Origin: a phage | Length of the DNA stretch: 46,457 nt | Assembly (NCBI GenBank): GCA_026328835.1 | Contig: GCA_026328835.1_4850.1 | Direction: 5' to 3' (one strand) | In this document: in pieces, positions 1 to 46,457 of the stretch | How the letters are laid out: every line of letters begins with the position of its first letter | Position numbering within the stretch: the stretch's first letter is position 1 | Program-made: the position numbers and the translations under genes | The notes under the pieces: model-generated | What the model was told of the DNA's origin: nothing | The model's database searches: none | Seen by the model: the letters and a program-made list of their open reading frames with translations, nothing else

Positions 1-256
1 GACCGTACATTAGCACGCCGTCAGGGTCTACAATTTTGCAGTGCATACCAACCGGAGGCAGACCTTCGCCGTTCCATGCTGGCTTTTGCAATGCGGCGAG
101 TGAGGATTCGTATTGCTGCTTAGTAACCACATCAGCAATCCAGTCGTCGCATTTTTTGAGCTTAAAGCCACTGCAATAGTCAGATTCCATTTCAAACAAC
201 TGGCCCTCACCGTCCTGCTCTACAGCGTCAATACCTGTTGTGATAGAATTAATCAT
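1..256 (-). CDS. hypothetical protein; reads through window start, frame continues at 46438-46457 if ends are joined
   Basis: ATG at 256-254 (reverse); open to position 1; translation MINSITTGIDAVEQDGEGQLFEMESDY... acidic and soluble; joined ends give stop TGA at 46440-46438. Confidence 0.4.
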   Translation of the reverse strand, partial: MINSITTGIDAVEQDGEGQLFEMESDYCSGFKLKKCDDWIADVVTKQQYESSLAALQKPAWNGEGLPPVGMHCKIVDPDGVLMYG

Positions 257-275
257 TATTTGAACAGGAGGCAGA

Positions 276-554
276 ATGAAACTATCGCAGCGCGGCATGG
301 AAACGCCTGGAATCACCGATGCCGTGGATATATCGCCTTACATCACCACCGAGACAACGCAGAATCAGTTTGATGCACTGACAAGTCTCGCCACCGACAT
401 CGGCATTGACACTTTCCGAAAATCAACGCTGTTGAAGAAGCATAATCTTCGCTGCTTCTCATGTGTCGTCGCGCACTTTGTTGTGTGGGGCGAGAAGACT
501 GACGACAAAGCAAAACGCAAAGCTGAAAAAGAGGTTTACTGGTATGGCTATTAG
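276..554 (+). CDS. GH24 (T4/P22-type) lysozyme-like protein, apparently internally deleted
   Basis: RBS AGGAGG at 266-271; C-terminal TQNQFDALTSLATDIGIDTFRKSTLLKKHN matches the conserved NQ(F/Y)DAL...ST.L..LN block of GH24 phage lysozymes as recalled; only 92 aa, no recognisable catalytic Glu/Asp region. Confidence 0.4.
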   Translation: MKLSQRGMETPGITDAVDISPYITTETTQNQFDALTSLATDIGIDTFRKSTLLKKHNLRCFSCVVAHFVVWGEKTDDKAKRKAEKEVYWYGY

Positions 555-1008
555 CAAAAACATGAAGGCGTTTCTGGATATGCTGGCGTACAGCGAGGGC
601 ACGGATAATGGGCGACAGAAAACCAATAATCATGGCTATGATGTAATTGTTGGTGGCTCACTGTTTACTGATTACTCCGACCACCCTCGCAAGCTGATTA
701 GCCTGCCAAAGCTTGGCATCAAATCCACTGCCGCCGGGCGCTATCAGGTACTGGCTAAATTTTATGACGCATACAAAAAGCAGTTGCGTTTACCTGACTT
801 CTCTCCTGTATCACAGGACGCTATTGCAATGCAGCTAATCCGTGAATGCAGGGCCACCGCTGATATTGAGGCTGGTCGCATTGATGATGCCATTCATAAA
901 TGCCGCTCGCGCTGGGCTTCATTGCCGGGCGCTGGTTATGGTCAGCATGAGCAGAAGCTGGATAAGCTGATTCAGGTATACAAGGATGCCGGCGGAGTTG
1001 CGGCATGA
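544..1008 (+). CDS. endolysin, lambda R-type lytic transglycosylase
   Basis: MAISKNMKAFLDMLAYSEGTDNGRQKTNNHGYDVIVGG..FTDYSDHPRK...WASLPGAGYGQ closely matches lambda R as recalled; ATG 544 preferred over ORF-track start 463. Confidence 0.85.
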   Translation: MAISKNMKAFLDMLAYSEGTDNGRQKTNNHGYDVIVGGSLFTDYSDHPRKLISLPKLGIKSTAAGRYQVLAKFYDAYKKQLRLPDFSPVSQDAIAMQLIRECRATADIEAGRIDDAIHKCRSRWASLPGAGYGQHEQKLDKLIQVYKDAGGVAA

Positions 1009-1244
1009 AAAAGCTAAGCAACTGGTTGCTCGGCGCATGGATTTCGTTCTGCTCACTGTTGCAACTATGGCCTGATGCAATGATGCATGTGTGGGTAATG
1101 ATGCCGGATGACCTGAAAGCGGCGCTACCGCCAATCGTGGTTAAAGGTGTGAGCTACTCCATCATGCTGATTGGTATCCTCGGCAAAATGCACGGCATGA
1201 GGAAGGAAAACCGGAGGCTACGCAATGATGTCGATTCTCGCTAA
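1005..1244 (+). CDS. putative holin (two predicted TM segments, charged C-terminus)
   Basis: 79 aa; hydrophobic LSNWLLGAWISFCSLLQLW and ALPPIVVKGVSYSIMLIGILG, basic tail KMHGMRKENRRLRNDVDSR; ATGA overlap with endolysin stop. Confidence 0.55.
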   Translation: MKKLSNWLLGAWISFCSLLQLWPDAMMHVWVMMPDDLKAALPPIVVKGVSYSIMLIGILGKMHGMRKENRRLRNDVDSR

Positions 1245-1716
1245 ATACTGGCGACCAATGGCAATTATTATAATTGTTGCTGCTGGCGCGCTGTGGGTGG
1301 CAAATAAGGTGTCCAGTTATGGTGAGCAGAGATACAACGACGGGTATGCGAAGGCCGTAGCCGAACAAAAGGCCGCAGACGAAAAAGAGGAGCAACGACG
1401 CAATGCAGAACTGCAAAAGATTCAGGCCGACGCACAGCAAAGGATTGATGCTGCGCGCAATGATGCTGTTAATGCTGCTGCTAAGTCTGGCAGGTTGCAG
1501 CAACAGCTCGCAAATATCCGCAAGCAGCTCGTCGGATATTCCACCTCTGAGTCCATTGGCAATCCAGCCGCAGAAACCGGAGTTTTGCTCTCAGACGTGC
1601 TCAGCAAATCTGTCGAAAGAAATAGACAACTGGCAGATTACGCTGACAGGGCAAGAGAAGCAGGATTAGCGTGTGAGGCGCAGTATAATTCGCTGCGCAA
1701 TAAAAAAGCCCCATAA
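1225..1716 (+). CDS. i-spanin (Rz-like)
   Basis: RBS GGAGG 8 nt upstream; N-terminal TM (MAIIIIVAAGALWVA) then coiled-coil periplasmic domain; position after endolysin/holin. Confidence 0.7.
   Translation: MMSILAKYWRPMAIIIIVAAGALWVANKVSSYGEQRYNDGYAKAVAEQKAADEKEEQRRNAELQKIQADAQQRIDAARNDAVNAAAKSGRLQQQLANIRKQLVGYSTSESIGNPAAETGVLLSDVLSKSVERNRQLADYADRAREAGLACEAQYNSLRNKKAP
1448..1669 (+). CDS. o-spanin (Rz1-like lipoprotein) embedded in +1 frame inside Rz
   Basis: MLRAMMLLMLLLSLAGC lipobox; proline-rich mature part SDIPPLSPLAIQPQKPE; RBS AAGGA 1439-1443; wholly inside 1225-1716. Confidence 0.65.
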   Translation: MLRAMMLLMLLLSLAGCSNSSQISASSSSDIPPLSPLAIQPQKPEFCSQTCSANLSKEIDNWQITLTGQEKQD

Positions 1717-1731
1717 TGGGGCTTTGTTTTA
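1704..1731 (+). terminator. rho-independent terminator
   Basis: aaagcccc-ataa-tggggcttt stem-loop followed by T-run. Confidence 0.7.
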
Positions 1732-1750
1732 GAATATACCAAGGTCAATT

Positions 1751-2011
1751 TCATTTATCATACAGCTTTCTCATTCTCTCTTCAGCTTCACTTTCTGTGA
1801 ATGTGAGACGCTCATTCATTGATTCTGCCTCATCAAGTGCTTTCCTGATCTCAAGTCCATTCATAGCATCAACAATTTTCATTGCGGCGTCGCAAAGTGC
1901 GTTGTTGCTCACCCAGCCATCAACAGACTCCACGGCATCCATAATGGCATTAGCTTCGCGCTCAGTTAATTGAATGATATAATTCTTATCTTCCATTTCA
2001 TCCTCACTCAT
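1751..2011 (-). CDS. hypothetical protein
   Basis: ORF track 1751-2125; internal start MSEDEMEDKNYIIQL at 2011 preferred. Confidence 0.4.
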   Translation of the reverse strand: MSEDEMEDKNYIIQLTEREANAIMDAVESVDGWVSNNALCDAAMKIVDAMNGLEIRKALDEAESMNERLTFTESEAEERMRKLYDK

Positions 2012-2150
2012 ACAGTGGTTTAATTTTATACCCAAACATAATTGCGTTCTGATGCTCAACGCTACCAGAAAACACCAGATAGCGACGACCACGATTATCC
2101 GTAACGATGTAGGCGGACGGCTCACTCTGCTGGCAGCGTTGCTGGTTCAT
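2004..2150 (-). CDS. hypothetical small protein
   Basis: ORF track 2004-2240; internal Met start; overlaps neighbours. Confidence 0.25.
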   Translation of the reverse strand: MNQQRCQQSEPSAYIVTDNRGRRYLVFSGSVEHQNAIMFGYKIKPLYE

Positions 2151-2430
2151 TAACAACCTCCTCAGCAGCTGTTTCAACGATGCGCACCAACGAACACTCA
2201 AGGTTCGGCGCATTATAATTGCCAGCCAGAAACAGCACACTACCAGTGCTAATCAGCACCTGCTTTGCATTTGCCTGTGACAGATTCTGCACGATGAATT
2301 GCGCTGTCTCTGTGCCGATTTTCAGCACTGCGCTGCCGTCGCTGTTCAGTGATACCAGTTGCGCGGATGTGTCAGCAATATTGGTAAAGTTCGCGTTTCG
2401 TTGCGCGATTGTGATGTCGCAGAATGACAT
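2122..2430 (-). CDS. hypothetical protein
   Basis: 102-aa ORF in co-directional minus-strand run. Confidence 0.45.
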   Translation of the reverse strand: MSFCDITIAQRNANFTNIADTSAQLVSLNSDGSAVLKIGTETAQFIVQNLSQANAKQVLISTGSVLFLAGNYNAPNLECSLVRIVETAAEEVVNEPATLPAE

Positions 2431-2732
2431 TATTTAATCTCTCCATTCAGTTCATTAACAATTAACGTTGCATAGCCAGCAATATCTTTCCAGCTGTCAT
2501 CATAAGTCGGGTCGCCATTCAGAATACGCCCAATCTTGTGCTGAATCATGTCGAGCGCCTCGCGCTGGCTTGGTGTCAGATTGTTCCACCCATCCACTTC
2601 GCGCATGACGGTTTTCAGTTCCTGCATGATTTCAGCGCCATCTTTGAATTTGCCGTATCGGCTACCGCGCGCGGTGATGAGTTGCTCTGTTGCGTCAGTA
2701 TGGCGCCTATCGCCCGTGATTTGTGAACTCAT
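2430..2732 (-). CDS. hypothetical protein
   Basis: 100-aa ORF; 1-nt overlap with downstream gene. Confidence 0.45.
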   Translation of the reverse strand: MSSQITGDRRHTDATEQLITARGSRYGKFKDGAEIMQELKTVMREVDGWNNLTPSQREALDMIQHKIGRILNGDPTYDDSWKDIAGYATLIVNELNGEIK

Positions 2733-3219
2733 TGTGATGTATTCTCCTGAATTCTTTTATTTTTGCTTCCGCTTCTCTTATGTCAGAAAAGTAACCAACT
2801 GTGAATCTTTTGCCATTTACTCCAACTCTTGCATGCCACTTGTTGTGCGATGAACTCCAGTTAACCCCCTTGATACCGCTAGTGTTGTTTTTGTTCATTG
2901 CTTTGTTGTGGCTATTCTCAAATTTGCTGGCCTCCCTTAAATTGCACGCCCTGTTGTCATTGCGAATTCCATTGATGTGATCAATCATTTCACTTGCTGA
3001 TGAGCCATGAATACATATCCATGCCAGTCTGTGAGCAAGAAAAGCCCTACCGCAAAGAATTATTTGCACATATCCATCTGGCTTTAAGTAGCCTGCAACG
3101 CTCCCTTTTTCTGCAATCCTATTCCTTGTCTTTAGCCATTTAAATTCCCCAGTTAGTGGATTGTAGTCAAGGTAACTCAATATAAACTCCCTACTCGGCT
3201 CCTCCCTCCTATGTCTCAT
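2707..3219 (-). CDS. HNH homing endonuclease with AP2-like DNA-binding domain
   Basis: HRLAW...DHINGIRNDNR..NLR HNH motif plus NTSGIKGVNW...W.A AP2-like segment. Confidence 0.8.
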   Translation of the reverse strand: MRHRREEPSREFILSYLDYNPLTGEFKWLKTRNRIAEKGSVAGYLKPDGYVQIILCGRAFLAHRLAWICIHGSSASEMIDHINGIRNDNRACNLREASKFENSHNKAMNKNNTSGIKGVNWSSSHNKWHARVGVNGKRFTVGYFSDIREAEAKIKEFRRIHHNEFTNHGR

Positions 3220-3422
3220 TTCTCAACCTCTTTCATCGTCACCAGATTATTTTCATCAACATTGAAGTTGTCCCTGATAAGGTTATACATCTCATCCTTC
3301 GGCATATCAGCCAGCGCCACATAGCAACGGGCAAAGTAGCGAACATCACGGAGTGTCAGCGGCTGACGCTTCTCCACAATGCTGGTGATAATGTCCATCG
3401 GCTCGCGTCGTGGTCTTGGCAT
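3216..3422 (-). CDS. hypothetical protein
   Basis: ORF track start 3458 is a TTG codon; ATG at 3422 preceded by AAGGAG preferred (MPRPRREPMDII...). Confidence 0.45.
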   Translation of the reverse strand: MPRPRREPMDIITSIVEKRQPLTLRDVRYFARCYVALADMPKDEMYNLIRDNFNVDENNLVTMKEVEK

Positions 3423-3522
3423 ATTTACTACTCCTTCTCGAAAATTATTGTTGACCAATCCACATCACTTAGTCAATACTTATTGACGTAGATTGTACCA
3501 CAACGGAAAAGGTGATGTGGAA

Positions 3523-3720
3523 ATGCGATACAAAGAAATAGCAGCGAGATATCAGAAGGAAGTTCGCGAGGTTATGGAAATCCTTAACGTTCGCGAGGAT
3601 ACCATTAAGTTTGTGGAAACTGCCATGTGCTCACTGGCGCTTGAAGCGGAGGTTGCAGGTCGTGAAAAGGCTGACGAACTTATATCTGCGGTGGTTTATA
3701 GTTCAACCAGTAACGGTTGA
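3523..3720 (+). CDS. hypothetical protein
   Basis: ATG 3523 with AAAGGTGA RBS (track start 3493 is TTG); MRYKEIAARYQKEV... Confidence 0.45.
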   Translation: MRYKEIAARYQKEVREVMEILNVREDTIKFVETAMCSLALEAEVAGREKADELISAVVYSSTSNG

Positions 3721-3780
3721 AGATGAAGGTTATCTGTGCGTTGAGCACGTTGTTATCAAATTCTACGGGAGAAATTATAA

Positions 3781-3975
3781 ATGGCGCATGACGAGCTGTA
3801 CGAAAAGTCGTTAATCCAGCGACTGAATGAAGTTGAACGCACTCGCGAATGGCTGGAGTGCGAGCTGCGAGAGGTGCGAAACCGACTGCAACGCAAGCGC
3901 AGTCAGCAGAAAGACGTTATCGACTGGTCCGGTGATGCACCTAAATTTAACAACATTGGAGAATGGTTGAAATGA
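3781..3975 (+). CDS. hypothetical protein (coiled-coil)
   Basis: 64-aa ORF. Confidence 0.45.
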   Translation: MAHDELYEKSLIQRLNEVERTREWLECELREVRNRLQRKRSQQKDVIDWSGDAPKFNNIGEWLK

Positions 3976-4220
3976 GCGCACCACATATGCCGATGATGAA
4001 TGATAACGGGTTGTTGTGCTGTCCATTCTGTGGCGGGAATGAAGTTTACTTGAATATTGATTTAGTGCTTGTATCTGTCGAATGCGGAGATTGCTGTGCT
4101 AGTTCAGGTGAATGGGGTTCACCGGAAACCGCTGTCAGGCACTGGAACACCCGAAACGGACACCTATACACCGCCGACGACTTCAATCAGGCAGCAGAGG
4201 AACGCGATAATGGACTATAA
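3972..4220 (+). CDS. Lar-like restriction alleviation protein (Cys-rich zinc ribbon)
   Basis: CPFCGG....(20)...CGDCC four-Cys arrangement in a small protein; ATGA overlap with upstream gene. Confidence 0.5.
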   Translation: MSAPHMPMMNDNGLLCCPFCGGNEVYLNIDLVLVSVECGDCCASSGEWGSPETAVRHWNTRNGHLYTADDFNQAAEERDNGL

Positions 4221-4698
4221 ATCACAAATCATGCGCGTAATAATCAATCATCCGGGAGCGACGCGTGCATACATTGAGAGGCATTGCAGAGGAAAGCACT
4301 CAAGCACCACAACGCATCGCCTGCATGAGATGCTTGCTCTTGGCTTCATTCGCCGCGAGAAGTCAGTGATTCGTGGAGGTAAGTGGCAGTACAAGTATTT
4401 CATCTCTGATGATGCGGCAGGTATTGATGATGCAATTAAGTGTCATTTGCTTGATAACGAAGGAGCAGAAGTGAAAGAAATCAGCGCAGCCACTGGCATT
4501 GATTACCGAATCGTAAAAAGCCGTATCCGCATTATGTTTCATAACGGCGATGTAACGCGAAGCTATGACCACCACAAGAAGCTGTGGCGCTACTCATGGC
4601 ATGAGCAGGAAGTAAACGTGAGCAACCTGTTTAATTCACTTCTTCGCAGCGCAAGAGGTCAGCATGGTAAAAGCGAAACGCAAGAAGCAAGAGTATGA
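4210..4698 (+). CDS. hypothetical protein, possible tandem winged-helix DNA-binding protein
   Basis: internal start MDYKSQIM at 4210 overlaps upstream stop; two helix-rich repeats. Confidence 0.45.
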   Translation: MDYKSQIMRVIINHPGATRAYIERHCRGKHSSTTTHRLHEMLALGFIRREKSVIRGGKWQYKYFISDDAAGIDDAIKCHLLDNEGAEVKEISAATGIDYRIVKSRIRIMFHNGDVTRSYDHHKKLWRYSWHEQEVNVSNLFNSLLRSARGQHGKSETQEARV

Positions 4699-4840
4699 GC
4701 CACTGCCGCCATGCGAAATGTCAGGAATTCCGCAGCAGGAGGTTGTGATTCTCACCGAAGCTGAGTGGCGCAAGGTGGCAAGAGTGCAAATCATGTTCCG
4801 CAAACTTGCTGAGGACGTACTAAATGAGATGGGCTATTAA
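4664..4840 (+). CDS. hypothetical small protein
   Basis: hand-translated 58-aa ORF MVKAKRKKQEYEPLPP...LNEMGY, frame checked codon by codon; not in >=60-aa ORF track. Confidence 0.3.
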   Translation: MVKAKRKKQEYEPLPPCEMSGIPQQEVVILTEAEWRKVARVQIMFRKLAEDVLNEMGY

Positions 4841-5102
4841 GCATAAATCTGGCAGAACTCTGTTTGCAACATCGGATGAGTTTATTGCCAATAACCGTAG
4901 AAAGATGGGCTGGATAGTGGAAGAGTTAACTGCATACGAAAGAATGAAAATCAATAATAAAGAAAATCAGAGAATTGTCTCTGTGAATGTTGGAGTCCTT
5001 AAAGCGGCATTAAGTGAGATTCGTGCTCACGTCGCAGTAAATGGCGAAGGCATCATGACCAGATCCATAATCAATGCATTAGAGGTGAATATAAAAAAAT
5101 GA
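4824..5102 (+). CDS. hypothetical protein
   Basis: 92-aa ORF. Confidence 0.45.
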   Translation: MRWAIKHKSGRTLFATSDEFIANNRRKMGWIVEELTAYERMKINNKENQRIVSVNVGVLKAALSEIRAHVAVNGEGIMTRSIINALEVNIKK

Positions 5103-5425
5103 TTATCCAACTAAACGACATCATGAAAGCAGACATTATTCAACTTGAAGATTATGACGTGCAACTGGCGTTTGAAATAGAAACCGTTGAGCGTCAACTG
5201 CAATATGCAGATAAGAAGAATGATCGTGTCTGGCACGAGAAAGCACTTAAGGCGCGCGACCACATGAAGCGCACGCGAGCACTCATCAAAACTCGTCTTG
5301 ATAAGCTGTATTACGGAGAGGAAAGATATTTGCATGGCGCGATACTGGCGCAAATCCGCAAGGAAATGCCAATTGGCAAGTTCATGTCATACGTTCACCG
5401 CGCAAAACAGGAGGCTGGGTTATGA
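5099..5425 (+). CDS. hypothetical protein
   Basis: 108-aa ORF; ATGA-type overlap. Confidence 0.5.
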   Translation: MIIQLNDIMKADIIQLEDYDVQLAFEIETVERQLQYADKKNDRVWHEKALKARDHMKRTRALIKTRLDKLYYGEERYLHGAILAQIRKEMPIGKFMSYVHRAKQEAGL

Positions 5426-5610
5426 GCGAACCAAAATTTCCAGAATTGCCAGTGGAGGTTCAGGTTGCATTGATTAATGCAGCAAGTGCAATGGCGACAA
5501 AGAAGATTGAGGCAATAGGCAGTGATTACAACAGGAATATAGACTGGTTTCAGAGGGAGTATCAAAAAATCTGCGACGCACTCTACAAAGAAAACAGGGG
5601 TAGACCATGA
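5422..5610 (+). CDS. hypothetical protein
   Basis: 62-aa ORF. Confidence 0.45.
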   Translation: MSEPKFPELPVEVQVALINAASAMATKKIEAIGSDYNRNIDWFQREYQKICDALYKENRGRP

Positions 5611-5753
5611 TTCCATTACTTTGGATATTATCAGTCTACGCATTCGCGCGGGTATTTGAGGCTGATACTCTGTACCAGATGATTTGCTATGGCGCTCTGT
5701 TCTGTCTCTCTGGTGCTGCGCTTGCATTTATGGATGATGTGATTTCAGACTAA
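5607..5753 (+). CDS. hypothetical small membrane protein
   Basis: hand-translated 48 aa MIPLLWILSVYAFARV...; ATGA overlap with upstream stop. Confidence 0.3.
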   Translation: MIPLLWILSVYAFARVFEADTLYQMICYGALFCLSGAALAFMDDVISD

Positions 5754-5808
5754 CTCCGTATATCTTTTGTTCATCATGGGCTGCTATCATTTAATCAGGA
5801 GGTAGCCC

Positions 5809-5931
5809 ATGAACATAATCCCTATCACTTACTTTCTCACGCTATACGCACTCACCAATTCGCCATTGTTTGCACTGGCTACCGCCTCATGGTGCTATAT
5901 CTCCCTGTGTTATAATTCGTCCACAAACTAA
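5809..5931 (+). CDS. hypothetical small membrane protein
   Basis: hand-translated 40 aa; AGGAGG RBS at 5797-5802. Confidence 0.35.
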   Translation: MNIIPITYFLTLYALTNSPLFALATASWCYISLCYNSSTN

Positions 5932-5946
5932 CCGTGGAGCTACGCG

Positions 5947-7703
<1,757 letters not shown>

Positions 7704-7705
7704 TA

Positions 7706-8776
7706 ATGGAAAAGATTATTTTTACCAAAGACTTGGTAGCCAACTCCGCAGTAGTGGCTGACCAGTGGAAACATCTCACTATCGACCGTAAGGTATTCTG
7801 CAATGCAGAAGCTGAACTAGCGAAAACCTACGGTGTTAACGCCACCGCACTGGTAACGAAAGATTACTGGCGCGACGTGGACAACGTCACCACCCGCGTT
7901 TTCCGCAACGAAGCTGGTCAGGACATGATGGCTGACCTGATGGGCATCGCGGCAAACATCAATATCGGTAAGACTGTGGCAATCAGCCGCATCGCTTCCG
8001 ATGCTGGTAAGGTTGTCCGCACTCTGTCTGGTCAGGAGCCGGAAGACTTGGACAAAACTCGCTACGATTACACTGGCGATGTGATTCCAATTTTCAAGAC
8101 TGGCTACAGCCGCGAATGGCGTGAACTGCTGGGTATGCAGTCTGAGGGCTTTGACCCACTGCTTGACGATCAGGCTAACGTCACCTTTAACCTGCGTTCC
8201 GACATGGCGCAGTATCTGCTGACTGGCGACCAGACTCTGAACGTGAACGGCGTTTACACTGGCTACGGTATCACCAACCACCCGAACACTGTTCAGGTTA
8301 ACCTGAATGCTTCCGGTGGTCTGAATATCGACCTGCAAACCGCAACGCCAGACGAAATCGTGAAATTCTTCAATCAGGATTTCCAGGCTATTCTGGATGC
8401 GCAGAACGTATTTGAGCAGGTGACTCTATGGGTTTCTCCGGCAGTGCGTCGTAGCTTCATGCGTCCGTATTCTGATGCGGCTGGCTTCAAAGGCGGCACT
8501 GTTGAGCAGTACATCACGCAGTTCGGCAATGGTCGCATCGGCAAGATTGGCACCAACTTCCTGCTGACTGGAAACCATTTCGTTGGCTACGTTCGCAACG
8601 ACATGTACATCCGACCGCGTGTTGCTCAGCCTGTTTCCACCTATGCGGCAGCCCGTGACAATCCGCACGATAACTTCAACTTCCTCGTGTGGTCAGCTTT
8701 TGGTCTTCAGGTGAGACGCGATTTTGCAGGGAAGTCAAAAGTGTTTAACGGCTACGGCACGCAAACTCCGCTGTAA
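7706..8776 (+). CDS. major capsid protein
   Basis: 356-aa ORF after scaffold; followed by terminator; strong codon usage. Confidence 0.7.
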   Translation: MEKIIFTKDLVANSAVVADQWKHLTIDRKVFCNAEAELAKTYGVNATALVTKDYWRDVDNVTTRVFRNEAGQDMMADLMGIAANINIGKTVAISRIASDAGKVVRTLSGQEPEDLDKTRYDYTGDVIPIFKTGYSREWRELLGMQSEGFDPLLDDQANVTFNLRSDMAQYLLTGDQTLNVNGVYTGYGITNHPNTVQVNLNASGGLNIDLQTATPDEIVKFFNQDFQAILDAQNVFEQVTLWVSPAVRRSFMRPYSDAAGFKGGTVEQYITQFGNGRIGKIGTNFLLTGNHFVGYVRNDMYIRPRVAQPVSTYAAARDNPHDNFNFLVWSAFGLQVRRDFAGKSKVFNGYGTQTPL

Positions 8777-8778
8777 TA

Positions 8779-8801
8779 AAAAAGGGGCGAAAGCCCCTTT
8801 A
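8779..8801 (+). terminator. rho-independent terminator
   Basis: aaaggggc-gaaa-gcccctt stem-loop after capsid gene. Confidence 0.7.
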
Positions 8802-8817
8802 TGAATTGAGGTGAATA

Positions 8818-9015
8818 ATGGCTAAGTACGAAGTCATCGCACGCGGAATCTTTGTCAAAGAAAAAGGCAAGATTCGTGAATTGCAGCTTGGCGAGGTTAT
8901 CACGGAACCTGCTGAGCATCTGCTACCAAAGCTGCGCGTTATGCCGGAACTGGAAAAGTCTTTCGAAGTCGCAACCCCGCAAGAAAAGACGACAAAGAGA
9001 AAGAAAGCAGAGTAA
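8818..9015 (+). CDS. hypothetical protein
   Basis: 65-aa ORF with RBS GAGGTGA. Confidence 0.45.
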   Translation: MAKYEVIARGIFVKEKGKIRELQLGEVITEPAEHLLPKLRVMPELEKSFEVATPQEKTTKRKKAE

Positions 9016-9019
9016 ACTG

Positions 9020-9044
9020 AACCCGCATAATGCGGGTTTTTTAT
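9020..9044 (+). terminator. rho-independent terminator
   Basis: acccgca-taa-tgcgggt stem then TTTTTT. Confidence 0.7.
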
Positions 9045-9055
9045 TGGGGGCTTCT

Positions 9056-9904
9056 ATGGCAGTAAGATACGACATATTCACCACACGCGAAGATGGCGAG
9101 GTGATGCTTGATGAGTTGATGTCCGCTGACTGGACTGCGCTACAGGTTAACGTGATGCCACTTGATTCATCTGGCGCATACACACCACTTGTCAGTGGAA
9201 CTGTGTCCGTGAAGGTGTCGCCATTTGAATCTGGCAACTACTGGATTGACGTCAACAATAATAATTATTACGGCGTAGCGCTGCGCCTGAAGATAATCAA
9301 AACGGAATTACCAGCAGCAGTAAGTTCGCTGCGCGTTTCGGTGTGGCGCGCTGGCGTTTCTCCACAATCGGTAGTAAACCTTCAGCCTGACGTGGCGATA
9401 AGCGATATCACCACGCAGTCATATATTGAACGCGCCAATAAGCAAGGCAAGCTGTTCACCGCGTCGCGTAGAGTAACTGATGTTTCTGGCGGCTCAAACA
9501 TTGACAGCATTTTTATCACCGGAACAAAGCAGGTGATATTCAACCAGCGCATTATTGGTTACACAGGGAAAGGTGTTATTGCGTCAATCTATCGCGGCGC
9601 AGTTGCCACAGGAGGCACAGCAGCAGAGATTAATAATCCAAACGATATAACACCACAGGCAGCTACGGCGCAGCTGCTGACTGGCGCTACTGTGACAAAC
9701 ATCGGACAGTTGACAGTTGCAGCAACGTATAGCGAAGGGAATGCATCGAATCAGGGGCAGGGTAACTCGCAGGCTAGATTAGGTGAGCAGATTATCATGG
9801 CACCAAACACGACGTACTTACTTCGCATAACATCACTGGATACTGCGGTGCAGAATATCAATGCTTACGTTTCGTGGTTTGAGGATGATACTTATCTGGC
9901 GTGA
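9056..9904 (+). CDS. putative virion structural protein
   Basis: internal ATG 9056 (MAVRYDIF...) after terminator preferred over track start 8852. Confidence 0.45.
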   Translation: MAVRYDIFTTREDGEVMLDELMSADWTALQVNVMPLDSSGAYTPLVSGTVSVKVSPFESGNYWIDVNNNNYYGVALRLKIIKTELPAAVSSLRVSVWRAGVSPQSVVNLQPDVAISDITTQSYIERANKQGKLFTASRRVTDVSGGSNIDSIFITGTKQVIFNQRIIGYTGKGVIASIYRGAVATGGTAAEINNPNDITPQAATAQLLTGATVTNIGQLTVAATYSEGNASNQGQGNSQARLGEQIIMAPNTTYLLRITSLDTAVQNINAYVSWFEDDTYLA

Positions 9905-9908
9905 TAAA

Positions 9909-9937
9909 ATAAAAGCCCCGTGAAGGGGCTTTTTATT
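9909..9937. terminator. bidirectional rho-independent terminator
   Basis: aaagcccc-gtgaa-ggggcttt between convergent genes. Confidence 0.7.
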
Positions 9938-9938
9938 G

Positions 9939-10478
9939 CTACAGACGCATCGGCATAACAACAATCTTCGCAGTCTCGCCAGATGGCGAATTAATACAGC
10001 AAACTGCGGCATTTGTGTTTCCATTTAGTTCAAACTTAACGCCACAGAATTTAGGATTAAACAGTTTTGCCACTTTCTCAATATTAACCAGATAGCCAGC
10101 ATTGAAGCCAATTTCCTCTGCTGCTTTCGTTTCCTTAGGTATCACGCGGTCAATGTCAGGGAATCGGCCGTCAATCTCTTCGCAGATACCAGCACCAACC
10201 ATTGTGTCCATATGACCGAAATGATAAGTAACGATTCCAGATTTTGTATCGATGATCGCATGGTTATATTTCTTTGTCGGAGACTTGCTTACCTTTACAA
10301 TCACATTTTCTGTCAGCTTATTGTCATGGCTTCCGCCAATAAACGCGCGATGACCGTCAGTTGATGCGATGCGACCATCTTGCATAAAGCAAATACCATT
10401 CAGGTAATACCGCACATCGTTGCGAGCCTGAAAGATTAATGCTGATTCAAGTAATAATTTGCTGATTTTTAGTTTCAT
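9939..10478 (-). CDS. truncated beta sliding clamp (DnaN)-like protein
   Basis: DVRYYLNG, TDGHR, DGRFPDIDRVIP and C-terminal VVMPMRL match E. coli DnaN domain II and the end of domain III as recalled; about 179 aa versus 366; start MKLKISK with RBS AAGGTGA. Confidence 0.7.
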   Translation of the reverse strand: MKLKISKLLLESALIFQARNDVRYYLNGICFMQDGRIASTDGHRAFIGGSHDNKLTENVIVKVSKSPTKKYNHAIIDTKSGIVTYHFGHMDTMVGAGICEEIDGRFPDIDRVIPKETKAAEEIGFNAGYLVNIEKVAKLFNPKFCGVKFELNGNTNAAVCCINSPSGETAKIVVMPMRL

Positions 10479-10675
10479 TACTTCACCTTTATCATGTGCT
10501 GTTTTGCAACCTTCAGGCATTCTTCAAAGATGCCACCCTTCTTTGCGCTCTGATTGCGCTTGTAATACTGAATCGCCGCATCAATTGCCATCTGGTCGAT
10601 ATCTGGCAGCTTGGCGCGAAGTTGTTTTTCGATGAATTGCTCAGCGTTCATTGTTCTCGCCTGCCATAAATCCAA
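10478..10675 (-). CDS. hypothetical protein
   Basis: 65-aa ORF; alternative internal start at 10651. Confidence 0.4.
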   Translation of the reverse strand: MDLWQARTMNAEQFIEKQLRAKLPDIDQMAIDAAIQYYKRNQSAKKGGIFEECLKVAKQHMIKVK

Positions 10676-10868
10676 TAAATTGCTTTGTGCACTTCAGGCA
10701 AAGCCACTTGCATTTCTGAATGTTAATCCCTCCGCAGTCCTGGCCAATACTCCCTCTGTATGCGACGGTAAGTTCTCCGCGCTCACCATCAATATACTCA
10801 TCAGGATTTTTAGTTTCATATCCGCATCTATCACACTTATGGATTGTTATGGTTATTTTCGCCATCAC
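10641..10868 (-). CDS. zinc-ribbon protein
   Basis: CDRCG...CLKC Cys pairs in 75 aa. Confidence 0.5.
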   Translation of the reverse strand: MMAKITITIHKCDRCGYETKNPDEYIDGERGELTVAYRGSIGQDCGGINIQKCKWLCLKCTKQFIGFMAGENNER

Positions 10869-11674
10869 ATCTTCTCCAGAATTGCCATGACCTCGTGAAT
10901 ATCAGCAACAGGAATCTGGATAAACTCCTCATCCTCAGCCACCACATGACCAGCAGGAAGAATTACATGATCTGCTGGCTTTAATAACTCAATCAGGCGG
11001 TCTACTGGCTTAATCTTTTTCGACTTCAGCACCTTTGCCGTGACCTTGTCCTTGCCTTGTGCTTTGGCCTCTTCGACTGCCTCGTCGATAACTTTAACCG
11101 CATCATCGCCATGTTCACGCGTTACTGCTACGGCATTTGCATAGCTGATTTGTCCTGCACTGATGCGCGCTTTTACTTCTGCTGGCACATCACCCAGCGA
11201 CAGGTGCATTTGCACGTCAGATACTGAGCGGCCTACCTTCTTGGCGATTTCTTCATTTGTCCAGCCAAATCCTTTCAATCGCGTGTAAGCCTTTGCACGC
11301 TCAAACGGGTCAAGCTGCTTGCCCTGACTGGATGACACCATGAAGGCGATTTTGTCCGCCTCGTCGCCAGTGAAATCCTTGCACTCAATGCGAACGATTG
11401 GTGCGCCGCGTTCAATGGCTCGTAGTGCACCAAGATAGCGATGCTGACCATCAAGAATGCGGATTCCTTTGTCGTCAGGGATAACTGTTAATGCTGGCAA
11501 TGGCTGACCTGATTCCCAGCACTGAGCGAAATATTCAACGTGTTGCTCATCTGCTTCACGGATGTTATATCCCGGCTCCAGATAGATTCGCTCCACTGGC
11601 ACGAGATAGGTTTTGTTAACAGCAATACCGTTGCGCGTTTCTTTGTCTGAATAGATTTTGCTTAGTGTTTTCAT
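10865..11674 (-). CDS. ParB-like (ParB/Srx N-terminal domain plus HTH) protein
   Basis: DGQHRYLGA GxxR-type motif followed by HTH-like EEIAKKVGRSVSDVQMHLSL. Confidence 0.65.
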   Translation of the reverse strand: MKTLSKIYSDKETRNGIAVNKTYLVPVERIYLEPGYNIREADEQHVEYFAQCWESGQPLPALTVIPDDKGIRILDGQHRYLGALRAIERGAPIVRIECKDFTGDEADKIAFMVSSSQGKQLDPFERAKAYTRLKGFGWTNEEIAKKVGRSVSDVQMHLSLGDVPAEVKARISAGQISYANAVAVTREHGDDAVKVIDEAVEEAKAQGKDKVTAKVLKSKKIKPVDRLIELLKPADHVILPAGHVVAEDEEFIQIPVADIHEVMAILEKM

Positions 11675-12015
11675 TGTTTCTTTCCTAATGCTTTCTTGAT
11701 AGATTCTTCAGCTAACAGCAATTCTTCTGGGTATTGCTCATTCCAGTTTTGTTTGTATGCCTTGCCAAGCATTTTTTGCAGAGCTTCAAGCAACTCAGGT
11801 GCTGCGGCTATTAACTTTGCATTTGCACGCGTTTCATCAGCCTCTCTGGCATGAACATTTTCATAAACAGGTGTTAATACATTTGCCACCTTATATCGAT
11901 GACCAATAATTGCGCCTCTGATTCTGATGTATGGCTTATCTACTTCTTCTGGTAAAACCTGCCACGGACCTTTTGTACCTTTGAATTCATCTTTCATATC
12001 ACTCACCTCTAACAT
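11671..12015 (-). CDS. Ead/Ea22-like protein
   Basis: KGPW ... ANAKLIAAAPELLEAL pattern. Confidence 0.5.
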   Translation of the reverse strand: MLEVSDMKDEFKGTKGPWQVLPEEVDKPYIRIRGAIIGHRYKVANVLTPVYENVHAREADETRANAKLIAAAPELLEALQKMLGKAYKQNWNEQYPEELLLAEESIKKALGKKQ

Positions 12016-12037
12016 TTATTGTTGTTTCTACGTCATT

Positions 12038-12066
12038 ACTATAAACACCTCACCAATCTACGTCAA
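12038..12066 (-). promoter_or_regulatory. sigma70-like promoter for the minus-strand island
   Basis: minus strand TTGACG (12066-12061), 17-nt spacer, TATAGT (12043-12038). Confidence 0.5.
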
Positions 12067-12074
12067 CAGGAATA

Positions 12075-12083
12075 TGCTAAAAT
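12075..12083 (+). promoter_or_regulatory. extended -10 promoter element (TGcTAAAAT)
   Basis: TG-N-TAAAAT about 30 nt upstream of the ORF at 12114. Confidence 0.35.
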
Positions 12084-12113
12084 CATGCTAATCAAACAAC
12101 AGGAGATTTAAAC

Positions 12114-12233
12114 ATGGGTTCCACCAATTCGCCTTCTCGTTCACGCGCAACTGGCAATACCAAAACTGGCGGCAAAACTGGCGCAGTGAAGCCAAACGGC
12201 TCCACCCGTTCACCGTCGCGCGGTAAGAAATAA
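12114..12233 (+). CDS. small highly basic Ser/Thr/Gly-rich protein
   Basis: hand-translated 39 aa MGSTNSPSRSRATGNTKTGGKTGAVKPNGSTRSPSRGKK; strong RBS AGGAGA; stop overlaps next ATG. Confidence 0.4.
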   Translation: MGSTNSPSRSRATGNTKTGGKTGAVKPNGSTRSPSRGKK

Positions 12234-12673
12234 TGTTCGGCGCAGATATTGCCATCATGATCATGTATGTGCTTGGCTTTGCCTGCACGGGCATGATTGC
12301 GTTTCTGGTGTTCATTCCGGCAATGGTGATGTCTGTGTATCTTGGATGGGTGCTTGTTGATTCATTTCCCGCCGAATATCTGTATTACCTTGCGCAGTCT
12401 ATGATCTGGTTGTTTCCGGCTATTGCGCTGCGCAAAAGTACAAAGATGGCGCTCTGCGTGCTTACGATGAGCCTTTACGAATGGCTGGTTGTGATAGAGT
12501 CATTCGTATGGGAATTTATCACGCCTGTAGAAACGCCGCTTCATGCGCAGTACGCATTTATTATTATCGGCATCCATCTGTTCATCCTTTCCATCACTTT
12601 TAAATGGGGCGGCGAAATTGGACATTATTCTTGGCGTGGTCGCCATTGTTTTTTCGCTGATTCAAATCTATAA
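12233..12673 (+). CDS. integral membrane protein
   Basis: 146 aa with about four hydrophobic segments. Confidence 0.45.
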   Translation: MFGADIAIMIMYVLGFACTGMIAFLVFIPAMVMSVYLGWVLVDSFPAEYLYYLAQSMIWLFPAIALRKSTKMALCVLTMSLYEWLVVIESFVWEFITPVETPLHAQYAFIIIGIHLFILSITFKWGGEIGHYSWRGRHCFFADSNL

Positions 12674-12705
12674 GTGCTGGAAACATATCATCAGCGAGAC
12701 GCACA

Positions 12706-12990
12706 ATGAACGGAGCACTAAGGCAGGCCGCAGAGCAGATTATAAGCGGAACGGCAGGGCAGGTGATTGACAAGGCTGGATACGCTTCTATTGGTACTGG
12801 TATTGGCCTGAAAGTTGCAGAGCAAACACCTGTCACGCAATCTTATTTTGAGGCTATGATTCCACACAGCCTGACAGAGTGGGCGGCAGTAGCGTCAATC
12901 CTCGGCGCTCTGTCTCTGGTAATAAAGAATCTGTTTGAAATGTGGTGGAAGGTACGGGAGTCGAAAAAAAATGGCAGCACCAACACCTGA
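12706..12990 (+). CDS. hypothetical membrane protein
   Basis: 94 aa; C-terminal TM LTEWAAVASILGALSLVIKNLF then charged tail. Confidence 0.4.
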   Translation: MNGALRQAAEQIISGTAGQVIDKAGYASIGTGIGLKVAEQTPVTQSYFEAMIPHSLTEWAAVASILGALSLVIKNLFEMWWKVRESKKNGSTNT

Positions 12991-13369
12991 AGAATTAGTA
13001 AGCCAGATGGCATCCCGTGGAATGACTATCACCACAACGGATGCGTCGGGTATTCTGTGTCTTGTGGCATCAATCAGTGAATGCCTTGAACTGAACTATC
13101 CAAATGATGAATGCCGACAAAATGCGATCATGCTGTGGGCTTCCATCCTGATTAGCGCAAATACCGCTGGTCGCTACGTTACCAGTCAGAGCGCACCATC
13201 TGGCGCTTCACAATCATTCGCATATGGCAGCAAGCCGTGGGTGGCGCTGCACAATCAGATGAAGCTACTGGATACAGCCGGATGCACTGGCGATTTGGTG
13301 GAAGACCCTGACGGAAGTGGTAAACCATGGTTTGCGGTTGTGCGTGGTTCACGTTGCGGAGGTAGGTGA
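12971..13369 (+). CDS. putative head-tail connector protein
   Basis: start MAAPTPEEL at 12971 with RBS GGGAG; ~130 aa; position before neck genes. Confidence 0.45.
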   Translation: MAAPTPEELVSQMASRGMTITTTDASGILCLVASISECLELNYPNDECRQNAIMLWASILISANTAGRYVTSQSAPSGASQSFAYGSKPWVALHNQMKLLDTAGCTGDLVEDPDGSGKPWFAVVRGSRCGGR

Positions 13370-13593
13370 TGGCGCTTATTTTTGGTCGAGTTGATAAAAC
13401 TCAGTGGGAGTATGCTGCGCTATTTGCCAACATTGTCCCAGTTTATATCAATAATATTGATTCAGAATCACCGAACATAACTTGTGCAAACGGATGTCCT
13501 GATTGGGTGCTTTCGCTAGTTACATGGCTTGTTTGTAATGTGCCTATGCCTTATGACGGATTCATGTTTACACATGTAAGGAGGATTAATTGA
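13366..13593 (+). CDS. hypothetical protein
   Basis: 75-aa ORF in structural operon. Confidence 0.45.
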   Translation: MMALIFGRVDKTQWEYAALFANIVPVYINNIDSESPNITCANGCPDWVLSLVTWLVCNVPMPYDGFMFTHVRRIN

Positions 13594-13931
13594 CCTCATT
13601 AGCTAACTGGAGTTACACGCAATCATGCACCATCTGGCACAAAAGCGGTACGGACAAGTACGGAAAGCCGACTTTTGACGCGCCAGTAAGCATCATGTGC
13701 GATTATGGCTTTAACGATGATGTATCGACCGATGCGAAAGGAAATGAGATTGTGCAGAAGAATACTTTCTGGACAGAATACACTGACGCGAAGGTTGGTG
13801 ATTACATTATGATTGGCATGGTAACAGATGCTGACCCGCTGGCGGCTGGCGCAAACCAGATTCTGAATGTAATTAACTACGGCAACACGTTCAATCGCGC
13901 TGAGCCGCCTGACTTTGCGCTGGTGACATGA
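13590..13931 (+). CDS. putative head-tail joining protein
   Basis: 113-aa ORF; operon position. Confidence 0.45.
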   Translation: MTSLANWSYTQSCTIWHKSGTDKYGKPTFDAPVSIMCDYGFNDDVSTDAKGNEIVQKNTFWTEYTDAKVGDYIMIGMVTDADPLAAGANQILNVINYGNTFNRAEPPDFALVT

Positions 13932-14395
13932 TGGTGGCGAAATTAAGAGGTATTCAGGAGGCAATTCGCAAAACTGAGCAGATAGTTGGCACTATCACGG
14001 CAGAAAAAGCGGTGAGAGCAATCAAAAGTGCCAACTATATTATTCGCACAGAAGCGGCGACAATAACGCCAATTGACACATCAACCCTTATCAATAGCCA
14101 GTATGATACGGTCGAGGTATCAGGAATGAGGATAACAGGGAAAATAGGTTACTCTGCTGATTATGCTCTATATGTTCACCGCGCGCCAGGAACACTAAAA
14201 GGGAAGCCCCGCGCTCATTTTGGTAAAACCAGTAACAGGTCAGAGTTCGGGCCAAAGCAGGTAAAGGAATTTGGTGGTGGCTCGCTGACTGGTAATTATT
14301 GGGACCCCAATGCTGAGCCTCAATTCCTGACAAAGGCGGCACAGCGCACGAAAGACCTGGTTGACAGCGTGATTAAGAAGGAGATGAAACTGTGA
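13928..14395 (+). CDS. HK97 gp10-like neck/tail component
   Basis: 155 aa; YALYVHRAPGT...G..KPRAHF resembles gp10 family as recalled. Confidence 0.5.
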   Translation: MMVAKLRGIQEAIRKTEQIVGTITAEKAVRAIKSANYIIRTEAATITPIDTSTLINSQYDTVEVSGMRITGKIGYSADYALYVHRAPGTLKGKPRAHFGKTSNRSEFGPKQVKEFGGGSLTGNYWDPNAEPQFLTKAAQRTKDLVDSVIKKEMKL

Positions 14396-14766
14396 ATATG
14401 CTTGCCCTGGTTGACGCATATCTTCAGGATGCCGGGTTGTATAATGGCTGGACTTCGCAGTTGCAGTTCTGGAATGATACCGGAGATGGCAACGAGCAAT
14501 TTATTGTCCTGCAATCCAACGGTGGCACGCAGGTTATGGATGGAATAGGTGGTGACTTCTATTTCTCATTGTATATTGTCGGCAAACATGGACAGTACAA
14601 CGTTGCTGATGTTGATGCGAAGGCGCTGGAGATTATCGAATACATCAAAACCCATCCGATTGATTCATGCGTTAACTACATCCAGTTGCAGGCTCCGCTC
14701 GGACGACCAATGTTGACGGAAGAGAAGCGCCCTGTGCATGAGTTGCTTTTGCGGGTTGTGAAATAA
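14392..14766 (+). CDS. putative tail completion protein
   Basis: 124-aa ORF ending at terminator. Confidence 0.45.
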   Translation: MNMLALVDAYLQDAGLYNGWTSQLQFWNDTGDGNEQFIVLQSNGGTQVMDGIGGDFYFSLYIVGKHGQYNVADVDAKALEIIEYIKTHPIDSCVNYIQLQAPLGRPMLTEEKRPVHELLLRVVK

Positions 14767-14767
14767 A

Positions 14768-14792
14768 TAAAGCCGCATGAAGCGGCTTTATT
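14768..14792 (+). terminator. rho-independent terminator
   Basis: aaagccgc-atga-agcggcttt then T-rich tail. Confidence 0.7.
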
Positions 14793-15311
14793 ACTGGTTT
14801 AAGCATTGCCAGCGTGCTTTCTTAATATCCAGTCCCGTAACCCATACATACCCCTACATATGATTGCGATAATGCTGGATATTAAGTGTTGTTGTGGCCG
14901 GTGCTGATCTCCGGCTTGCGGTTATTTCAGACTCTCACGGGCGTTTAATTGCCCCGCCGAACAGCTCTTTTCCGCAATAGCTGCAATGTCTTTCGCGCAT
15001 CAGCCTGCGCATTCACCACAACGGCAAGAACACTGGCTAACCACGCGCGCAGACTCTTCAGGATTATCTGCTCAATGCTCTTACCTGTTGTGTTCCCTGA
15101 CTTATTAATCACACCTCAGGGACGCAGTGCGCCGAATTTGTTTACAAGGAATCGGAATACCTTGCTGACTTACAGGCTATTACGCCGCCATCAGAACAAC
15201 ATCATCGTTTGCATTTGTCTTTGTGGTCAGTTTCTAAAAAGTCCGCAAAGTCGCTCACGAAAACTATCTGAAATACAATCTACACCACAAAATAATCACT
15301 GTCAACACCTG

Positions 15312-15320
15312 TGATATAAT
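15312..15320 (+). promoter_or_regulatory. extended -10 promoter element TGATATAAT
   Basis: TG-N-TATAAT 36 nt upstream of major tail gene; followed by palindrome gttagc-a-gctaac. Confidence 0.5.
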
Positions 15321-15356
15321 CACCACGTTAGCAGCTAACACAATTCGGAGATCGAA

Positions 15357-16076
15357 ATGGCTATTTGTGCAAATGATAAAGGCGTTCTGGTCGGTCGCAT
15401 GACCAGACTGTTCCTTGCTGAAGGGTGCGGTGACGCAGTTCCGGATGCGGGAGACTGGAAATATTTAGGCTCAACCACCAGTAAAGGTGTTGACTACTCG
15501 CCGCAGACCACTACGTCGGAAGCGGATACCGCTGGCGGTTTTGTTTCCACTCTCGTTACCAGCTCTGATATGACCATCAGTGCAGAGGTTGAAATCCGCA
15601 AGAATGACCCGAGCGATGAATTTGGCTTCCATCGTCTGGTTGAGATTTACGCCACTGAACTGAAAGCGCGTCGTCAGCCTTCCTTGTGGGTGCGTGAAGT
15701 AACTGGCGCGACTATCGTTACCGCGTATTGCAACATCACCAGCATCAGTTATGAAGGTGGCACAAACGACATCGTGACTGGCAGCCTTGAGTTCAAGGTT
15801 TACGATTCCGACAGCGTTACCGTCGAAAGCCTTGAGCCTCTGGCGTTCACTACCGACCTGCAATCAACTGGCACGGCTGGCAGCCCGTTAACTGTTGCTG
15901 TTGAAGGTGGCGTTGCACCATACACCTATGTGTGGCGAAAAGATGGCGTAGTTGTTGGTGGCGAATCTGGCGCAACACTGGCAAGCCCAACAGCTGGTGT
16001 ATATACCGTCACGGTAACTGATTCTTCTACTGACCCGGAAATTATCATCAGCACGGCTTGCACTGTGTCCGCATAA
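15357..16076 (+). CDS. major tail protein with C-terminal Ig-like domain
   Basis: 239 aa; C-terminal ~80 aa Ig-like (PLTVAVEGGVAPYTYVWRKDG...GVYTVTVTD); followed by terminator. Confidence 0.6.
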   Translation: MAICANDKGVLVGRMTRLFLAEGCGDAVPDAGDWKYLGSTTSKGVDYSPQTTTSEADTAGGFVSTLVTSSDMTISAEVEIRKNDPSDEFGFHRLVEIYATELKARRQPSLWVREVTGATIVTAYCNITSISYEGGTNDIVTGSLEFKVYDSDSVTVESLEPLAFTTDLQSTGTAGSPLTVAVEGGVAPYTYVWRKDGVVVGGESGATLASPTAGVYTVTVTDSSTDPEIIISTACTVSA

Positions 16077-16079
16077 AGA

Positions 16080-16108
16080 AAAAGCCCCGAAAGGGGCTTT
16101 GTTTTATT
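16080..16108. terminator. bidirectional rho-independent terminator
   Basis: aaagcccc-gaaa-ggggcttt between convergent genes. Confidence 0.7.
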
Positions 16109-16304
16109 CTTGTGGTGGTTCTGGCAACGGCATCCAGTGCGTTACATATTTTCCGTAGTGATTCCAGAATGGCTTTCTCTCGTCGTCAGGAACAATGTAG
16201 TAGTCGTGCTGAACGGCATTATTCAAAGTTTCATACACCAAGAACTCTTTATCTGTACTACCGTTACCAGGTAGCAGTTCACTACACTTAATCCACTGAC
16301 TCAT
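16104..16304 (-). CDS. DUF551-like phage protein
   Basis: 66 aa; W...LP ... HWMPLPEPP pattern. Confidence 0.45.
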   Translation of the reverse strand: MSQWIKCSELLPGNGSTDKEFLVYETLNNAVQHDYYIVPDDERKPFWNHYGKYVTHWMPLPEPPQE

Positions 16305-16444
16305 ATCACCTTATCCTCATCAAAAATCACACCAATAACGCGAAGCAAGTCTTTCGCCATTCTCTCTGCTTCTTCGTAATCGTAACCTGCATCAACATAC
16401 AGTTCAGTGTAGAAAATCAGGTCTGCTTTTGTTTGTTCGTTCAT
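16301..16444 (-). CDS. hypothetical small acidic protein
   Basis: hand-translated 47 aa; ATGA overlap with downstream gene. Confidence 0.3.
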   Translation of the reverse strand: MNEQTKADLIFYTELYVDAGYDYEEAERMAKDLLRVIGVIFDEDKVI

Positions 16445-16453
16445 GACTAAGCC

Positions 16454-16747
16454 TTACATCCCTTGCTTTTCACACAAAGTAACAGCCACATTGCGCAATT
16501 GCTCTTTGGTCATGTCCTTGCGTGCATAAACCATTTCTACGATAGCAAGGCCGATCATTTCTGCTGCTTCGTTGTTTTTTGCAGCACCTTTTACCACAAC
16601 TTCAGCAAGATTCTTGCTGATACCGTTATCGCGAGCATCAGCAGTATTTAATGCGATGTCGCCAATATTCTTGCACACCTCGGAAGTTGCTACAGCAGAG
16701 AAAGAAGAAACCAATAGTGCAGACGCAATCAACATTTTAATTTTCAT
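16454..16747 (-). CDS. secreted/periplasmic small protein (YmgD-like, two Cys)
   Basis: N-terminal signal peptide MKIKMLIASALLVSSFSAVA; two Cys about 70 aa apart. Confidence 0.45.
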   Translation of the reverse strand: MKIKMLIASALLVSSFSAVATSEVCKNIGDIALNTADARDNGISKNLAEVVVKGAAKNNEAAEMIGLAIVEMVYARKDMTKEQLRNVAVTLCEKQGM

Positions 16748-16826
16748 AACTCACCTCATTTATTCATCACTCGTTTCGATGACTTGAATCTACATCACCA
16801 CCTCGCAGGTGTCAACATCACCGAGA

Positions 16827-16835
16827 TGATATAAT
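16827..16835 (+). promoter_or_regulatory. extended -10 promoter element TGATATAAT
   Basis: identical to element at 15312; upstream block aatctacatcac...gtcaaca also shared. Confidence 0.5.
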
Positions 16836-16855
16836 CAACATCAGTCAAATTCAGG

Positions 16856-17572
16856 ATGCAAAACATGAGCAATCGCACGCCACTAACAGAAATCGGAGAG
16901 ATGCGCATCTCGCTTTCCGACAGGAGTTTTTTCTTCAAGCCATCATTCCGCGCCATGAATGAAATCGGCACACCAAAAGAAATCGTTGAGGTGTGCGCCA
17001 GACTCAATGGCATTGATTATGTTGCGCCATTACAGCACGTCGAATATCTGCCATTTGGCGCTCAAATGCAGGTCATGAAGACTATCAGCAAGCCAGTGTA
17101 TGGTCGGCACGTACTGAGTGCCGCCTATATCGTCATGCAGTCATGCTGTGAAGATGATATTTCTGTTCTGATTGGTGGATGGAAGCCAACACCGCGCGGT
17201 GTGCGATATGTTCCCGGCATCATGCCAGTGAACGACATTATTATTATTGCGCGCAACCTGATGCAGCACGGCGTCATTGGCAAATCCCCACTCAAGGTGC
17301 CTGAACGTCTGGAAGAACAGGGTAAGAAAACCACAAACGAGTTTCATGCGTCGCAATACATCATCTCGGCGCGCACGCATTTCGACATGACGCGCGATGA
17401 GGCAGAAAACCTGTCTATGACAGAGTTTCAGATGATGATTAAGAATAAATATCCAGAGCCGAAAGGGTTAACGAAAGAAGAGCGCGCAGCCGAGTACGAT
17501 CAGGCCAAAGCAGACCGTGAACGCATGAAGGCACTGGCTGAACGCAAAGCGAAAAAAGCGAGGAATACATAA
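16856..17572 (+). CDS. tail assembly chaperone
   Basis: 238-aa ORF immediately before tape measure gene; basic C-terminus. Confidence 0.5.
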   Translation: MQNMSNRTPLTEIGEMRISLSDRSFFFKPSFRAMNEIGTPKEIVEVCARLNGIDYVAPLQHVEYLPFGAQMQVMKTISKPVYGRHVLSAAYIVMQSCCEDDISVLIGGWKPTPRGVRYVPGIMPVNDIIIIARNLMQHGVIGKSPLKVPERLEEQGKKTTNEFHASQYIISARTHFDMTRDEAENLSMTEFQMMIKNKYPEPKGLTKEERAAEYDQAKADRERMKALAERKAKKARNT

Positions 17573-20058
17573 TGGCTGAAGAAGTCGGCGGAATTGTCTA
17601 TGAAGTCGGGATGGATGTATCAGGACTGACGACTGGCGGGCAAAAGGTAAACAAGGTTCTTCAGGAGATTGAGAAATCAATTGATGAGTCAATTGCTGGG
17701 ATAAATAAACTTGACACGGGACTAAAAAACACCGCATCGACAGTTGAGAAATCTGGCAGGAGTTTCTCCAGTTTAAATAACGCCATGCGACAGGGTGGCT
17801 ACCAGATTCAGGACTTTGTAGTTCAGGTGCAGAGTGGACAATCAGCACTTGTTGCTTTAAGTCAACAAGGTAGCCAGTTATTAAGCGTCTTTGGTTCTGG
17901 TGGTGCGGTTGCCGGTGCATTGTTAACCATCGGTACGGTAATCGTTGGCTCATTAATTGCCGGCATGGATAACGCAACCGTTTCCACAAAGGCGCTCACC
18001 GCCGCACAGCAGAGACTTGCTGACATATTCCAGCTTTCTGCTAATGGGGTTGTCGTTCTCTCTGACAAGTTTGCAACACTGGCTAAACAGTCAGAAAACG
18101 CCGCCAGAGCACAGTTAACAATGGCTCTGATTGATGCAAACAACATCATCAAGGCTTCAGTGCAGGGCGTCAATGAGCTTGGCGACGCACTTGGCTCGTG
18201 GAAAGCACCACTATCCGCCGCCATAAGTCAACTTGACACGCTGAAAGCAAGAGGTATCGATGTAAACGCAGCGCTAAAGAACCTTGGCGGGACATATGAG
18301 GGTAATATTCTCGGACTAAACCAACTCAATCAGGTGGTAAAAAGTCTGGCTGATGAGTTTGGCATAAGCGCAGATGACGCCCTGAAACTGGTTGAAGCTC
18401 TGGCAGCCGTAAGAAAAAATGCCAATCCTGAAACAATAGCGGAGTTGCGCGACCTGACTGTTGACCTTAGTCAGAAATATGGATATGCAAACAAGTCACT
18501 ATCTGAGCTTACTGGCAAGGTTGGCGAGTATTCAATTTCGGCAGATCAGGCAGCAGAATCTACAAAGCTGGCTACCGATATGCTGAACGGGCACAAAGTA
18601 GCTTCAGAAGAGGATGCGAGAGCCACTGAAGAAAACACGAAAAGGCTTCAGGCTTACATCCAGTCGATTAAGGAAGAAGGTGAAACCATCGCCTTTACAG
18701 CAAGACAAAAGGCACTGTACAGAGCTGAACAGCTTGGGGCAAGTGATGCAGACAAGCAAACAATCAACTCGTCATTCGACAAGATAGAGGCATACAAGGC
18801 TGAGCTTGCTGCAAAAAAAGAGCAGGAAAAGCAAGACAAAAAACGCATAGCTGCGTCAACAAAGCAAGCCAACCTTGAAGAGTCGGTAGCACAAAAGCTG
18901 GAGAAATTACGCCAGCAAACCATGCTTAATGCCACATCTACCAGCGAACTCTCCCGCGAGCAAGCAATCCTCAACGCACAGCAATCGCTTGGCAAAGCTG
19001 CAACTCAGGAGCAGATAAAACTGGCTGGCGAGTACGCTGCGAAGATTTGGGACCAGAAGAATGCACTGAAGGAGCAAGCGGCAGCGGAGAAGGAAAGGCA
19101 GCGTATAGAGAAATCATATCAGGGGTTGCGCGCCATTGCGTCGCCAACCACTGGCATTGACAGTGAATACCAGCAACGTATGGCTGACCTTGACGCCTAC
19201 GCCGCAGCATATCCGCAGAAAATCACGGAGATTGAACAAACTCGCGCAGCAATTGAAGCACAATATCGCCAGCAGAGAATGGACGCCATGTGGGCTGAAT
19301 GGCAGCAACAAAGCCTCGGTGCGCAGCTTTTCGGCACTGCTCTTGATTCAGCGATGAGCGCGGCATCAAACAGCATCACCGGATTGCTGACGGGCACAAT
19401 GAGCGTGCAGGATGCAATGCGCAGCCTAGGCTCTACGGTGCTTAACTCTCTGGTAAATAGTTTCGTCGAAATGGGCGTTCAGTGGGTTAAATCTGCAGTT
19501 ATGGGACAGACTGCGCAGGTTGCGGCTACGGCAACCACAACAGCAGCGCAAACGGCTGGACTGGCAACCACAACAGCAGCATCCACTGCGGCGGCAGCAA
19601 CCACTACGGCAGCATGGACTCCCGCAGCAATCGTCGCATCAATCGGTTCATTCGGTGGTGCAGCAGCAATTGGTGTAGGTGCCGTTCTCGGAGCGCTGGC
19701 GATGGGTATCGCTGGCAAGCGAAAAAATGGTGGGCCTGTTAGTGCCGGAAGTATGTACGAAGTGGGCGAGGGAAACGCCCCAGAAATATTCCAGGCCAGC
19801 ACAGGCAGGCAATACATGATACCTGGCAACTCAGGAAAGGTTATCAGCAATAAGGATATTTCCGGTGGAGTGGGTGGTGTTGTTGTTTATAATAATGTTT
19901 ACAATAATTCAAGCAATGCTAGCGCAACAAGCAGAGCCACTGATAACGGTGATGGTTCGATAACTATTGAGACATTTATATCCGATATGAATGAAGGCGG
20001 ACCGATGAGCCAATCTATCTCAAGAAACTTTAATACCAACAGGAGGGCAACAGAGTAA
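17572..20058 (+). CDS. tail tape measure protein
   Basis: 828 aa; long helical region; Ala/Thr-rich hydrophobic segment; RBS GAGGAA. Confidence 0.85.
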   Translation: MAEEVGGIVYEVGMDVSGLTTGGQKVNKVLQEIEKSIDESIAGINKLDTGLKNTASTVEKSGRSFSSLNNAMRQGGYQIQDFVVQVQSGQSALVALSQQGSQLLSVFGSGGAVAGALLTIGTVIVGSLIAGMDNATVSTKALTAAQQRLADIFQLSANGVVVLSDKFATLAKQSENAARAQLTMALIDANNIIKASVQGVNELGDALGSWKAPLSAAISQLDTLKARGIDVNAALKNLGGTYEGNILGLNQLNQVVKSLADEFGISADDALKLVEALAAVRKNANPETIAELRDLTVDLSQKYGYANKSLSELTGKVGEYSISADQAAESTKLATDMLNGHKVASEEDARATEENTKRLQAYIQSIKEEGETIAFTARQKALYRAEQLGASDADKQTINSSFDKIEAYKAELAAKKEQEKQDKKRIAASTKQANLEESVAQKLEKLRQQTMLNATSTSELSREQAILNAQQSLGKAATQEQIKLAGEYAAKIWDQKNALKEQAAAEKERQRIEKSYQGLRAIASPTTGIDSEYQQRMADLDAYAAAYPQKITEIEQTRAAIEAQYRQQRMDAMWAEWQQQSLGAQLFGTALDSAMSAASNSITGLLTGTMSVQDAMRSLGSTVLNSLVNSFVEMGVQWVKSAVMGQTAQVAATATTTAAQTAGLATTTAASTAAAATTTAAWTPAAIVASIGSFGGAAAIGVGAVLGALAMGIAGKRKNGGPVSAGSMYEVGEGNAPEIFQASTGRQYMIPGNSGKVISNKDISGGVGGVVVYNNVYNNSSNASATSRATDNGDGSITIETFISDMNEGGPMSQSISRNFNTNRRATE

Positions 20059-20061
20059 AAA

Positions 20062-20085
20062 ATAAGCCCCTCACGGGGCTTTGTT
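20062..20085. terminator. rho-independent terminator
   Basis: aagcccc-tcac-ggggctt stem-loop. Confidence 0.6.
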
Positions 20086-20949
20086 CATTATCTCGTCCAT
20101 TAATTCAGGTGAATATTTAAGCCACTCCGTTGCGCCATCAAACCCTGTCAGTCCTGCACTTTCGTATTTCTTATGATAGTACCTTTCAATAGCAAGAGCA
20201 TCACAACCTATTGTCTTTATTTTTGATATGACGTGAAAATCAAATGGTGTGTTTTTCTTTAACTGACAAACTCTACGCCTAAGATTGTTAGTGATCCCAA
20301 CTTTAATTTCGTTTCCTGAGAACAAGAAGTAAACAAAGGCCTTTTCTTTCAGCTTGAAACCTCCCTTGGAGCAATGAGGGCAACCTTGCCCTTGGAGATG
20401 CTTATCTGGCGTCTTTGTAAACCACCCATGCTCTGGGCATTTTATTCTCATTTTTGTTGTCACATTAATGTATGACAAGCAATCATAATGGTACTTATTC
20501 CCATGAATTATAATGGCATCTTTCTTGAACTTATTGAACCCCTTAGTTACAGATGCTGTAATTTTCTCCCTTGCGCAAACAGGGCAACCACACCCATTAA
20601 GGTGGCTGTTGGCCTCCTGAGAAAACTCAAAGTTATGTACTTTGCATATTATTTTTACTTTCTTGTGACCACCTTTGTATTCAACTTTAGAATAATCATA
20701 AGAGTCACCATGCTTTGCAATCGCATCAGCCACAAATTCACGCGTTGTTTTCTTCTTATTTCCAGAGCAAGAAGGGCATCCAGCTCCATTCAAATGAGAG
20801 TTTGGAGTCTGCTCAAATAGCCCATGCTTACGGCATGTTATCTTTACCTTTATCGAACTTTTTATATAAGAAACAGCATCATAAAGATATTTATCACCAT
20901 GAATATCTCTGGCTTTTATAATAAATTCTTCAGCGGTTGACTTGCTCAT
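20071..20949 (-). CDS. putative nuclease: three tandem Cys/His zinc-ribbon repeats plus T5orf172 (GIY-YIG-like) C-terminal domain
   Basis: three ~65-aa repeats HG.KY.Y...C..HG.F...P..HL.G.GCP.C; C-terminal VYFLF..NEIKVGIT.NL.RR...EWL. Confidence 0.55.
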   Translation of the reverse strand: MSKSTAEEFIIKARDIHGDKYLYDAVSYIKSSIKVKITCRKHGLFEQTPNSHLNGAGCPSCSGNKKKTTREFVADAIAKHGDSYDYSKVEYKGGHKKVKIICKVHNFEFSQEANSHLNGCGCPVCAREKITASVTKGFNKFKKDAIIIHGNKYHYDCLSYINVTTKMRIKCPEHGWFTKTPDKHLQGQGCPHCSKGGFKLKEKAFVYFLFSGNEIKVGITNNLRRRVCQLKKNTPFDFHVISKIKTIGCDALAIERYYHKKYESAGLTGFDGATEWLKYSPELMDEIMNKAP

Positions 20950-21086
20950 GATTGAATCCTCGGTTAAAGGTGGTTTGAAGTGATGCAGCAGGCGATAACC
21001 AATCGCTTTTCATCTGGCCGGACTAGCTGCACTTATGATTGTACCATCAGCGTGCTAAAATACAACAACACAAGATGGAGACTATC

Positions 21087-22451
21087 ATGGCCATAATACC
21101 CTATCCAAGCTGGTTGCCTTTAGCTCAGAGGGCCAGCAAGAATTTGACATTTCAAACCCCATTCAGACAGGATGTTCCTGCTGTTGGCGCACCTATTTTT
21201 CAAAAATTAACGACTGATATAAGTTCGCAGTGGTCACTGACGTGGAAGTTTACACTGGCGGAAGAACGTGCATTTATCCAGTGGTTGCGCAGCTCACGCT
21301 ACCTGAATAAGTGCAATAACTGGTTTACCATGATGATTGACCTCGGCGGCAGCGGATTGCAGGAGCAGACGCTGCATTTTACCGATTATCCAGTGCAAAC
21401 CAGTATCGATGGTGGCGTTGTTACATGGACTGGTAACGTTATTGCTAAAAAACTCAACAACACGATGGATGAGTTTGATGATGTCCTGGTCGAACTGGAT
21501 TACAGATGGTACAGCTGGCTGGATGAAGTTGTTAACCGTGAACTTCCGCAAGTATATATGACACCAATATTGCATATGCCAATTAACATGCTGTCATCCA
21601 CGCTTGATAGCCGCATTGTGTATGATGGACCACAGGTTTATTACATCAACAGAAACGGTAATCTTGTGCAGTCCGCCGTCAATGAATGGCCTCTTACGTT
21701 TATTGACGGGGTCGCTGTCGGGCGTGTACCGCCGGAAAATGTCCGCGTTAATTTCGCAGTAAATAACGCTGACATATCCAGCGCCGCATGGGTGAAGATT
21801 AATATGTCTGTTTCTGAATATGACACCATCACCGGAGGGTATGCCCTAACCCCGACCACAAAAAATGGCACGCACAATTTAAACCAAACTGTGACAAACA
21901 CGACGCACCAGGTAGGTAGTTTGGTTACAGTTAGTTACATGGTCAAGGCTAACGGCTATGATTTCTTCCGCGTAAGAGTAGCTGACAGTTTAGGCTTCCT
22001 GGGGGATGTAGTAATAAACTCTACTTCAGGGGAGGTTGTTAGCGGCTATGGTGTGTCAACAGTACAAAATCTTGGAGGTGGACTGTTTCGGGTTACCAAA
22101 ACAGTAACAATACGGGTGGGTGGAACAACAAGTATACTTATGCAGTGTTTTGTGGACGCCGACGGGTTGAAGTCAACCTATCCTGGAGACGGGGTCAGCG
22201 GTGCGGTTATTTTGCTGCCACAAATAGAAAAATCTTCATTCGCTACGTCACCAATAGTAACTGACGCATCGCCATCTACACGCCCGGCGGCATCCGCAAA
22301 AGTAGCAATGAACGGCGCAACAAGCATCGACATTGCCTATTCAGACGGCTCCATAGTGAACGTTCCGGCGGTTGACGATTATGCAACCATCCCACAGGCT
22401 GATTCAGCGTGGGGAAGTAAGTACATCACAACAATAAAATTCAACGTCTGA
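21087..22451 (+). CDS. minor tail protein (distal tail protein-like with C-terminal extension)
   Basis: ATG 21087 with GGAG RBS preferred; position between tape measure and L-like gene. Confidence 0.45.
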   Translation: MAIIPYPSWLPLAQRASKNLTFQTPFRQDVPAVGAPIFQKLTTDISSQWSLTWKFTLAEERAFIQWLRSSRYLNKCNNWFTMMIDLGGSGLQEQTLHFTDYPVQTSIDGGVVTWTGNVIAKKLNNTMDEFDDVLVELDYRWYSWLDEVVNRELPQVYMTPILHMPINMLSSTLDSRIVYDGPQVYYINRNGNLVQSAVNEWPLTFIDGVAVGRVPPENVRVNFAVNNADISSAAWVKINMSVSEYDTITGGYALTPTTKNGTHNLNQTVTNTTHQVGSLVTVSYMVKANGYDFFRVRVADSLGFLGDVVINSTSGEVVSGYGVSTVQNLGGGLFRVTKTVTIRVGGTTSILMQCFVDADGLKSTYPGDGVSGAVILLPQIEKSSFATSPIVTDASPSTRPAASAKVAMNGATSIDIAYSDGSIVNVPAVDDYATIPQADSAWGSKYITTIKFNV

Positions 22452-22457
22452 CAGTAA

Positions 22458-25795
<3,338 letters not shown>

Positions 25796-25834
25796 TACAA
25801 TATACATCAAATTCACAAAGGAGCATTTACTATA

Positions 25835-27820
25835 ATGGCTACCGTACCAACCAACAAACCAATTCCGTCTGAAGACCCGCGAGACCTGAAGTTTAATGCC
25901 GGAAAAATTGACGAGGTAGTGACATCTGAAGCACATTACTACAACGATCGCTTTGGCGTGCGCCGCTGGACTATTGCTGGATTCCAGCACACAGCAGAAG
26001 AAGCTATCCGCAACTATGGTTACATCACGATGGACAGCTTTGAAGATGGAGCGACACTAACGCTACCTAATCAGGTGCTGCGCTATGAGGCTACTGGCGA
26101 ATATTACCGTTGGGATGGGGAGTTTCCAAAAACAGTGCCTGCAGGTTCAACCCCTGAAACATCTGGTGGCATTGGTCTTGGTGCGTGGGTCAGTGTTGGT
26201 GATGCGTCTTTAAAGACCATGCTTTATGGGTGGCAGGGCTACTCATTCATTGACGGTGGTAACTTATCATTATACAAAAAGAAAGGCATCTTTGGTGATT
26301 CAGGGGTAATTCAAAACAAATATGAAGTAATTAAATATTCTGATGGGTTTTGGTATAAATATAACAACTCATTGCCATTCTCTTACGGTTCATCCCCTGA
26401 TTCCAATTGGACTAACGTAGGCAAGCTGAATGGGTTTGACGAGAATACCCCAGATAATTTCGGGGCGGTTGTAAATGACAGTACGTATGACTGCCTTGAC
26501 GCCATTAACAAGGCAATGGCTACTGGATTTTTACGACTCACTGCTGGTGCCACTTATTTTGTTAGCGATGAAGTTGTTATCCCATCTAATTTAGTGATGG
26601 AAACAAACGGCGCAACTATTAAAGCGATGAGTGGATATTCATGGGGTGGAAAGGCTGTAGTTAGAGCCAGCAAAAAACCAGTAGGGACATCTCCGGACCT
26701 TTCATTGCCTGAACAACAAGTTCGTGGAATTAGGCACGTTGGTACATTAAATATTGATGCTAACAATGTTGCGCCTTACGGTTTTTATGGTTTTGGTGTA
26801 GTCGCAGAATCTGCCACAGACATTATATATGCTTATAATGCCACAGAAGTTGGAATTGTACTTCTTGGGAGTTGGTATCATAAAGTAAACCAATATATGG
26901 CGATTGATTGTGCAAGAGGTGTATCTCTGGCGCATGGTTTCTCAGGTGAAACAGGAGACGTAAACGTTAATGGTGTTGAATTTGGTGTCGTCGCTGCGTA
27001 TAACACATCAAAATCTTTGTCCTATGGGTATGACCCGTATTCATCATCTTTAACCCCACAGCTCATAGGTGCTGGTGTCACTCTCGGGCAAGGACTGGCA
27101 TCAAGAATAGGAACATTAATAGCTGAAACTACAGCAGGCGCTGGTTTAGCTACTGTTAACGCTGTTAGTTGGTCTGTTGGTTCTATGTACTTCGAAAAAT
27201 GCAGTGAAGCGCTTGAAGATAGCGCAGAGCCTGATATTGCGATATTATCAACTACAGGAAATGTCGAGGACCACGTATTTGACGTAGGTAATATCCATTT
27301 CGGCATAGGGACTGGTATACTGCAAAGAGCAACGGCAAGTGAGTTTCTCAACATCCAGTCCATATACCGTATGGACAATAAAAAAACATGGCATAGTTTT
27401 TCAAAGGCGTCTTCAAGTTTTGTAAATTTCGTAAACTATTACGTTCTCAACCCTTATGATTACGTTAAACCTGTTCAACTGACTCATGACGTAGGCAAAG
27501 AGGTCGTCAGTTCATCGTCAATGCTTAACTTTAAGGATTTTTCAAATACGCCAATTATACCTTTTGTATACACCGGAGGTGAGATAGCGATTCACGTTTC
27601 CATTTCTTACGGCAGTGTATTATCTACTGAATTTCAGGTAACTTCTGATTCAGGAATAGAATACATCACATGCACTGGATCACCTTTTCAGTTTAACCTT
27701 ACGCAGCCAAGGACAGTAGGTAATACCTATACTGTGACGTTATCAACTGCGAAATCAGCAGCTTCTGGTCAAGGGGCGATACATATACTGAAACAAAAAC
27801 CAAGTCAATGGCTTAGGTAA
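25835..27820 (+). CDS. tailspike / tail fiber with beta-helix depolymerase-like domain
   Basis: 661 aa; N-terminal anchor domain then DNFGAVVNDSTYDCLDAINKAMA (pectate-lyase-like start) and Gly/Val-rich beta-repeat region. Confidence 0.65.
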   Translation: MATVPTNKPIPSEDPRDLKFNAGKIDEVVTSEAHYYNDRFGVRRWTIAGFQHTAEEAIRNYGYITMDSFEDGATLTLPNQVLRYEATGEYYRWDGEFPKTVPAGSTPETSGGIGLGAWVSVGDASLKTMLYGWQGYSFIDGGNLSLYKKKGIFGDSGVIQNKYEVIKYSDGFWYKYNNSLPFSYGSSPDSNWTNVGKLNGFDENTPDNFGAVVNDSTYDCLDAINKAMATGFLRLTAGATYFVSDEVVIPSNLVMETNGATIKAMSGYSWGGKAVVRASKKPVGTSPDLSLPEQQVRGIRHVGTLNIDANNVAPYGFYGFGVVAESATDIIYAYNATEVGIVLLGSWYHKVNQYMAIDCARGVSLAHGFSGETGDVNVNGVEFGVVAAYNTSKSLSYGYDPYSSSLTPQLIGAGVTLGQGLASRIGTLIAETTAGAGLATVNAVSWSVGSMYFEKCSEALEDSAEPDIAILSTTGNVEDHVFDVGNIHFGIGTGILQRATASEFLNIQSIYRMDNKKTWHSFSKASSSFVNFVNYYVLNPYDYVKPVQLTHDVGKEVVSSSSMLNFKDFSNTPIIPFVYTGGEIAIHVSISYGSVLSTEFQVTSDSGIEYITCTGSPFQFNLTQPRTVGNTYTVTLSTAKSAASGQGAIHILKQKPSQWLR

Positions 27821-27822
27821 AA

Positions 27823-27853
27823 CAAAACCCCGCTTCTGCGGGGTTAGTTTTAT
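27823..27853. terminator. bidirectional rho-independent terminator
   Basis: aaccccgc-ttct-gcggggtt between convergent genes. Confidence 0.7.
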
Positions 27854-27855
27854 CA

Positions 27856-28344
27856 TCAGAAGGGTATTGAATCATCGAGGTCCATCGGAGGCTCGTTTCC
27901 TCCTTGCTGTGTCTGTTGTTTTGGCGATTGCTGTTGTTGTTGCTGTTGCGGTTGTTGTCCTGATTGCTGGCGTGGTTGCTGACAAGAATCATCACGTTTA
28001 CCGCCAAGCATCTGCATAACGCCACCCATCTGCGGAATGACAATCTCAGTGGTGTATTTATCCACTCCGTTGCTGTCAGTCCACTTACGAGTGCGTAGCT
28101 GTCCTTCGATATAAACCTGCGAACCTTTGCGAAGGTATTCTCCTGCTACTTCTGCAAGTTTTCCGAAGATGACCACGCGATGCCACTCGGTCTGTTCTTT
28201 CTTTTCTCCTGTTTGCTTGTCTTTCCACTGCTCAGATGTTGCAACGGAAAGATTGGCAATTGCAGAGCATGATGCTGAATATTTAACTTCAGGGTCGTTT
28301 CCGAGAGTGCCGACAATAATTACTTTGTTTACGCCGCGTGCCAT
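27856..28344 (-). CDS. ssb: single-stranded DNA-binding protein
   Basis: OB-fold start [20 protein letters not shown], Gln-rich linker, acidic tail DDDIPF. Confidence 0.9.
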
Positions 28345-28347
28345 TTA

Positions 28348-29007
28348 TTAAAATCCTTCAATTGGAGTTGGTTTATGTTCGGTTTTTTCTTCCTGCGGTT
28401 CTGGCTGTTGAGTTTGCGGTTTGGCCAGTTTCGCAGGGTTGAATGATTCGCCTGATACCATGAATTTTGCCTTCATCTCCTGATACGCTCCAACAATAAC
28501 GCGAGTTGCCGCATCATCACCACGAAACGCCTTGTATTCCTCGCCATAGATCGCTGTCAACTCTTCCATGCTGGATGCGTTGCGAATCAATGCGACAGCA
28601 TCTTTTGGAGATTTGCGAGCTGCATTACCGTCATCATCAGCTTGCGCAATACCAAACATTGCCGCGATAGAATATCTGCGTGCATATGTCATTGCGGAAC
28701 CGTATCCTTGCGCATCCTTCTTAGCTACTGGCATCGGCATCACTGATGACATGTACTCGCCAGATTCATGCATTATCGTTGTTTCAAGTTTAAGCACATC
28801 CATTGAATCACCATCAATGGCATTCTGGATGATTATAAGACCGTTAGCCTCAAGCGCTGGGCGTATTGCATCAAGAAACGACTCAAGGTTTGCGTAATTG
28901 CTTTTCAGGTGTGGGTTTTTGGCGTTTTTCTTTGCGCCGCTACTCATCACCTTACGAGCCTCAACCAGCGACTTAATCAGATTTGCTTTCTGTTCTGAAA
29001 AAATCAT
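28348..29007 (-). CDS. Erf-family single-strand annealing protein
   Basis: KSNYANLESF ... GSAMTYARRYS motifs; start ATG 29007 with GAGGTG RBS preferred. Confidence 0.65.
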   Translation of the reverse strand: MIFSEQKANLIKSLVEARKVMSSGAKKNAKNPHLKSNYANLESFLDAIRPALEANGLIIIQNAIDGDSMDVLKLETTIMHESGEYMSSVMPMPVAKKDAQGYGSAMTYARRYSIAAMFGIAQADDDGNAARKSPKDAVALIRNASSMEELTAIYGEEYKAFRGDDAATRVIVGAYQEMKAKFMVSGESFNPAKLAKPQTQQPEPQEEKTEHKPTPIEGF

Positions 29008-29024
29008 TTTCATCACCTCGCTAA

Positions 29025-29963
29025 TTATAAATTGAACTGCTTTTTGAACCATTCAGGAGTTTCCATTTCTATGACAGGATTGCCCATTGAATAACCCGGC
29101 CACGAATTGGCTTTTTTGCACGCCTTGTAAATTTCCATTGCGCCATGCAACTGAATTCGACCAATATGCAACTGCTCTTCCGTTAATCGAATTAACGCAG
29201 GAATAAACGGAGCTTTCTTTTCCTGCACAAGAAGATTGACAGATCGTGGCGGATGCGGATATGCCGCGCAAAACATGTCGTGTTGCATAGCCATTTTCAT
29301 AAAGTATCCAAGTCGCGCAGCATGGCGGAAAAACTCATCAGGCTTAGCGCTAACCGCCGTCTTATAGTCTATGATGTCACCACCTTTTGTCAGACAGTCA
29401 AAACGAACCTTTGCTTTTTCTCCGTTAAGTTCACCTAGAATTGACACTTCAGCATAAGCACCAGCAAGAAGGCTGCTGTAGTAGCTGTTTGCGTGTATTA
29501 CAGCACGCATTTGCTGAATTGCGTCATAATCATTACCTTCTAACATAATGCGACCATTGGCGTTAATTTCAGCAATAAGACGCTCTTCGTCGTAAATCTT
29601 CACTGGTTCACCAGTTGCACGAATGATTTTTATCACCTCAGCTTTCGACTTCCCTGATAGCCCTTTAATTCCGCGTTCTTTTGCCCATGAGTTCATATCG
29701 CTTACAGTAACAAGCAGATCCTCGCCGAAATCCTCTTTCGTCGGCATACGGGCATATTCTGCATCGAAGCGCTCAGGTTCAAGCAACGCGGTATGGCTGC
29801 CAGTTCCGAAGACAAGAGCTTTTGACTGCTCATCTTCTTCGTCTTTGTAGCGCCAAGCTGCGGGGCATCTGTCATATATGTTCCACAAACCAGAACCATT
29901 AATATGCTCTGTGTCGGCGTGGTATTGCTCGTTAGTTAATTCATTATTGAAATAGACTTTCAT
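29025..29963 (-). CDS. PD-(D/E)XK family exonuclease (RecE/YqaJ-like)
   Basis: 312 aa; GGDIIDYKT-type D/E-x-K motif; adjacent to Erf and SSB. Confidence 0.6.
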   Translation of the reverse strand: MKVYFNNELTNEQYHADTEHINGSGLWNIYDRCPAAWRYKDEEDEQSKALVFGTGSHTALLEPERFDAEYARMPTKEDFGEDLLVTVSDMNSWAKERGIKGLSGKSKAEVIKIIRATGEPVKIYDEERLIAEINANGRIMLEGNDYDAIQQMRAVIHANSYYSSLLAGAYAEVSILGELNGEKAKVRFDCLTKGGDIIDYKTAVSAKPDEFFRHAARLGYFMKMAMQHDMFCAAYPHPPRSVNLLVQEKKAPFIPALIRLTEEQLHIGRIQLHGAMEIYKACKKANSWPGYSMGNPVIEMETPEWFKKQFNL

Positions 29964-30244
29964 TTTCCATCCTTAGCGATGCGAATAGCCGCATCAATAC
30001 CTGAAGTTTTAATCTGAGGAAAATCTTTTTCCTTTGAAGCAAATACCGTGAGGGTTGATGGATAAAAACTAACTCTTCGAACTCCACCAAGAATAGTCAA
30101 ATGCCTTACCTCACTATCATGCTCACTATTGTTTTCATGTTCATAAACGGAAAGCCCACAAGAAACTATCTTCTCAATAGCATCGCGAACTTGCATTTTT
30201 GCTTTCTTTTTCACTGTTTTAGTTTTACTCATGATTAACCTCAC
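29960..30244 (-). CDS. hypothetical protein
   Basis: 94-aa ORF; ATGA overlap with exonuclease start. Confidence 0.45.
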   Translation of the reverse strand: MRLIMSKTKTVKKKAKMQVRDAIEKIVSCGLSVYEHENNSEHDSEVRHLTILGGVRRVSFYPSTLTVFASKEKDFPQIKTSGIDAAIRIAKDGK

Positions 30245-30279
30245 TCATCATCACGTAAATGAATCTACATCAATCTACG

Positions 30280-30711
30280 TCATTCATCAAGTCCAAAATA
30301 GAATAAAGTTGCTTTTTTTAGTTCATCAAGACCGTAAGCGATGGCGGCATAATGACCAATCCTGCACATCTCAGTTAACACAGCGGATTGCTCTTTGCTA
30401 ACCCTGCTTTTGCTTTTATCGCGACGCTTTGCTTCAATCATCCCGCAACCGTGATTCGCACCCGGCGTCATTATCACATTGTCGCCTATTCCAGTCTTAA
30501 CCCCCATCTTCTGGCGCTTCAGCACAAACTGCACCCTGCTTGATGTGCCAGTTTCGTTGGGTACATGAAACCACAGAACATCAGGGAAGCGGTGTTGCAT
30601 CCATGTGCCGTAACCCATCTGGTCAGTCTCCTCCTTCGGACACTCCCCACGATAACCGCTATCAAATACCCATATACCGCTATCAAGCTGCTTCACTTTG
30701 CTCACCTGCAA
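30280..30711 (-). CDS. VRR-NUC domain nuclease
   Basis: GIGDNVIM...GCGMIEAK...S.EQ pattern; next to helicase. Confidence 0.6.
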   Translation of the reverse strand: MQVSKVKQLDSGIWVFDSGYRGECPKEETDQMGYGTWMQHRFPDVLWFHVPNETGTSSRVQFVLKRQKMGVKTGIGDNVIMTPGANHGCGMIEAKRRDKSKSRVSKEQSAVLTEMCRIGHYAAIAYGLDELKKATLFYFGLDE

Positions 30712-32617
30712 AATCTTTTCTGTGTATTATGTCACGGCCTTTATCGTTAATACGATGTGTGATGCGTTTTGGCGCTTTAATCAACCCCGCATACATCATG
30801 AACTGCTTGGCGTTCTGGCATTTCAGGATTTTCCCAGCTATTGATTTATCATCAAGGTGAGGGAAGATGGCCTTTGCCTTGAACATGTTTTTCATGTGGG
30901 TTGCTCCGCCGTAAGGGTAGAAAACCTCGTTAGCCCAGCCTTCTTTGCCATCACAACGATTAATCCAGTAGCGATATAAAATTCCCTCTCCATCCTTCGT
31001 CAACTGGACTTTGAAGTCAATAACATCAGCCCATTCGTTGTCGGTATACGCACGCTCATTCAGTGCCGCATTTGGGTCTCGCAAAACATGATCGCAATGT
31101 CGGCAATAGCGCGCCGTAGGGTCGTTTTTAGTTCCGCAACCATCATCAAAAATACGGATGCCATGCTTATCGAAGCCGCAACGGATGTAGCTGAAAAATT
31201 CTTCGCAGCGACCATCTGGAGATAGTGCATCTTTGCCAATACAGCGGCGAGCATATGGGCTGTTCATTGTTCCACATTTTGGACACGGAACCTGTTCGCC
31301 ACTGCGTTTTGAACGTTGCGCTTCAGCCTCTTCCAGAATAGGGTCTTCATACAGCTGACCAAGCTCAAACATCGTGCCTGAGAAATCCAGAACCAGATGG
31401 TCTTCTTTATGATACCCGGCATCAATTTGCTCTTTCTTCAGCAGGCGCATTCCGCGACCAAGCAACTGAACGAGAAGGGTGAGTGACATTATTTTTCGTA
31501 ATATGACGCTTACATCCCATAATGGGATATTAACGCCAGTTGTAAGCGCGGCGATCTGGAATGTGTATTTTATTTTGCCAGTGTACGCATCCCTCAGGGC
31601 TTTGCGTCTTGCTTTTTGCCCCATATCTTCAGTAACAATCGCGTAGCTGCCTTCAGGAAGGTATTTAGCAGCCTCCAAGCAATGCTTCTTGCCTGCGCAG
31701 GTAATTAATACCCCATTTCTGTCTTTTGTAAGCTCCATCACTTTGAGCATGATTTTCTGTGTAAGAGTTCCTTGTTCAAGTATTTCCTCCTGCATCTGCT
31801 TGAGCTGCTCTGCGGTGAAGTCCTGCGTCCCGTCAACATCTGAGCCATGGAAGTTATGCAGGTCGTATTGCAAGTCATCAACATCATGAAGACCAAAGAT
31901 TGTTGGAACAACAAATCCACGATCTACCATGTACTTTGTGTCAATGTTTATTATTTCATTTTTCCAGTACGCGCCTTTCATTGATTCAGTACCACGGAAT
32001 GGACTTCCGGTGAATCCAATTGTTATCATCTCATGACCATATTTTTCCTTGCATCGCCTGTTAAGCTCAGTAAGTATTACGCCATATTGTGTTGTTGGAT
32101 TCTCACTAATAATGTCCTGCCATGGCACTTGGTGCCCTTCATCACAAAGGCAAAATCTAGGGGTAAAGTCACTCAACCCACCTTTCTTAACGTCACCGTT
32201 TGATTCATCTTTTTTATCAAAAAGTGCGTTAACTATTGTTCCTTCAGTGCCGCATATAATAGGGTATGCTGTACTTTTCCTACCAAGAGATGCGCTATAA
32301 AGAGAGTTTTTTACACCACACTCCCACATCATTTCAGCATTCTGCTCAGCTATCTCGCCCTGCCTTGAGATTACAAGACCCTCCCACCCCATATCCTGAA
32401 ATCTACTGCAAAGCATTGAAATCATCACGGTCTTTCCTGATGAAACAGACGCTGTAACATAGCTTGGCTCTGGTTTCTTTCCAAAATTACGAATAACCTC
32501 AGCGCACTTTGCGTAAACAAGCCATTGGTAATCATATGGCTCTATGGAACCTAATTTTATTGATTTCTTTAATTTATCTATATCAATTTCTGAAATCATC
32601 TTGTCTATTTTATGCAT
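30683..32617 (-). CDS. superfamily 2 DNA helicase with C-terminal zinc ribbons
   Basis: Walker A SVSSGKT; DEGH box (LCDEGHQV); QLLGRGMR arginine finger; CPKCG and CRHC pairs. Confidence 0.85.
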   Translation of the reverse strand: MHKIDKMISEIDIDKLKKSIKLGSIEPYDYQWLVYAKCAEVIRNFGKKPEPSYVTASVSSGKTVMISMLCSRFQDMGWEGLVISRQGEIAEQNAEMMWECGVKNSLYSASLGRKSTAYPIICGTEGTIVNALFDKKDESNGDVKKGGLSDFTPRFCLCDEGHQVPWQDIISENPTTQYGVILTELNRRCKEKYGHEMITIGFTGSPFRGTESMKGAYWKNEIINIDTKYMVDRGFVVPTIFGLHDVDDLQYDLHNFHGSDVDGTQDFTAEQLKQMQEEILEQGTLTQKIMLKVMELTKDRNGVLITCAGKKHCLEAAKYLPEGSYAIVTEDMGQKARRKALRDAYTGKIKYTFQIAALTTGVNIPLWDVSVILRKIMSLTLLVQLLGRGMRLLKKEQIDAGYHKEDHLVLDFSGTMFELGQLYEDPILEEAEAQRSKRSGEQVPCPKCGTMNSPYARRCIGKDALSPDGRCEEFFSYIRCGFDKHGIRIFDDGCGTKNDPTARYCRHCDHVLRDPNAALNERAYTDNEWADVIDFKVQLTKDGEGILYRYWINRCDGKEGWANEVFYPYGGATHMKNMFKAKAIFPHLDDKSIAGKILKCQNAKQFMMYAGLIKAPKRITHRINDKGRDIIHRKDFAGEQSEAA

Positions 32618-33222
32618 TATTTTACCCTACCAAATTCACCATGAAGACTTGATGATGCTTTTGCATACGCTTTATGTGCATCCTCAGGGGTATTAAAATA
32701 ACCAATAACTTTCTTTTTACCTCTAACCCAAATCTGAGCAACCCACCGTTTCTCCCTTTTGAACCAACTAACACCTTTGTATCCGCTAGTGTTATTTGAT
32801 GATAAGCCTTTATTCCATTTGTTTTGACTGCAATCAGCCAACCTGAGATTTTCTATCCTGTTATCGTTCTTAATTGTATTGATGTGATCAATGTCCATAG
32901 CTCCAGGGTCTTGCTGTTTGCATATGGCCCATACAATTCTATGTGCTTTATAATAAACACCATCAATCATCACAAGCCTGTAATTCATTTTGTCAACCTT
33001 ATTGTCAGCAGGTTTCCCCGGATACCGTGAATTCCATGTTTTGTGATATGGCGTTAATTCATCTCTCCTTTTCCAATACAGGCGTCCATTGACAACCTCT
33101 AACCTTGATGTCACGTAATCAACATCAATTTTTAGCACCTTTCTTTTTTTCTCTAAAACTTTTGAGTCGGCACCCTGAGCAACAGAACTCAGCCCTTGCT
33201 GTTCCATAGAATTCCCCCCCAC
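32617..33222 (-). CDS. HNH homing endonuclease with AP2-like domain
   Basis: HRIVW...DHINTIKNDNRIENLR plus NTSGYKGVSW...W.A. Confidence 0.8.
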   Translation of the reverse strand: MGGNSMEQQGLSSVAQGADSKVLEKKRKVLKIDVDYVTSRLEVVNGRLYWKRRDELTPYHKTWNSRYPGKPADNKVDKMNYRLVMIDGVYYKAHRIVWAICKQQDPGAMDIDHINTIKNDNRIENLRLADCSQNKWNKGLSSNNTSGYKGVSWFKREKRWVAQIWVRGKKKVIGYFNTPEDAHKAYAKASSSLHGEFGRVK

Positions 33223-33360
33223 AGTTTTTGCACTTTTTCAGAGTGATAGCCATTTCTTATCCTCGATATTAAACTCAGTTGCGTTTCATGTCAATAACGC
33301 TTGTGCGTTTCATGCGAGTAAATTACAATGATTCTACATCAACGTCAACAGGAAGATTTT

Positions 33361-34314
33361 ATGAGATACGACTGGAAAGACATTGAGCCAAAAATGCTCG
33401 GCAACTGGCAGGCTGCCATCATGTCTATCGTCAATGTGGATAGCAGAGTTTTCAATGGCAAGCACCAGCCTTGCCCGTCATGCTCAGGCAAAGACAGGTA
33501 TCGCTTTGATGATAACTTCGAAACAAAAGGCGATGGTGGCGCAATCTGCAATCAGTGCGGTTCCGGCAGCGGCATGAACTGGCTGATGAAACTCTCCGGA
33601 ATGAGCTTTCCTGAAGCACTGGAGGCGCTTGGAGGATTCCTGAACATGAACCCACGTGAAAAGCTGGAGGCAATCAGGAAAGAGTTACCGAAGATAAATT
33701 ACAATGATGACTTCATCACCGAGCAGGAAGTCGCAGCAATCATGGCTAAAACGACGCGTGTCGCGATGAATGAGTGGACTTTGATAAATGGCATTGGTTG
33801 CGACGTTAGCGTCGTCAGAGGCAAATCTGGAGAGCTTGTTGCGGTTGAGTTGATGCGCGCAGACACAATGAAGCCGTGCAATGTGGCGTTCATTGGCATG
33901 GATGGTGATGCATTCAGAACATTTTATAAAGCAGGGTACAACAAGGACTCAGCCATCAACGGTAAACTCACGCGCGGCGCGATAAGCACAATCGGAGAAG
34001 ACAACGGAAAGTTCATTTATCTTGTTTCTGATTATGCCGACGCGTGGAAGTGCCATTACTTCACTGGCGCTCATGTCTGGTGCTGCTGGTCGCCGGAAAA
34101 CATATGGGAAGTGGTGCGATCTGTTAGTGATGAGACGAAAGCACGGTTACGCTGCATAGTTAATTATAAATTCGACGAACTATGCGCGGCAGAAAATGCA
34201 GGACTTCCGGTGATGCTGCCTGATGATGCTGACACTATCAGGATGGCGAAACGAATCAGAAGAAAGATTTATGACGCTGGCGAGCTTATAGAGAAAATGT
34301 CAGTCAGCAGATAA
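33361..34314 (+). CDS. DNA primase (zinc-ribbon N-terminus)
   Basis: CPSCSGKDRYRFDD...CNQCGSGSGMNWL zinc-binding motif; ATG 33361 with AGGAAG RBS preferred over track start 33328. Confidence 0.6.
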   Translation: MRYDWKDIEPKMLGNWQAAIMSIVNVDSRVFNGKHQPCPSCSGKDRYRFDDNFETKGDGGAICNQCGSGSGMNWLMKLSGMSFPEALEALGGFLNMNPREKLEAIRKELPKINYNDDFITEQEVAAIMAKTTRVAMNEWTLINGIGCDVSVVRGKSGELVAVELMRADTMKPCNVAFIGMDGDAFRTFYKAGYNKDSAINGKLTRGAISTIGEDNGKFIYLVSDYADAWKCHYFTGAHVWCCWSPENIWEVVRSVSDETKARLRCIVNYKFDELCAAENAGLPVMLPDDADTIRMAKRIRRKIYDAGELIEKMSVSR

Positions 34315-34317
34315 AAG

Positions 34318-34346
34318 AAACCCTCCAATCGGAGGGTTTTTGTTAT
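34318..34346. terminator. bidirectional rho-independent terminator
   Basis: aaccctcc-aatc-ggagggtt between convergent genes. Confidence 0.7.
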
Positions 34347-34759
34347 TCATTGAACTCTGGCGCTTCAGTCCAGAAGACCACATTTCGCAGCGACTTACCC
34401 GTGTGATTACACCAGTATATTCCTGAGTCATCATACTTAGCAGTAACCTTGACGCGATCAGCATCAATAATAATAACCTCCTGTCCATCTTTAGGGTCGA
34501 AAAGACGCGCATCTTTCCAGTTAACAATCTCATTAAGACTAAGAAGTACATAGCCGGGAAGATAATCGCCAACATCAGCTATGTGAACTATGGTTCGCTC
34601 CGTTCTTTCACCTGTGTAGTCTCCATTCCACTCCCAAAGAATAATCGTGTCTCCAACCTTAAAATCACGGTCATTCTTTCTTAACTCTGCTTTCTTGTGA
34701 CAGGTGACGACAGGCCAGAAGTGCTCAGGTAAGATTTTTAGTTCGTGTGTTTTGCTCAT
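34343..34759 (-). CDS. ASCH/PUA-like domain protein
   Basis: start MSKTHELKILPEHFWPV at 34759; K..E.R.ND..F.VGD pattern. Confidence 0.45.
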   Translation of the reverse strand: MSKTHELKILPEHFWPVVTCHKKAELRKNDRDFKVGDTIILWEWNGDYTGERTERTIVHIADVGDYLPGYVLLSLNEIVNWKDARLFDPKDGQEVIIIDADRVKVTAKYDDSGIYWCNHTGKSLRNVVFWTEAPEFNE

Positions 34760-34760
34760 T

Positions 34761-35015
34761 TCAATCCTCCAATATCCAAACCGAATTACCAATTCGACTA
34801 TTATTTAAATCCTTTGACACAAGGCCATCATTACAAAGAGAAATCAGAACCTTCCGTAACTTTGCTGCTGTCCATTCATCATCAGGAAATTCATTCACCA
34901 TCGATAGACGTAAACTCCACGTAGCCACGGAGAACTTGCGAAAAATTCCAAGCGACTCTTCATCAATGGATTTTCTCTTTCTCATCACGTATAAAACTTT
35001 ATCTTTCACATCCAT
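34761..35015 (-). CDS. hypothetical protein
   Basis: 84-aa ORF. Confidence 0.45.
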   Translation of the reverse strand: MDVKDKVLYVMRKRKSIDEESLGIFRKFSVATWSLRLSMVNEFPDDEWTAAKLRKVLISLCNDGLVSKDLNNSRIGNSVWILED

Positions 35016-35025
35016 TTTCTTGTCC

Positions 35026-35219
35026 TCACTTAATCATCAATTTTGAAATATCAACATAACCAACACAAAATCTGTGCCAGTAATCATCAAGCACGTGGTA
35101 ATTAGATCGAAACCATGCTTTGTTAATTCCACTCCAGAAAAACCACGTCGAATAACCATACGGTCTGAAATGCCATGAACCTTCTGAGCGGCAAAGTTCG
35201 CCTGATATTGTTCTCATTT
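35026..35219 (-). CDS. hypothetical small protein
   Basis: internal start MRTISGEL adjacent to upstream stop. Confidence 0.3.
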
Positions 35220-36842
35220 TAAGTTCCTCATAAATCTCATTCTCTTCATTGCTGATGACAGGATATTCCTGACTGATGAGTTCATCCGCAAACCAGACCA
35301 TGATCCGCCACCAGAAAGCCTGATATTGGATGGATTTTCGGGATCTAACTCTATTGGTGAATGCCTGTTTTCAGATATCGCAATGATGACCTCGTAAGTA
35401 AATTTATCCGGCGTAACCTGAATTGAGTTTGAATCGGCAGCTGAAATTATCTTACTGATTCTGTCGCGACAAAGTTTGTTTTTGACAACTGAAATATAAG
35501 GCTTTTCAGAGAAAGCCTTTGATTCGATGCATTTTTTAACCTTCATAACAATGTTGTCCCACTCAGTGTTTTCAAGGCCATCAAACTCTGCTTCTCCCTC
35601 AAGATAATCACGCAGGTCGTACATGCTGTTCATTACGGTTGCATACGCCCATTCAATATGGCATTCCTTTATCTGCGGAGTCATGCCATTGCGCGATGAT
35701 AAATCAGCAAATGCACAAAGAGTCGCAAGCTCAATAACCATCTGAGCAGAGCGAGGGCCGACGCTACCAATTACACCGGGAATGTTGCTTGACTTGTCTA
35801 TGCGCCTGCGCAACATCTCATAGTATTTAGAAACGCCATCATTTGCATATTCCACATTAAAGAATCCACCTGGAATTCTTGGTTTCCATTCGTTTATTAT
35901 TGTTTTATTGATTTCCATGTCAGGGGTATTCTTAAGTTCTGGCATGTGTTCATGACCTTTAATGAAAAGAGATCTCCCCATGCCGCCATCCTTTTCCCAT
36001 CTCCTTACTGTTGCAATCCCCTGCTCTGGGGTAACCGTTATGAACGGAATGAACCTTACGTTCTGTATTCCCTTCTCGTTAATGCACAGGTCATAACATT
36101 GCATGGCGTGATTTAATCTTCTTCCAATATCATGGTTCATTTTTGCAAGTCGTCGATAATCTATAGCGCCATCAGATTCACCGATGCGAGGTATCATCCA
36201 CCCCTGAGCCTGCGCAGCAGAGAGTATTAACTTCGGGTTTTGAGCACTAGCCAGCTTCTCCTGAAACAATGTAACGACAGGAGACTCAGGGAACCAGTCA
36301 CCACTAATCGATGTCCTGAACCATGAAGCCGTTTCACCAAGCGGTGAGCGCGTATCTGACCAAGACTGAAGATGTTCAGGGCAATCATCCGCGATATAAA
36401 GCAAGAAACCATCAGCCTCAATGAGTCGTTCTTTGATTTGTCGCAATGATGTTACGGTGCTTTTTGATACGCGCGGAGTGATTCCAAGATTCTCTGAGTA
36501 AGCCTTAACAAAATCAGATGGAGCACCCTTACCTGCGCCAGAGCGACCAACAATAAATGTCCCAGTGGCACACTTGTTTTTTGCGCTTGGTCCAATGATG
36601 TATCTGCCAGCCATCACCTGAGCAAGCGCGATAGCACCCGGCAATCTGTACACCTCTCCTTCTTCGCGATTTTCAAAATGATTCTCTATCTCGCACATGA
36701 ATTCACCAAGAGAACCGGGAGGAATTTTGTATCCTTCTCTGAATTCTGGCACGTCAATTTCATCAAGTGGATTTCCAGAATCAGGCTTACCTGTTGGCTT
36801 CAGAGATTCCTTTAGTTCAATGATTTGCTTTGAATCAGTCAT
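35214..36842 (-). CDS. large early protein of unknown function (Gly-rich loop GRSGAGKG; candidate replication-associated protein)
   Basis: 542-aa ORF; second gene of minus-strand operon leaving the repeat-rich region; Gly-rich loop lacks canonical GK[ST]. Confidence 0.55.
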   Translation of the reverse strand: MTDSKQIIELKESLKPTGKPDSGNPLDEIDVPEFREGYKIPPGSLGEFMCEIENHFENREEGEVYRLPGAIALAQVMAGRYIIGPSAKNKCATGTFIVGRSGAGKGAPSDFVKAYSENLGITPRVSKSTVTSLRQIKERLIEADGFLLYIADDCPEHLQSWSDTRSPLGETASWFRTSISGDWFPESPVVTLFQEKLASAQNPKLILSAAQAQGWMIPRIGESDGAIDYRRLAKMNHDIGRRLNHAMQCYDLCINEKGIQNVRFIPFITVTPEQGIATVRRWEKDGGMGRSLFIKGHEHMPELKNTPDMEINKTIINEWKPRIPGGFFNVEYANDGVSKYYEMLRRRIDKSSNIPGVIGSVGPRSAQMVIELATLCAFADLSSRNGMTPQIKECHIEWAYATVMNSMYDLRDYLEGEAEFDGLENTEWDNIVMKVKKCIESKAFSEKPYISVVKNKLCRDRISKIISAADSNSIQVTPDKFTYEVIIAISENRHSPIELDPENPSNIRLSGGGSWSGLRMNSSVRNILSSAMKRMRFMRNLK

Positions 36843-37120
36843 CAGAGGACTCTCCAGATATACATGAATTTTTTGCTTTCACTGGTTTTTGTTTTGATGA
36901 CCATGCCTTGTTCATTGGCTATTCTGGTGCAGTAAGACCTGAACATGTTGTGCGTCATGCGGTGCTTTTCATCGATCACTACAGAACAGCAATTTTCCTT
37001 TTCTCCTTTGATGATTTCGCTTGAGTATTCATTCTCGAAGTGAATACCAACCAGTTCGCCAGATTTCATTGAAGATAACAGCTCGTATGCAAACATTAAT
37101 TTAGTGCCATCTGGGTACAT
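36842..37120 (-). CDS. hypothetical protein
   Basis: 92 aa; RBS AAGGAGG at 37123-37129 (minus). Confidence 0.5.
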   Translation of the reverse strand: MYPDGTKLMFAYELLSSMKSGELVGIHFENEYSSEIIKGEKENCCSVVIDEKHRMTHNMFRSYCTRIANEQGMVIKTKTSESKKFMYIWRVL

Positions 37121-37145
37121 TCAGTCCTCCTTTTGTGATGTAAAA

Positions 37146-37174
37146 AATATACATGAATATTATGTACACGTCAA
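37146..37174 (-). promoter_or_regulatory. sigma70-like promoter for minus-strand early operon
   Basis: minus strand TTGACG (37174-37169), 17-nt spacer, TATATT (37151-37146). Confidence 0.5.
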
Positions 37175-37215
37175 CGACAGCAAGATAACGTTCTAGCTTA
37201 CACATCTTTACAGTA

Positions 37216-37600
37216 GTTACCGGAGTTACCGGGTTTTTACCGATCAGTTACCGATGCAAGTTACTGATAAATATAGAGTTACCGGAGTTACCGGATTTTT
37301 TGCATATGAGTCTATAAAATATCGAAAATGAGAATTTGTATCAAAATTGAATAAAATGCTTATAAATCATGTATATAATAAGAAATTAAACCCTTTTTAT
37401 ATATGTAAGGAGTTACCCGGTAAATCCGGTAACTATCCTGAGATCCTTGCTGTTCGCGGGTTTCAAGTTACCTGACGTCCGGTAACTCCGGTAACTTTTT
37501 AATGGCAAAACCGGCATAAAAACAACATAAGTAATTGATTTGTAACAGTTACCGGTTTTTATGTTCCGAGTTACCGGATTTTGCGTTACTTGGGTAACTT
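37216..37600. repeat. array of GTTACCGG / CCGGTAAC repeats flanking an AT-rich core
   Basis: at least 11 copies in both orientations, e.g. 37216, 37225, 37278, 37287, 37412, 37427, 37479, 37488, 37548, 37570; AT-rich 37300-37410. Confidence 0.75.
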
Positions 37601-37604
37601 GCTG

Positions 37605-37633
37605 TTGACGTAGAATCATCATTGATGTAGATT
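37605..37633 (+). promoter_or_regulatory. sigma70-like promoter for plus-strand early operon
   Basis: TTGACG, 17-nt spacer, TAGATT; 30 nt upstream of first early ORF. Confidence 0.45.
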
Positions 37634-37663
37634 GAACTCATCGAAACAAACGAGGGTGAAGAG

Positions 37664-37819
37664 ATGAAACCTACCAAATATGCAATAACTCTGTATTGCG
37701 AGGTAAAGGGTGATGCGCGCAAATTTATTGATGAGATGATCATGATTGGAAAGACCTTTGCGTATGCAGAAAAACAATATTACGCATGTAAAAAACTTTC
37801 ATATAACAGGTACGCATAA
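37664..37819 (+). CDS. hypothetical small protein
   Basis: hand-translated 51 aa; RBS GAGGGTGAAGAG. Confidence 0.35.
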   Translation: MKPTKYAITLYCEVKGDARKFIDEMIMIGKTFAYAEKQYYACKKLSYNRYA

Positions 37820-37965
37820 TGAAAATCAAAGACCGTGAAGAATTTGAAGATGCACAGGCTATGGCACGTATCGCAGTTGAGCACACAAACAACAGCATTC
37901 CTGCAGAAGCATTCTGGAACGCAGCAATGCAGGCTTTAATCTCAGCGTATGGTTTAAGCAAATGA
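37819..37965 (+). CDS. hypothetical small protein
   Basis: hand-translated 48 aa; start overlaps upstream stop. Confidence 0.35.
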   Translation: MKIKDREEFEDAQAMARIAVEHTNNSIPAEAFWNAAMQALISAYGLSK

Positions 37966-38057
37966 CAGGCGCATCATTCGAGCTTATATTCAGTCTGGTT
38001 ATCGTGGCATTCATCGTTATCGCAGTGGCAGTTTCTAAATCAGGGTATAAGGAGTAA
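37962..38057 (+). CDS. hypothetical small membrane peptide
   Basis: hand-translated 31 aa with one TM; ATGA overlap. Confidence 0.25.
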   Translation: MTGASFELIFSLVIVAFIVIAVAVSKSGYKE

Positions 38058-38060
38058 CAA

Positions 38061-38243
38061 ATGGCAAAGACTATCTATCGTCGCGAAAAGCTGGAACCCG
38101 AACTCGGTCACGTTGGCGCACAGAACTTTATGAGTAAGCAGGCACGCAATGCAATGGAATCTATCCGCGTAAATCGCGTTGTGCGCGTGTTTAATGGTGA
38201 AGGTAAGCGCAGAGTAATGGATGAGCTGATTATCGTGTTTTGA
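38061..38243 (+). CDS. hypothetical protein
   Basis: 60-aa ORF; RBS AAGGAG. Confidence 0.45.
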   Translation: MAKTIYRREKLEPELGHVGAQNFMSKQARNAMESIRVNRVVRVFNGEGKRRVMDELIIVF

Positions 38244-38279
38244 CCTCGATTCAGGTGGCTTATTTTAAATGGTGATGAC

Positions 38280-38513
38280 ATGGCAAAAGTGAAAACATAC
38301 GAGTTCTGGTTTGTGCAGAACAAAATGTATGCCAGCAAGACAATCAAGCGAGCGCACTGGTGGAATAAGTGGCTAACCATTTCCGGCTGCATTGTGCTGG
38401 CAAAGTGCAAATTCAAAGCGATTGACATCACAGATGATGATGCACTCAAAATCGCAAAGATTGAGTTTGAAGAAGATGGTTATTACGAAGAAATTATGGG
38501 GGTTAGGGTATGA
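38280..38513 (+). CDS. hypothetical protein
   Basis: 77-aa ORF. Confidence 0.45.
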   Translation: MAKVKTYEFWFVQNKMYASKTIKRAHWWNKWLTISGCIVLAKCKFKAIDITDDDALKIAKIEFEEDGYYEEIMGVRV

Positions 38514-38905
38514 GTGAAGTAAAGATATACACATTGGTTATGGGAGAAAAAGAGATTCTTAATTTTAAGCATGGAGAAGAGCTGAGGCTCGGGCATTTCG
38601 TTAAATACAAGGATTATGCAGCACTCGAAACTAAATGCGCGGAGCTGGCAGCGGAGAATGCGGCGCTTAAACAGTCGGAGAAGGAATTTAATAACTTCTG
38701 TCGTCAGGAGTACTACGGTTGGGAGGACAACTTCACTGAAACCCCAGCCACCGACGCTTTCCTGGCTGAAATTGAACGCAAAGCAATCCGCAAGTTCATT
38801 AACAGCATTGAACACATCCTGCGTGACAAGTTGTCACCGTATGACACCGAAGAGATGCTTGAGGCTATGCGTATTTTTCTGGAAGAACAAGGAGCAAAAC
38901 GATGA
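38510..38905 (+). CDS. hypothetical protein
   Basis: 131-aa ORF; ATGA overlap. Confidence 0.5.
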   Translation: MSEVKIYTLVMGEKEILNFKHGEELRLGHFVKYKDYAALETKCAELAAENAALKQSEKEFNNFCRQEYYGWEDNFTETPATDAFLAEIERKAIRKFINSIEHILRDKLSPYDTEEMLEAMRIFLEEQGAKR

Positions 38906-39033
38906 AAAGAGCATCGCCAGTTGAATTAAGGCAGTCGCTTGAAATGGCTAATGCACTTGCATCAGCAGGAATCAGGTTTGTACCAGTCCCTGTCATTAAT
39001 GATGCTGGATTTAACAGGCTCGTTGAAGAGTAA
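38902..39033 (+). CDS. hypothetical small protein
   Basis: hand-translated 43 aa; RBS AAGGAG. Confidence 0.3.
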   Translation: MKRASPVELRQSLEMANALASAGIRFVPVPVINDAGFNRLVEE

Positions 39034-39046
39034 AGGGAGATTATTG

Positions 39047-39184
39047 ATGGCATGCTTATTGAGGCGGAGCATGACACCACCAACCAGCAATTCGAAAGCC
39101 TGGCTAAAAGTGAATAACTACCTGTTCATGTTAATTATCAGTGCGCTCTATGTGGCGCACGCTTTAGTGGAGGCATATCTATGA
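39047..39184 (+). CDS. hypothetical small membrane protein
   Basis: 45 aa; RBS AGGGAGA; C-terminal TM. Confidence 0.3.
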   Translation: MACLLRRSMTPPTSNSKAWLKVNNYLFMLIISALYVAHALVEAYL

Positions 39185-39375
39185 CAAACCACGACGCAAC
39201 AAAATTCGACCAGGCGTTTTTGATTAACAAATTCTATGAGCGTTATCCACTTTCTGGATTTAAGAGTGATTCAGAGCGAGCTGAGGCGCTTGGTTACTTC
39301 ATGGCTGGTGCAGAGTTGCAGCGACTTGGAAAGTTCATCGAATACAATGATGAGGATGATAGCGATGATTACTAA
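39181..39375 (+). CDS. hypothetical protein (acidic C-terminus)
   Basis: 64-aa ORF. Confidence 0.45.
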   Translation: MTNHDATKFDQAFLINKFYERYPLSGFKSDSERAEALGYFMAGAELQRLGKFIEYNDEDDSDDY

Positions 39376-39475
39376 ATATCAACGACGCCGATACACCACT
39401 GGCGCTAAAATCTTCCTTGCTGTTTATACGCTGACGCTGGTAGCAGCTATTGCAGGAGTTGTGCATTATGTTTAA
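39365..39475 (+). CDS. hypothetical small membrane protein
   Basis: 36 aa; internal Met of ORF 39236-39475. Confidence 0.3.
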   Translation: MITKYQRRRYTTGAKIFLAVYTLTLVAAIAGVVHYV

Positions 39476-39647
39476 CGATATCAGTGACGCAATGCAAAAC
39501 ATGTGGGAACGCTACTGGGATAGCATGAAGACGTGTCACTACATGATGGTGCAGATAGGTAACTACATTGAGGTTGTGCCTGATAACGGCGTGCATGACA
39601 TTAAGTGCATGTGCTCAACGAGGGATTATGCTAATGCAAACCACTAA
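39450..39647 (+). CDS. hypothetical protein
   Basis: 65-aa ORF. Confidence 0.4.
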   Translation: MQELCIMFNDISDAMQNMWERYWDSMKTCHYMMVQIGNYIEVVPDNGVHDIKCMCSTRDYANANH

Positions 39648-39807
39648 GCAGAAGGTCTGGCAACTCGCCAAGCAGCACGAATTGGACGATTTCATCGCGA
39701 AGGTGGCAAAGGCATTCCCTGATGCGCTTGAAATCGTTCATGTGCAGACGCGAACAGAAAATGCATGGTGCTATGCTGGCAAGCGTGATAATGATGGTGT
39801 ACAATAA
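39628..39807 (+). CDS. hypothetical protein
   Basis: 59 aa; internal Met of ORF 39568-39807; followed by terminator. Confidence 0.4.
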   Translation: MLMQTTKQKVWQLAKQHELDDFIAKVAKAFPDALEIVHVQTRTENAWCYAGKRDNDGVQ

Positions 39808-39851
39808 GCACATAACCACCATTGCTTCACTCATATCATCACCCAACCTTT

Positions 39852-39877
39852 AACCCGCCTTGTGCGGGTTCTTTTTT
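39852..39877 (+). terminator. rho-independent terminator
   Basis: aacccgc-cttgt-gcgggtt then CTTTTTT. Confidence 0.7.
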
Positions 39878-39924
39878 ATCTGTGTTAAACTAACGGTATC
39901 GAAATACGAAAAGACGAAAACAGA

Positions 39925-40368
39925 ATGGCTAATCCAAACCCTGTCATGAAATTTTCCTCTGAGTACCAGCCTGCTGGCAGAGGATTAAGCTACAGAAACA
40001 GGCTTATTGAAGCATTAAAGCGATGTGGGCTTGGCGAAGAGGAGTTTCTTGACGCATTCATCAGGACGTCAATCAGGATGACCGAGGAAAACCCGACTCA
40101 GGGTGTGCAGATGCTGAAGGAGATATTCCTGCGCATCAGTCCCGTGCAGAAAAGTATGGCGCCTCCGGTTAATTTTAAATACCGCAAAGATGCCACGCCG
40201 GTAGAGCAGATAGAGGATGTCATTCAATCTGTTTCCAGCGGTGAACTCCCAATTGACGTGGCGTCTCAGGTTGTGTCTATGATTAAGGTTGGTCTTGACG
40301 TGAAAGAGTTAACCGAACTCGCAGCGCGCCTTGAGCGACTGGAGAAATTACTGGAGCAGCAACAATAA
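39925..40368 (+). CDS. putative terminase small subunit
   Basis: 147 aa directly upstream of terminase large subunit (interrupted by HNH gene). Confidence 0.5.
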   Translation: MANPNPVMKFSSEYQPAGRGLSYRNRLIEALKRCGLGEEEFLDAFIRTSIRMTEENPTQGVQMLKEIFLRISPVQKSMAPPVNFKYRKDATPVEQIEDVIQSVSSGELPIDVASQVVSMIKVGLDVKELTELAARLERLEKLLEQQQ

Positions 40369-40374
40369 CTCATT

Positions 40375-40380
40375 TATAAT
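40375..40380 (+). promoter_or_regulatory. -10 hexamer TATAAT preceding HNH leader
   Basis: TATAAT 7 nt upstream of structured element. Confidence 0.35.
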
Positions 40381-40387
40381 AATCAAT

Positions 40388-40433
40388 GCGGCAAAGGGTA
40401 GCTCCCTGCCCGGATTGGTCTCCGGGCTGCCGC
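40388..40433 (+). ncRNA. conserved structured 5' leader element (copy A)
   Basis: outer stem gcggca/tgccgc enclosing hairpins aggg-tagct-ccct and gcccgga-ttggtc-tccgggc; near-identical copy at 45501-45546. Confidence 0.5.
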
Positions 40434-40471
40434 ATCCAACCAATAGACCGCCTGTAACCGAGGATTCAATC

Positions 40472-40990
40472 ATGTCATCATTAAAAGAGTTGCCACTCAC
40501 TCAAGAAAGACTTAAACATCTCCTGCATTACAATCCAGACACCGGTGTTTTCACGTGGTTAAGTAAGCCAAGCAGAAGAATAAATTCTGGAAGCATTGCT
40601 GGCAGGATAAAACCTAAGAAGGGGTATGTGGAAATAGGAATAAGTGGAAGGATCTATCTTGCTCATAGGCTGGCATGGCTTTACATCTATGGAACTTGGC
40701 CTAAAGAACAAGTTGACCACATTAATGGCATTCGTAACGATAACAGGATTAAGAATTTAAGGCTGGCCACAACATCACAGAATCAGTGGAACAAGAAGAT
40801 GCAAAAAAACAACACATCTGGAATTAAGGGGGTTAGCTGGGATAATCAACGGGGAAAATGGATAGCCCAATGCTGGTTATTTGGCAAGTATCACAAAATA
40901 GGTAGGTTTTCATCAATTGATGATGCTGAACGTGCAATAAGACAGTTCAGGGAGAAACATCAGGGGGAATTTTGCAATCATGGCGCGTAA
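40472..40990 (+). CDS. HNH homing endonuclease with AP2-like domain
   Basis: start MSSLKEL at 40472; HRLAW...DHINGIRNDNRIKNLR; NTSGIKGVSW. Confidence 0.8.
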   Translation: MSSLKELPLTQERLKHLLHYNPDTGVFTWLSKPSRRINSGSIAGRIKPKKGYVEIGISGRIYLAHRLAWLYIYGTWPKEQVDHINGIRNDNRIKNLRLATTSQNQWNKKMQKNNTSGIKGVSWDNQRGKWIAQCWLFGKYHKIGRFSSIDDAERAIRQFREKHQGEFCNHGA

Positions 40991-42404
40991 AAGACTCTCA
41001 AGCGTTGCGATAGAAAAACTTGAGCAAGCAGTAGGCAATTCAACTGCAAAGCCAGAGTCCGCTGTTTTCGGCCTTGTCGATAAGATATTGTCTGACGGTA
41101 CACCAAATGTGGTTAAGTGCCTTAAAATGACAGCCACTGGCGTGTCAGAAACAGACGAGAAGCCAACAATATTAATCCCTGAGCGAATGGAGCTGCTGCT
41201 TTATCCTCGCCGTTTCAAAGTGTTCTATGGTGGCAGGGGAAGCGGAAAGACGGCTAACGTTGTTTCTTACCTTATAGAAAAGGCAAGATTTCGCAACAGC
41301 CGCGTCGGATGCTTCCGTGAGATACAGAACTCAATCAAAGAATCAAGCTATGCCGAGCTGGTCGATGAGATAAACAGGAAGGGGCGCACTCAGGAATATC
41401 GTTGCGTGGATGGCGAGATAACACACCACACAACGAGATCAAAGTTTGTTTTTCGTGGCCTTTGGCGAAACATAACCGCAATCAAGGGCATGGCTGGACT
41501 TACAGATGTGTTCTGCGAAGAATCCGAAAACATCAGTCAGGTGTCATGGGATACGTTAATCCCAACGGTGCGCGCCTCTGGTTCTGAAATTATTATTGTT
41601 TTTAACCCAAATAAAGAGACGGACCCGACGTGGACTAACTTTGTTGAGCCTTACATCGGCAAAATGGTTGACGGCATATATCAGGATGATGACATCGTTG
41701 TTGTTAATGTTAACTACGTCCACAACCCGTGGTTCACGGAAGAACTTAAACAGCACATGAACCAGATGAAGGCTGTGGATTATGATCGCTACCTTTGGGT
41801 GTATGAAGGTAAATTCAACAAACGCAGTGACGAACAGGTATTCGGCGGCAAATGGCGCATTGATAACTTTGAGGTCAAGCCTGAATGGCACGGCCCATAC
41901 TTCGGGATGGACTTCGGGTTCAGTACGGACCCCACTGCAATGGTTGAGGTTTACATCGAAGAACTGCCTGGTGGACGGCGCAACATTTATATTAATCGCG
42001 AGTATGGCAAGGTTGGACTTGAGATTACCGATACGCCAGCCGCGATGGAGCAATCATTCCCGATGGCTAAGCGCGCACGATGGTATGCCGACTGCGCTCG
42101 ACCTGAAACTATCAGCCACATCAAGCGTTCTGGATTTGACATTCACCCATGCACGAAATGGCCTGGGAGCGTTGAGGATGGCGTAACATGGTTGCGCGGC
42201 TGCGACAGTATCATCATTCATGACAGGTGCAAGGAAATGCAAAATGAGGCTGCAATGTACAGCTACAAGGTTGATAAGCTGACTGGCAACGTGCTGACTG
42301 ATATTGTCGATGCATTCAACCACTTCTGGGATGCTGTTCGCTATGCGCTTAATGACCATATCGTCCAGCGCGGTAGTGGAATGCTAATCCGGCGCAGGCG
42401 TTAA
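40980..42404 (+). CDS. terminase large subunit
   Basis: 474 aa; Walker A YGGRGSGKT; C-terminal nuclease-like region. Confidence 0.9.
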   Translation: MARKRLSSVAIEKLEQAVGNSTAKPESAVFGLVDKILSDGTPNVVKCLKMTATGVSETDEKPTILIPERMELLLYPRRFKVFYGGRGSGKTANVVSYLIEKARFRNSRVGCFREIQNSIKESSYAELVDEINRKGRTQEYRCVDGEITHHTTRSKFVFRGLWRNITAIKGMAGLTDVFCEESENISQVSWDTLIPTVRASGSEIIIVFNPNKETDPTWTNFVEPYIGKMVDGIYQDDDIVVVNVNYVHNPWFTEELKQHMNQMKAVDYDRYLWVYEGKFNKRSDEQVFGGKWRIDNFEVKPEWHGPYFGMDFGFSTDPTAMVEVYIEELPGGRRNIYINREYGKVGLEITDTPAAMEQSFPMAKRARWYADCARPETISHIKRSGFDIHPCTKWPGSVEDGVTWLRGCDSIIIHDRCKEMQNEAAMYSYKVDKLTGNVLTDIVDAFNHFWDAVRYALNDHIVQRGSGMLIRRRR

Positions 42405-42420
42405 ATCCACACCACAACAC

Positions 42421-42449
42421 TTGACCAATCTACACCATGCGCATATAGT
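42421..42449 (+). promoter_or_regulatory. sigma70-like promoter
   Basis: TTGACC, 17-nt spacer, TATAGT. Confidence 0.55.
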
Positions 42450-42479
42450 ATCTACATCGGAAACATCGGAGATGCTACT

Positions 42480-42686
42480 ATGCGCAGCTATGCAGGATTT
42501 ACACAGGAGGAAAAAGAACAGGTTTATTCACTGGCGCGCGCTGGTGTTCCTGATGATGTCATATGCCGTCGTTATGATATCGACGAGGATTTCCTGCTGC
42601 GCGTCATTGACGATGTGTTCGTTAACCTGCAAGAGAGGCGCGGATATACTGGCATCTGCTGCAAGAATGATTTTTTGAGAGGGTGA
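42480..42686 (+). CDS. hypothetical protein
   Basis: 68-aa ORF downstream of promoter. Confidence 0.45.
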   Translation: MRSYAGFTQEEKEQVYSLARAGVPDDVICRRYDIDEDFLLRVIDDVFVNLQERRGYTGICCKNDFLRG

Positions 42687-42857
42687 TGTGATGAAAATTG
42701 AGGAAACGGTTAACTGCATGGCGATTAATGCATTTACCGATTACGACACCATTTGCGTGCAAGATTTTACTGGCGATTATGTAAGGCTGGACAAGCACCA
42801 AGCCGCGCAACTCATCGAAGTGCTGCAAAAGTGGATTGATGGCGAGGAGATTGAGTA

Positions 42858-43100
42858 ATGGCTGCTACGATTCTTGCTCTTACCGTTACGGTTTTCTTTA
42901 TTTACATCCTGATAAGAAATCAGTTTGTCTATATTGAGCGCGGCATGTTTATAAAATACTTCTATGAGGAAGACACAGAAGGATATGCAGCAGGTAAGCG
43001 ATTCCATGAGGCGTTACCAAGTTACGACGAGATGCTGTGGAAATTTTGGGTATGGCCTTTGTCAAAATTCTATCCAGCGTACAGAAATCGCAACAAGTGA
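42858..43100 (+). CDS. hypothetical membrane-anchored protein
   Basis: 80 aa; N-terminal TM AATILALTVTVFFIYILI. Confidence 0.45.
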   Translation: MAATILALTVTVFFIYILIRNQFVYIERGMFIKYFYEEDTEGYAAGKRFHEALPSYDEMLWKFWVWPLSKFYPAYRNRNK

Positions 43101-43108
43101 CCATGATA

Positions 43109-43135
43109 TAATCCCCTTAATTGGGGATTTTTTAT
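43109..43135 (+). terminator. stem-loop plus T-run (terminator or 5' hairpin of portal transcript)
   Basis: atcccc-ttaatt-ggggat then TTTTTTATT; overlapped upstream by TGATATAAT 43104-43112. Confidence 0.5.
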
Positions 43136-43141
43136 TGGTGA

Positions 43142-45485
<2,344 letters not shown>

Positions 45486-45488
<3 letters not shown>

Positions 45489-45494
45489 TATAAT
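45486..45494 (+). promoter_or_regulatory. extended -10 promoter element TGATATAAT preceding HNH leader
   Basis: 7 nt upstream of structured element copy B. Confidence 0.45.
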
Positions 45495-45500
45495 TTACTT

Positions 45501-45546
45501 GCAGCAAAGGGTAGCTCCCTGCCCGGATTGGTCTCCGGGCTGCTGC
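45501..45546 (+). ncRNA. conserved structured 5' leader element (copy B)
   Basis: identical inner hairpins to copy A; outer stem gcagca/tgctgc carries compensatory change. Confidence 0.5.
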
Positions 45547-45585
45547 ATCCAATCAATAGACCATCCTTATGACCGAGGACTCAAA

Positions 45586-46137
45586 ATGAAATCAATAAAC
45601 CGCAACAAAATGCCTGCAATGGCTCGCCTTTCACATCTATTCATTATTTCCAATGATGGAACAATCAAGCGCAGAATTGCTGCTGGCAATAGAGCGGCAG
45701 GCAGCAGCGCAGAAAGGAGTTTGTGTGGAAGTGACTATACATGCATAACTGTTGATGGCGTAAGATACCTAACCCATAGGGTTATTTGGTTCTTCTTTAC
45801 TGGTGAAGAGCCTGATTATCTTGATCACATAAATAGAAACAAAAAGGACAACAGACTATGCAATTTGAGGCCAGTATCCGCCACAGGAAACAGAAGTAAC
45901 ACTGATTTGATGAACAACAACACAACTGGATATATTGGTGTTTATTGGTATTACTACAAAGGAACTCCTAGATGGAGAGCTGCTTGCAACGATAAACATC
46001 TTGGGTATTACAGTTCGCTTGTCTCGGCAGTAAAGGCATATAATCGTTATGTGACAAGTATTTATGGTGATGAGGCATTAGCAAAGGTTGAGCATAACAA
46101 GAGGATGATCAAAGAATCTTTTGGTATTGAACTGTAG
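45586..46137 (+). CDS. HNH homing endonuclease with AP2-like domain
   Basis: start MKSINRNK at 45586; HRVIW...DHINRNKKDNRLCNLR; NTTGYIGVYW. Confidence 0.75.
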   Translation: MKSINRNKMPAMARLSHLFIISNDGTIKRRIAAGNRAAGSSAERSLCGSDYTCITVDGVRYLTHRVIWFFFTGEEPDYLDHINRNKKDNRLCNLRPVSATGNRSNTDLMNNNTTGYIGVYWYYYKGTPRWRAACNDKHLGYYSSLVSAVKAYNRYVTSIYGDEALAKVEHNKRMIKESFGIEL

Positions 46138-46142
46138 CAAAC

Positions 46143-46173
46143 AAAAAGCCCTCTAAGTGAGGGCTTTGCTTTA
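46143..46173. terminator. bidirectional rho-independent terminator
   Basis: aaagccctc-taagt-gagggcttt between convergent genes. Confidence 0.7.
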
Positions 46174-46243
46174 TCTTATCAGCATGCACAGAACAAATAT
46201 TATTATCGCATAGCACAATATCTCTACGACGCTGAATATTGTT

Positions 46244-46441
46244 TTAATCATCCAGTTTCACGCCGGGAATCTTGCCTGCTGAGATGGCGTCGTAAATGAT
46301 TTCGTATTCGCTATAAATCCAGTTATCACCCTCGTTAGCTTCTCTCTGCATTGCTTCTATTGCTGCATCGCGATTCTTTTCTGCTTCTGAACGGTAAGGT
46401 CGCAGGAATCTAGCTTCAAAACAACCAAGTCCGTAGCTCAT
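46244..46441 (-). CDS. hypothetical protein
   Basis: 65-aa acidic ORF; its ATG (46441-46439) would overlap the TGA of the junction-spanning gene. Confidence 0.45.
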   Translation of the reverse strand: MSYGLGCFEARFLRPYRSEAEKNRDAAIEAMQREANEGDNWIYSEYEIIYDAISAGKIPGVKLDD

Positions 46442-46457
46442 GCGAATAACTGCGGTA

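Follow-up and report, generated by a model that had tools for sequence, protein, structure and literature searches.

Which function is served by the short repeats that crowd the gap between two divergent operons of this siphophage? In the window, i.e. the whole analysed stretch of 46,457 bp, the gap at 37121-37663 extends exactly from the 92-aa gene that starts at 37120 on the minus strand to the first rightward gene at 37664, and the sequence-only reading had taken it for either an iteron-type replication origin or a multi-site operator. Over the region of interest the genome is 96% identical to that of Escherichia phage vB_EcoS_swi2 (Swiduovirus). Most window proteins share 85-99% identity with Escherichia phage C1 (Deseoctovirus), and the wider kin comprise Jersey-, Kaguna- and Macdonaldcampvirus-like phages of Salmonella, E. 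coli, Shigella and Klebsiella. Searches of the gap for Rfam families and tRNAs were empty, so that a structured RNA or a tRNA was ruled out. The literature searched contains no description of an origin or of iterons for Guernseyvirinae, Jerseyvirus, swi2 or Vi II-E1; in the GenBank record of Vi II-E1, two 25-bp repeats are annotated without a function. The cumulative GC skew reaches its minimum at 36-37 kb, but this is confounded as an origin signal because gene orientation switches at the same place. The features discussed below are compiled in Table 1.

Table 1. Positions of the repeat array, its promoters and the associated genes in the window
Feature	Position	Strand	Remarks
Leftward sigma70-type promoter	37146-37174	-	TTGACG (37174-37169)-17-TATATT; 10/12 consensus matches
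Left iteron arm	37215-37294	+	doublets AGTTACCGGAGTTACCGG at 37215-37232 and 37277-37294; degenerate single sites at 37246 and 37259
AT-rich core, presumed DNA-unwinding element	37295-37410		lowest GC; contains the dyad centre, 37355.5
Inner right iteron arm	37411-37496	-	doublets CCGGTAAATCCGGTAACT (37417-37434) and CCGGTAACTCCGGTAACT (37479-37496)
Outer right sites	37547-37598	+	AGTTACCGG at 37547 and 37569; degenerate palindrome GTTACttggGTAAC at 37585-37598
Rightward sigma70-type promoter	37605-37633	+	TTGACG (37605-37610)-17-TAGATT
92-aa protein, first gene of the leftward operon, in the cassette	36842-37120	-	possible cofactor or alternative iteron reader
542-aa MCM-like AAA+ helicase (predicted), C-terminal winged helix	35214-36842	-	candidate initiator and iteron reader
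DnaG/T7-type primase, Zn ribbon and Toprim, without helicase domain	33328-34314	+	outside the cassette, 0.9 kb from the helicase

Count and spacing analysis of the repeats showed that GTTACCGG has nine exact matches in the window, all of them inside 37216-37577, against a chance expectation of 0.48 for the whole window; none of 100 shuffles reached nine. Allowing one mismatch added four in-region copies (37247, 37412, 37417 on the minus strand, and 37467), and the resulting 13 bear out the earlier count of at least 11. The repeat unit is the 9-mer AGTTACCGG, whose nine exact window copies likewise all lie in the region, within a span of 363 bp; at up to one mismatch, 13 of its 18 window matches were located in 37215-37577, compared with 4.07 expected window-wide. 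The array contains 13-15 sites in total. As the sequence-only reading had also stated, the repeats occur in both orientations and are clustered on either side of an AT-rich stretch: the left arm is made up of plus-strand sites only (37215, 37224, 37246, 37259, 37277, 37286), while the inner right arm consists mainly of minus-strand sites (37417, 37426, 37479, 37488), with a plus-strand half-site before each doublet (37411, 37466). Four 18-bp doublets follow one another with start-to-start spacings of 62, 140 and 62 bp. Those at 37215 and 37277 on the plus strand mirror those at 37417 and 37479 on the minus strand, and with this spacing both doublet pairs have one and the same symmetry centre. 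The right-arm doublets correspond to the reverse complement of the left doublet at 100% (pair I6) and 94% (pair I7). The outer right sites, which are oriented likewise in the A-type relatives introduced below, could represent a third binding cluster or a promoter-control device. We also observed a 9-mer, CTTGCTGTT, that is present twice, at 37446-37454 in the right arm and at 37598-37606 directly before the -35 hexamer at the cassette junction; this duplication may be a recombination scar.

The stretch between the arms is AT-rich (16% GC over the 80 nt of 37311-37390). Positions 37304-37403 form the least stable 100-nt duplex of the window, with -104.9 kcal/mol versus a mean of -137.6 kcal/mol and a standard deviation of 7.1, and hence deviate from the window mean by about 4.6 standard deviations. 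The divergent TTGACG-type promoters that had been placed at the edges were recovered as well, each with consensus matches at a spacing of 17 (Table 1). The leftward promoter presumably drives an operon of the 92-aa and helicase genes, the ribosome-binding site of which (GGAGGA) is found at 37126-37131 on the minus strand. The rightward promoter together with its leader (37599-37663) is 90-98% identical in more than 150 phage records from several genera. All -35 and -10 hexamers are free of repeats; the distance from the nearest upstream site is 40 bp for the leftward -35 and, measured from the end of the palindrome, 6 bp for the rightward -35.

The earlier claim that the first operon leaving the gap encodes a large unknown protein stood in part: the 542-aa gene does belong to the leftward operon, but as its second gene, behind the 92-aa ORF. 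Database records call its product a hypothetical protein. We predict a hexameric-type AAA+ helicase with a winged-helix DNA-binding domain. The protein exhibits a Walker A (GRSGAGKG) and a Walker B motif (LLYIADD), and K105 and D153 are invariant among its homologs. It yielded no Pfam (E <= 0.1), NCBIfam or PDB sequence match, and specifically no significant match to the DUF3987 HMM (PF13148) and none to MCM (PF00493); the family was therefore assigned from PHROGs, HMMER profiles and structure prediction. It matches PHROG 3022 (DNA primase) at positions 341-711 of that family, a segment located behind the primase domain where the two are fused. With full HMMER profiles, 88 representatives were retrieved, the remote matches being Prim-Pol, PriCT or NrS-1-HBD fusions with DUF3987. 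The structure model (pLDDT 77, built on a 10-sequence alignment) is of medium confidence. Its AAA+ core is structurally nearest to MCM proteins, pointing to an ATPase fold that would be MCM-like as in archaeal and eukaryotic MCM, and the model aligns over its full length with viral models of phage DUF3987 proteins; comparison with a 495-aa "replicative DNA helicase" of Salmonella phage LPSTLL gave TM scores of 0.71/0.77. No N-terminal OB or Zn domain was identified, the first 90 residues being modelled as helical. Kazlauskas et al. (2016, PMC4889955) describe DUF3987 proteins as SF6 members distantly related to MCM and predicted to act as replicative helicases; they carry a wHTH at the C-terminus, and their genes adjoin a primase gene or are fused to one. 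By profile search and structure the 542-aa protein reaches DUF3987/Prim-Pol fusions, but it constitutes a separate family without a Pfam match, which is small, with 11 proteins in a word-index search of 5.8 billion proteins. A cognate origin of phage DUF3987 helicases was not described in the literature searched.

The primase encoded nearby matches Pfam Zn_Ribbon_Prim (E 4e-12) and PHROG 510 DNA primase (E 3e-81) and is likely the partner of the helicase. A non-exhaustive search of the window found no convincing phage DNA polymerase gene, and replication probably relies on host Pol III; relatives have the counterpart of a 193-aa ORF (9939-10520) annotated as DNA polymerase or Pol III beta, a label without Pfam support. 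Several further genes of the window deserve mention. The segment between the primase and helicase genes is itself variable, and a 149-aa ASCH/DUF3850 ("RNA-binding") ORF within it (34343-34792, minus strand) is absent from C1 and from the Klebsiella phage KpnS_VR6602. HNH homing-endonuclease ORFs at 40331-40990 (plus), 32617-33222 (minus), 2707-3219 (minus) and 45499-46137 (plus) are absent from C1, and the first of them is inserted between the TerS-position and large terminase genes, where it replaces the last ~21 residues of the TerS-position protein. Moreover, this seemingly virulent phage encodes a 269-aa ParB-HTH/KorB protein (10865-11674, minus strand), which is 99% identical in C1.

Related phages were surveyed in IMG/VR loci retrieved via the primase, as a scan for the conserved promoter pattern had returned nine loci only. 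Most primases were 81-96% identical to that of the window, three were 65% identical, and this conservation extended across loci with different cassettes. The large minus-strand ORFs beside the primase fell into seven clusters, and for each cluster the adjacent gap contained its own enriched motif flanking an AT-rich core: AGTTACCGG for A1, the type of the window, TTTACCGG for A2, GAGTTCCCG for A3, GCCCCACGA for B1, AGGGCGAA for B2, AAGGGCATA for B3, and CGGGATAA / GGATAAA for C, where the consensus of the B and C types was derived from k-mer counts and not from curated alignments. The syntenic gap of the relatives kept the same layout, i.e. repeats, AT-rich core, repeats and then the conserved rightward promoter, with a different motif. 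For instance, the repeats read TTTACCGG in Bas80 and AGTTCCCG in KpnS_VR6602, C1 and Vi II-E1 carry CCCCACG(A), two relatives from metagenomes have G/TTTACCGG, while KLB16 combines TTTACTA repeats with a helicase homolog that is 33% identical. C1 and Vi II-E1 belong to different genera and have their motif in common, and their B1 helicases are 99% identical. The B1 helicase of C1 matches DUF3987 with an E value of 1e-34 and shows no BLASTP similarity to the 542-aa protein.

Relative to the window, C1 has its helicase, 92-aa gene and repeats replaced, the non-homology extending from 35222 to 37599. In blastn comparisons with the type representatives, homology stopped either at 35222, the 3' end of the helicase gene (B1 types), or at ~34350 after the primase (others), and it resumed at 37599-37605, i.e. 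at the rightward -35, in every comparison with a downstream match. According to these breakpoints, the exchangeable unit comprises the helicase, the small ORF, the leftward promoter, the repeats and the AT-rich core. Related phages thus appear to swap origin and helicase together as one cassette. The covariation of helicase and motif is not phylogenetically corrected, but shared ancestry is an unlikely cause since the flanking genes are near-identical. Furthermore, the repeats are under purifying selection: when four distinct origins of the A1 type, 89-96% identical to one another, were compared, variation affected 5 of 114 positions in repeats versus 63 of 288 elsewhere (Fisher p = 6e-6), and only one variable position fell in the doublets. 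All A-type origins carry plus-strand sites left of the core and minus-strand sites right of it, and this opposed-arm layout was found in seven A-type relatives. Two observations concern the sequence between and beside the iterons. The AT-rich cores of the B1 origins of C1 (L003, 3240-3370) and Vi II-E1 (L004, 3235-3365) are nearly identical over ~130 bp, so that the core and not the iterons alone is conserved within a cassette type. In A2-like origins (L002, 3720-3740; L036, 9718-9735; right arms of L007 and L008), CTCCTCYGCARGCCGC directly follows the inner right doublet, where the window sequence is unrelated. A search of 5,426 complete E. coli genomes and of PLSDB plasmids gave no match to the cassette, and satellites, prophages or plasmids with the same origin were accordingly dismissed for these collections; 18-mer matches in species-representative genomes came from unrelated taxa and were uninformative.

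Taken together, we favour the view that 37215-37598 represents an iteron-type replication origin whose AGTTACCGG sites are bound by the self-loading 542-aa MCM-like helicase, the protein already put forward as binder by the sequence-only reading, and we put the probability of this reading at about 0.72. Between the two functions considered at the outset, the origin is preferred because the neighbouring gene encodes a predicted MCM-like AAA+ helicase with a C-terminal winged helix, because helicase type and repeat motif change together in relatives, because the two repeat arms, inverted relative to each other and exactly dyad-symmetric, enclose the window's least stable duplex, and because the promoter cores are free of repeats. 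The comparative evidence is the strongest of these lines. It is our inference that the repeats are recognised by the helicase and not by the 92-aa protein, that the helicase loads itself, and that replication starts at the array. Regarding the region of contact, the predicted recognition helix of the winged-helix domain is not obviously basic. Alignment of the helicase motif classes revealed a few differences in the C-terminal domain (e.g., KNKLCRD, KSGLCRG, KNRVYNG), and as few sequences were available these class-specific differences are only suggestive. The basic terminal helix GSWSGLRMNSSVRNILSSAMKRMRFMRNLK (35214-35303, the last 30 aa) is strongly conserved in A1, A2 and A3 helicases despite their different iterons; it probably contacts a partner protein or DNA in a non-specific manner.

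Other explanations assign the repeats to a different protein or to a different function. The locus could be an origin at which the 92-aa protein is the true repeat reader and recruits or loads an MCM-like helicase that is itself non-specific for DNA. In most A-type phages the 92-aa gene belongs to the same cassette as the helicase gene, and the fold of its product is not diagnostic; we regard this variant as unlikely. Unlikely as well, in our estimate, is that the array is no origin at all and acts as a multi-site operator or enhancer of the divergent early promoters, bound by the helicase as an autoregulator or by the 92-aa protein. Strong divergent promoters do bound the array, and the outer right sites with the palindrome end close to the rightward -35. 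Initiators of iteron plasmids, moreover, commonly autoregulate via inverted half-iterons. However, no repeat lies on a promoter hexamer, the nearest site on the left being well upstream of the -35, and an operator would not explain why the array is exactly symmetric about the least stable duplex, nor why the linked protein is a helicase of replicative type. C1 differs in its motif and yet encodes all other candidate regulators with 86-99% identity; on this ground a 209-aa protein annotated as wHTH and the small early proteins of the rightward operon (86-98% identical) were rejected as readers. In addition to its proposed function as an origin, the array may nevertheless have an operator role.

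The same reasoning, that a protein near-identical in phages with different motifs is excluded as their reader, applies to the TerS-position and ParB-like proteins. A pac site bound by the small terminase subunit had to be considered, since an array on both sides of a central region recalls the P1 pac site with its repeated hexamers around the cleavage region. The terminase genes, moreover, are found ~2.3-3.3 kb downstream, and numerous database entries for relatives begin close to this place. Residues 1-126 of the TerS-position protein (39925-40368), however, are 99-100% identical across four cassette types (B1, B3, C and A2), and it therefore cannot read cassette-specific motifs. This comparison involved Vi II-E1 and IME207 (CCCCACG), SB28 (AAGGGCATA type), VSt472 (GGATAAA type) and ASO78B; the last was assigned by its A2-type helicase (about 52% identical), the motif being directly observed for the other three types only. 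As the repeats are also exchanged with the helicase and not with the terminase, we ruled out a pac site and give it next to no credence. A role in nucleoid organisation or partition, with the sites bound by a host factor or by the ParB-like protein, is very improbable as well. The window does encode the ParB-HTH/KorB-domain protein mentioned above, but it is near-identical in C1, whose repeats are CCCCACG, and was rejected as the reader. A host factor is unlikely because E. coli phages, sharing the same host, carry different motifs, and the cassette is unmatched in E. coli genomes and plasmids.

The preferred reading, an origin read by its own helicase, places the array next to a known arrangement. 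In SaPIs, Rep is both initiator and hexameric AAA+ helicase, and its C-terminal winged-helix domain reads iterons of 5-6 nt; the ori contains six to twelve iterons, of which two or more lie to either side of a central AT-rich region and point in opposite directions, and two Rep hexamers are thought to self-load, one on each side of this region (PMC9371898). The rep gene adjoins its ori, and related elements have different specificities (PMC9371898). Rep2 of SaPIbov1, one of three Rep prototypes, is SF6/MCM-like. The sites of the window are arranged as in SaPI Rep-ori (SaPIbov1/SaPI2) and likewise adjoin a predicted MCM-like winged-helix helicase, although no SaPI Rep was among the PDB matches of the 542-aa protein. 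Unlike the SaPI iterons, which lie directly downstream of rep, those of the window are 9 bp long, mostly form 18-bp doublets and are situated upstream of the helicase operon. SaPIs are satellites, whereas the window derives from a 46-kb enterobacterial siphophage with the array between divergent promoters and a separately encoded primase of the DnaG/T7 type.

Because the layout matches SaPI Rep-ori, we propose a corresponding course of initiation. The AGTTACCGG sites would be bound by the 542-aa helicase, probably via its C-terminal winged-helix domain, with winged-helix domains seated on the 18-bp doublets. As the two arms run in opposite directions, a helicase ring would be placed on each flank of the core, the two rings being assembled in opposite orientation and about 140 bp apart across it. 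The AT-rich core would melt and each ring would load itself by encircling single-stranded DNA, the separate DnaG-type primase would then prime synthesis, and replication would proceed bidirectionally with the host polymerase. At the outer right sites beside the rightward promoter, the initiator may modulate early transcription, which is a speculative addition.

Further replicons share individual elements of this scheme. The P4 alpha protein is an SF3 initiator-primase-helicase whose C-terminal winged-helix domain binds the octamer TGTTCACC, repeated in multiple copies and both orientations, and it needs two separated repeat clusters, ori and crr. In contrast, the window combines an MCM-like fold with a separate primase and a single dyad-symmetric array. 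Lambda O/ori-lambda and the iteron plasmids (RepE, pi, RepA) likewise have iterons beside an AT-rich unwinding element, and their initiators and origins are matched in specificity and are exchanged as pairs between related replicons. Lambda O and the iteron-plasmid initiators, however, are not helicases but recruit host DnaB, and the lambda ori sits inside the O gene, whereas the array of the window is intergenic. Opposed short repeats, two rings and AT-rich melting are also known from SV40 large T antigen, papillomavirus E1 and MCM double hexamers, although T antigen and E1 are SF3 helicases and MCM is loaded by ORC/Cdc6, the helicase itself not being sequence-reading. By analogy, the array would thus be of a known kind, an iteron origin with a self-loading winged-helix AAA+ initiator-helicase, to which SaPI Rep-ori and P4 alpha-ori belong. 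Distinct features are the 9-bp unit in doublets, the exact dyad geometry, the site upstream of the helicase operon, the separate DnaG-type primase and a helicase family absent from Pfam. The most noteworthy by-product is that at least seven specificities of helicase and origin are exchanged as modules, with a promoter as the constant junction.

A broader generalization would be that Swiduovirus, Jersey-, Kaguna- and Deseoctovirus-like siphophages use sequence-specific, dyad-symmetric loading pads for MCM-like helicases as freely exchangeable cassettes of "replicon type", and that the iterons might gate the rightward promoter; we consider this far-reaching proposal rather unlikely in its entirety. 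At least seven specificities were seen in this analysis, with recombination ending sharply at the -35 of an early promoter that is conserved throughout. Co-infecting phages in competition with one another might drive the swaps, as might satellites or defence systems directed against the initiator. If the iterons gated the rightward promoter, helicase accumulation would be coupled to the early transcription programme. The proposal would also provide a tractable E. coli model of a sequence-reading MCM-type helicase that forms two opposed rings on duplex DNA.

The origin reading itself would extend the SaPI Rep-ori principle, which is not new, to full-size phages of Gram-negative bacteria. It would offer natural orthogonal helicase-origin pairs of about 2.4 kb for phage engineering and for studies of MCM-like self-loading in E. 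coli. Siphophages of this large group, which infect Salmonella, E. coli and Klebsiella and are used in therapy, would gain a testable model of replication, and a mosaic hot spot in their genomes would be explained.

Follow-up and report, generated by a model that had tools for sequence, protein, structure and literature searches.

A structured RNA leader carried with homing-endonuclease genes in a Skatevirus-like phage

Our analysis firmly establishes that HNH endonuclease genes of a Skatevirus-like siphophage are preceded by a sense-strand RNA structure that is under selection and is carried within a mobile gene cassette. The window, that is the whole stretch of 46,457 nucleotides that was analyzed, belongs to a phage whose nearest relatives are Escherichia phage vB_EcoS_swi2 and the Salmonella phages LPST10, KFS-SE2, ST46 and Segz_1. 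Free-standing homing endonucleases need to be expressed wherever they have landed, without crippling the neighboring essential genes. Their control has so far been described one gene at a time, the T-even phages using simple hairpins. In the present case, a single RNA architecture is common to at least five unrelated nuclease families in many phages and is swapped among genes; in some phages, the leader has been left behind and drives the large terminase.

Structure and covariation of the leaders

Two of the leaders lie 5.1 kb apart in a single genome. The gene order runs from terS (39925–40368) through leader A and HNH-A (40472–40990) to terL (40980–42404), then from the portal gene (43145–44557) and a Mu-F-like head gene (44502–45488) through leader B to HNH-B (45586–46137). 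The first-pass annotation had described nearly identical stretches upstream of divergent HNH genes, and this description holds: positions 40387–40449 and 45500–45562 share 63 nt at 95% identity, whereas the HNH-A and HNH-B proteins are only 31% identical. No other direct repeat pair of this length and similarity occurs in the window. In the alignment, a looser similarity continues beyond the 63 nt as far as the ATG. The features of both leaders, all on the plus strand, are as follows.

40375–40380 (+): -10-like hexamer TATAAT of leader A, 6 nt 5′ of the outer stem and directly after the terS stop codon (40366–40368)
40387–40434 (+): three-way junction of leader A, with the outer stem formed by 40387–40393 and 40428–40434
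40395–40407 (+): hairpin 1 of leader A, AGGG-UAGCU-CCCU
40408–40427 (+): hairpin 2 of leader A, 7 bp, with the loop UUGGUC at 40415–40420
40445–40450 (+): pseudoknot partner AGACCG of leader A, complement of the hairpin-2 loop UGGUCU (40416–40421); duplex -7.2 kcal/mol
40460–40464 (+): Shine-Dalgarno (SD) sequence GAGGA of leader A, followed by the ATG at 40472–40474; the SD lies partly within a weak CCU/AGG hairpin
40472–40990 (+): HNH-A endonuclease gene (HNH_3 and AP2 domains), whose stop overlaps the terL start at 40980
45489–45494 (+): TATAAT of leader B; a preceding TG makes it an extended -10 (TGaTATAAT), and this TG lies within the stop codon of the Mu-F-like head gene
45500–45547 (+): three-way junction of leader B, with the same anatomy as leader A and an A-U pair at 45503–45544
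45558–45563 (+): pseudoknot partner AGACCA of leader B; duplex -8.0 kcal/mol
45575–45579 (+): SD GAGGA of leader B, ahead of HNH-B
45586–46137 (+): HNH-B gene (HNH_3), followed by a bidirectional terminator at 46145–46167

The 46-nt cores of the two copies have an identical minimum free energy (MFE) structure, an outer stem around a 4-bp and a 7-bp hairpin, with energies of -27.9 (A) and -26.4 (B) kcal/mol and z-scores of -3.3 and -3.6 against dinucleotide shuffles. A stable structure of the kind first described is thus predicted in both copies. The outer stem does pair as annotated, but it is 7 bp long (8 bp in copy A) and not 6 bp. Likewise, the interval 40388–40433 given for the element captures its core but ends too early, as the conserved unit reaches the pseudoknot partner at 40445–40450 in leader A and at 45558–45563 in leader B. 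A covariance model of this sequence type (type 1, model R2) scored leader B at 103.5 bits and leader A at 119.3 bits, the latter being expected to be high as the model was built from the sequence of leader A.

The compensatory change between the outer stems is present as originally reported, G40390-C40431 in copy A being replaced with A45503-U45544 in copy B, and relatives add a G-U intermediate as well as a second compensatory pair (C-G to U-A). The type-1 leader is found in about 35 phage records. Among its nine distinct versions, the inner hairpins are invariant and changes fall at two outer-stem pairs only, every time compensatory or via G-U: counted in the stem of 6 bp first described, the third pair is G-C, G-U or A-U and the second is C-G or U-A. 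Six of the 48 core columns are variable, four of them being those of the two covarying pairs, compared to 14 of the 39 columns in the tail up to the ATG. Type-2 variants, from a leader with a different interior, show compensatory changes in all three helices and add three further covarying pairs. The wobble pairs read as G-U on the coding strand only, which indicates a structure formed by the sense RNA.

Despite their different sequences, all types have a hairpin-2 loop that is complementary to bases 7–12 nt beyond the outer stem. The loop and tail pairs include UGGUCU:AGACCA, UCAUCA:UGAUGA, UGGUU:AACCA, CGUAGA:UCUACG, AGUCAG:CUGACU, CGCUCA:UGAGCG and CUAACU:AGUUAG, and a complement of 5–7 nt was found in 11 of 11 representatives. 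When loops were compared with the tails of all types, each loop matched its own tail at least as well as any other, with the single exception of the type-3 loop against the leader A tail. Probabilities from loop-tail shuffles ranged from 0.003 to 0.23 per type, and the Fisher combination over seven types is roughly 1e-5. At least eight additional loop-partner combinations occur among leaders of the same class as A and B (class I, below). The hairpin-2 loop of type 2 can pair with either of two segments, and the longer one overlaps the SD (CUCAUCA:UGAUGAG, 7 bp, -9.9 kcal/mol).

The position of the partner relative to the SD varies. In the Skatevirus group, every leader has a -10 hexamer and the partner lies 9–15 nt 5′ of the SD, while in several low-GC class I copies it abuts or overlaps the SD and the -10 is absent. 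In copies A and B, only a weak hairpin of 3–5 bp touches the SD; since the SD is merely weakly paired, its direct occlusion is not evident in the window copies.

A third leader (C), of a different sequence, is located at 21031–20971 on the minus strand ahead of a T5orf172-type endonuclease. It was found with a type-2 covariance model (R1), which matched 21035–20946 (minus strand) with 49.7 bits and an E-value of 7e-9. The MFE structure of this single sequence does not give the family fold, so that the junction of leader C rests on the covariance-model alignment. This copy, the pseudoknot and the kinship with the Rfam family int-alpA described below were absent from the first reading of the sequence. 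The features of leader C are listed here.

21038–21046 (-): extended -10 TGgTACAAT, 6 nt 5′ of the outer stem
20984–21031 (-): three-way junction of class II, int-alpA-like, from the covariance-model alignment
21031–21026 and 20989–20984 (-): outer stem, UGCAGC paired with GCUGCA
Between the junction strands UA and GAAAA (-): hairpin 1, GUCCGGCCAGAU
21006–20992 (-): hairpin 2, GCGAU-UGGUU-AUCGC, followed by CU and the outer stem
20971–20975 (-): pseudoknot partner AACCA, complement of the hairpin-2 loop UGGUU; duplex -5.1 kcal/mol
20961–20957 (-): SD GAGGA
20949–20071 (-): gene of a 292-aa endonuclease whose domains are T5orf172/MUG113 and a treble-clef zinc finger; the tail genes on either side are encoded on the opposite strand

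Insertion cassettes, putative promoters and downstream genes

Relatives of the phage have empty sites at all three window positions. In Seszw_1, which lacks the HNH gene along with its leader and -10 hexamer, terS directly overlaps terL. In SB28, the head gene runs into the terminator that is found after HNH-B in the window, again without hexamer, leader and ORF, and the site of leader C and its endonuclease is unoccupied in Sa179lw, as in many more relatives. Hexamer, leader and ORF thus make up one insertion cassette. Type-1 leaders also stand before unrelated nucleases elsewhere: in Klebsiella phage VLCpiS13e, one lies between tail genes on the opposite strand, before a 368-aa T5orf172/MUG113 endonuclease. 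The earlier suggestion of a mobile promoter-leader cassette fits these data, as empty sites lose all the parts together. Copies A and B are each kept at their own site in different phage genera.

The genes behind the leaders are mostly nucleases of at least five unrelated families. They include HNH_3-AP2, T5orf172/MUG113, Endonuclease_7, LEM-3-like GIY-YIG, seg-like GIY-YIG (a weak match) and HTH-HNH proteins. Loci that were fetched via HNH homology are biased to nucleases; among loci found by DNA pattern only, about two thirds have nuclease genes. The non-nuclease exceptions are a KilA-N protein, a Prim-Pol gene placed after a 12-codon ORF, an unknown ORF, an intein-containing terL and the ORF of an E. 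coli island. In ST46, Segz_1, KpV2811 and others, a type-2 leader is immediately followed by terL, without any free-standing nuclease gene, and the terL behind this solo leader, in ST46-type phages, is the one that carries an intein. All copies examined are co-oriented with the ORF, which starts 20–45 nt after the junction in all but one. One structure-passing copy has no ORF within 45 nt, the nearest being a scaffold gene about 130 nt downstream. Mosaic leaders exist as well. The window also encodes two more HNH_3-AP2 paralogs (2707–3219 and 32617–33222, both on the minus strand), which are leaderless and fused into their operons.

The TATAAT noticed ahead of each of copies A and B was found at 40375–40380 and 45489–45494, 6–7 nt before the outer stem, and in every Skatevirus-group type a -10-like hexamer ends 5–7 nt before the stem. 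This position would place the start of transcription at the base of the fold and not inside it. The claim that the leader forms the 5′ end of the mRNA is supported only conditionally: the hexamer at a fixed distance argues for it in the Skatevirus-like group only, a scan with the sigma-70 consensus was negative for a -35/-10 promoter at leaders A, B and C, no -35 being detected, and other members have no -10 at all. Type-7-like class I copies are such members. As they lack a -10 and directly follow the upstream stop codon, a 5′-terminal location is not a universal requirement.

Two classes of leaders and the Rfam family int-alpA

The same architecture was found in at least 14 sequence types in phages, in which stems, loop and loop partner co-vary. 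At the boundary between terS and terL of Sf11, IME207 and Bas81, a type-2 leader has the outer stem of copy A with a different interior. Further types were found by covariance searches in Skate, LPST10, VSt472, Seszw_1 and metagenomic viral contigs. By contrast, exact-word scans of IMG/VR with the type-1 core gave just near-identical copies from the Skatevirus group and chance matches.

These leaders fall into two classes. Class I is the form of copies A and B, and its hallmark is an invariant hairpin 1, AAGGGUNGCUCCCUG; class II is int-alpA-like and includes copy C. Hairpin 1 of class I is invariant although it is a stem, while class II keeps conserved junction nucleotides (UAG, CGAAAAG and CCUG) amid freely covarying stems. 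A scan of IMG/VR for the 15-mer of class I hairpin 1 returned 105 distinct segments. A segment was counted as passing if its final G began a hairpin, if a stem enclosed the structure and if 5 nt or more of the loop were complementary to the tail; 22% of the segments passed these hairpin, outer stem and pseudoknot tests, compared to 0.19% of flank-shuffled controls. In an alignment of 18 class I sequences, which was fitted to the model and is biased toward the structure, 12 of 19 pairs were double-changed and 91.9% of cells were paired. None of 500 shuffles reached this level, and slid controls gave 30–43%. A 22-nt BLAST match in Kuttervirus tRNA regions shares the 15-mer alone, with no outer stem, hairpin 2 or pseudoknot; as nothing else is common, we treated it as chance or a remnant.

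The family int-alpA (RF02996) is a candidate structured RNA reported by Weinberg et al. (2017; PMC5737381), in whose main text it is not discussed, and no functional study of int-alpA was found in the literature searched. Nor did the literature searched contain a paper describing a homing-endonuclease-associated motif of junction and pseudoknot. The int-alpA model scored the Sf11 leader at 42.6 bits, above the gathering score of 35.8. Copy C, with 26.6 bits and an E-value of 0.0012, is below that score, as are other class II leaders. Copies A and B gave no int-alpA match at E ≤ 10, no match at the gathering threshold was found over the whole window, and class I is matched by no Rfam family. 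Class I is probably an uncatalogued sister form of int-alpA, a homology of the two classes that we argue from architecture, position and mosaics, with no significant Rfam score behind it.

Element by element, the three-stem junction of int-alpA, with an outer stem and two hairpins, is present in copies A, B and C, and so is the pairing of the loop with the 3′ tail (CCUU with AAGG in the int-alpA consensus). Of the int-alpA junction strands UA, GAAAA and CU, copy C has all, while in copies A and B the first is a single A and the other two are absent. The interval between integrase and alpA genes is not the context here: neither gene is near the window leaders, which stand between terS, HNH and terL, between a head gene and HNH, and between tape measure and endonuclease genes. 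On E. coli chromosomes, int-alpA copies lie just 3′ of the integrase gene; an unannotated ORF of 307–317 aa, with no Pfam or PHROG match, begins about 22 nt after them, and their pseudoknot covaries (ACCUU:AAGGU versus GCCUU:AAGGC).

The likeness is therefore that of a three-stem junction of similar size, with a pseudoknot between hairpin-2 loop and 3′ tail, tens of nucleotides before an ORF in mobile elements, and class II phage leaders carry the very junction of int-alpA (UAG...CGAAAAG...CCUG). The differences are that class I is without the GAAAA and CU strands and has a different, invariant hairpin 1; that the phage leaders belong to homing-endonuclease cassettes of lytic phages, whereas int-alpA belongs to the integrase-alpA interval of chromosomal islands; and that the E. 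coli copies have a U-tract after the outer stem while phage copies have none. These leaders tie an orphan motif to a definite genetic context and suggest for it a cis-acting role that can be tested; they also add a sister class that Rfam does not detect.

Proposed function, rival readings and known systems

The data show the structure, its covariation, the borders of the cassette and the genes that go with it. For the site where transcription starts, and for how and in which direction stability and translation are affected, we infer the following model, to which we give an even chance: the element would be a cis-acting, portable 5′ leader of a homing-endonuclease cassette that sets mRNA stability and ribosome access. 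The order in the cassette is -10 hexamer, leader, SD and free-standing homing-endonuclease ORF. In the leader RNA, the three-way junction is closed into a pseudoknot by the pairing of the hairpin-2 loop with the tail, with the SD following 9–15 nt later. A transcript starting at the -10 of the cassette would thus begin as a compact knot with hardly any free 5′ end, which may hinder 5′-end-dependent decay (RppH, RNase E). In all contexts, the fold would separate the ribosome-binding site (RBS) from upstream sequence and fix or limit the access of ribosomes. The selfish gene could then be expressed at a tolerable, context-independent level at any landing site, and such a compact natural "expression insulator" is possibly useful for phage engineering. 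We favor a cis-acting leader, which agrees with the reliance of phage homing-endonuclease genes on RNA structure at the RBS (PMC2988022) and with the fact that the leader also serves terL.

Some observations sit uneasily with this model. A simple hairpin would suffice to protect a 5′ end, and some members precede non-nuclease genes (Prim-Pol, KilA-N, unknown ORF). In addition, the conserved junction of class II and the invariant hairpin 1 of class I hint at a specific partner or chemistry beyond it.

The 95% identity of two copies lying 5.1 kb apart in one genome, and inner hairpins that are invariant throughout the roughly 35 type-1 records, would also be expected had the HNH upstream regions recently been duplicated, or made alike by gene conversion, with no selection for a structure. 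We consider this extremely improbable, given that the architecture recurs with unrelated sequences, that stems, loop and loop partner change in a compensatory manner, that it is the paired positions that change in the type-1 core and that A and B are each kept at their own sites in different genera. A role at the level of DNA is highly improbable too, be it a cruciform or recombination site, or an operator of the endonuclease itself, in which a homing-site mimic autorepresses the promoter. I-TevI does repress its own promoter via a homing-site mimic (PMC2988022), the minus strand of the A/B element likewise folds well, and mosaic leaders suggest recombination inside the element. Against this, the sense-strand G-U pairs would be A-C mismatches on the other strand, the loop-to-tail pseudoknot has no counterpart in duplex DNA, and one leader serves unrelated nuclease families and terL. 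The autoregulatory site for the HNH protein proposed in the first-pass annotation is accordingly unlikely, since the leaders serve at least five unrelated nuclease families: leaders that are identical or have the same architecture precede HNH_3-AP2, T5orf172, Endonuclease VII and GIY-YIG genes, and even terL.

The conserved nucleotides raise the question of a regulated switch, in which a ligand (with the RNA as a riboswitch-like aptamer) or a protein of host or phage (with the RNA as its operator) would bind at the junction or hairpin 1 and stabilize or break the pseudoknot, toggling translation. The junction of class II, conserved amid covarying stems, and the hairpin 1 of class I, invariant in spite of being a stem, are what such a switch could show, as are the two alternative partners of the type-2 loop, the longer lying over the SD, and the overlap of partner and SD in several class I copies. 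Nevertheless, we judge this reading rather unlikely. Classes I and II conserve wholly different nucleotides at the equal position, so that one ligand pocket is hard to reconcile with both; the downstream genes have no common metabolic theme; the leader serves the essential terL, with no obvious need for switching; and no known aptamer family matches. The same conservation pattern is ribozyme-like, and the element sits at junctions of host genes and inserted genes, which would suit a role in RNA processing, whether as a new self-cleaving ribozyme or by guiding or stopping a host RNase in the manner of viral exoribonuclease-resistant RNAs (xrRNAs), freeing or shielding the selfish mRNA. The combination of a three-way junction with a pseudoknot between third-helix loop and 3′ tail is indeed the topology of the flaviviral class 1a xrRNA (PMC8571300). 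Processing of this kind is nonetheless quite unlikely, as no Rfam ribozyme or xrRNA model matches, the junction strands, as read from the sequence, are unlike the hammerhead core, and inspection of the sequences revealed no 5′-end pairing of the PK1 type. Enterobacteria are not known to have a 5′-to-3′ exoribonuclease, nor are these hosts known to have an enzyme of the Xrn1 or RNase J type, which also counts against such processing. An active device, which would be a new small class of self-cleaving ribozymes or the first phage or bacterial counterpart of knot RNAs resistant to exoribonuclease or RNase E, is a long shot, though a catalytic or RNase-blocking fold would be of much greater importance: selfish genes (phage homing endonucleases and integrase-adjacent island genes) would use it to free their message from the transcript of the host operon, or to shield it, with class I hairpin 1 and the class II junction as two solutions to one task. 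It is very doubtful that the element is a trans-acting sRNA gene that is only incidentally upstream of ORFs. Rfam does type int-alpA as "Gene; sRNA", and the U-rich run directly after the outer stem of the E. coli copies is terminator-like, but between the fold and the SD of the window copies there is no U-tract and the terminator scan was negative. Moreover, the pseudoknot partner and the SD travel together with the fold, and the constant orientation and spacing of the ORF described above also speak against it.

Known RNAs were tried as candidates and rejected. A 7-bp stem followed by UCCA resembled an acceptor arm, as in a tRNA-like RNase P substrate; UCCA is specific to type 1, other types having UUCA, UCCU, UCCC or UCAC, and ARAGORN found no tRNA or tmRNA in the window. 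This reading was dropped because NCCA is not kept across types and ARAGORN was negative. A hammerhead needs CUGANGA, GAAA and UH around three stems, while class II has UA, GAAAA and CU, and class I has A, none and none; the CUGAUGA of type-2 tails is outside the junction, and no Rfam match was obtained.

Returning to the cis-acting leader, close parallels among known systems are the T-even homing-endonuclease genes (I-TevI, I-TevII, I-TevIII, segB and mobE), which are controlled by RNA structures at the RBS, and seg43(25) of Aeromonas phage 25, which has a non-sequestering hairpin upstream (PMC2988022). In both T-even phages and the present cassettes, a cis RNA structure lies immediately 5′ of the homing-endonuclease ORF, which either has a promoter of its own nearby or is part of a host operon. 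The window copies resemble seg43(25) in having a very stable structure just 5′ of an RBS that it does not appear to sequester (PMC2988022). The T-even structures are gene-specific simple hairpins, whereas here one junction-pseudoknot extends across many unrelated nuclease genes and phages, and no promoter-inside-hairpin logic is visible. Compared to the sequestering T-even hairpins, the pairing of 3–5 bp in A and B only touches the SD, while the partners of other class I copies overlap it. The likeness to flaviviral xrRNA, a P1-P2-P3 junction whose P3 loop forms a pseudoknot of 2–7 bp with sequence 3′ of P1 (PMC8571300), is topological only: the topology matches, with 5–7 bp in the phage motif, but there is no similarity in sequence or by covariance model, and the xrRNA set of PK1, a conserved J2/3 cytosine and a model match was not found, PK1 itself being unseen.

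Promoter-early stem-loop (PeSL) cassettes of T4-type phages (PMC2839356, PMC4122927) are likewise short intergenic modules of promoter element, stem-loop and SD that flank accessory ORFs, recur within one genome and are implicated in modular shuffling. They have full sigma-70 -35/-10 promoters, with a terminator stem-loop around or before the promoter. The window leaders, in contrast, have just a -10 or extended -10, with no -35, no U-tract and no terminator or attenuator stem-loop, and here a transcribed junction-pseudoknot lies 3′ of the -10. As with PeSL cassettes, mosaic forms are found among these leaders too.

Hairpin 1 and the possible partners of the hairpin-2 loop

The class I leaders, which precede HNH-A and HNH-B in the window, all carry an identical hairpin 1 sequence (AAGGGUNGCUCCCUG), while the remainder of the structure covaries freely among relatives. 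This comparison spans contigs of 36-58% GC (e.g., L181, L214, L219, and L244). The window holds two copies:

40394-40408, hairpin 1 of the leader ahead of HNH-A
45507-45521, hairpin 1 of the leader ahead of HNH-B

That the hairpin-1 stem never covaries suggests that it has a sequence-specific partner or takes part in an alternative pairing. The hairpin-1 15-mer AAGGGTAGCTCCCTG was also found in Kuttervirus GG32 (L007 1501-1522, tRNA region) and in about 10 other Kuttervirus contigs, where it sits ahead of tRNA genes, in sequence that carries no annotation, and no other part of the leader structure is present.

In type-2 leaders (L067 656-713 and others), the hairpin-2 loop CUCAUCA could pair with either of two segments: UGAUG, at the usual position 10 nt past the stem, or the longer UGAUGAG, which overlaps the Shine-Dalgarno sequence and would form 7 bp (-9.9 kcal/mol). 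The two partners could constitute an on/off alternative.

Endonuclease genes and the terL start

Two further endonuclease genes of the window are paralogs of HNH-A:

2707-3219, minus strand, HNH_3-AP2 paralog, 50% identical to HNH-A
32617-33222, minus strand, HNH_3-AP2 paralog, 45% identical to HNH-A

Both lack a leader, and each starts within, or immediately next to, the gene upstream of it. The total for the window is therefore five endonuclease genes, three of which carry leaders.

The stop codon of HNH-A and the start of terL overlap at 40980-40990 (ATGGCGCGTAA). Since this overlap stands in place of the terS/terL overlap at the empty site of the relative Seszw_1, translation of terL may be coupled to the inserted HNH-A gene.

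The terL of Salmonella phage ST46 (L069 2905-5424) reaches 840 aa owing to an intein with a LAGLIDADG-type motif, positioned in the Walker A loop (GGRG/CLAIG...VTHN/SGKT). Intein-bearing terL genes also occur in Segz_1, KpV2811, and pIS4-A. A solo type-2 leader lies directly 5' of the intein-bearing terL, and the free-standing HNH gene is absent there.

Insertion hotspot, int-alpA copies and other elements

Compared across relatives, window 20059-21038, where the tape-measure gene meets the next tail gene, is an insertion hotspot: the site is empty in Sa179lw, seszw, and Akira, occupied by an "amidase" in Segz_1 and KE12, and by endonucleases in BS5 and VLCpiS13a/e/f. A terminator-like repeat, AAAAGCCCC-loop-GGGGCTTTT, has three copies in the window (1704-1731, 9911-9938, and 16079-16106), and bidirectional terminators resembling it flank endonuclease cassettes (20064-20081 and 46145-46167).

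Copies of int-alpA lie next to yicC in two E. coli chromosomes:

L172 2493-2581, int-alpA
L173 2497-2582, int-alpA

Here int-alpA directly follows a tyrosine integrase gene and precedes an ORF of 307-317 aa without a match in Pfam or PHROG, beyond which are an AlpA-like HTH gene and Icd-like genes. Unlike the phage copies, the L172 copy and the Rfam int-alpA consensus have a U-rich run after the outer stem.

The metagenomic viral contig L206 (8888-8949), which carries a class I leader, also encodes a DUF2815 RNA (RF03084, 69.9 bits) and a tRNA.

Follow-up and report, generated by a model that had tools for sequence, protein, structure and literature searches.

What are the small genes that lie between the terminase large subunit gene (TerL) and the portal gene of this phage, and were they recently inserted there or are they a regular feature of its relatives? 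The DNA analysed here, referred to as the window, is a stretch of 46,457 nucleotides. A first-pass annotation had described the interval as a moron-like cassette, in which a promoter, two to three small open reading frames (ORFs) and a terminator hairpin were inserted between two genes that are normally adjacent, and had pointed to superinfection exclusion or anti-defence as possible functions. The reading that we favour, at a probability of about 0.7, is that the window carries its own version of a clade-wide operon of small genes, held in a fixed terminase-portal slot of lytic Skatevirus-like siphoviruses and working in the manner proposed below. Current concepts are left unchanged by this reading, and more than 200 genomes already list these genes as hypothetical proteins. 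The details that are worth a note are an ultra-conserved, acidic first gene product (ORF1) resembling sigma region 4, the discrete types of the second gene (ORF2) and a predicted terminator that overlaps the portal promoter.

The interval between the terminase and portal genes

The window (46.5 kb) is essentially the complete genome of a lytic Skatevirus-like siphovirus. Nucleotide identity to Escherichia phages Bas77-81 and swi2 and to Salmonella phage 64795_sal3 is ~90% over most of its structural half, and its TerL shares 95% identity with the one of the Vi-typing phage Vi II-E1. The relatives are characterised as lytic in the literature, and in Bas77, a relative with a full annotation of 90 genes, neither an integrase nor a repressor was present. 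No tRNAs were detected in the window, and there were no Rfam matches either in the region or in the window as a whole.

The upstream flank is the TerL gene (40980-42404, plus strand), identified by Pfam Terminase_3 (E 7e-36), by Terminase_3C and by the PHROG of the terminase large subunit. The downstream flank is the portal gene (43145-44557, plus strand), identified by Pfam Phage_portal_3 (E 2e-21) and phrog_146. The interval between them holds a mini-operon of three genes, flanked by a promoter and a terminator of its own, both predicted. ORF1 (42480-42686, 68 aa), ORF2 (42691-42858, 55 aa) and ORF3 (42858-43100, 80 aa), all on the plus strand, are tightly packed, with a gap of 4 nt between the first two and a junction of -1 nt between the second and third, where the start of ORF3 overlaps the stop of ORF2 (TAATG). 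Each gene matches one PHROG family end to end, with E values of 7e-47, 5e-29 (phrog_13627) and 1e-48 (phrog_25285), respectively, and dN/dS values against relatives of 0.03-0.09 for ORF1, 0.02-0.05 for ORF2 and 0.20 for ORF3 are indicative of purifying selection. Because of these end-to-end family matches and dN/dS values between 0.02 and 0.20, all three were accepted as real genes, which settles the earlier count of two to three small ORFs at three.

Several other reading frames, namely an 85-aa ORF with a TTG start (42421-42678) and antisense ORFs at 42528-42719, 42622-42828 and 42777-43007, were rejected as spurious since they overlap plus-strand genes with family support and low dN/dS. The GC content of the cassette (0.43-0.49) was inside the genome's own variation, with values of 0.45-0.53 for TerL and portal.

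We compared the TerL-portal interval in 16 relatives and the window (17 loci). The gap was between 556 and ~2,290 bp long and held 1 to 7 genes on the plus strand; antisense genes also occurred at times, and in some genomes short ones lie between TerL and the promoter. The smallest gap, the 556 bp of ST44, holds ORF1 and one further small gene. The two flanking genes can be called neighbours only loosely: TerL never directly abutted the portal gene in any of the 17 loci and ORF1 was always in the gap (17/17), while in two outgroups whose TerL is homologous a single unrelated gene occupies this place, encoding 194 aa in Burkholderia phage PE067 and 65 aa in Pseudomonas phage PSA04. The 65-aa gene of PSA04 was tried as a homologue of ORF1 and rejected, with an hhalign probability of 0.2%.

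Downstream of ORF1 the relatives carry between 0 and 6 small genes in a fixed order. Clustering of the ORFs gave plus-strand families that are collinear between genomes, running from F0 (ORF1) through F16/F19/F30/F20, F11, F2 (ORF2), F4 and F13 to F8 (ORF3), after which comes the terminator. The array of the window is reduced to F0, F2 and F8, that is, to three of the seven collinear gene positions. The junctions between genes are short and stereotyped, with a ribosome-binding site in the end of the upstream gene and a stop codon that overlaps the next start, as in GGAGATTGAGTRATG and AAAAGGTGGAGTGATG (GAGTRATG type). At the ORF2-ORF3 junction of the window, the end of F2 is directly joined to the start of F8, exactly where relatives have F4 with or without F13, and it looks as though the window has lost F4, with or without F13, precisely at this junction. 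In the proposed working, translation of ORF1, ORF2 and ORF3 would be coupled, with ribosome-binding sites inside the respective upstream gene, and the cargo would change by the gain, loss or replacement of whole genes at such short conserved junctions. ORF2 and ORF3 behave as accessory genes, being present in only 90 and 43 phage records, respectively. Judged by gene order and content across these loci, the slot is a clade-wide accessory operon in a fixed position and not a recent insertion.

This bears directly on the moron concept, which was formulated for lambdoid and HK97-like temperate phages (Juhala et al., 2000; Hendrix et al., 2000). Read as a classical moron, the cassette would be a recently acquired promoter-gene-terminator unit between formerly adjacent genes, expressing itself and benefiting the host or lysogen, for example through superinfection exclusion. 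The likeness lies in small genes bracketed by their own promoter and terminator among morphogenesis genes and in a gene content that varies, ORF2 and ORF3 being patchily distributed; to this extent the moron-like description stands. Furthermore, ORF3 is predicted to be membrane-anchored and the domain it carries is shared with unrelated 9NA-like phages, suggesting horizontal movement. Unlike the morons of temperate phages, however, the slot, its promoter and terminator and its first gene are kept in every relative, the array is collinear, with differences of presence and absence rather than independent insertions, the composition is typical of the genome and the phage group is lytic. Prophage expression, which is central to the concept, is inapplicable, as Bas77 has neither integrase nor repressor and the clade is described as lytic. 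Among the four defining features examined, three were contradicted (that relatives lack the unit, that its carrier is temperate and that its composition deviates), and only a promoter and terminator of its own were predicted. The moron reading is largely refuted for ORF1 and the scaffold, and we regard it as improbable for the cassette.

Predicted promoters and terminator

The promoter-like site of the cassette, TTGACC-N17-TATAGT, is of the sigma70 type and lies on the plus strand at 42421-42449 (-35 at 42421-42426, -10 at 42444-42449), within the 75-nt gap directly upstream of ORF1 and beginning 16 nt past the TerL stop codon. The site was the best promoter-like match in a 7-kb scan, with 10 of 12 consensus positions, a match that is in itself at chance level, given that the whole window has 12 sites scoring at least 10/12 against 11.1 +/- 3.2 expected. 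A transcription start is predicted at ~42456. The -35 element was kept in the 11 enterobacterial loci read, as TTGACC or, in ST44, as TTGACT, and the promoter of CF-SP1 reads TTGACC-N17-TAGAAT. In two Klebsiella relatives the -35 has been lost and an extended -10 (TGCTAGAAT) is found at the same place. It is this position upstream of ORF1, the conservation of the -35 and the in-place extended -10 of the Klebsiella phages, and not the consensus score, that make the promoter proposed by the first-pass annotation credible; its function and activity we infer from the sequence. In the proposed working, this host sigma70 -35/-10 promoter would drive ORF1, ORF2 and ORF3, presumably early in infection.

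Two direct copies of a motif, ATCTACRYC, flank the -10 hexamer (42428-42436 and 42450-42458, plus strand; together spanning 42428-42458). The motif is strongly over-represented, with 9 copies in the window against 0.83 expected and 13 in Bas77 against 1.03 expected, and the copies are nearly all intergenic, often in divergent promoter regions. Both copies at the cassette promoter are kept in the Klebsiella relatives despite the loss of the -35. They could serve a phage regulator (possibly ORF1) as operator sites, or else belong to the core of the promoter.

At the other end of the cassette, hairpin scanning and folding located an intrinsic terminator at 43110-43135 (plus strand), with a 7-bp stem (AATCCCC/GGGGATT), a 6-nt loop (TTAATT) and a T-run, in agreement with the hairpin first reported. 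The 50-nt stretch around it (43095-43144) folds with -16.7 kcal/mol and a z-score of -3.2. Pairing is kept in the relatives, in which three other stems were found (CCCTC/GAGGG, CCCATC/GATGGG and CCCTTAC/GTGAGGG), free of mismatches except for one G-U pair in the last. All four stem sequences are followed by T6-7.

The 5' arm of the terminator is overlapped by a predicted extended -10 promoter of consensus sequence for the portal gene, TGaTATAAT (TGATATAAT; 43104-43112, plus strand), 32 nt before the portal ATG, the hexamer of which forms part of the arm. Of the 13 relatives read, 12 keep CCATGCTATAAT immediately upstream of the portal gene, and CF-SP1 has TGCTCTAGAAT instead. There are six TGNTATAAT sites in the window and exactly four in Bas77, the latter all in plus orientation and each preceding the first gene of a structural block by 29-45 nt (portal, head gene block, major tail protein and the block ending with the tape measure). 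The same four sites are found in the window at 43104, 5908, 15312 and 16827. The structural genes thus appear, from the placing of these predicted sites, to be arranged in blocks with extended -10 promoters, whereas the cassette promoter belongs to the -35/-10 class instead. The cassette is probably a separately controlled unit, with expression early in infection as the presumed timing.

Transcription of the portal gene and head block probably restarts from the extended -10 promoter that overlaps the terminator, with a predicted start at ~43119 in the loop of the hairpin. A transcript that starts inside the loop would escape termination, since the hairpin could not form. The cassette transcript itself would end at the hairpin. 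There is no terminator between the TerL stop codon and the cassette promoter, so that read-through from TerL would end at the cassette terminator likewise. A terminator overlapping a restart promoter in this way would be an example of an arrangement that lets a late morphogenesis module house an accessory operon and still work undisturbed.

ORF1, the constant gene of the slot

ORF1 encodes an acidic protein (pI 4.8) and is the clade-wide core gene of the slot. Within the phage collection, ORF1 and its promoter were found in 206 records, compared with 197 records containing a TerL of at least 60% identity, and 152 records share at least 90% identity over the 268 nt of promoter and coding sequence. 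The conservation of ORF1 exceeds that of TerL, with identities of 94-97% in phages whose TerL is only 72-86% identical. In the Klebsiella phages ORF1 is only 54% identical to the window copy. Genome reduction of a close relative, phage seszw, has shown that 53 of 81 genes are removable (PMC9825161). Of the records with at least 99% identity to seszw, which are its wild type and the reduced mutants made in the laboratory, 70 of 70 keep ORF1 together with its promoter at an identity of at least 99%, and TerL is retained in an equal number (70). The smallest mutant, of 37.6 kb, has kept ORF1 and lost the HNH gene (seszw gene 65), two genes downstream of ORF1. The retention of ORF1 in these mutants suggests, without proving, that the gene is important.

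Sequence searches placed ORF1 in a narrow family of its own. A HMMER search against 1.84 billion representatives returned this family only (15 matches), no Pfam family was matched at E values up to 1, HTH and Sigma70_r4 included, and a profile search of the PDB with the ORF1 alignment gave no match below E 0.25. Likewise, the significant Foldseek matches among viral models were restricted to its own orthologues. The predicted fold consists of three helices and resembles sigma region 4 and LuxR-type helix-turn-helix domains. The helix at the position of the recognition helix reads EDFLLRVIDDVF and is acidic and hydrophobic (EDFLLRVIDD), which together with the pI of 4.8 makes classical DNA binding by ORF1 doubtful. 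Sigma factor region 4 and the LuxR/FixJ-type helix-turn-helix domains are the closest structural match; ORF1 differs from them in having no profile-level sequence match, in being acidic overall and in being a stand-alone protein of 68 aa with a conserved C-terminal tail.

Considering its modelled fold, its conservation and its position, the most likely role of ORF1 is in transcription control, acting on DNA or on RNA polymerase. In the proposed working ORF1 would be the constant, functionally important member of the operon. If this is right, the 68-aa protein would be a small and probably indispensable regulator that is specific to this clade.

A more specific version of this role, which we put forward as a long shot, is that ORF1 is an acidic, stand-alone mimic or binder of sigma70 region 4 and not a DNA-binding regulator. 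Made early from its own -35-dependent promoter, ORF1 would shut off -35-dependent transcription of host and early phage genes, its own included, and RNA polymerase would be freed for the -35-independent extended -10 promoters of the four structural blocks, among them the one at this cassette's terminator. If true, ORF1 would stand for a new family of early-to-late switch factors that has a fixed place between terminase and portal and is also at the head of a swappable cargo operon.

The position of ORF1 is also compatible with a role in packaging or head completion, the cassette then being part of the morphogenesis module. The comparison is with gpW of phage lambda, the gene for which sits between the A and B genes. 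The first-pass annotation had named, as what would refute its moron reading, a cassette shared by all relatives and with a known role in packaging or structure. Half of this is the case: scaffold and ORF1 are in all relatives, but no function is assigned to them. The PHROG search linked ORF1 to no head or packaging family, and its predicted fold is of the helix-turn-helix or sigma-region-4 type, not the alpha/beta fold of gpW. Moreover, its promoter is of the -35/-10 class, whereas the structural blocks use extended -10 promoters, and ORF1 is predicted to be co-transcribed with variable, non-structural cargo. Such a packaging accessory factor is unlikely, and control of transcription remains the preferred role.

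Anti-CRISPR operons carry a conserved helix-turn-helix gene, Aca, and ORF1 could by analogy mark an anti-defence locus, autorepressing a strong promoter through the two ATCTACRYC repeats, with ORF2, ORF3 and the other cargo serving anti-defence. Shared with such operons are a conserved helix-turn-helix-like gene that marks a locus of variable small genes and the repeats on both sides of the -10, and the discrete types of ORF2 with their constant helix would also suit this idea. In contrast to Aca, ORF1 is acidic, matches no XRE or Aca profile and is first in the operon, upstream of the cargo rather than downstream. The repeats are direct and not inverted, and are found at many other promoters of the genome, and the cargo genes match no known anti-defence family. 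For the relatives in the BASEL collection, a marked sensitivity to Old and to restriction-modification systems is reported (bioRxiv 10.1101/2024.09.12.612763), which gives no sign of broad protection and is neutral to negative for this idea. We judge an Aca-like role of ORF1 to be very improbable.

ORF2, ORF3 and the variable accessory genes

ORF2 encodes a soluble, acidic protein and was present in 10 of the 17 loci as a single copy per genome, which excludes a tandem array of paralogues. Its relatives are ~53-65 aa long, reaching 70 aa in CF-SP1. An alignment of the family displayed a constant N-terminus (MIIE/MKIE), a variable middle of ~25 residues that is barely alignable between types and a C-terminal helix that hardly varies (DKHQAAQLIEVLQRWVDGEEIE). 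Even the Klebsiella phages, in which ORF1 has diverged so far, keep this helix.

Conservation of the C-terminus at the DNA level was considered and rejected. Synonymous codon variation is common in the constant part, except for the last ~15 nt, which hold the ribosome-binding site of the next gene (ORF3 in the window), and the constraint therefore acts on the protein. Ongoing diversifying selection in the middle region was likewise rejected within a type, where dN/dS is 0.016. On the evidence of these alignments, ORF2 is one of many discrete variant types and not a continuously diversifying gene. The AlphaFold2 model of ORF2 has a pLDDT of 64 and is confident only for the C-terminal helix (residues 35-49). 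A PDB profile search with the ORF2 alignment gave nothing meaningful, and no Pfam match was obtained at E values up to 1.

ORF3 has an N-terminal transmembrane helix, as the earlier mention of one ORF with a membrane anchor had anticipated, with a Kyte-Doolittle 19-residue mean of 2.49 at residues 1-19 and a hydrophobic N-terminus that is conserved in the alignment. Beyond the membrane helix, the alignment shows a conserved, aromatic-rich domain of ~50 residues. The 43 phage records with ORF3 include 9NA-like phages, in which a related domain is found inside a 117-aa protein encoded in the early region, adjoining the primase gene. This early-region occurrence fits with ORF3 being a non-structural, mobile accessory gene.

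There was no Pfam match (E up to 1) and no PDB sequence match for ORF3, and phrog_25285 has no assigned function; homology to a known superinfection-exclusion family was likewise absent by Pfam, PHROG annotation and PDB searches. The proposed role in superinfection exclusion or anti-defence received no backing, as none of the three genes could be linked to either by the same searches. In the proposed working, ORF2 and ORF3 would be optional cargo, probably host-interaction proteins, ORF2 a soluble one with discrete specificity types and ORF3 a membrane-anchored one.

The accessory genes in the slots of the relatives (F4, F11, F13, F16, F19, F29, the gene for gp69 of Sf11 and others) have no assigned function, with the exception of two genes in a Klebsiella phage slot, which encode a HigA-like helix-turn-helix protein and an HslV-like peptidase. 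If our reading of the operon is right, the slot would be a defined and easily engineered site for exchangeable small genes in Skatevirus-like phages, several of which are candidates for the biocontrol of Salmonella or E. coli.

Fast-evolving clusters of small genes are common in lytic phages. The slot resembles such hypervariable accessory regions in its tightly packed, coupled small genes, in their fast turnover between close relatives and in the fixed flanking core. It differs from them in lying inside the packaging and head module, in having an ultra-conserved first gene and in the overlap of its predicted terminator with the promoter from which the next structural block would restart. In the BASEL annotation of Bas77, genes in other parts of the genome are placed in a category of 'moron, auxiliary metabolic gene and host takeover'.

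Cargo and flanking genes of the TerL-portal slot

In several relatives, the gap between the TerL and portal genes holds antisense genes, either one or two, located after the TerL stop codon and ahead of the promoter of ORF1, the 68-aa gene that opens the slot throughout the clade. In the TerL-portal stretches of four relatives, each numbered internally, antisense genes were located at 1272-1424(-) in L002, 1983-2340(-) in L008, 1565-2125(-) in L009 and 180-470(-) in L005. An antisense 50-aa family is shared by Skate, Segz_1, seszw and Vi II-E1, and the slot of Sf11 has an antisense gene of 186 aa. The slot therefore takes cargo in either orientation; in the window, the stretch from the end of TerL to the ORF1 promoter is free of antisense genes.

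The core genes flanking the slot are themselves mosaic. Relatives fall into two groups by portal identity to the window (94-99% vs 64-81%), and a tblastn comparison of the window TerL with that of NX263 (L001, 218-1525) returned no match at E below 1e-10, which suggests that lineages have swapped whole packaging genes.

Several GenBank records annotate the ORF1 homologue as a 113-aa protein whose start lies 5' of the promoter, as in Vi II-E1 (VIP0003) and seszw (gene 63; L015, 2366-2707, and L017, 2203-2544). Since the N-terminal extension of this form is unconserved in the alignment of ORF1 homologues (A1), the real product is probably the 68-aa form.

Recurrent promoter-region elements

The motif ATCTACRYC (longer consensus cAATCTACRTCA) occurs nine times in the window vs 0.83 expected, and 13 times vs 1.03 expected in the annotated Escherichia phage Bas77. 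Two copies lie at the ORF1 promoter (42428-42436 and 42450-42458), with others at 12056-12064, 15278-15286, 16788-16796, 30263-30271 and 30273-30281, and on the minus strand at 3485-3493(-) and 37624-37632(-). Nearly every copy falls in an intergenic promoter region, frequently a divergent one, and the motif may serve either as the operator of some phage regulator or as a phage-specific core element of the promoter.

Extended -10 promoters (TGNTATAAT) common to the window and Bas77 were found at four plus-strand positions, 5908-5916, 15312-15320, 16827-16835 and 43104-43112, each 29-45 nt 5' of the gene that opens a structural block (head genes, major tail protein, a tape-measure-ending block and portal). 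This arrangement suggests a late promoter class without need for a -35 element.

Endonuclease ORFs and their shared repeat

An HNH/AP2-type endonuclease ORF (40331-40990, +) sits between the TerS-like gene (39925-40368) and TerL, overlapping the start of the latter. Occupancy of this position varies among relatives, IME207 and LPST10 having an endonuclease and C1 and DS8 lacking one. A second HNH/AP2-type ORF (45499-46137) lies 3' of the head-morphogenesis gene. A 63-nt direct repeat, 95% identical (40387-40449 and 45500-45562, both +), places one copy in the leader, just 5' of each endonuclease ORF. The repeat has no match in Rfam; in its predicted fold a closing stem encloses two hairpins (-31.4 kcal/mol, z -2.9), and the two copies are set apart by compensatory changes at one pair of that stem.

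Follow-up and report, generated by a model that had tools for sequence, protein, structure and literature searches.

In the 46,457-nt stretch of DNA analysed here (the window), which is a near-complete siphovirus genome of the Skatevirus cluster, positions 43104-43136 probably form a composite terminator/promoter, an 'insulated restart' of transcription. The hairpin at 43110-43129, together with its U-tract, would end transcripts arriving from the variable cassette of accessory genes that lies 3' of terL, and the TGATATAAT motif at 43104, without the need of a -35 box, would initiate a new RNA at about 43119-43120, in the hairpin loop. Such an RNA, devoid of the left arm, could not form the terminator; it would pass through the T-tract and reach the portal and head-morphogenesis genes after about 25 nt of unstructured leader. 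This 45-bp fusion of terminator, promoter and ribosome binding site would shield a late gene of the core from an accessory cassette that is continually replaced, and it pinpoints the mosaic junction. The analysis shows directly the anatomy of the sequence, its folding energies, its conservation, the mosaic boundary and the compensatory changes. That the promoter is active, where its transcript starts, that the terminator works and that the timing is late are matters that we infer from the sequence.

The promoter part, TGATATAAT at 43104-43112 on the + strand, is of the extended -10 type, with the TG at -15/-14 and TATAAT at 43107-43112, and faces the portal and head-morphogenesis genes. Its -10 hexamer matches the consensus at 6/6 positions and the best -35 at only 1/6, which leaves no usable -35. 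The first-pass annotation had noticed an inverted repeat at 43111 and had taken it for the terminator of the upstream cassette; the repeat was confirmed and its role as a terminator supported. The repeat is AATCCCC-TTAATT-GGGGATT at 43110-43129, and its RNA (AAUCCCC-UUAAUU-GGGGAUU, + strand) has a 7-bp stem with four G-C pairs and a 6-nt loop; it was recognised as an intrinsic terminator by a terminator scan, by folding and by covariation. The region 43095-43140 folds at -16.4 kcal/mol (z -3.3, 0/200 shuffles), and the stem begins 10 nt past the TGA stop codon at 43098-43100. The U-tract, TTTTTTATT at 43128-43136 (+ strand), contains U6, with T5-7 in all the relatives. The AAT of the TATAAT (43110-43112) provides the first three nucleotides at the base of the left arm, and a fusion of this kind between a -10 and a terminator was found only once in the window. 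The Shine-Dalgarno sequence GGTGA (43137-43141), which together with the portal ATG occupies 43137-43147 on the + strand, lies outside the hairpin, 3' of the T-tract; the portal gene itself runs from 43145 to 44557 on the same strand (Pfam Phage_portal_3, 2.2e-21). A canonical sigma-70-type promoter just 3' of terL (TTGACC-17-TATAGT, 42421-42449, + strand) probably supplies, judging from its sequence, the RNAs that would be stopped at the 43110 terminator.

The predicted transcription start falls within the hairpin loop, on the A residues at 43119-43120 of the + strand, 7-8 nt past the -10 and thus at standard spacing. The left arm (43110-43116) lies entirely 5' of every plausible start (43117-43121), by 1-3 nt, and on this geometric argument the new transcript cannot contain the hairpin. 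An RNA folded from 43119 was unstructured (-3.2 kcal/mol, z +0.88). Some features fit an insulated restart less well: the six consecutive T residues, which occupy about +10 to +15 of the new transcript, could give abortive or slipped initiation, and the spacing between the Shine-Dalgarno and the AUG is short (3-4 nt).

The TGnTATAAT, the hairpin, the T-run, the Shine-Dalgarno and the ATG were all retained in 39 genomes with portal proteins of 67-98% amino acid identity. The TG and the TATAAT were invariant in 39/39, with A, C or T as the intervening base. The hairpins of the relatives comprised at least seven stem/loop variants, with stems such as CCCC/GGGG, CCCATC/GAUGGG, CCCUC/GAGGG and ACCCUUACA/UGUGAGGGU, in which 98.8% of the cells were paired, compared to 38-60% in slid-alignment controls; three pairs were changed on both sides, and 0/500 shuffles reached the covariation score. 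Pairing kept despite sequence change indicates a constraint on RNA structure and not on a protein-binding sequence. This bears on a reading of the inverted repeat as an operator without any terminator, in which a repressor or activator dimer bound to AATCCCC..GGGGATT, from -8 to +11, would time the portal promoter. An inverted repeat over the -10 and +1 is indeed in the classic operator position, and the late timing of near-consensus promoters needs explaining. However, the sequence and length of the stem and the loop vary among the relatives while pairing persists, the T5-7 run is always immediately 3', and the eight remaining members of the promoter class have no such repeat. The operator was rejected because of the covarying stem sequences, and this reading is very improbable.

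The 60 nt on the left flank of the portal element fell into about 15 unrelated classes, the conserved part beginning only with (CA)TG. This left edge looks like a recombination hot spot, and in two relatives (L059 and L064) a 373-bp insertion lies between direct repeats of TGATATAATCAACATCAGT. Both observations would also suit a plain terminator with the portal gene expressed by read-through, in which TGnTATAAT was kept as a recombination linker, as a sigma-70-dependent pause site or as an AT-rich aid to termination; RNA polymerase is reported to pause at -10-like elements within transcribed DNA (PMC5389655). Still, TG and TAT are invariant although the stem needs only the AAT, and the same 9-mer stands 26-45 nt 5' of other late gene starts that have no terminator. 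A negative control was provided by TGATAAAAT, a -10-like sequence ahead of the bidirectional terminator at 9902, which is not conserved, the relatives reading TGATAAAAG. This site was also tried as a second fusion and discarded, since the relatives do not keep its T and there is no gene on the + strand after it. A terminator with no promoter role is thus unlikely. The insulated restart is favoured because n varies between an invariant TG and an invariant TAT, none of which the stem requires, and this is the signature of an extended -10. Even so, the conservation of TG and TATAAT could partly reflect a linker role in recombination, and the portal gene could also be expressed from transcripts that leak through the terminator. 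According to these alignments, a swap of the upstream cassette leaves the 43110 terminator next to the portal gene, and the terminator belongs to the core-gene side and not to the moron.

In L012 and L038 the Shine-Dalgarno (GAGGG, 7 nt ahead of the ATG) is within the right arm of the hairpin, and in L151 the same arrangement precedes an unrelated gene. Such an arrangement is sensible only if transcripts start inside the hairpin, and the portal gene would be poorly translatable from read-through RNA in these variants, which is a further point against a terminator alone. The L151 fusion was dropped as evidence of deep orthology, as the L151 protein has no similarity to the portal of the window. 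Late promoters within inhibitory hairpins are described in T4 for e, soc, I-TevI and segB, and in Aeh1 for mobE (PMC2988022). In those cases the hairpin acts on upstream transcripts, and RNAs started internally are made without its 5' arm, as proposed here, but the T4 promoters are gp55-dependent TATAAATA sequences and their hairpins hide the ribosome binding site without terminating transcription. If the 43110 hairpin worked mainly in this manner, hiding the portal ribosome binding site on read-through RNA so that only internally started RNAs were translated, the mechanism would be the one already established in T4 for the genes e, soc and I-TevI (PMC2988022), and its exact arrangement is found in L012/L038, in L151 and in holE-like morons of Klebsiella prophages. 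Nevertheless, the Shine-Dalgarno of the window and of most relatives is 3' of both hairpin and T-tract, and therefore not sequestered, and the T-tract is the mark of a terminator. Such gating of translation as the main function is quite improbable for the window, where the Shine-Dalgarno lies outside the hairpin; it is in the right arm only in the L012/L038 and L151 variants.

The closest known counterparts are the PeSLs (promoter-early stem-loop), composite promoter/terminator cassettes of T4-like myoviruses (PMC2839356, Arbiol et al. 2010; PMC4122927, Comeau et al. 2014). Promoter and terminator activities were both shown experimentally for PeSLs in which the stem-loop overlaps the -10 (PMC2839356), and it is only for PeSLs, in T4-like phages, that the same logic has experimental proof. 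The 43104-43147 element is like a PeSL in that a sigma-70-type promoter, a terminator stem-loop overlapping the -10 and the Shine-Dalgarno/ATG are combined in one intergenic element, and also in that it borders variable cassettes, would insulate transcription and coincides with recombination junctions. In PeSLs an overlap with the -10 is frequent, and the stem-loop may otherwise lie in the spacer. PeSLs have both -35 and -10 boxes and AT-rich upstream DNA, whereas the 43104 promoter has no -35 and its upstream DNA is mosaic and not AT-rich. Moreover, PeSLs serve early ORFans as many dispersed copies in hyperplastic regions, whereas the present element is single-copy, orthologous across the relatives and ahead of a core portal gene in a 46-kb siphovirus. 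The morons of lambdoid phages, which are promoter-gene-terminator units (discussed in PMC2839356), resemble the cassettes at 42421-43136 and 45486-46167 (HNH), each of which has its own promoter and terminator; unlike in morons, the 43110 terminator remains with the portal gene on cassette exchange. That the fusion turns up in siphoviruses, built on another type of promoter, and also in Klebsiella prophages, which are unrelated, hints at a general design, and the fusion is a ready-made compact part for synthetic biology.

The 43104 promoter belongs to a larger class. The TGATATAAT sequence occurs five times in the window, always on the + strand (1975, 15312, 16827, 43104 and 45486), where 0.62 copies are expected and 0/100 shuffles reach five; the first-pass annotation had given the last four correctly and missed the copy at 1975. 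The more general TGnTATAAT was found six times on the + strand and never on the - strand of the window, and 51 times on the + against three on the - strand in portal loci totalling 279 kb. The phage Bas77 has exactly four, every one syntenic and on the + strand, and none on the - strand. All the TGATATAAT copies except 1975 hold syntenic positions conserved across 34-39 relatives, and these relatives keep TGnTATAAT without change at the four gene starts despite differing flanks. In 34 relatives the 9-mer is invariant ahead of the genes for the major tail protein, for tail assembly and for the head. The promoter class proposed from the repeated motif was thus upheld by its invariance and its strong + strand bias. 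TGATATAAT, the TGTTATAAT at 5908 and the looser TGnTAnAAT are, by sequence, members of one class of -35-less extended -10 promoters, with at least nine predicted members on the + strand, one ahead of every module for structure or lysis. Sigma-70 promoters of the extended -10 (TGn) type, galP1 for example, carry a TG one base 5' of a near-consensus -10 and have no recognisable -35; compared to galP1, the phage uses this type systematically for all its structural and lysis modules. Transcript mapping for Skatevirus, Shuimuvirus and Swiduovirus was not found in the literature. For these siphoviruses of Salmonella, E. coli and Klebsiella, a widespread group with therapeutic use, the promoters would give the first predicted transcription map.

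Among the other members, all on the + strand, the TGATATAAT at 15312-15320 is ahead of the major tail protein gene (15357-16076), at -45 from its ATG, and is identical in 34/34 relatives; in two of them (L073 and L074) conservation begins at CTGTGATATAAT. The copy at 16827-16835, also conserved in 34/34, precedes the operon of tail assembly (Pfam DUF6246) and tape measure. The TGTTATAAT at 5908-5916, absent from the first list, faces the head gene cluster and is kept in Bas77 and in the relatives whose sequence reaches there. TGATAGAAT at 241-249 is upstream of the lysis cluster, where TGnTAnAAT (mostly TGATAGAAT) was found in 30/32 spanin-anchored loci, the other two being truncated at that point. 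TGCTAAAAT at 12075-12083 stands back-to-back with a minus-strand TTGACG-17-TATAGT and is invariant in 15/15 relatives having the downstream gene, and TGATACAAT at 25793-25801, ahead of a tail fibre/spike gene (25835-27820), is invariant in 18/18. The TGATATAAT at 1975-1983 was not accepted as a fifth promoter: it is antisense within a minus-strand ORF of 84 aa, and the sole relative carrying the 84-aa gene (L083) reads TAATGTAAT at that position; the copy is a chance occurrence.

It had also been claimed that each TGATATAAT is followed by an inverted repeat, and that the promoters of this class, 43104 included, make mRNAs with a protective hairpin cap at the 5' end. In E. coli, 5'-terminal stem-loops do stabilise mRNA, as in ompA. 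Inverted repeats were indeed found 3' of three sites (15327-15339, 43110-43129 and from 45500), whereas at 16827 (fold z +1.45) and at 1975 there was none. The repeat described at 15328 as gttagc-a-gctaac exists, but a 1-nt loop is sterically impossible; the real hairpin is GUUAG-CAG-CUAAC at 15327-15339 on the + strand, with 5 bp and a 3-nt loop. It would begin at about +1 of the major-tail mRNA, so that a cap is possible at this promoter; as it is invariant in all 34 relatives it gives no covariation signal, and the region 15325-15365 folds weakly (z -0.83). No significant 5' structure was detected by fold energies against shuffles at 16827, 5908, 241 and 25793, and the only two structures that beat shuffles were 43095-43140 and 45499-45590. 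At 43104 itself the hairpin starts inside the -10 hexamer and cannot be the 5' end of the transcript of its own promoter, given a left arm upstream of any start and an unstructured RNA from 43119. A hairpin downstream of the -10 is, then, no property of the promoter class, and capping as the function of the class hardly deserves credence. The geometry holds for the hairpin at 15327-15339 and for the endonuclease leaders described below, in all copies of which the first helix (P1) begins 5-8 nt past the -10; the cap idea fits only these leaders.

The early and moron promoters of the genome have canonical -35/-10 boxes without the TG and are mostly on the minus strand. Two promoter classes can accordingly be proposed from their sequences, TGn without -35 and -35/-10 without TG. 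If the TGn promoters are a late class, such near-consensus sequences would have to be kept silent early on, which weighs against the insulated restart. A split reflecting an AsiA-like factor that blocks -35 recognition is rather doubtful, and a PHROGs search for a timing regulator with ten early-region ORFs returned only 'unknown function'. AATCTA...TGTCAA sequences upstream of 15312 and 16827 were considered as a -35 or activator site of the + strand promoters and set aside, their spacing being inconsistent (6 and 11 nt); they fit minus-strand TTGACA-17-TAGATT promoters instead. The AATCTACRYC motif is explained only in part.

A more surprising by-product than the 43104 fusion was an unannotated RNA downstream of the remaining copy. 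The TGATATAAT at 45486-45494 (+ strand) drives, by prediction, an HNH_3 homing-endonuclease cassette (Pfam), and its TGA is the stop codon of a head-morphogenesis gene (44502-45488). It is followed at 45495-45548 (+ strand) by a three-way junction with a covariance-model match of 42.4 bits (leader copy 1). The helices are P1 (UGCAGC 45500-05/GCUGCA 45542-47), P2 (GGG...CCC) and P3 (45521-27/45534-40), the latter with the loop UUGGUC (45528-33), and the region 45499-45590 folds at -33 kcal/mol (z -3.0). Two downstream sites on the same strand, GACCA (45559-63) and GACC (45571-74), are complementary to the P3 loop and precede the Shine-Dalgarno GAGGA (45575-79), the AUG at 45586 and the HNH gene, which extends to 46137 on the + strand.

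Two further copies are present in the window. Copy 2 (40375-40435, + strand; 31 bits, E 8e-07) has a -10 TATAAT without TG at 40375-80 and a junction at 40382-40435 with P1 compensated to GCGGC/GCCGC, and is followed on the same strand by an HNH_3+AP2 gene (40472-40990, Pfam). Copy 3 (20983-21046, minus strand; 64 bits) consists of the promoter TGGTACAAT at 21046-21038 and a three-way junction at 21036-20983, and precedes a T5orf172/MUG113 endonuclease gene on the minus strand (20949-20071, Pfam). Across 116 phage records the leader was located at 205 sites; it covaries strongly and is common to four unrelated homing-endonuclease families. In this phage, the promoter motif leads into a truly structured 5' leader only ahead of the homing-endonuclease genes. 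None of the 4227 Rfam covariance models matched anywhere in the window at gathering thresholds, and at E <= 10 the region 45470-45620 gave only noise (E > 2). A hammerhead- or pistol-like ribozyme was rejected, as the junction nucleotides differ by class (UAG/GAAAAG vs AAA/U) and Rfam gave no match.

Tentatively, the leader may be a previously undescribed, portable cis-regulatory RNA, namely a two-state pseudoknot switch that sets endonuclease translation. The P3 loop could pair either with a decoy about 10 nt past P1 or with a site abutting or overlapping the Shine-Dalgarno, and the four endonuclease families would carry the switch while moving among insertion sites in Skatevirus-cluster phages. 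The arrangement is like the control of T-even endonucleases (PMC2988022) in having its own promoter, a structured leader and a Shine-Dalgarno able to pair. It is also like an ompA-type stabiliser in that P1 would be located right at the 5' terminus. It differs from both by the covarying three-way junction, the P3 loop matching two downstream sites, the presence in four families and the absence from Rfam. Such a leader could explain how toxic homing endonucleases are restrained and how a cassette remains expressible wherever it is inserted.

Next to leader copy 3, an outward-facing TGCTAAAAT at 21053-21061 on the + strand lies ahead of a tail gene (ATG at 21079). It was found in only 5/34 relatives, and 4/5 of these carry the endonuclease leader by the model search, which L076 fell outside. 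In relatives without the antisense endonuclease cassette, the tape-measure stop codon overlaps the next ATG. The distribution suggests that the 21053 promoter arrived with the antisense cassette and would re-drive the downstream tail gene.

The window approximates an entire siphovirus genome, with nucleotide identities of 85-91% to phages of E. coli, Salmonella and Klebsiella (among them swi2, Bas77-81, 64795_sal3, IME207, Sf11 and VSt472), grouped as the Skatevirus cluster by the BASEL authors (bioRxiv 10.1101/2024.09.12.612763). According to the Bas77 annotation and Pfam, the plus strand encodes the modules for lysis, head, tail, terminase and portal, among which replication genes and accessory, moron-like genes are interspersed in blocks on the minus strand.

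The extended -10 element TGATATAAT was present at 15312, 16827, 43104 and 45486, as listed in the first-pass annotation, which had however overlooked a fifth copy at 1975. All five are on the plus strand, compared to an expected number of 0.62, and none of 100 shuffles reached five. Relaxation by one base added TGTTATAAT at 5908, so that TGnTATAAT occurs six times on the plus strand and never on the minus strand of the window, and the looser TGnTAnAAT was detected at 241 (before the lysis cluster), 12075, 21053 and 25793 (before the tail-fibre gene). The copy at 1975 was rejected as a promoter: it lies antisense within a plausible minus-strand ORF of 84 aa, the equivalent position reads TAATGTAAT in the sole relative with this gene, and about one chance match per genome is expected.

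Conservation was followed at three loci: that of the portal gene (39 genomes), that of the major tail gene with 10-kb flanks (34) and that of the spanin gene (32). TGnTATAAT preceded the portal ATG in 39/39 genomes. In 34/34, TGATATAAT was found 45 nt upstream of the major-tail ATG, and again before the tail-assembly gene (34/34), despite a variable minus-strand cassette that alters the distance between both sites. The head cluster was preceded by TGTTATAAT in every locus extending that far, and the lysis cluster by TGnTAnAAT (mostly TGATAGAAT) in 30 of 32 loci. The sites at 12075, 21053 and 25793 were invariant in all relatives with the respective downstream gene (15/15, 5/5 and 18/18). Over 279 kb of portal loci, 51 motifs were on the gene strand versus 3 on the opposite one, and Bas77 carries exactly four copies, all syntenic and on the plus strand. 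Given this conservation, strand bias and synteny, the promoter class proposed in the first-pass annotation is well supported and real, with a predicted promoter activity.

No usable -35 was found at the extended -10 sites, the best matches being at most 3/6. The clear -35/-10 promoters of the window are without TG and oriented toward early or accessory genes: TTGACA-17-TAGATT at 15282 and 16792 and TTGACG-17-TATAGT at 12043, all three on the minus strand, and others at 33271(-), 37151(-), 37985(+) and 42444(+). At 15277-15320, 16787-16835 and 12038-12083, a canonical minus-strand TTGACA/G-17-TAGATT or TATAGT promoter stands back to back with a plus-strand extended -10; as 6-11 nt separate the divergent promoters of each pair, their polymerase binding sites overlap. 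No obvious minus-strand gene follows 15282, so antisense RNA is possible there.

A 10-nt motif, AATCTACRYC, has 8 exact copies in the window (naive expectation ~0.35) and 20 with one mismatch, compared to 8.7 +/- 2.8 in shuffles. All the exact copies, at 3485(-), 12055, 15277, 16787, 30262, 30272, 37624(-) and 42427, are in promoter regions, and several constitute the -10 (TAGATT) of minus-strand promoters. Near-copies lie at 42404 and 42449; three copies after terL, spaced ~22-23 nt around a plus-strand promoter, resemble an operator array.

The element before the portal gene (43104-43135) is a terminator/promoter fusion, as judged, like every functional statement made here, from sequence, conservation and folding. 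It reads ...AAG TGA CCA TGATATAAT CCCC TTAATT GGGG ATTTTTTATT GGTGA ATC ATG. Its hairpin, 10 nt past the stop codon that ends the small upstream ORF, pairs AATCCCC (43110-16) with GGGGATT (43123-29) and is followed by T6-A-TT. The proposal that it also terminates the upstream cassette agrees with a terminator scan, which reported this hairpin, and with the stem and T-run after the stop codon, termination being predicted. The stem and the -10 hexamer share three bases, which open the stem and close the hexamer. With the -10 at 43107-43112, transcription could start only at ~43117-43121, with the adenines at 43119/43120, inside the loop, as the likeliest start points, and therefore the left arm would be absent from the new RNA. 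As RNA from 43119 is also unstructured (-3.2 kcal/mol, z +0.88), this hairpin cannot be a 5' cap.

Among relatives, TG and TATAAT were invariant, with A, C or T between them, whilst the hairpin appeared in at least seven versions: CCCC-TTAATT-GGGG, CCCATC-CAACGT-GATGGG, CCCTC-CATCGT-GAGGG, ACCCTTACA-GAAA-TGTGAGGGT and three more that are loop variants. Pairing was kept in all of them (98.8% of cells paired, three pairs altered on both sides), the covariation score was reached by 0/500 shuffles, slid controls were 38-60% paired, and a run of T5-7 directly followed the hairpin in every relative. To the left of (CA)TG, the 39 genomes showed ~15 unrelated sequence classes; thus, the element marks a mosaic junction and moves with the portal gene.

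As a negative control, the -10-like TGATAAAAT before the bidirectional terminator at 9902 (9902-9935) was not conserved, relatives having G in place of its final T, and the genes downstream are all on the minus strand. This sequence, after the head cluster, resembles the layout at 43104, and ORF 8852-9904 terminates at its TGA. At 39852-39889, a terminator and a promoter motif succeed each other without overlap: an extended -10-like TGTTAAACT (TGTTAAAAT in Bas77) lies no more than 10 nt after the terminator AACCCGCCTTGTGCGGGTT plus T6, and the 147-aa gene that precedes terL comes next.

In the mechanism proposed for the portal element, the terminator would stop transcripts of the variable cassette after terL (own promoter 42421-42449), the embedded -35-independent promoter would re-initiate transcription within the hairpin, and the new RNA, its leader open, would avoid termination and enter the portal gene. 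In the variant of two related loci (L012/L038), and in another (L151) before an unrelated 471-aa gene, the ATG comes right after the T-run and the right hairpin arm is the Shine-Dalgarno (SD) sequence (GAGGG or GGGGG). In these loci, the RBS would be hidden on read-through RNA and exposed only on internally started RNA. A pattern scan revealed the same -10/terminator/SD fusion in Klebsiella prophages (L149, L143, L153, L170 and ~30 more IMG/VR loci). In these, TGnTATATAATCCCCTC-loop-GAGGGGATTTTT-ATG stands before a moron gene resembling that of DNA polymerase III theta (holE); the terminator hairpin has its left arm joined to the -10, and its right arm contains the SD.

The promoter-early stem-loops (PeSLs) of T4-like phages are composite promoter/terminator cassettes that act as linkers in cassette shuffling (PMC2839356; PMC4122927). 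Their stem-loop most often overlaps the -10 or occupies the spacer between it and the -35; reporters demonstrated both activities (PMC2839356). T4 late promoters are also found within RBS-sequestering hairpins, as in e, soc, I-TevI and segB (PMC2988022). The portal element works like both types but belongs to neither: compared to PeSLs, it has neither a -35 nor an AT-rich upstream region and occurs at one orthologous locus only, where it precedes a core structural gene in a siphovirus, and, in contrast to the T4 hairpins, the SD in the window is outside the hairpin. PeSL-like recombination is hinted at by the mosaic left flanks and by an insertion of 373 bp in two related loci (L059/L064). This insertion lies ~1460-1840 nt downstream of where the major tail gene starts, holds a minus-strand promoter and has TGATATAATCAACATCAGT as a direct repeat on either side, which suggests that a cassette may have entered through recombination at the promoter sequence.

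All the inverted repeats noted after TGATATAAT exist, although folding against dinucleotide shuffles backed only two, at 43095-43140 (-16.4 kcal/mol, z -3.3) and 45499-45590 (-33 kcal/mol, z -3.0). The RNAs predicted from 15312, 16827, 5908, 241 and 25793 were not structured above chance (z -1.2 to +1.45). The first-pass observation was thus partly confirmed, and its interpretation as 5'-hairpin-capped mRNAs partly supported: wrong before the portal gene, it fits the leaders of homing-endonuclease genes, where helix P1 is at the predicted 5' end.

These leaders are more novel than the portal fusion, and the most novel thing found. In relatives, endonuclease genes after the portal, head-morphogenesis or spanin gene all start with TGATATAAT, followed by 5-6 variable bases and (T)GCAGC...GCTGC(A). 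The TGA of TGATATAAT is usually the upstream stop codon (head morphogenesis in the window, 45486-45488; portal or spanin in L008, L031 and L105), so a terminating ribosome would sit ~12 nt from P1. RNAalifold and a covariance model revealed a three-way junction of P1 (GCAGC/GCUGC), a variable P2 and a highly variable P3. In the model-fitted alignment of 17 distinct sequences, 99% of cells were paired, 33 were changed on both sides versus 10 +/- 2.4 in shuffles, and the covariation score was 0.464 versus at most 0.06 with slid partners.

The covariance model detected three copies in the window: 45495-45548(+), with TGATATAAT, before an HNH_3 gene; 40382-40435(+), with TATAAT without TG and P1 compensated to GCGGC/GCCGC; and 21036-20983(-), with TGGTACAAT, before a T5orf172/MUG113 gene. 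The whole leaders, each with a -10-like hexamer, a 5-8 nt gap and then the junction and its downstream sites, were assigned to 45495-45588(+), 40375-40474(+) and 21046-20947(-). The leader had no match in Rfam and was detected, unannotated, 205 times across 116 phage records. Genes that follow such leaders fall into four unrelated families: HNH_3 (alone or with AP2), T5orf172/MUG113, HNH+NUMOD3 and GIY-YIG+NUMOD3. When the leader body alone was searched, nearly all copies still had a -10-like hexamer whose end is 5-8 nt upstream of P1; therefore, transcripts should start at the first bases of P1.

The P3 loop is complementary to two downstream sites, at +9 to +13 and +20 to +27 after P1, the second adjoining or overlapping the SD. 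At least two own sites were found in 15/16 loop types versus 29/238 cross-pairings, and the mean longest loop-site match was 5.33 nt for own pairings versus 3.33 nt for cross-pairings, with 0/20,000 permutations reaching the own-pairing mean. In the first copy, loop UUGGUC (45528-33) faces GACCA (45559-63) and GACC (45571-74), followed by the SD GAGGA (45575-79) and AUG (45586). Since the nucleotides of the junction vary between leader classes, the leader is unlikely to be a ribozyme. The preferred reading is a candidate two-state pseudoknot that would set endonuclease translation, possibly also protecting the 5' end.

The T5orf172-type cassette (~20062-21061) is inserted in antisense orientation behind the tape-measure gene, ahead of the tail gene that follows, and includes a bidirectional terminator (~20062-20083). 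With it comes a predicted outward plus-strand promoter (TGCTAAAAT, 21053) that would serve the tail gene downstream, as endonuclease cassettes of T4 carry promoters for neighbouring genes (PMC2988022). This promoter was found in only 5/34 relatives, four of those five with the endonuclease cassette; in cassette-free genomes, the tail gene is coupled to the tape-measure stop codon by a TAATG stop/start overlap.

Follow-up and report, generated by a model that had tools for sequence, protein, structure and literature searches.

An account of the HNH-AP2 protein family reportedly dates back to Magnani et al. in 2004. Homing endonucleases that combine an HNH_3 with an AP2 domain were defined as the IPA-HNH class by Barth, Dunham and Seed 2023 (PMC10448857), and the HNH-AP2 family had been noted earlier in phages, cyanobacteria and protists (reference 45 of PMC10448857). 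IPA-HNH genes are multi-copy and lie beside terminase, capsid and replisome genes, at exchange boundaries (PMC10448857). Jumps in sequence identity at nuclease genes, such as those we find here, are reported in the same work (PMC10448857), which also describes homing endonuclease genes of the T5orf172/MUG113 type with zinc-finger repeats of the CapR, DUF723 or DUF4379 type. Promoters or leaders of nuclease genes are not mentioned in PMC10448857.

The four genes of this study, here called HNH1 to HNH4, compare closely with the IPA-HNH class. They are free-standing, carry an N-terminal HNH_3 and a C-terminal AP2 domain, occur several per genome and lie near essential genes. There is no difference of substance; the AP2 domain of the HNH4 lineage is too diverged for Pfam. 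The four HNH-AP2 genes belong to a known and common class of element. Their relation to I-HmuI (PDB 1U3E), the intron-encoded HNH nicking endonuclease of Bacillus phage SPO1, is partial: the match covers the nuclease half only, and the C-terminal DNA-binding module of HNH1 to HNH4 differs in being AP2. I-HmuI sits within a group I intron, whereas HNH1 to HNH4 are free-standing.

Two cases of RNA-based control resemble what is described below. In T4-type phages, translation of I-TevI and mobE is reportedly controlled by hairpins that sequester the ribosome-binding site, according to Gibb and Edgell. The C4 antisense RNA of phages P1 and P7 is said by Citron and Schuster (1990) to be processed from a leader and to block a downstream ribosome-binding site. 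The RNA family closest to our leaders is int-alpA (RF02996), an orphan candidate sRNA (Weinberg et al. 2017, PMC5737381). The main text of that paper leaves the motif undiscussed and contains neither a role as a 5' leader nor loop complementarity. In the one other paper found to name it, int-alpA appears as a list entry, with nothing on the anatomy of a leader.

Results

Domain architecture of the four HNH-AP2 genes

The window, i.e. the whole stretch of 46,457 nucleotides of phage DNA analysed here, shares 85–91% nucleotide identity over most of its length with siphophages of Salmonella, E. coli and Klebsiella. Its close matches include Bas77, swi2, VSt472 and Skate, in the genus Skatevirus and its neighbours. 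Because the siphophage match spans most of the 46.5 kb, we take the window to be about one whole Skatevirus-like siphophage genome. tRNA genes were not found in the window, and weak Rfam matches of tmRNA type at 15131–15303 were taken as chance.

A preliminary description had placed an HNH motif together with an AP2-like segment in each of four open reading frames, at 2707–3219, 32617–33222, 40472–40990 and 45586–46137, and would have been given up had domain searches not confirmed these motifs. All four ORFs exist, and domain searches, profile comparison and fold comparison uphold both domains in each of them. HNH_3 (PF13392, gathering score 24.8 bits) is found in all four genes with 39.1, 40.1, 63.8 and 40.5 bits, and all four proteins match phrog_99, annotated as HNH endonuclease, with E-values from 3.5e-44 to 1.6e-73. 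With the four proteins as tblastn queries, the window contains exactly four HNH copies and no fragments or remnants of HNH genes. A PF01844 match was reported for none of them. Pairwise identities range from 31 to 50%, the upper value being that of HNH1 and HNH3 over full length. In the alignment, the D-H, N, N-L-R and distal N positions are invariant. The active-site residues of I-HmuI, namely the D-H general base and the metal-binding Asn residues, are kept in all four proteins, together with the beta-beta-alpha-metal fold, and a profile built from the four proteins matches I-HmuI 1U3E with an E-value of 9.5e-7.

The AP2 domain is less conspicuous. For HNH2 (32.8), HNH3 (28.9) and HNH1 (21.6), the Pfam AP2 (PF00847) scores in bits fall short of the gathering score of 33.3, and in HNH4 the domain is undetected even at E<=1. 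The four-protein profile matches the plant AP2/ERF structures of WRI1 (7WQ5, E 8e-4) and TEM1 (7ET4, E 0.013), and hhalign places the C-terminus of HNH4 onto the AP2 region of the other three proteins with a probability of 93% (E 3e-7). In the AlphaFold2 model of HNH4 (pLDDT 87.1), residues 119–179 are predicted to form three strands and a helix. The three-stranded sheet packed on a helix and the similarity to solved AP2/ERF structures that characterize the AP2 fold are therefore both found. HNH4 belongs to a small lineage of 14 protein clusters at E<=1e-10 among 5.8 billion sequences, in which Pfam recognizes HNH_3 alone except in the most distant clusters. It is confirmed that all four genes combine an I-HmuI-like HNH_3 domain with an AP2-type DNA-binding domain.

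Anatomy of the insertions

The neighbours given in the preliminary description hold: HNH3 lies between terminase genes, HNH4 follows the head morphogenesis gene and HNH2 lies beside the helicase gene. HNH1 (2707–3219, minus strand, 170 aa, HNH_3 and AP2-like) has no leader, and in the sequence ATGA its start codon shares nucleotides with the stop codon of the upstream gene 3216–3458. The region around it is hypervariable, and the segment substitutes other sequence, with no clean interrupted target. Positions 2699–3233 of the window stand in place of 256 nt in ECO111 5-P, a phage without HNH copies, in which a longer open frame runs through the replaced 256 nt and represents the N-terminal part of the gene downstream of HNH1. 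In the window, the HNH1 segment has removed the N-terminal part of this downstream gene (2430–2732, minus strand), which retains the C-terminal 100 aa of a phrog_17775 protein of about 163 aa (profile positions 74–163 of 163).

HNH2, on the minus strand, occupies the slot that separates the helicase from the primase gene, the two being divergent. The ORF described at 32617–33222 exists, with GTG 33222, ATG 33207 and a GTG near 33138 all as candidate starts. Read from ATG 33207, HNH2 (32617–33207) encodes 196 aa with HNH_3 and AP2. The orthologue in pYD38-A is annotated with 173 aa, about 23 codons shorter than this 196-aa ORF. The 5' end of HNH2 is overlapped by a zinc-ribbon ORF of 43 codons (33122–33253, minus strand; MAITLKKCKNCGG...CCSGC...), for which the Pfam zinc-ribbon hints are weak. 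This ORF has a consensus-like promoter and a ribosome-binding site of its own. The frame of HNH2 is +1 relative to it, and both arrangement and offset are alike in 6 of 6 distinct instances.

HNH3 (40472–40990, plus strand, 172 aa, HNH_3 and AP2) lies between 39925–40368 and TerL (40980–42404). The former belongs to phrog_9747, whose function is unannotated, and is named probable TerS by position only. The stop of HNH3 is located 8 nt inside TerL, and the ORF is bracketed by an 8-nt repeat, CAATCATG, at 40467–40474 and 40975–40982. Relatives without HNH3 have either an overlap of TerS stop and TerL start (...CAGAATGGCTCGTAA) or a small membrane ORF in the gap. The TerS of the window terminates early (LEQQQ and stop), and a -10 box, a leader and HNH3 come after it. 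The stop-start overlap of the empty TerS/TerL sites is recreated by the end of HNH3 inside TerL. We also considered HNH1 as the carrier of a footprint of the TerL start, given that it ends in NHGR and stop, similar to NHGA and stop in HNH3. This idea was dropped: the 3' end of HNH1, AAT CAC GGG CGA TAG, lacks an ATG and is a weak match, which argues against such a footprint.

HNH4 (45586–46137, plus strand, 183 aa, HNH_3 and a divergent AP2 fold) is part of a cassette of 660 nt (45477–46136). A 12-nt direct repeat marks both ends of it, with GCAAACAAGAAG at 45465–45476 and GCAAACAAAAAG at 46137–46148. The cassette supplies the head morphogenesis gene with a new C-terminus (ANKKKTK) and a stop codon, which is the TGA of the extended -10 element TGATATAAT within the cassette. 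The original end of the gene (ANKKPSK and stop) and the terminator at 46145–46167 persist downstream of the cassette; the intact 3' end of the head morphogenesis gene reads CAATCAGCAAACAAAAAGCCC / CAATCAGCAAACAAAAAGCCCTCTAAG. From the sequences at these boundaries, the host gene appears to be spared at each insertion.

Distribution among related phages

Mapping of presence and absence shows that the insertion points are polymorphic in relatives, which supports the reading of the preliminary description as homing-endonuclease traffic. For the TerS|TerL slot, 42 related contigs were fetched via TerL, one of which could not be judged. An HNH gene directly precedes TerL in 16 of the 41 evaluable contigs, and the slot is empty of HNH genes in the other 25. 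The occupants represent at least four lineages, with identities to HNH3 of 96% (one contig), about 60%, 54% and 47%. For HNH3 itself, the best match in GenBank phages has 62% identity, and 96% is reached in the IMG/VR contig L004 alone. Orthologues of HNH1 (96–98%) are found only in EcoIv28_Lewi, ZCEC08 and ST1UNAM, with the same neighbours in ST1UNAM. Those of HNH2 (92%) are restricted to Vibrio phage pYD38-A, where the slot is the same, and Aeromonas phage pIS4-A. Among GenBank phages, only ST46, S.Kent 1-2-1, ECO95 1-6-1 and Segz_1 carry HNH4 orthologues (93–99%); in Segz_1 and ECO95 1-6-1 they sit at the same site after the head morphogenesis gene. Orthologues whose location was read all occupy the same slot.

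The slots differ in content from phage to phage. Skate, Segz_1, VR6602 and PSH-1 carry other HNH genes at the HNH2 slot, which is vacant in Bas77. In ECO111 5-P there is no HNH copy at all. All four slots are empty in Bas77, yet this phage has two HNH genes elsewhere, and Skate carries five nuclease genes, mostly at other sites. Identity changes abruptly across the sites: in contig L005, TerS is 78–83% and TerL 95% identical, and in L022 identity rises from 80% in the head morphogenesis gene to 98% downstream. The occurrence of different HNH lineages in one slot may in part reflect old vertical divergence and loss.

The four genes had been called paralogs. The shared architecture implied by this term is correct, the implied duplication within the genome is not. 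With identities of 31–50% within the genome, orthologues of 92–99% elsewhere and patchy slots, the genes were independently acquired.

A fifth nuclease gene and three leaders

The inventory of the preliminary description missed a fifth nuclease gene. This putative homing endonuclease (20071–20949, minus strand, 292 aa) lies antisense in the tail module and is absent at that site in Bas77. It has treble-clef zinc fingers (DUF4379, three stretches) followed by a C-terminal MUG113/T5orf172 domain related to GIY-YIG. The Pfam matches to PF14311 (41.5 bits), PF13455 (38.9 bits, cut-off 22.3) and PF10544 (33.0 bits, cut-off 20) all lie above their cut-offs, and the protein matches phrog_681 endonuclease with an E-value of 1.7e-69. 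Its architecture is that of the T5orf172 class; only the leader family is common to it and to HNH3 and HNH4.

A structured leader had been assigned only to the two plus-strand copies. This is right among the HNH-AP2 genes, and a third leader is present on the minus strand in front of the other nuclease. The similarity of the two plus-strand leaders is evident from an identical stretch of 38 nt at 40393–40430 and 45506–45543, two matches in the window versus zero in 100 shuffles. Leader A (40375–40471) precedes HNH3. It starts with TATAAT at 40375–40380 and has its core at 40388–40433, in which P1 (GCGGC/GCCGC) encloses the hairpin GGGUAGCUCCC and the hairpin GCCCGGA-UUGGUC-UCCGGGC. Its tail contains two sites complementary to the loop, AGACC and AACCGAGGA, the latter at the ribosome-binding site. 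Leader B (45489–45585) precedes HNH4, carries the extended -10 element already mentioned and has its core at 45501–45546; its tail sites are AGACC and GACCGAGGA. The 46-nt cores of A and B differ in a single, compensatory P1 pair, which is G-C in A and A-U in B. In Skate, VSt472, KFS-SE2 and others, leaders with 96–100% identity to leader A stand before HNH genes whose identity to HNH3 is only about 60%. Sites without HNH4 also lack the leader, which argues that the leader moves with the ORF.

Leader C (20950–21046, minus strand) precedes the fifth nuclease gene and folds into the canonical three-way junction of int-alpA type. Its extended -10 element TGGTACAAT is located at 21046–21038 and its core at 21030–20985, with the junctions UA/GAAAA/CU. 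The loop UUGGUUA faces the tail sites AAACCA and UAACCGAGGA. The last 20 nt are identical between leaders A and C. The loop core UUGGU recurs in all three leaders of the window, as does the proximal site ACCGAGGA, and the loop-site duplexes of these leaders have predicted energies of -4.6 to -8.0 kcal/mol.

RF02996 matches leader C at 20968–21033 on the minus strand with a sub-threshold score of 26.6 bits (gathering score 35.8); the E-value is 7.7e-4 in a local scan and 0.18 over the whole window. The same model gives no match on leader A and none at E<=5 on leader B. In A and B the junctions read AAA/U/U, so that UA/GAAAA is lost, and P1, the first hairpin GGGUAGCUCCC and the three-way fold are kept. 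P1 and the first hairpin are the same as in some canonical members. Judged by these sequence features, leaders A and B are derived relatives of the int-alpA RNA.

The leader family in viral contigs

Leaders were collected by a loose gapped pattern scan of viral contigs, and chance matches were filtered by stricter local patterns. The family comprises at least 104 instances with at least 54 distinct cores. Rfam identifies it as int-alpA, with 29.7–49.7 bits against the threshold of 35.8 and at least four loci above it. The leader type that occupies the TerS|HNH site in IME207 reaches 42.6 bits on RF02996, and other occupants of the TerS|TerL slot have leaders with the same closing helix and different interiors.

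For the alignment, one probable false positive (L189) was left out. Among the matches listed, 48 distinct cores support the three-way junction, with 85.7% of cells paired versus 65.4% after shuffling and a covariation score of 0.515 versus 0.154 for shuffles and 0.07–0.14 for slid controls; the five core P1 pairs were fixed by the search pattern and carry no covariation weight. G-U pairs are present in the leader helices. Of 70 distinct contexts among the matches listed, 56 have a -10 hexamer TAnnnT whose first base lies 12–15 nt ahead of P1, and such hexamers are almost absent at other offsets; a TGn extension accompanies the hexamer in 27 of these 56. A simple two-hexamer sigma-70 scan flagged no leader promoter, and the -10 evidence is therefore one of positional enrichment. 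The leader RNA probably begins at P1, behind a candidate promoter.

Despite its high variability, the second-hairpin loop has two complementary sites in the tail of the same leader. For 33 loop types among the matches listed, the longest complement between loop and own tail averages 5.48 nt versus 3.44 +/- 0.32 nt after permutation, and the second site averages 4.27 nt versus 1.59 +/- 0.30 nt. The maxima in 1000 permutations were 4.39 nt for the best and 2.55 nt for the second site. Two tail sites occur in 30 of these 33 loop types among the matches listed. In 29 of 30 cases, in a set for which the ORF finder required a Shine-Dalgarno-like motif, the proximal site adjoins a Shine-Dalgarno-like tetramer or shares nucleotides with it; the site ends a median of 6 nt upstream of the start codon. 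Phage PSH-1 contains four leaders with three loop types, each of which matches its own tail.

In 94 of the 104 matches listed, the distance from the core to an ORF start is at most about 130 nt and usually 25–45 nt. Counted as distinct proteins, the downstream genes encode at least 24 HNH nucleases, at least 19 T5orf172 nucleases, at least 15 primase-like proteins of about 940 aa and at least 4 TerL proteins; helicases and others also occur. In Segz_1-like contigs, a solo leader stands directly before TerL. Because primase-like, helicase and TerL genes also follow leaders, the family, common as it is on nuclease cassettes, is not specific to nucleases.

Two other interpretations of the leader were dropped. 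Several GenBank records start or end inside a leader, which raised the idea of a physical genome end or cos site. The Skate leader wraps around the ends of its record, which suggests that the record was apparently opened there by convention. The second was a likeness to hammerhead or other self-cleaving ribozymes through CUGAUGAG and CGAAA in one leader type. These elements are not conserved in other leader types, the junction lengths come in the wrong order for such ribozymes, and Rfam returned no ribozyme match for the leaders.

Discussion

We consider it very probable that the four genes are independently acquired, free-standing IPA-HNH homing endonuclease genes, with HNH3 and HNH4 residing in leader-bearing cassettes. 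For HNH3, its location immediately upstream of TerL, the overlap with TerL and the HNH gene at the pre-TerL position in 16 related contigs could also be explained by a packaging accessory that is not selfish. HNH proteins of the HK97 gp74 type are said by Kala et al. (2014) to stimulate cos cleavage. Such a protein should be a conserved partner of the terminase, and we do not find this in the relatives: no HNH gene is present there in 25 of 41, TerS and TerL overlap directly in some, and the occupants of the slot belong to at least four lineages of 45–96% identity. In addition, HNH3 has the HNH_3 and AP2 domains of the three other copies, with no PF01844 match reported. A packaging role is very unlikely on these grounds. 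Duplication and divergence within the phage lineage, with genes that are no longer mobile, would account for the single architecture, the single PHROG family and the full-length identity of 50% between HNH1 and HNH3. It conflicts with the 92–99% orthologues elsewhere as compared to 31–50% within the genome, with the patchy occurrence among close relatives and with the intact catalytic residues, and we regard it as highly improbable.

By analogy with known homing endonucleases, the IPA-HNH genes would spread during mixed infection. The AP2 domain and the N-terminal region would bind the gene-less allele of a related phage, the I-HmuI-like HNH domain would nick or cut near the bound site, and recombinational repair would copy the nuclease gene with flanking markers into the cut genome. 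HNH1 is translationally coupled to its upstream gene. HNH3, HNH4 and the T5orf172 gene reside in self-contained cassettes of a -10 element, an int-alpA-type leader and the ORF.

The covariation of the junction, the complementarity of the loop and the -10 box together suggest a promoter-proximal leader that controls translation. From the anatomy of the element, we propose that the leader starts the cassette transcript and that its second loop may toggle between the distal site and the site over the ribosome-binding site. This toggling would limit or time translation of the nuclease. The situation resembles the T4-type systems in that a selfish nuclease gene brings along a promoter element and an RNA fold that could cover the ribosome-binding site. 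It differs in that the structure is a conserved three-way junction, the loop has two alternative partners and the arrangement is family-wide and not gene-specific. With int-alpA, the leaders share a three-way junction of P1 and two hairpins, in copy C with the UA/GAAAA/CU junctions, and sister leaders reach 42–50 bits, above 35.8. In contrast, copy C scores 26.6 bits, and A and B lack the conserved junctions and go undetected. A further difference is that the element is found here as the promoter-proximal 5' leader of nuclease cassettes, with complementarity from loop to ribosome-binding site. Tentatively, and with somewhat less than even confidence, we propose that int-alpA is a widespread phage 5' leader that extends from the transcription start and works as a two-state translational switch. 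Its loop and sites would co-evolve (at least 30 specificity types), and it would provide portable control for cassettes of unrelated nuclease families, HNH-AP2 and T5orf172.

Two other roles have to be weighed against this switch. The leader could be a trans-acting small RNA, similar to C4, that represses all transcripts with matching sites. Each transcript has two target-like sites, Rfam types int-alpA as 'Gene; sRNA', and the common UUGGU loop core and ACCGAGGA of the window leaders mean that they could cross-regulate. A terminator or known processing site after P1' is lacking, however, and an ORF begins within about 130 nt of the core in 94 of the 104 matches listed. Since the PSH-1 loops each match their own tail, intramolecular pairing is the simplest explanation, and we judge the trans-acting RNA to be unlikely. 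The leader could also simply shield the mRNA as a 5' stem-loop, or serve as a DNA element such as a promoter or recombination hotspot, without translational control. P1 would indeed be the very 5' end of the transcript, near-identical leaders before diverged ORFs could mark recombination joints, and in Segz_1-like contigs the leader stands alone before TerL. The G-U pairs of the helices, whose counterparts in an antisense transcript would be A-C mismatches, and the loop-tail complementarity, which covaries far above permutation and is needed neither by a simple stabiliser nor by a DNA site, make this explanation quite unlikely.

New here are the exact insertion anatomy, the fifth nuclease gene and the link of the leader to an orphan RNA family with a testable mechanism. 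The four genes are a well-resolved example of selfish nucleases that populate and reshuffle small siphophage genomes. Their insertion boundaries are exact and show how neighbouring essential genes appear to be spared. The leader is the more useful lead, as it gives an uncharacterised Rfam family a concrete, testable role, with positions that are defined in cultivable phages of Salmonella, E. coli and Klebsiella.

A fifth nuclease cassette and remodelled neighbouring genes

Beyond the four HNH-AP2 homing endonuclease genes of the preliminary description, the window contains a fifth nuclease cassette at 20071-21046 on the minus strand. It consists of an int-alpA-type leader, scoring 26.6 bits against Rfam, followed by a 292-aa gene whose product combines treble-clef zinc fingers with a T5orf172/MUG113 domain. 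The cassette runs antisense to its flanks, the tape measure gene (17572-20058) on one side and 21039-22451 on the other. Salmonella phage PSH-1 carries four leaders of this family with three distinct loop specificities in a single genome; two of these leaders stand before HNH genes and the other two before T5orf172 genes.

Downstream of HNH1 (2707-3219), a shortened gene matching phrog_17775 is found at 2430-2732 on the minus strand. Just the C-terminal 100 aa are left of a protein of ~163 aa, and the part encoding the N-terminus, which is present in phage ECO111 5-P, is swapped for the HNH1 segment in the window.

In the helicase/primase gap, a zinc-ribbon ORF (33122-33253, minus strand) is located upstream of the HNH gene HNH2 (32617-33207). 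The same ORF, 41-50 codons long with the pattern MAIT.KKC..C...CSG.C, is found in Skate, PSH-1, Bas77, Segz_1 and VR6602, where it likewise lies 5' of the HNH gene occupying this gap and has a strong promoter and a ribosome-binding site. In all six distinct cases the HNH gene is read in the +1 frame of the zinc-ribbon ORF, and the change of frame lies within a Lys/A-rich stretch, which is A7 in the window. A programmed or transcriptional frameshift could produce a single fusion of zinc ribbon and HNH domain; alternatively, the two reading frames could be two overlapping genes.

Directly 3' of the HNH4 cassette (45477-46136), we find a bidirectional terminator-like hairpin (AAAGCCCTCTAAGTGAGGGCTTT, 46145-46167). 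In relatives without the cassette, this hairpin and the stop codon of the head morphogenesis gene overlap. The HNH4 relative P0005 shows a 45-residue N-terminal extension containing QRVAPCPDWSPGC, which is translated leader. This extension is a gene-calling artefact, and the same leader therefore also lies upstream of the P0005 gene.

Possible nuclease loss and solo leaders before TerL

HNH3 (40472-40990), in the TerS/TerL gap, is flanked by the 8-nt direct repeat CAATCATG, with one copy at the HNH3 start (40467-40474) and the other at the TerL start (40975-40982). Recombination between these copies would remove the HNH3 ORF exactly and place the leader before TerL.

An enlarged TerL of 839 aa is found in Segz_1 (41700-44312) and likewise in contigs L100, L150 and L168, with an in-frame insertion of ~1.1 kb past residue 87; this insertion opens with GGRGCLAIGT and is intein-like. 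An IME207-type int-alpA leader stands immediately 5' of the 839-aa TerL without an intervening HNH gene. This leader may be a solo remnant that stayed before TerL after loss of the nuclease ORF.

Follow-up and report, generated by a model that had tools for sequence, protein, structure and literature searches.

The ATGA junction at the joined ends of a Skate-like phage contig is very probably a join artefact across a 37-nt assembly gap

The Skate-like siphophages (Skatevirus, Segzyvirus, Buchananvirus and Shuimuvirus; proposed 'Skatevirinae') infect Salmonella, Escherichia and Klebsiella, and share one gene order around the whole of a circular map. Within that order, Skate-like phages carry a cluster of small minus-strand genes between a head-morphogenesis gene and the lysis cassette. 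PhageTerm analyses have been reported for STGO-35-1, described as headful, terminally redundant and partly permuted (PMC8954984), and for KlebP_265, described as terminally redundant and fully permuted (PMC11769527). Skate was closed by PCR across its contig ends (Skate paper). The Skate and PSH-1 papers contain nothing on packaging, and the seszw paper states that the packaging mechanism is unknown. The permuted, terminally redundant DNA of headful phages assembles as circles. Coupled gene pairs in which a stop and a start overlap as ATGA are real features of these phages, as noted for instance in the Skate annotation.

The window analysed here is the whole of a 46,457-nt stretch of DNA. It is a single linear contig, left unclosed, from a third-party draft assembly at NCBI that represents an Escherichia coli isolate (GCA_026328835.1, contig GCA_026328835.1_4850.1). 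Unlike the described Skate-like phages, it was recovered within a bacterial isolate assembly and not from a phage isolate. Although it lies in such an assembly, it comprises an almost whole virulent Skate-like siphophage genome without bacterial flanks, which points to phage carriage by the isolate or contamination of its read set, probably run ERR10438713. Once the circular map is rotated, the window runs collinear with both Skate and PSH-1: positions 226-45421 map in order onto Skate 8242..47393/1..6558, and likewise onto PSH-1. Blastn segments of at least 200 nt against Skate cover 63% of the window at 76-94% identity; for the Salmonella phages Skate, STGO-35-1, PSH-1 and IME207 considered together, the matched segments are 75-94% identical and amount to about 60% of the window. 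Over the lysis region STGO-35-1 is about 91% identical, and at the window ends no record in the phage collection exceeds about 92%. Both ends are located in the interval that separates the head-morphogenesis gene from the lysis cassette, where the relatives carry the same small-gene cluster.

An earlier note on this DNA, made from the sequence alone, proposed that the two ends are contiguous, that one gene reads across them into the start of another, and that the window is a complete circular or circularly permuted assembly. Base-level inspection agrees with its starting point. CAT at 254-256 is a minus-strand ATG, and the frame that it opens (1..256, 85 codons, MINSIT...DPDGVLMYG) has no stop down to base 2, leaving base 1 over as codon position 1 and the frame open to the contig edge. 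Joined directly, the ends read ...AACTGCGGTA abutting GACCGTACAT..., so that the frame continues from base 1 into 46457 through CTA CCG CAG TTA TTC GCA (LPQLFA) and stops at TGA 46440-46438. This TGA overlaps, as ATGA, the ATG at 46441-46439 (CAT 46439-46441) of a 65-codon minus-strand ORF, 46244-46441. When the open frame was attached to 100,000 random places in the window as a chance baseline, a stop within seven codons followed in 24% of joins, a stop with an ATGA overlap in 3%, and the same with a following ORF of at least 60 aa in 0.7%. The pattern at the join differs from the usual outcome of unrelated joins and, because it is rare among them, it needs an explanation; that explanation is not a gene boundary.

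The joined window was aligned with PSH-1, IME207 and two metagenomic Logan contigs that encode the closest homologues (L010 and L011). In all four related DNAs the window ends align to their last base, and a single 37-nt gap lies exactly at the join. Homology at the left edge reaches base 1 and resumes beyond the gap; past the right edge the relatives continue on the plus strand with TTCTCGACATGAGCAATCACCTCTCCACTTTCACCTT and then GACCGTAC, which is window base 1. On the coding strand the missing segment is AAGGTGAAAGTGGAGAGGTGATTGCTCATGTCGAGAA; three relatives share it letter for letter, and L011 differs by one substitution. Contrary to what had been claimed, the ends are thus not contiguous but 37 nt short of each other relative to these four DNAs. 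With TTCTCGATATGAGCAATCACCTCTCCACTTTCACCTT inserted between 46457 and 1, a single 168-codon ORF is restored that terminates in GVKLDD; this outcome requires an insert of length 3n+1. Since 37 nt is 3x12+1, their omission shifts the frame of the direct join by one. Base 1 corresponds to position 1 of a Gln codon in the relatives, and 46457 to position 3 of an Asn codon. From there the gene's own frame, offset by 1 from the edge, stays open for 70 codons from 46456 down to 46244; this 3' part (46244..46457, minus strand) reads TAVIR-M-SYGLGCFEARF...GVKLDD, with its stop at 46246-46244. The real codons ACC GCA GTT ATT CGC ATG AGC (T A V I R M S) become ..CCG CAG TTA TTC GCA TGA in the direct join. 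The tidy ATGA at 46438..46441 (minus strand) lies within CGC ATG AGC (Arg-Met-Ser), its TGA being in the +1 frame only, and it arises automatically because R-M-S is read one base out of frame.

Taken together, we consider it very probable that the assembler failed to close the circle, leaving both edges in one gene with about 37 nt missing between them. The contig edges fall inside a small conserved gene of PHROG 7798, with about 37 nt lost between 46457 and 1. Direct joining then shifts the frame by +1, through the six wrong codons LPQLFA, into a TGA inside CGC-ATG-AGC, and the internal Met mimics the initiation codon of a further gene, 65 aa long and overlapping as ATGA. The real gene would read ...DPDGVLMYG-QGESGEVIAH(I/V)EN-TAVIRMSYGLG..., without interruption, over 168 codons in this phage. 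The six codons, the TGA and the ATGA described in the earlier note are literally present in the joined letters, but as the out-of-frame product of an omission, and the ATG at 46441-46439 that it had read as the start of the next gene is an internal Met of the same gene.

PSH-1, IME207 and Sa179lw have one minus-strand gene at this place, of 186-214 codons (PSH-1, 186 from the first ATG, unannotated; IME207, 199, and Sa179lw, 214, both annotated). ORF 1-256 matches the middle of this gene and the 65-codon ORF its C-terminal part. The 85-aa edge product, which by exact look-up is HCT6523174.1 ('hypothetical protein OT511_001373, partial [Escherichia coli]'), aligns to residues ~21-97 of homologues of 176-200 aa, and the 65-aa product, HCT6523247.1 (OT511_001448), clusters with full-length homologues of 200 aa. 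For the repaired protein 1,066 homologues were found, the best being 88% identical over 96% of its length. The chain is continuous across the junction in each of the 46 that were aligned. The same module, ..LMYGQGESGEV(I/V)(A/S)H(V/I)ENTAVIRMSYG.., occurs in 33/46 and shows no length variation, with 13 residues between ..YG and TAV.. in all 33 carriers. The two ORFs do not behave as a translationally coupled ATGA pair, a single chain being present in the 46 homologues and in the four DNA relatives. Unlike real ATGA coupling, the junction has its TGA out of frame, its ATG is an internal Met, and one protein is encoded in every homologue examined.

In a profile search, the repaired protein matches PHROG 7798 with E = 1.9e-41 over residues 28-168; a Pfam search of the junction protein returned no family. 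The AlphaFold model of one homologue (P0001) has a mean pLDDT of 76.5, and the missing residues sit in its best-predicted element, a small beta-barrel at residues 84-130. A genuine gene boundary at the junction would cut a folded domain, since the missing residues lie inside this predicted barrel. A fold search with the barrel gave weak KOW/SH3-like matches (TM 0.22-0.28), and assignment of a function from them was rejected, the scores being too weak. The family holds more than 1,000 proteins. Its N-terminal half is variable, a small KOW/SH3-like beta-barrel is predicted, and the C-terminal motif ..IYDAIAAGKIPGVKL is conserved. Some members lie on Cronobacter and Enterobacter contigs of 0.27-1.3 Mb and are probably prophage-borne.

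A genuine 37-nt deletion would offer another account of the junction. The ends would then be contiguous, the gene would be split into ORFs of 91 and 65 aa coupled by ATGA, and a circular assembly would merely have been opened at that point. The tidy ATGA join, matched by so few random joins, is in its favour, and so is the fact that the 5' end of the gene is already damaged in this phage. The deletion would nevertheless have to coincide to the base with the opening point, for which the prior is about 1 in 46,000, and it sits badly with the lack of terminal overlap, with the annotation of the edge gene as partial and with the finding that 0/46 aligned homologues are split here. The ERR10438713 assembly, moreover, reads into the segment supposed to be deleted. 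The direct-join 30-mer was absent from IMG/VR, JGI metagenomes and GTDB genomes. The weight of this negative is small: a positive-control 23-mer, placed across the right-hand (46457) boundary of the intact segment, itself turned up in only one contig of each collection scanned. A conserved 31-mer at the window end was found only in IME207 within IMG/VR, so that collection is not where the window comes from, and the junction region is absent from all complete E. coli genomes and plasmids in RefSeq. Overall, we regard a genuine deletion as extremely improbable.

Our preferred reading, an assembly gap within one gene, gains from a second, independent assembly of this phage. Run ERR10438713 supplies two Logan contigs that match the window at 100% identity, one over 118-3554 and the other over 45514-46457; the link between the window and this run rests on that identity over 4.4 kb, without stated provenance. 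The ATG-start 183-aa form of the HNH protein led to the second of these contigs, whereas exact look-ups of the 65-aa ORF, the 212-aa HNH form and the head-morphogenesis protein found no contigs. This contig, L014, which covers 45514-46457, runs 24 nt past 46457 (L014 945-968), reading TTCTCGATATGAGCAAT and then AGGGGGG. In this extension, the first 17 nt match the relatives' 37-mer at 16 of 17 positions and leave the frame of the junction gene open (..IAHIENTAVIRMSYG..), the resulting IAHIEN variant being present also in one homologue. DNA of this phage therefore continues past the right edge of the window, and 17 nt of the gap are read directly; the last 20 nt would be those of the relatives. 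The terminal AGGGGGG of L014 occurs in no relative. It is probably a sequencing artefact, a poly-G read tail at a low-coverage dead end; it marks the data here as poor, and something unusual could still lie at this point. The other Logan contig ends at window position 118, not 1, and together the two endings suggest that coverage is poor over about 150 nt, a stretch which defeated both assemblers. The break is most likely due to a local lack of read coverage. No repeat that could explain it was found: the terminal 20-mers are unique within the window, the 37-mer has no other copy in it, and the two ends have no direct repeat of at least 5 nt in common.

Two assemblies halt near the junction, the SKESA-type contig at 46457 and 1 and the Logan contigs at 46481 and 118. 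The break might accordingly be thought to mark a real discontinuity or heterogeneity in the DNA, such as an accessory gene in decay that coexists with its own 37-nt-deleted variant, or a preferred end or site-specific interruption within this gene; we hold this to be very unlikely. A related reading is a mixed population with full-length and 37-nt-deleted variants, or several single-nucleotide variants, of this gene, in which the assembler stopped at forks and the edges mark real polymorphism. The contig edges do match the boundaries of the insert, the 37-mer itself varies among relatives (G/T in L011, C/T in L014), and the gene belongs to a hypervariable, deletion-prone cluster. Edges bound a missing piece by definition, however, which makes their coincidence uninformative, and no microhomology was found at the ends of the putative deletion. 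L014 crosses 46457 unbroken and dies 24 nt later in a G-run, and with the other Logan contig ending at 118 a poorly covered stretch of about 150 nt fits better than a clean fork. We give the mixed population a very slim chance.

The amount of missing DNA could also exceed 37 nt, for example through a mobile element or an extra gene hidden in the portion that was not read directly. Homing endonuclease genes abound in the neighbourhood, and the direct view extends to 17/37 nt of the gap. Against this, the flanks and the visible 17 nt follow the relatives, homologues with this module type show no length variation, and the window plus 37 nt comes to 46,494 nt, within the 45-48.5 kb of the relatives. 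The probability of a larger insertion is, in our estimation, close to negligible.

As for the status of the assembly under the preferred reading of a 37-nt gap, the full gene complement is present and collinear with the relatives. The contig has neither a terminal overlap nor a seamless join, and neither assembler nor annotator treated it as circular, the edge gene being labelled 'partial'. SKESA, presumably the assembler of the NCBI contig, opens contigs that it recognises as circular at their smallest k-mer; here the lexicographically smallest k-mer lies at 12964 (plus strand), not at base 1. The junction gene resembles other edge genes of draft contigs in its 'partial' label, in the lack of terminal overlap and in the slight further extension by a second assembler. 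It differs from them in that both edges of a single contig lie in one gene, 37 nt apart, and it is for this reason that the naive join mimics a closed circle. Of the earlier claim that the assembly is complete and circular or permuted, what stands is that the ends are neighbours on the circular map and that the genome is near-complete; the contig itself is an unclosed linear draft.

The large terminase (TerL) has Terminase_3 and Terminase_3C domains, and its best relatives of solved structure are 4IDH (1e-33) and 2WBN (1e-8), which we take to be Sf6 gp2 and the SPP1 G2P nuclease, respectively. Sf6 and SPP1 are, like P22, headful (pac-type) phages; in contrast with the circles usual for such phages, this assembly is unclosed. 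Headful packaging and circular permutation of the virion DNA are likely, given the terminase type and the reports on STGO-35-1 and KlebP_265; the junction itself contributes nothing to this conclusion.

If the contig ends were instead the true ends of the virion DNA, cohesive or with short terminal repeats, their tip bases would have been lost in library preparation. Tagmentation libraries of linear DNA with fixed ends do give contigs that are short by tens of bases, and an HNH gene adjoins the large terminase gene in this genome. The similarity of TerL to headful enzymes argues the other way, as do the DNA of STGO-35-1, reported as partly permuted (PMC8954984), that of KlebP_265, reported as fully permuted (PMC11769527), and the closure of Skate by PCR across its contig ends. 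The break also interrupts a conserved ORF midway, some 4 kb beyond the terminase genes in the downstream direction, and the HNH genes, of which the genome has at least three, are of the HNH_3/AP2 homing-endonuclease type. True ends at this position have next to no probability in our view. Segz_1 (MH791402.1) was considered as a phage sharing the same end and was rejected, as it ends in a different small gene of the same cluster; compared with PSH-1, its ends join seamlessly (PSH-1 locus 2719|2720). Its record was opened inside the minus-strand small-gene cluster, and has a truncated 'similar to hypothetical protein' at its end.

The practical meaning of the gap within one gene is a caution, and the finding is an ordinary one: a neat frame closure at joined contig ends can fake a gene boundary. 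In the present case, the false join produces two wrong proteins, one truncated (91 aa) and one spurious (65 aa), that seem to be coupled through ATGA, and such a join can wrongly certify a genome as complete. The genome is best treated as near-complete, linear and about 37 nt short, and the two edge ORFs should be merged into one gene. Circular permutation should be inferred from the terminase type and the relatives, not from the junction. The artefact has no bearing on any open biological question.

A second real lesion in the junction gene would not be unthinkable, as its 5' end is already lost. Set against the Skate-like phages, three small genes are absent here along with the 5' part of the junction gene. 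The comparison with L011 puts the loss at 776 nt, which took away these three minus-strand genes and the initial ~19 codons of the junction gene; the joint lies at a TTGACG microhomology at ~216-225 (minus strand). The highly conserved N-terminus MKLIDLLVQELPKRGGWP is gone from the window's junction gene. By the same comparison, positions 216..275 hold the deletion joint and, after it, the divergent intergenic/promoter region that belongs to the lysis cassette. This lysis-promoter sequence, non-coding in the relatives, contains the ATG at 256-254, which has no obvious ribosome-binding site. The ORF from 256 is thus a 5'-truncated remnant with a fortuitous start, and the junction gene may be a non-functional remnant in this phage.

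At least three HNH_3 homing-endonuclease genes are present in the window, at 45499-46137 (plus strand), 40331-40990 (plus strand) and 2707-3219 (minus strand). The 5' ends of the first two (45514-45599 and 40401-40485) are 84% identical. Skate, Sa179lw and IME207 have nothing in the HNH slot just upstream of the junction gene; Segz_1 and L010 have a similar HNH there, and L011 a DUF723/T5orf172-type protein. Between the convergent HNH and junction genes, at 46147-46165, lies a G+C-rich hairpin, AGCCCTC-TAAGT-GAGGGCT, flanked by A-/T-runs, which resembles a terminator acting in both directions; a terminator is annotated at the corresponding place in Skate.
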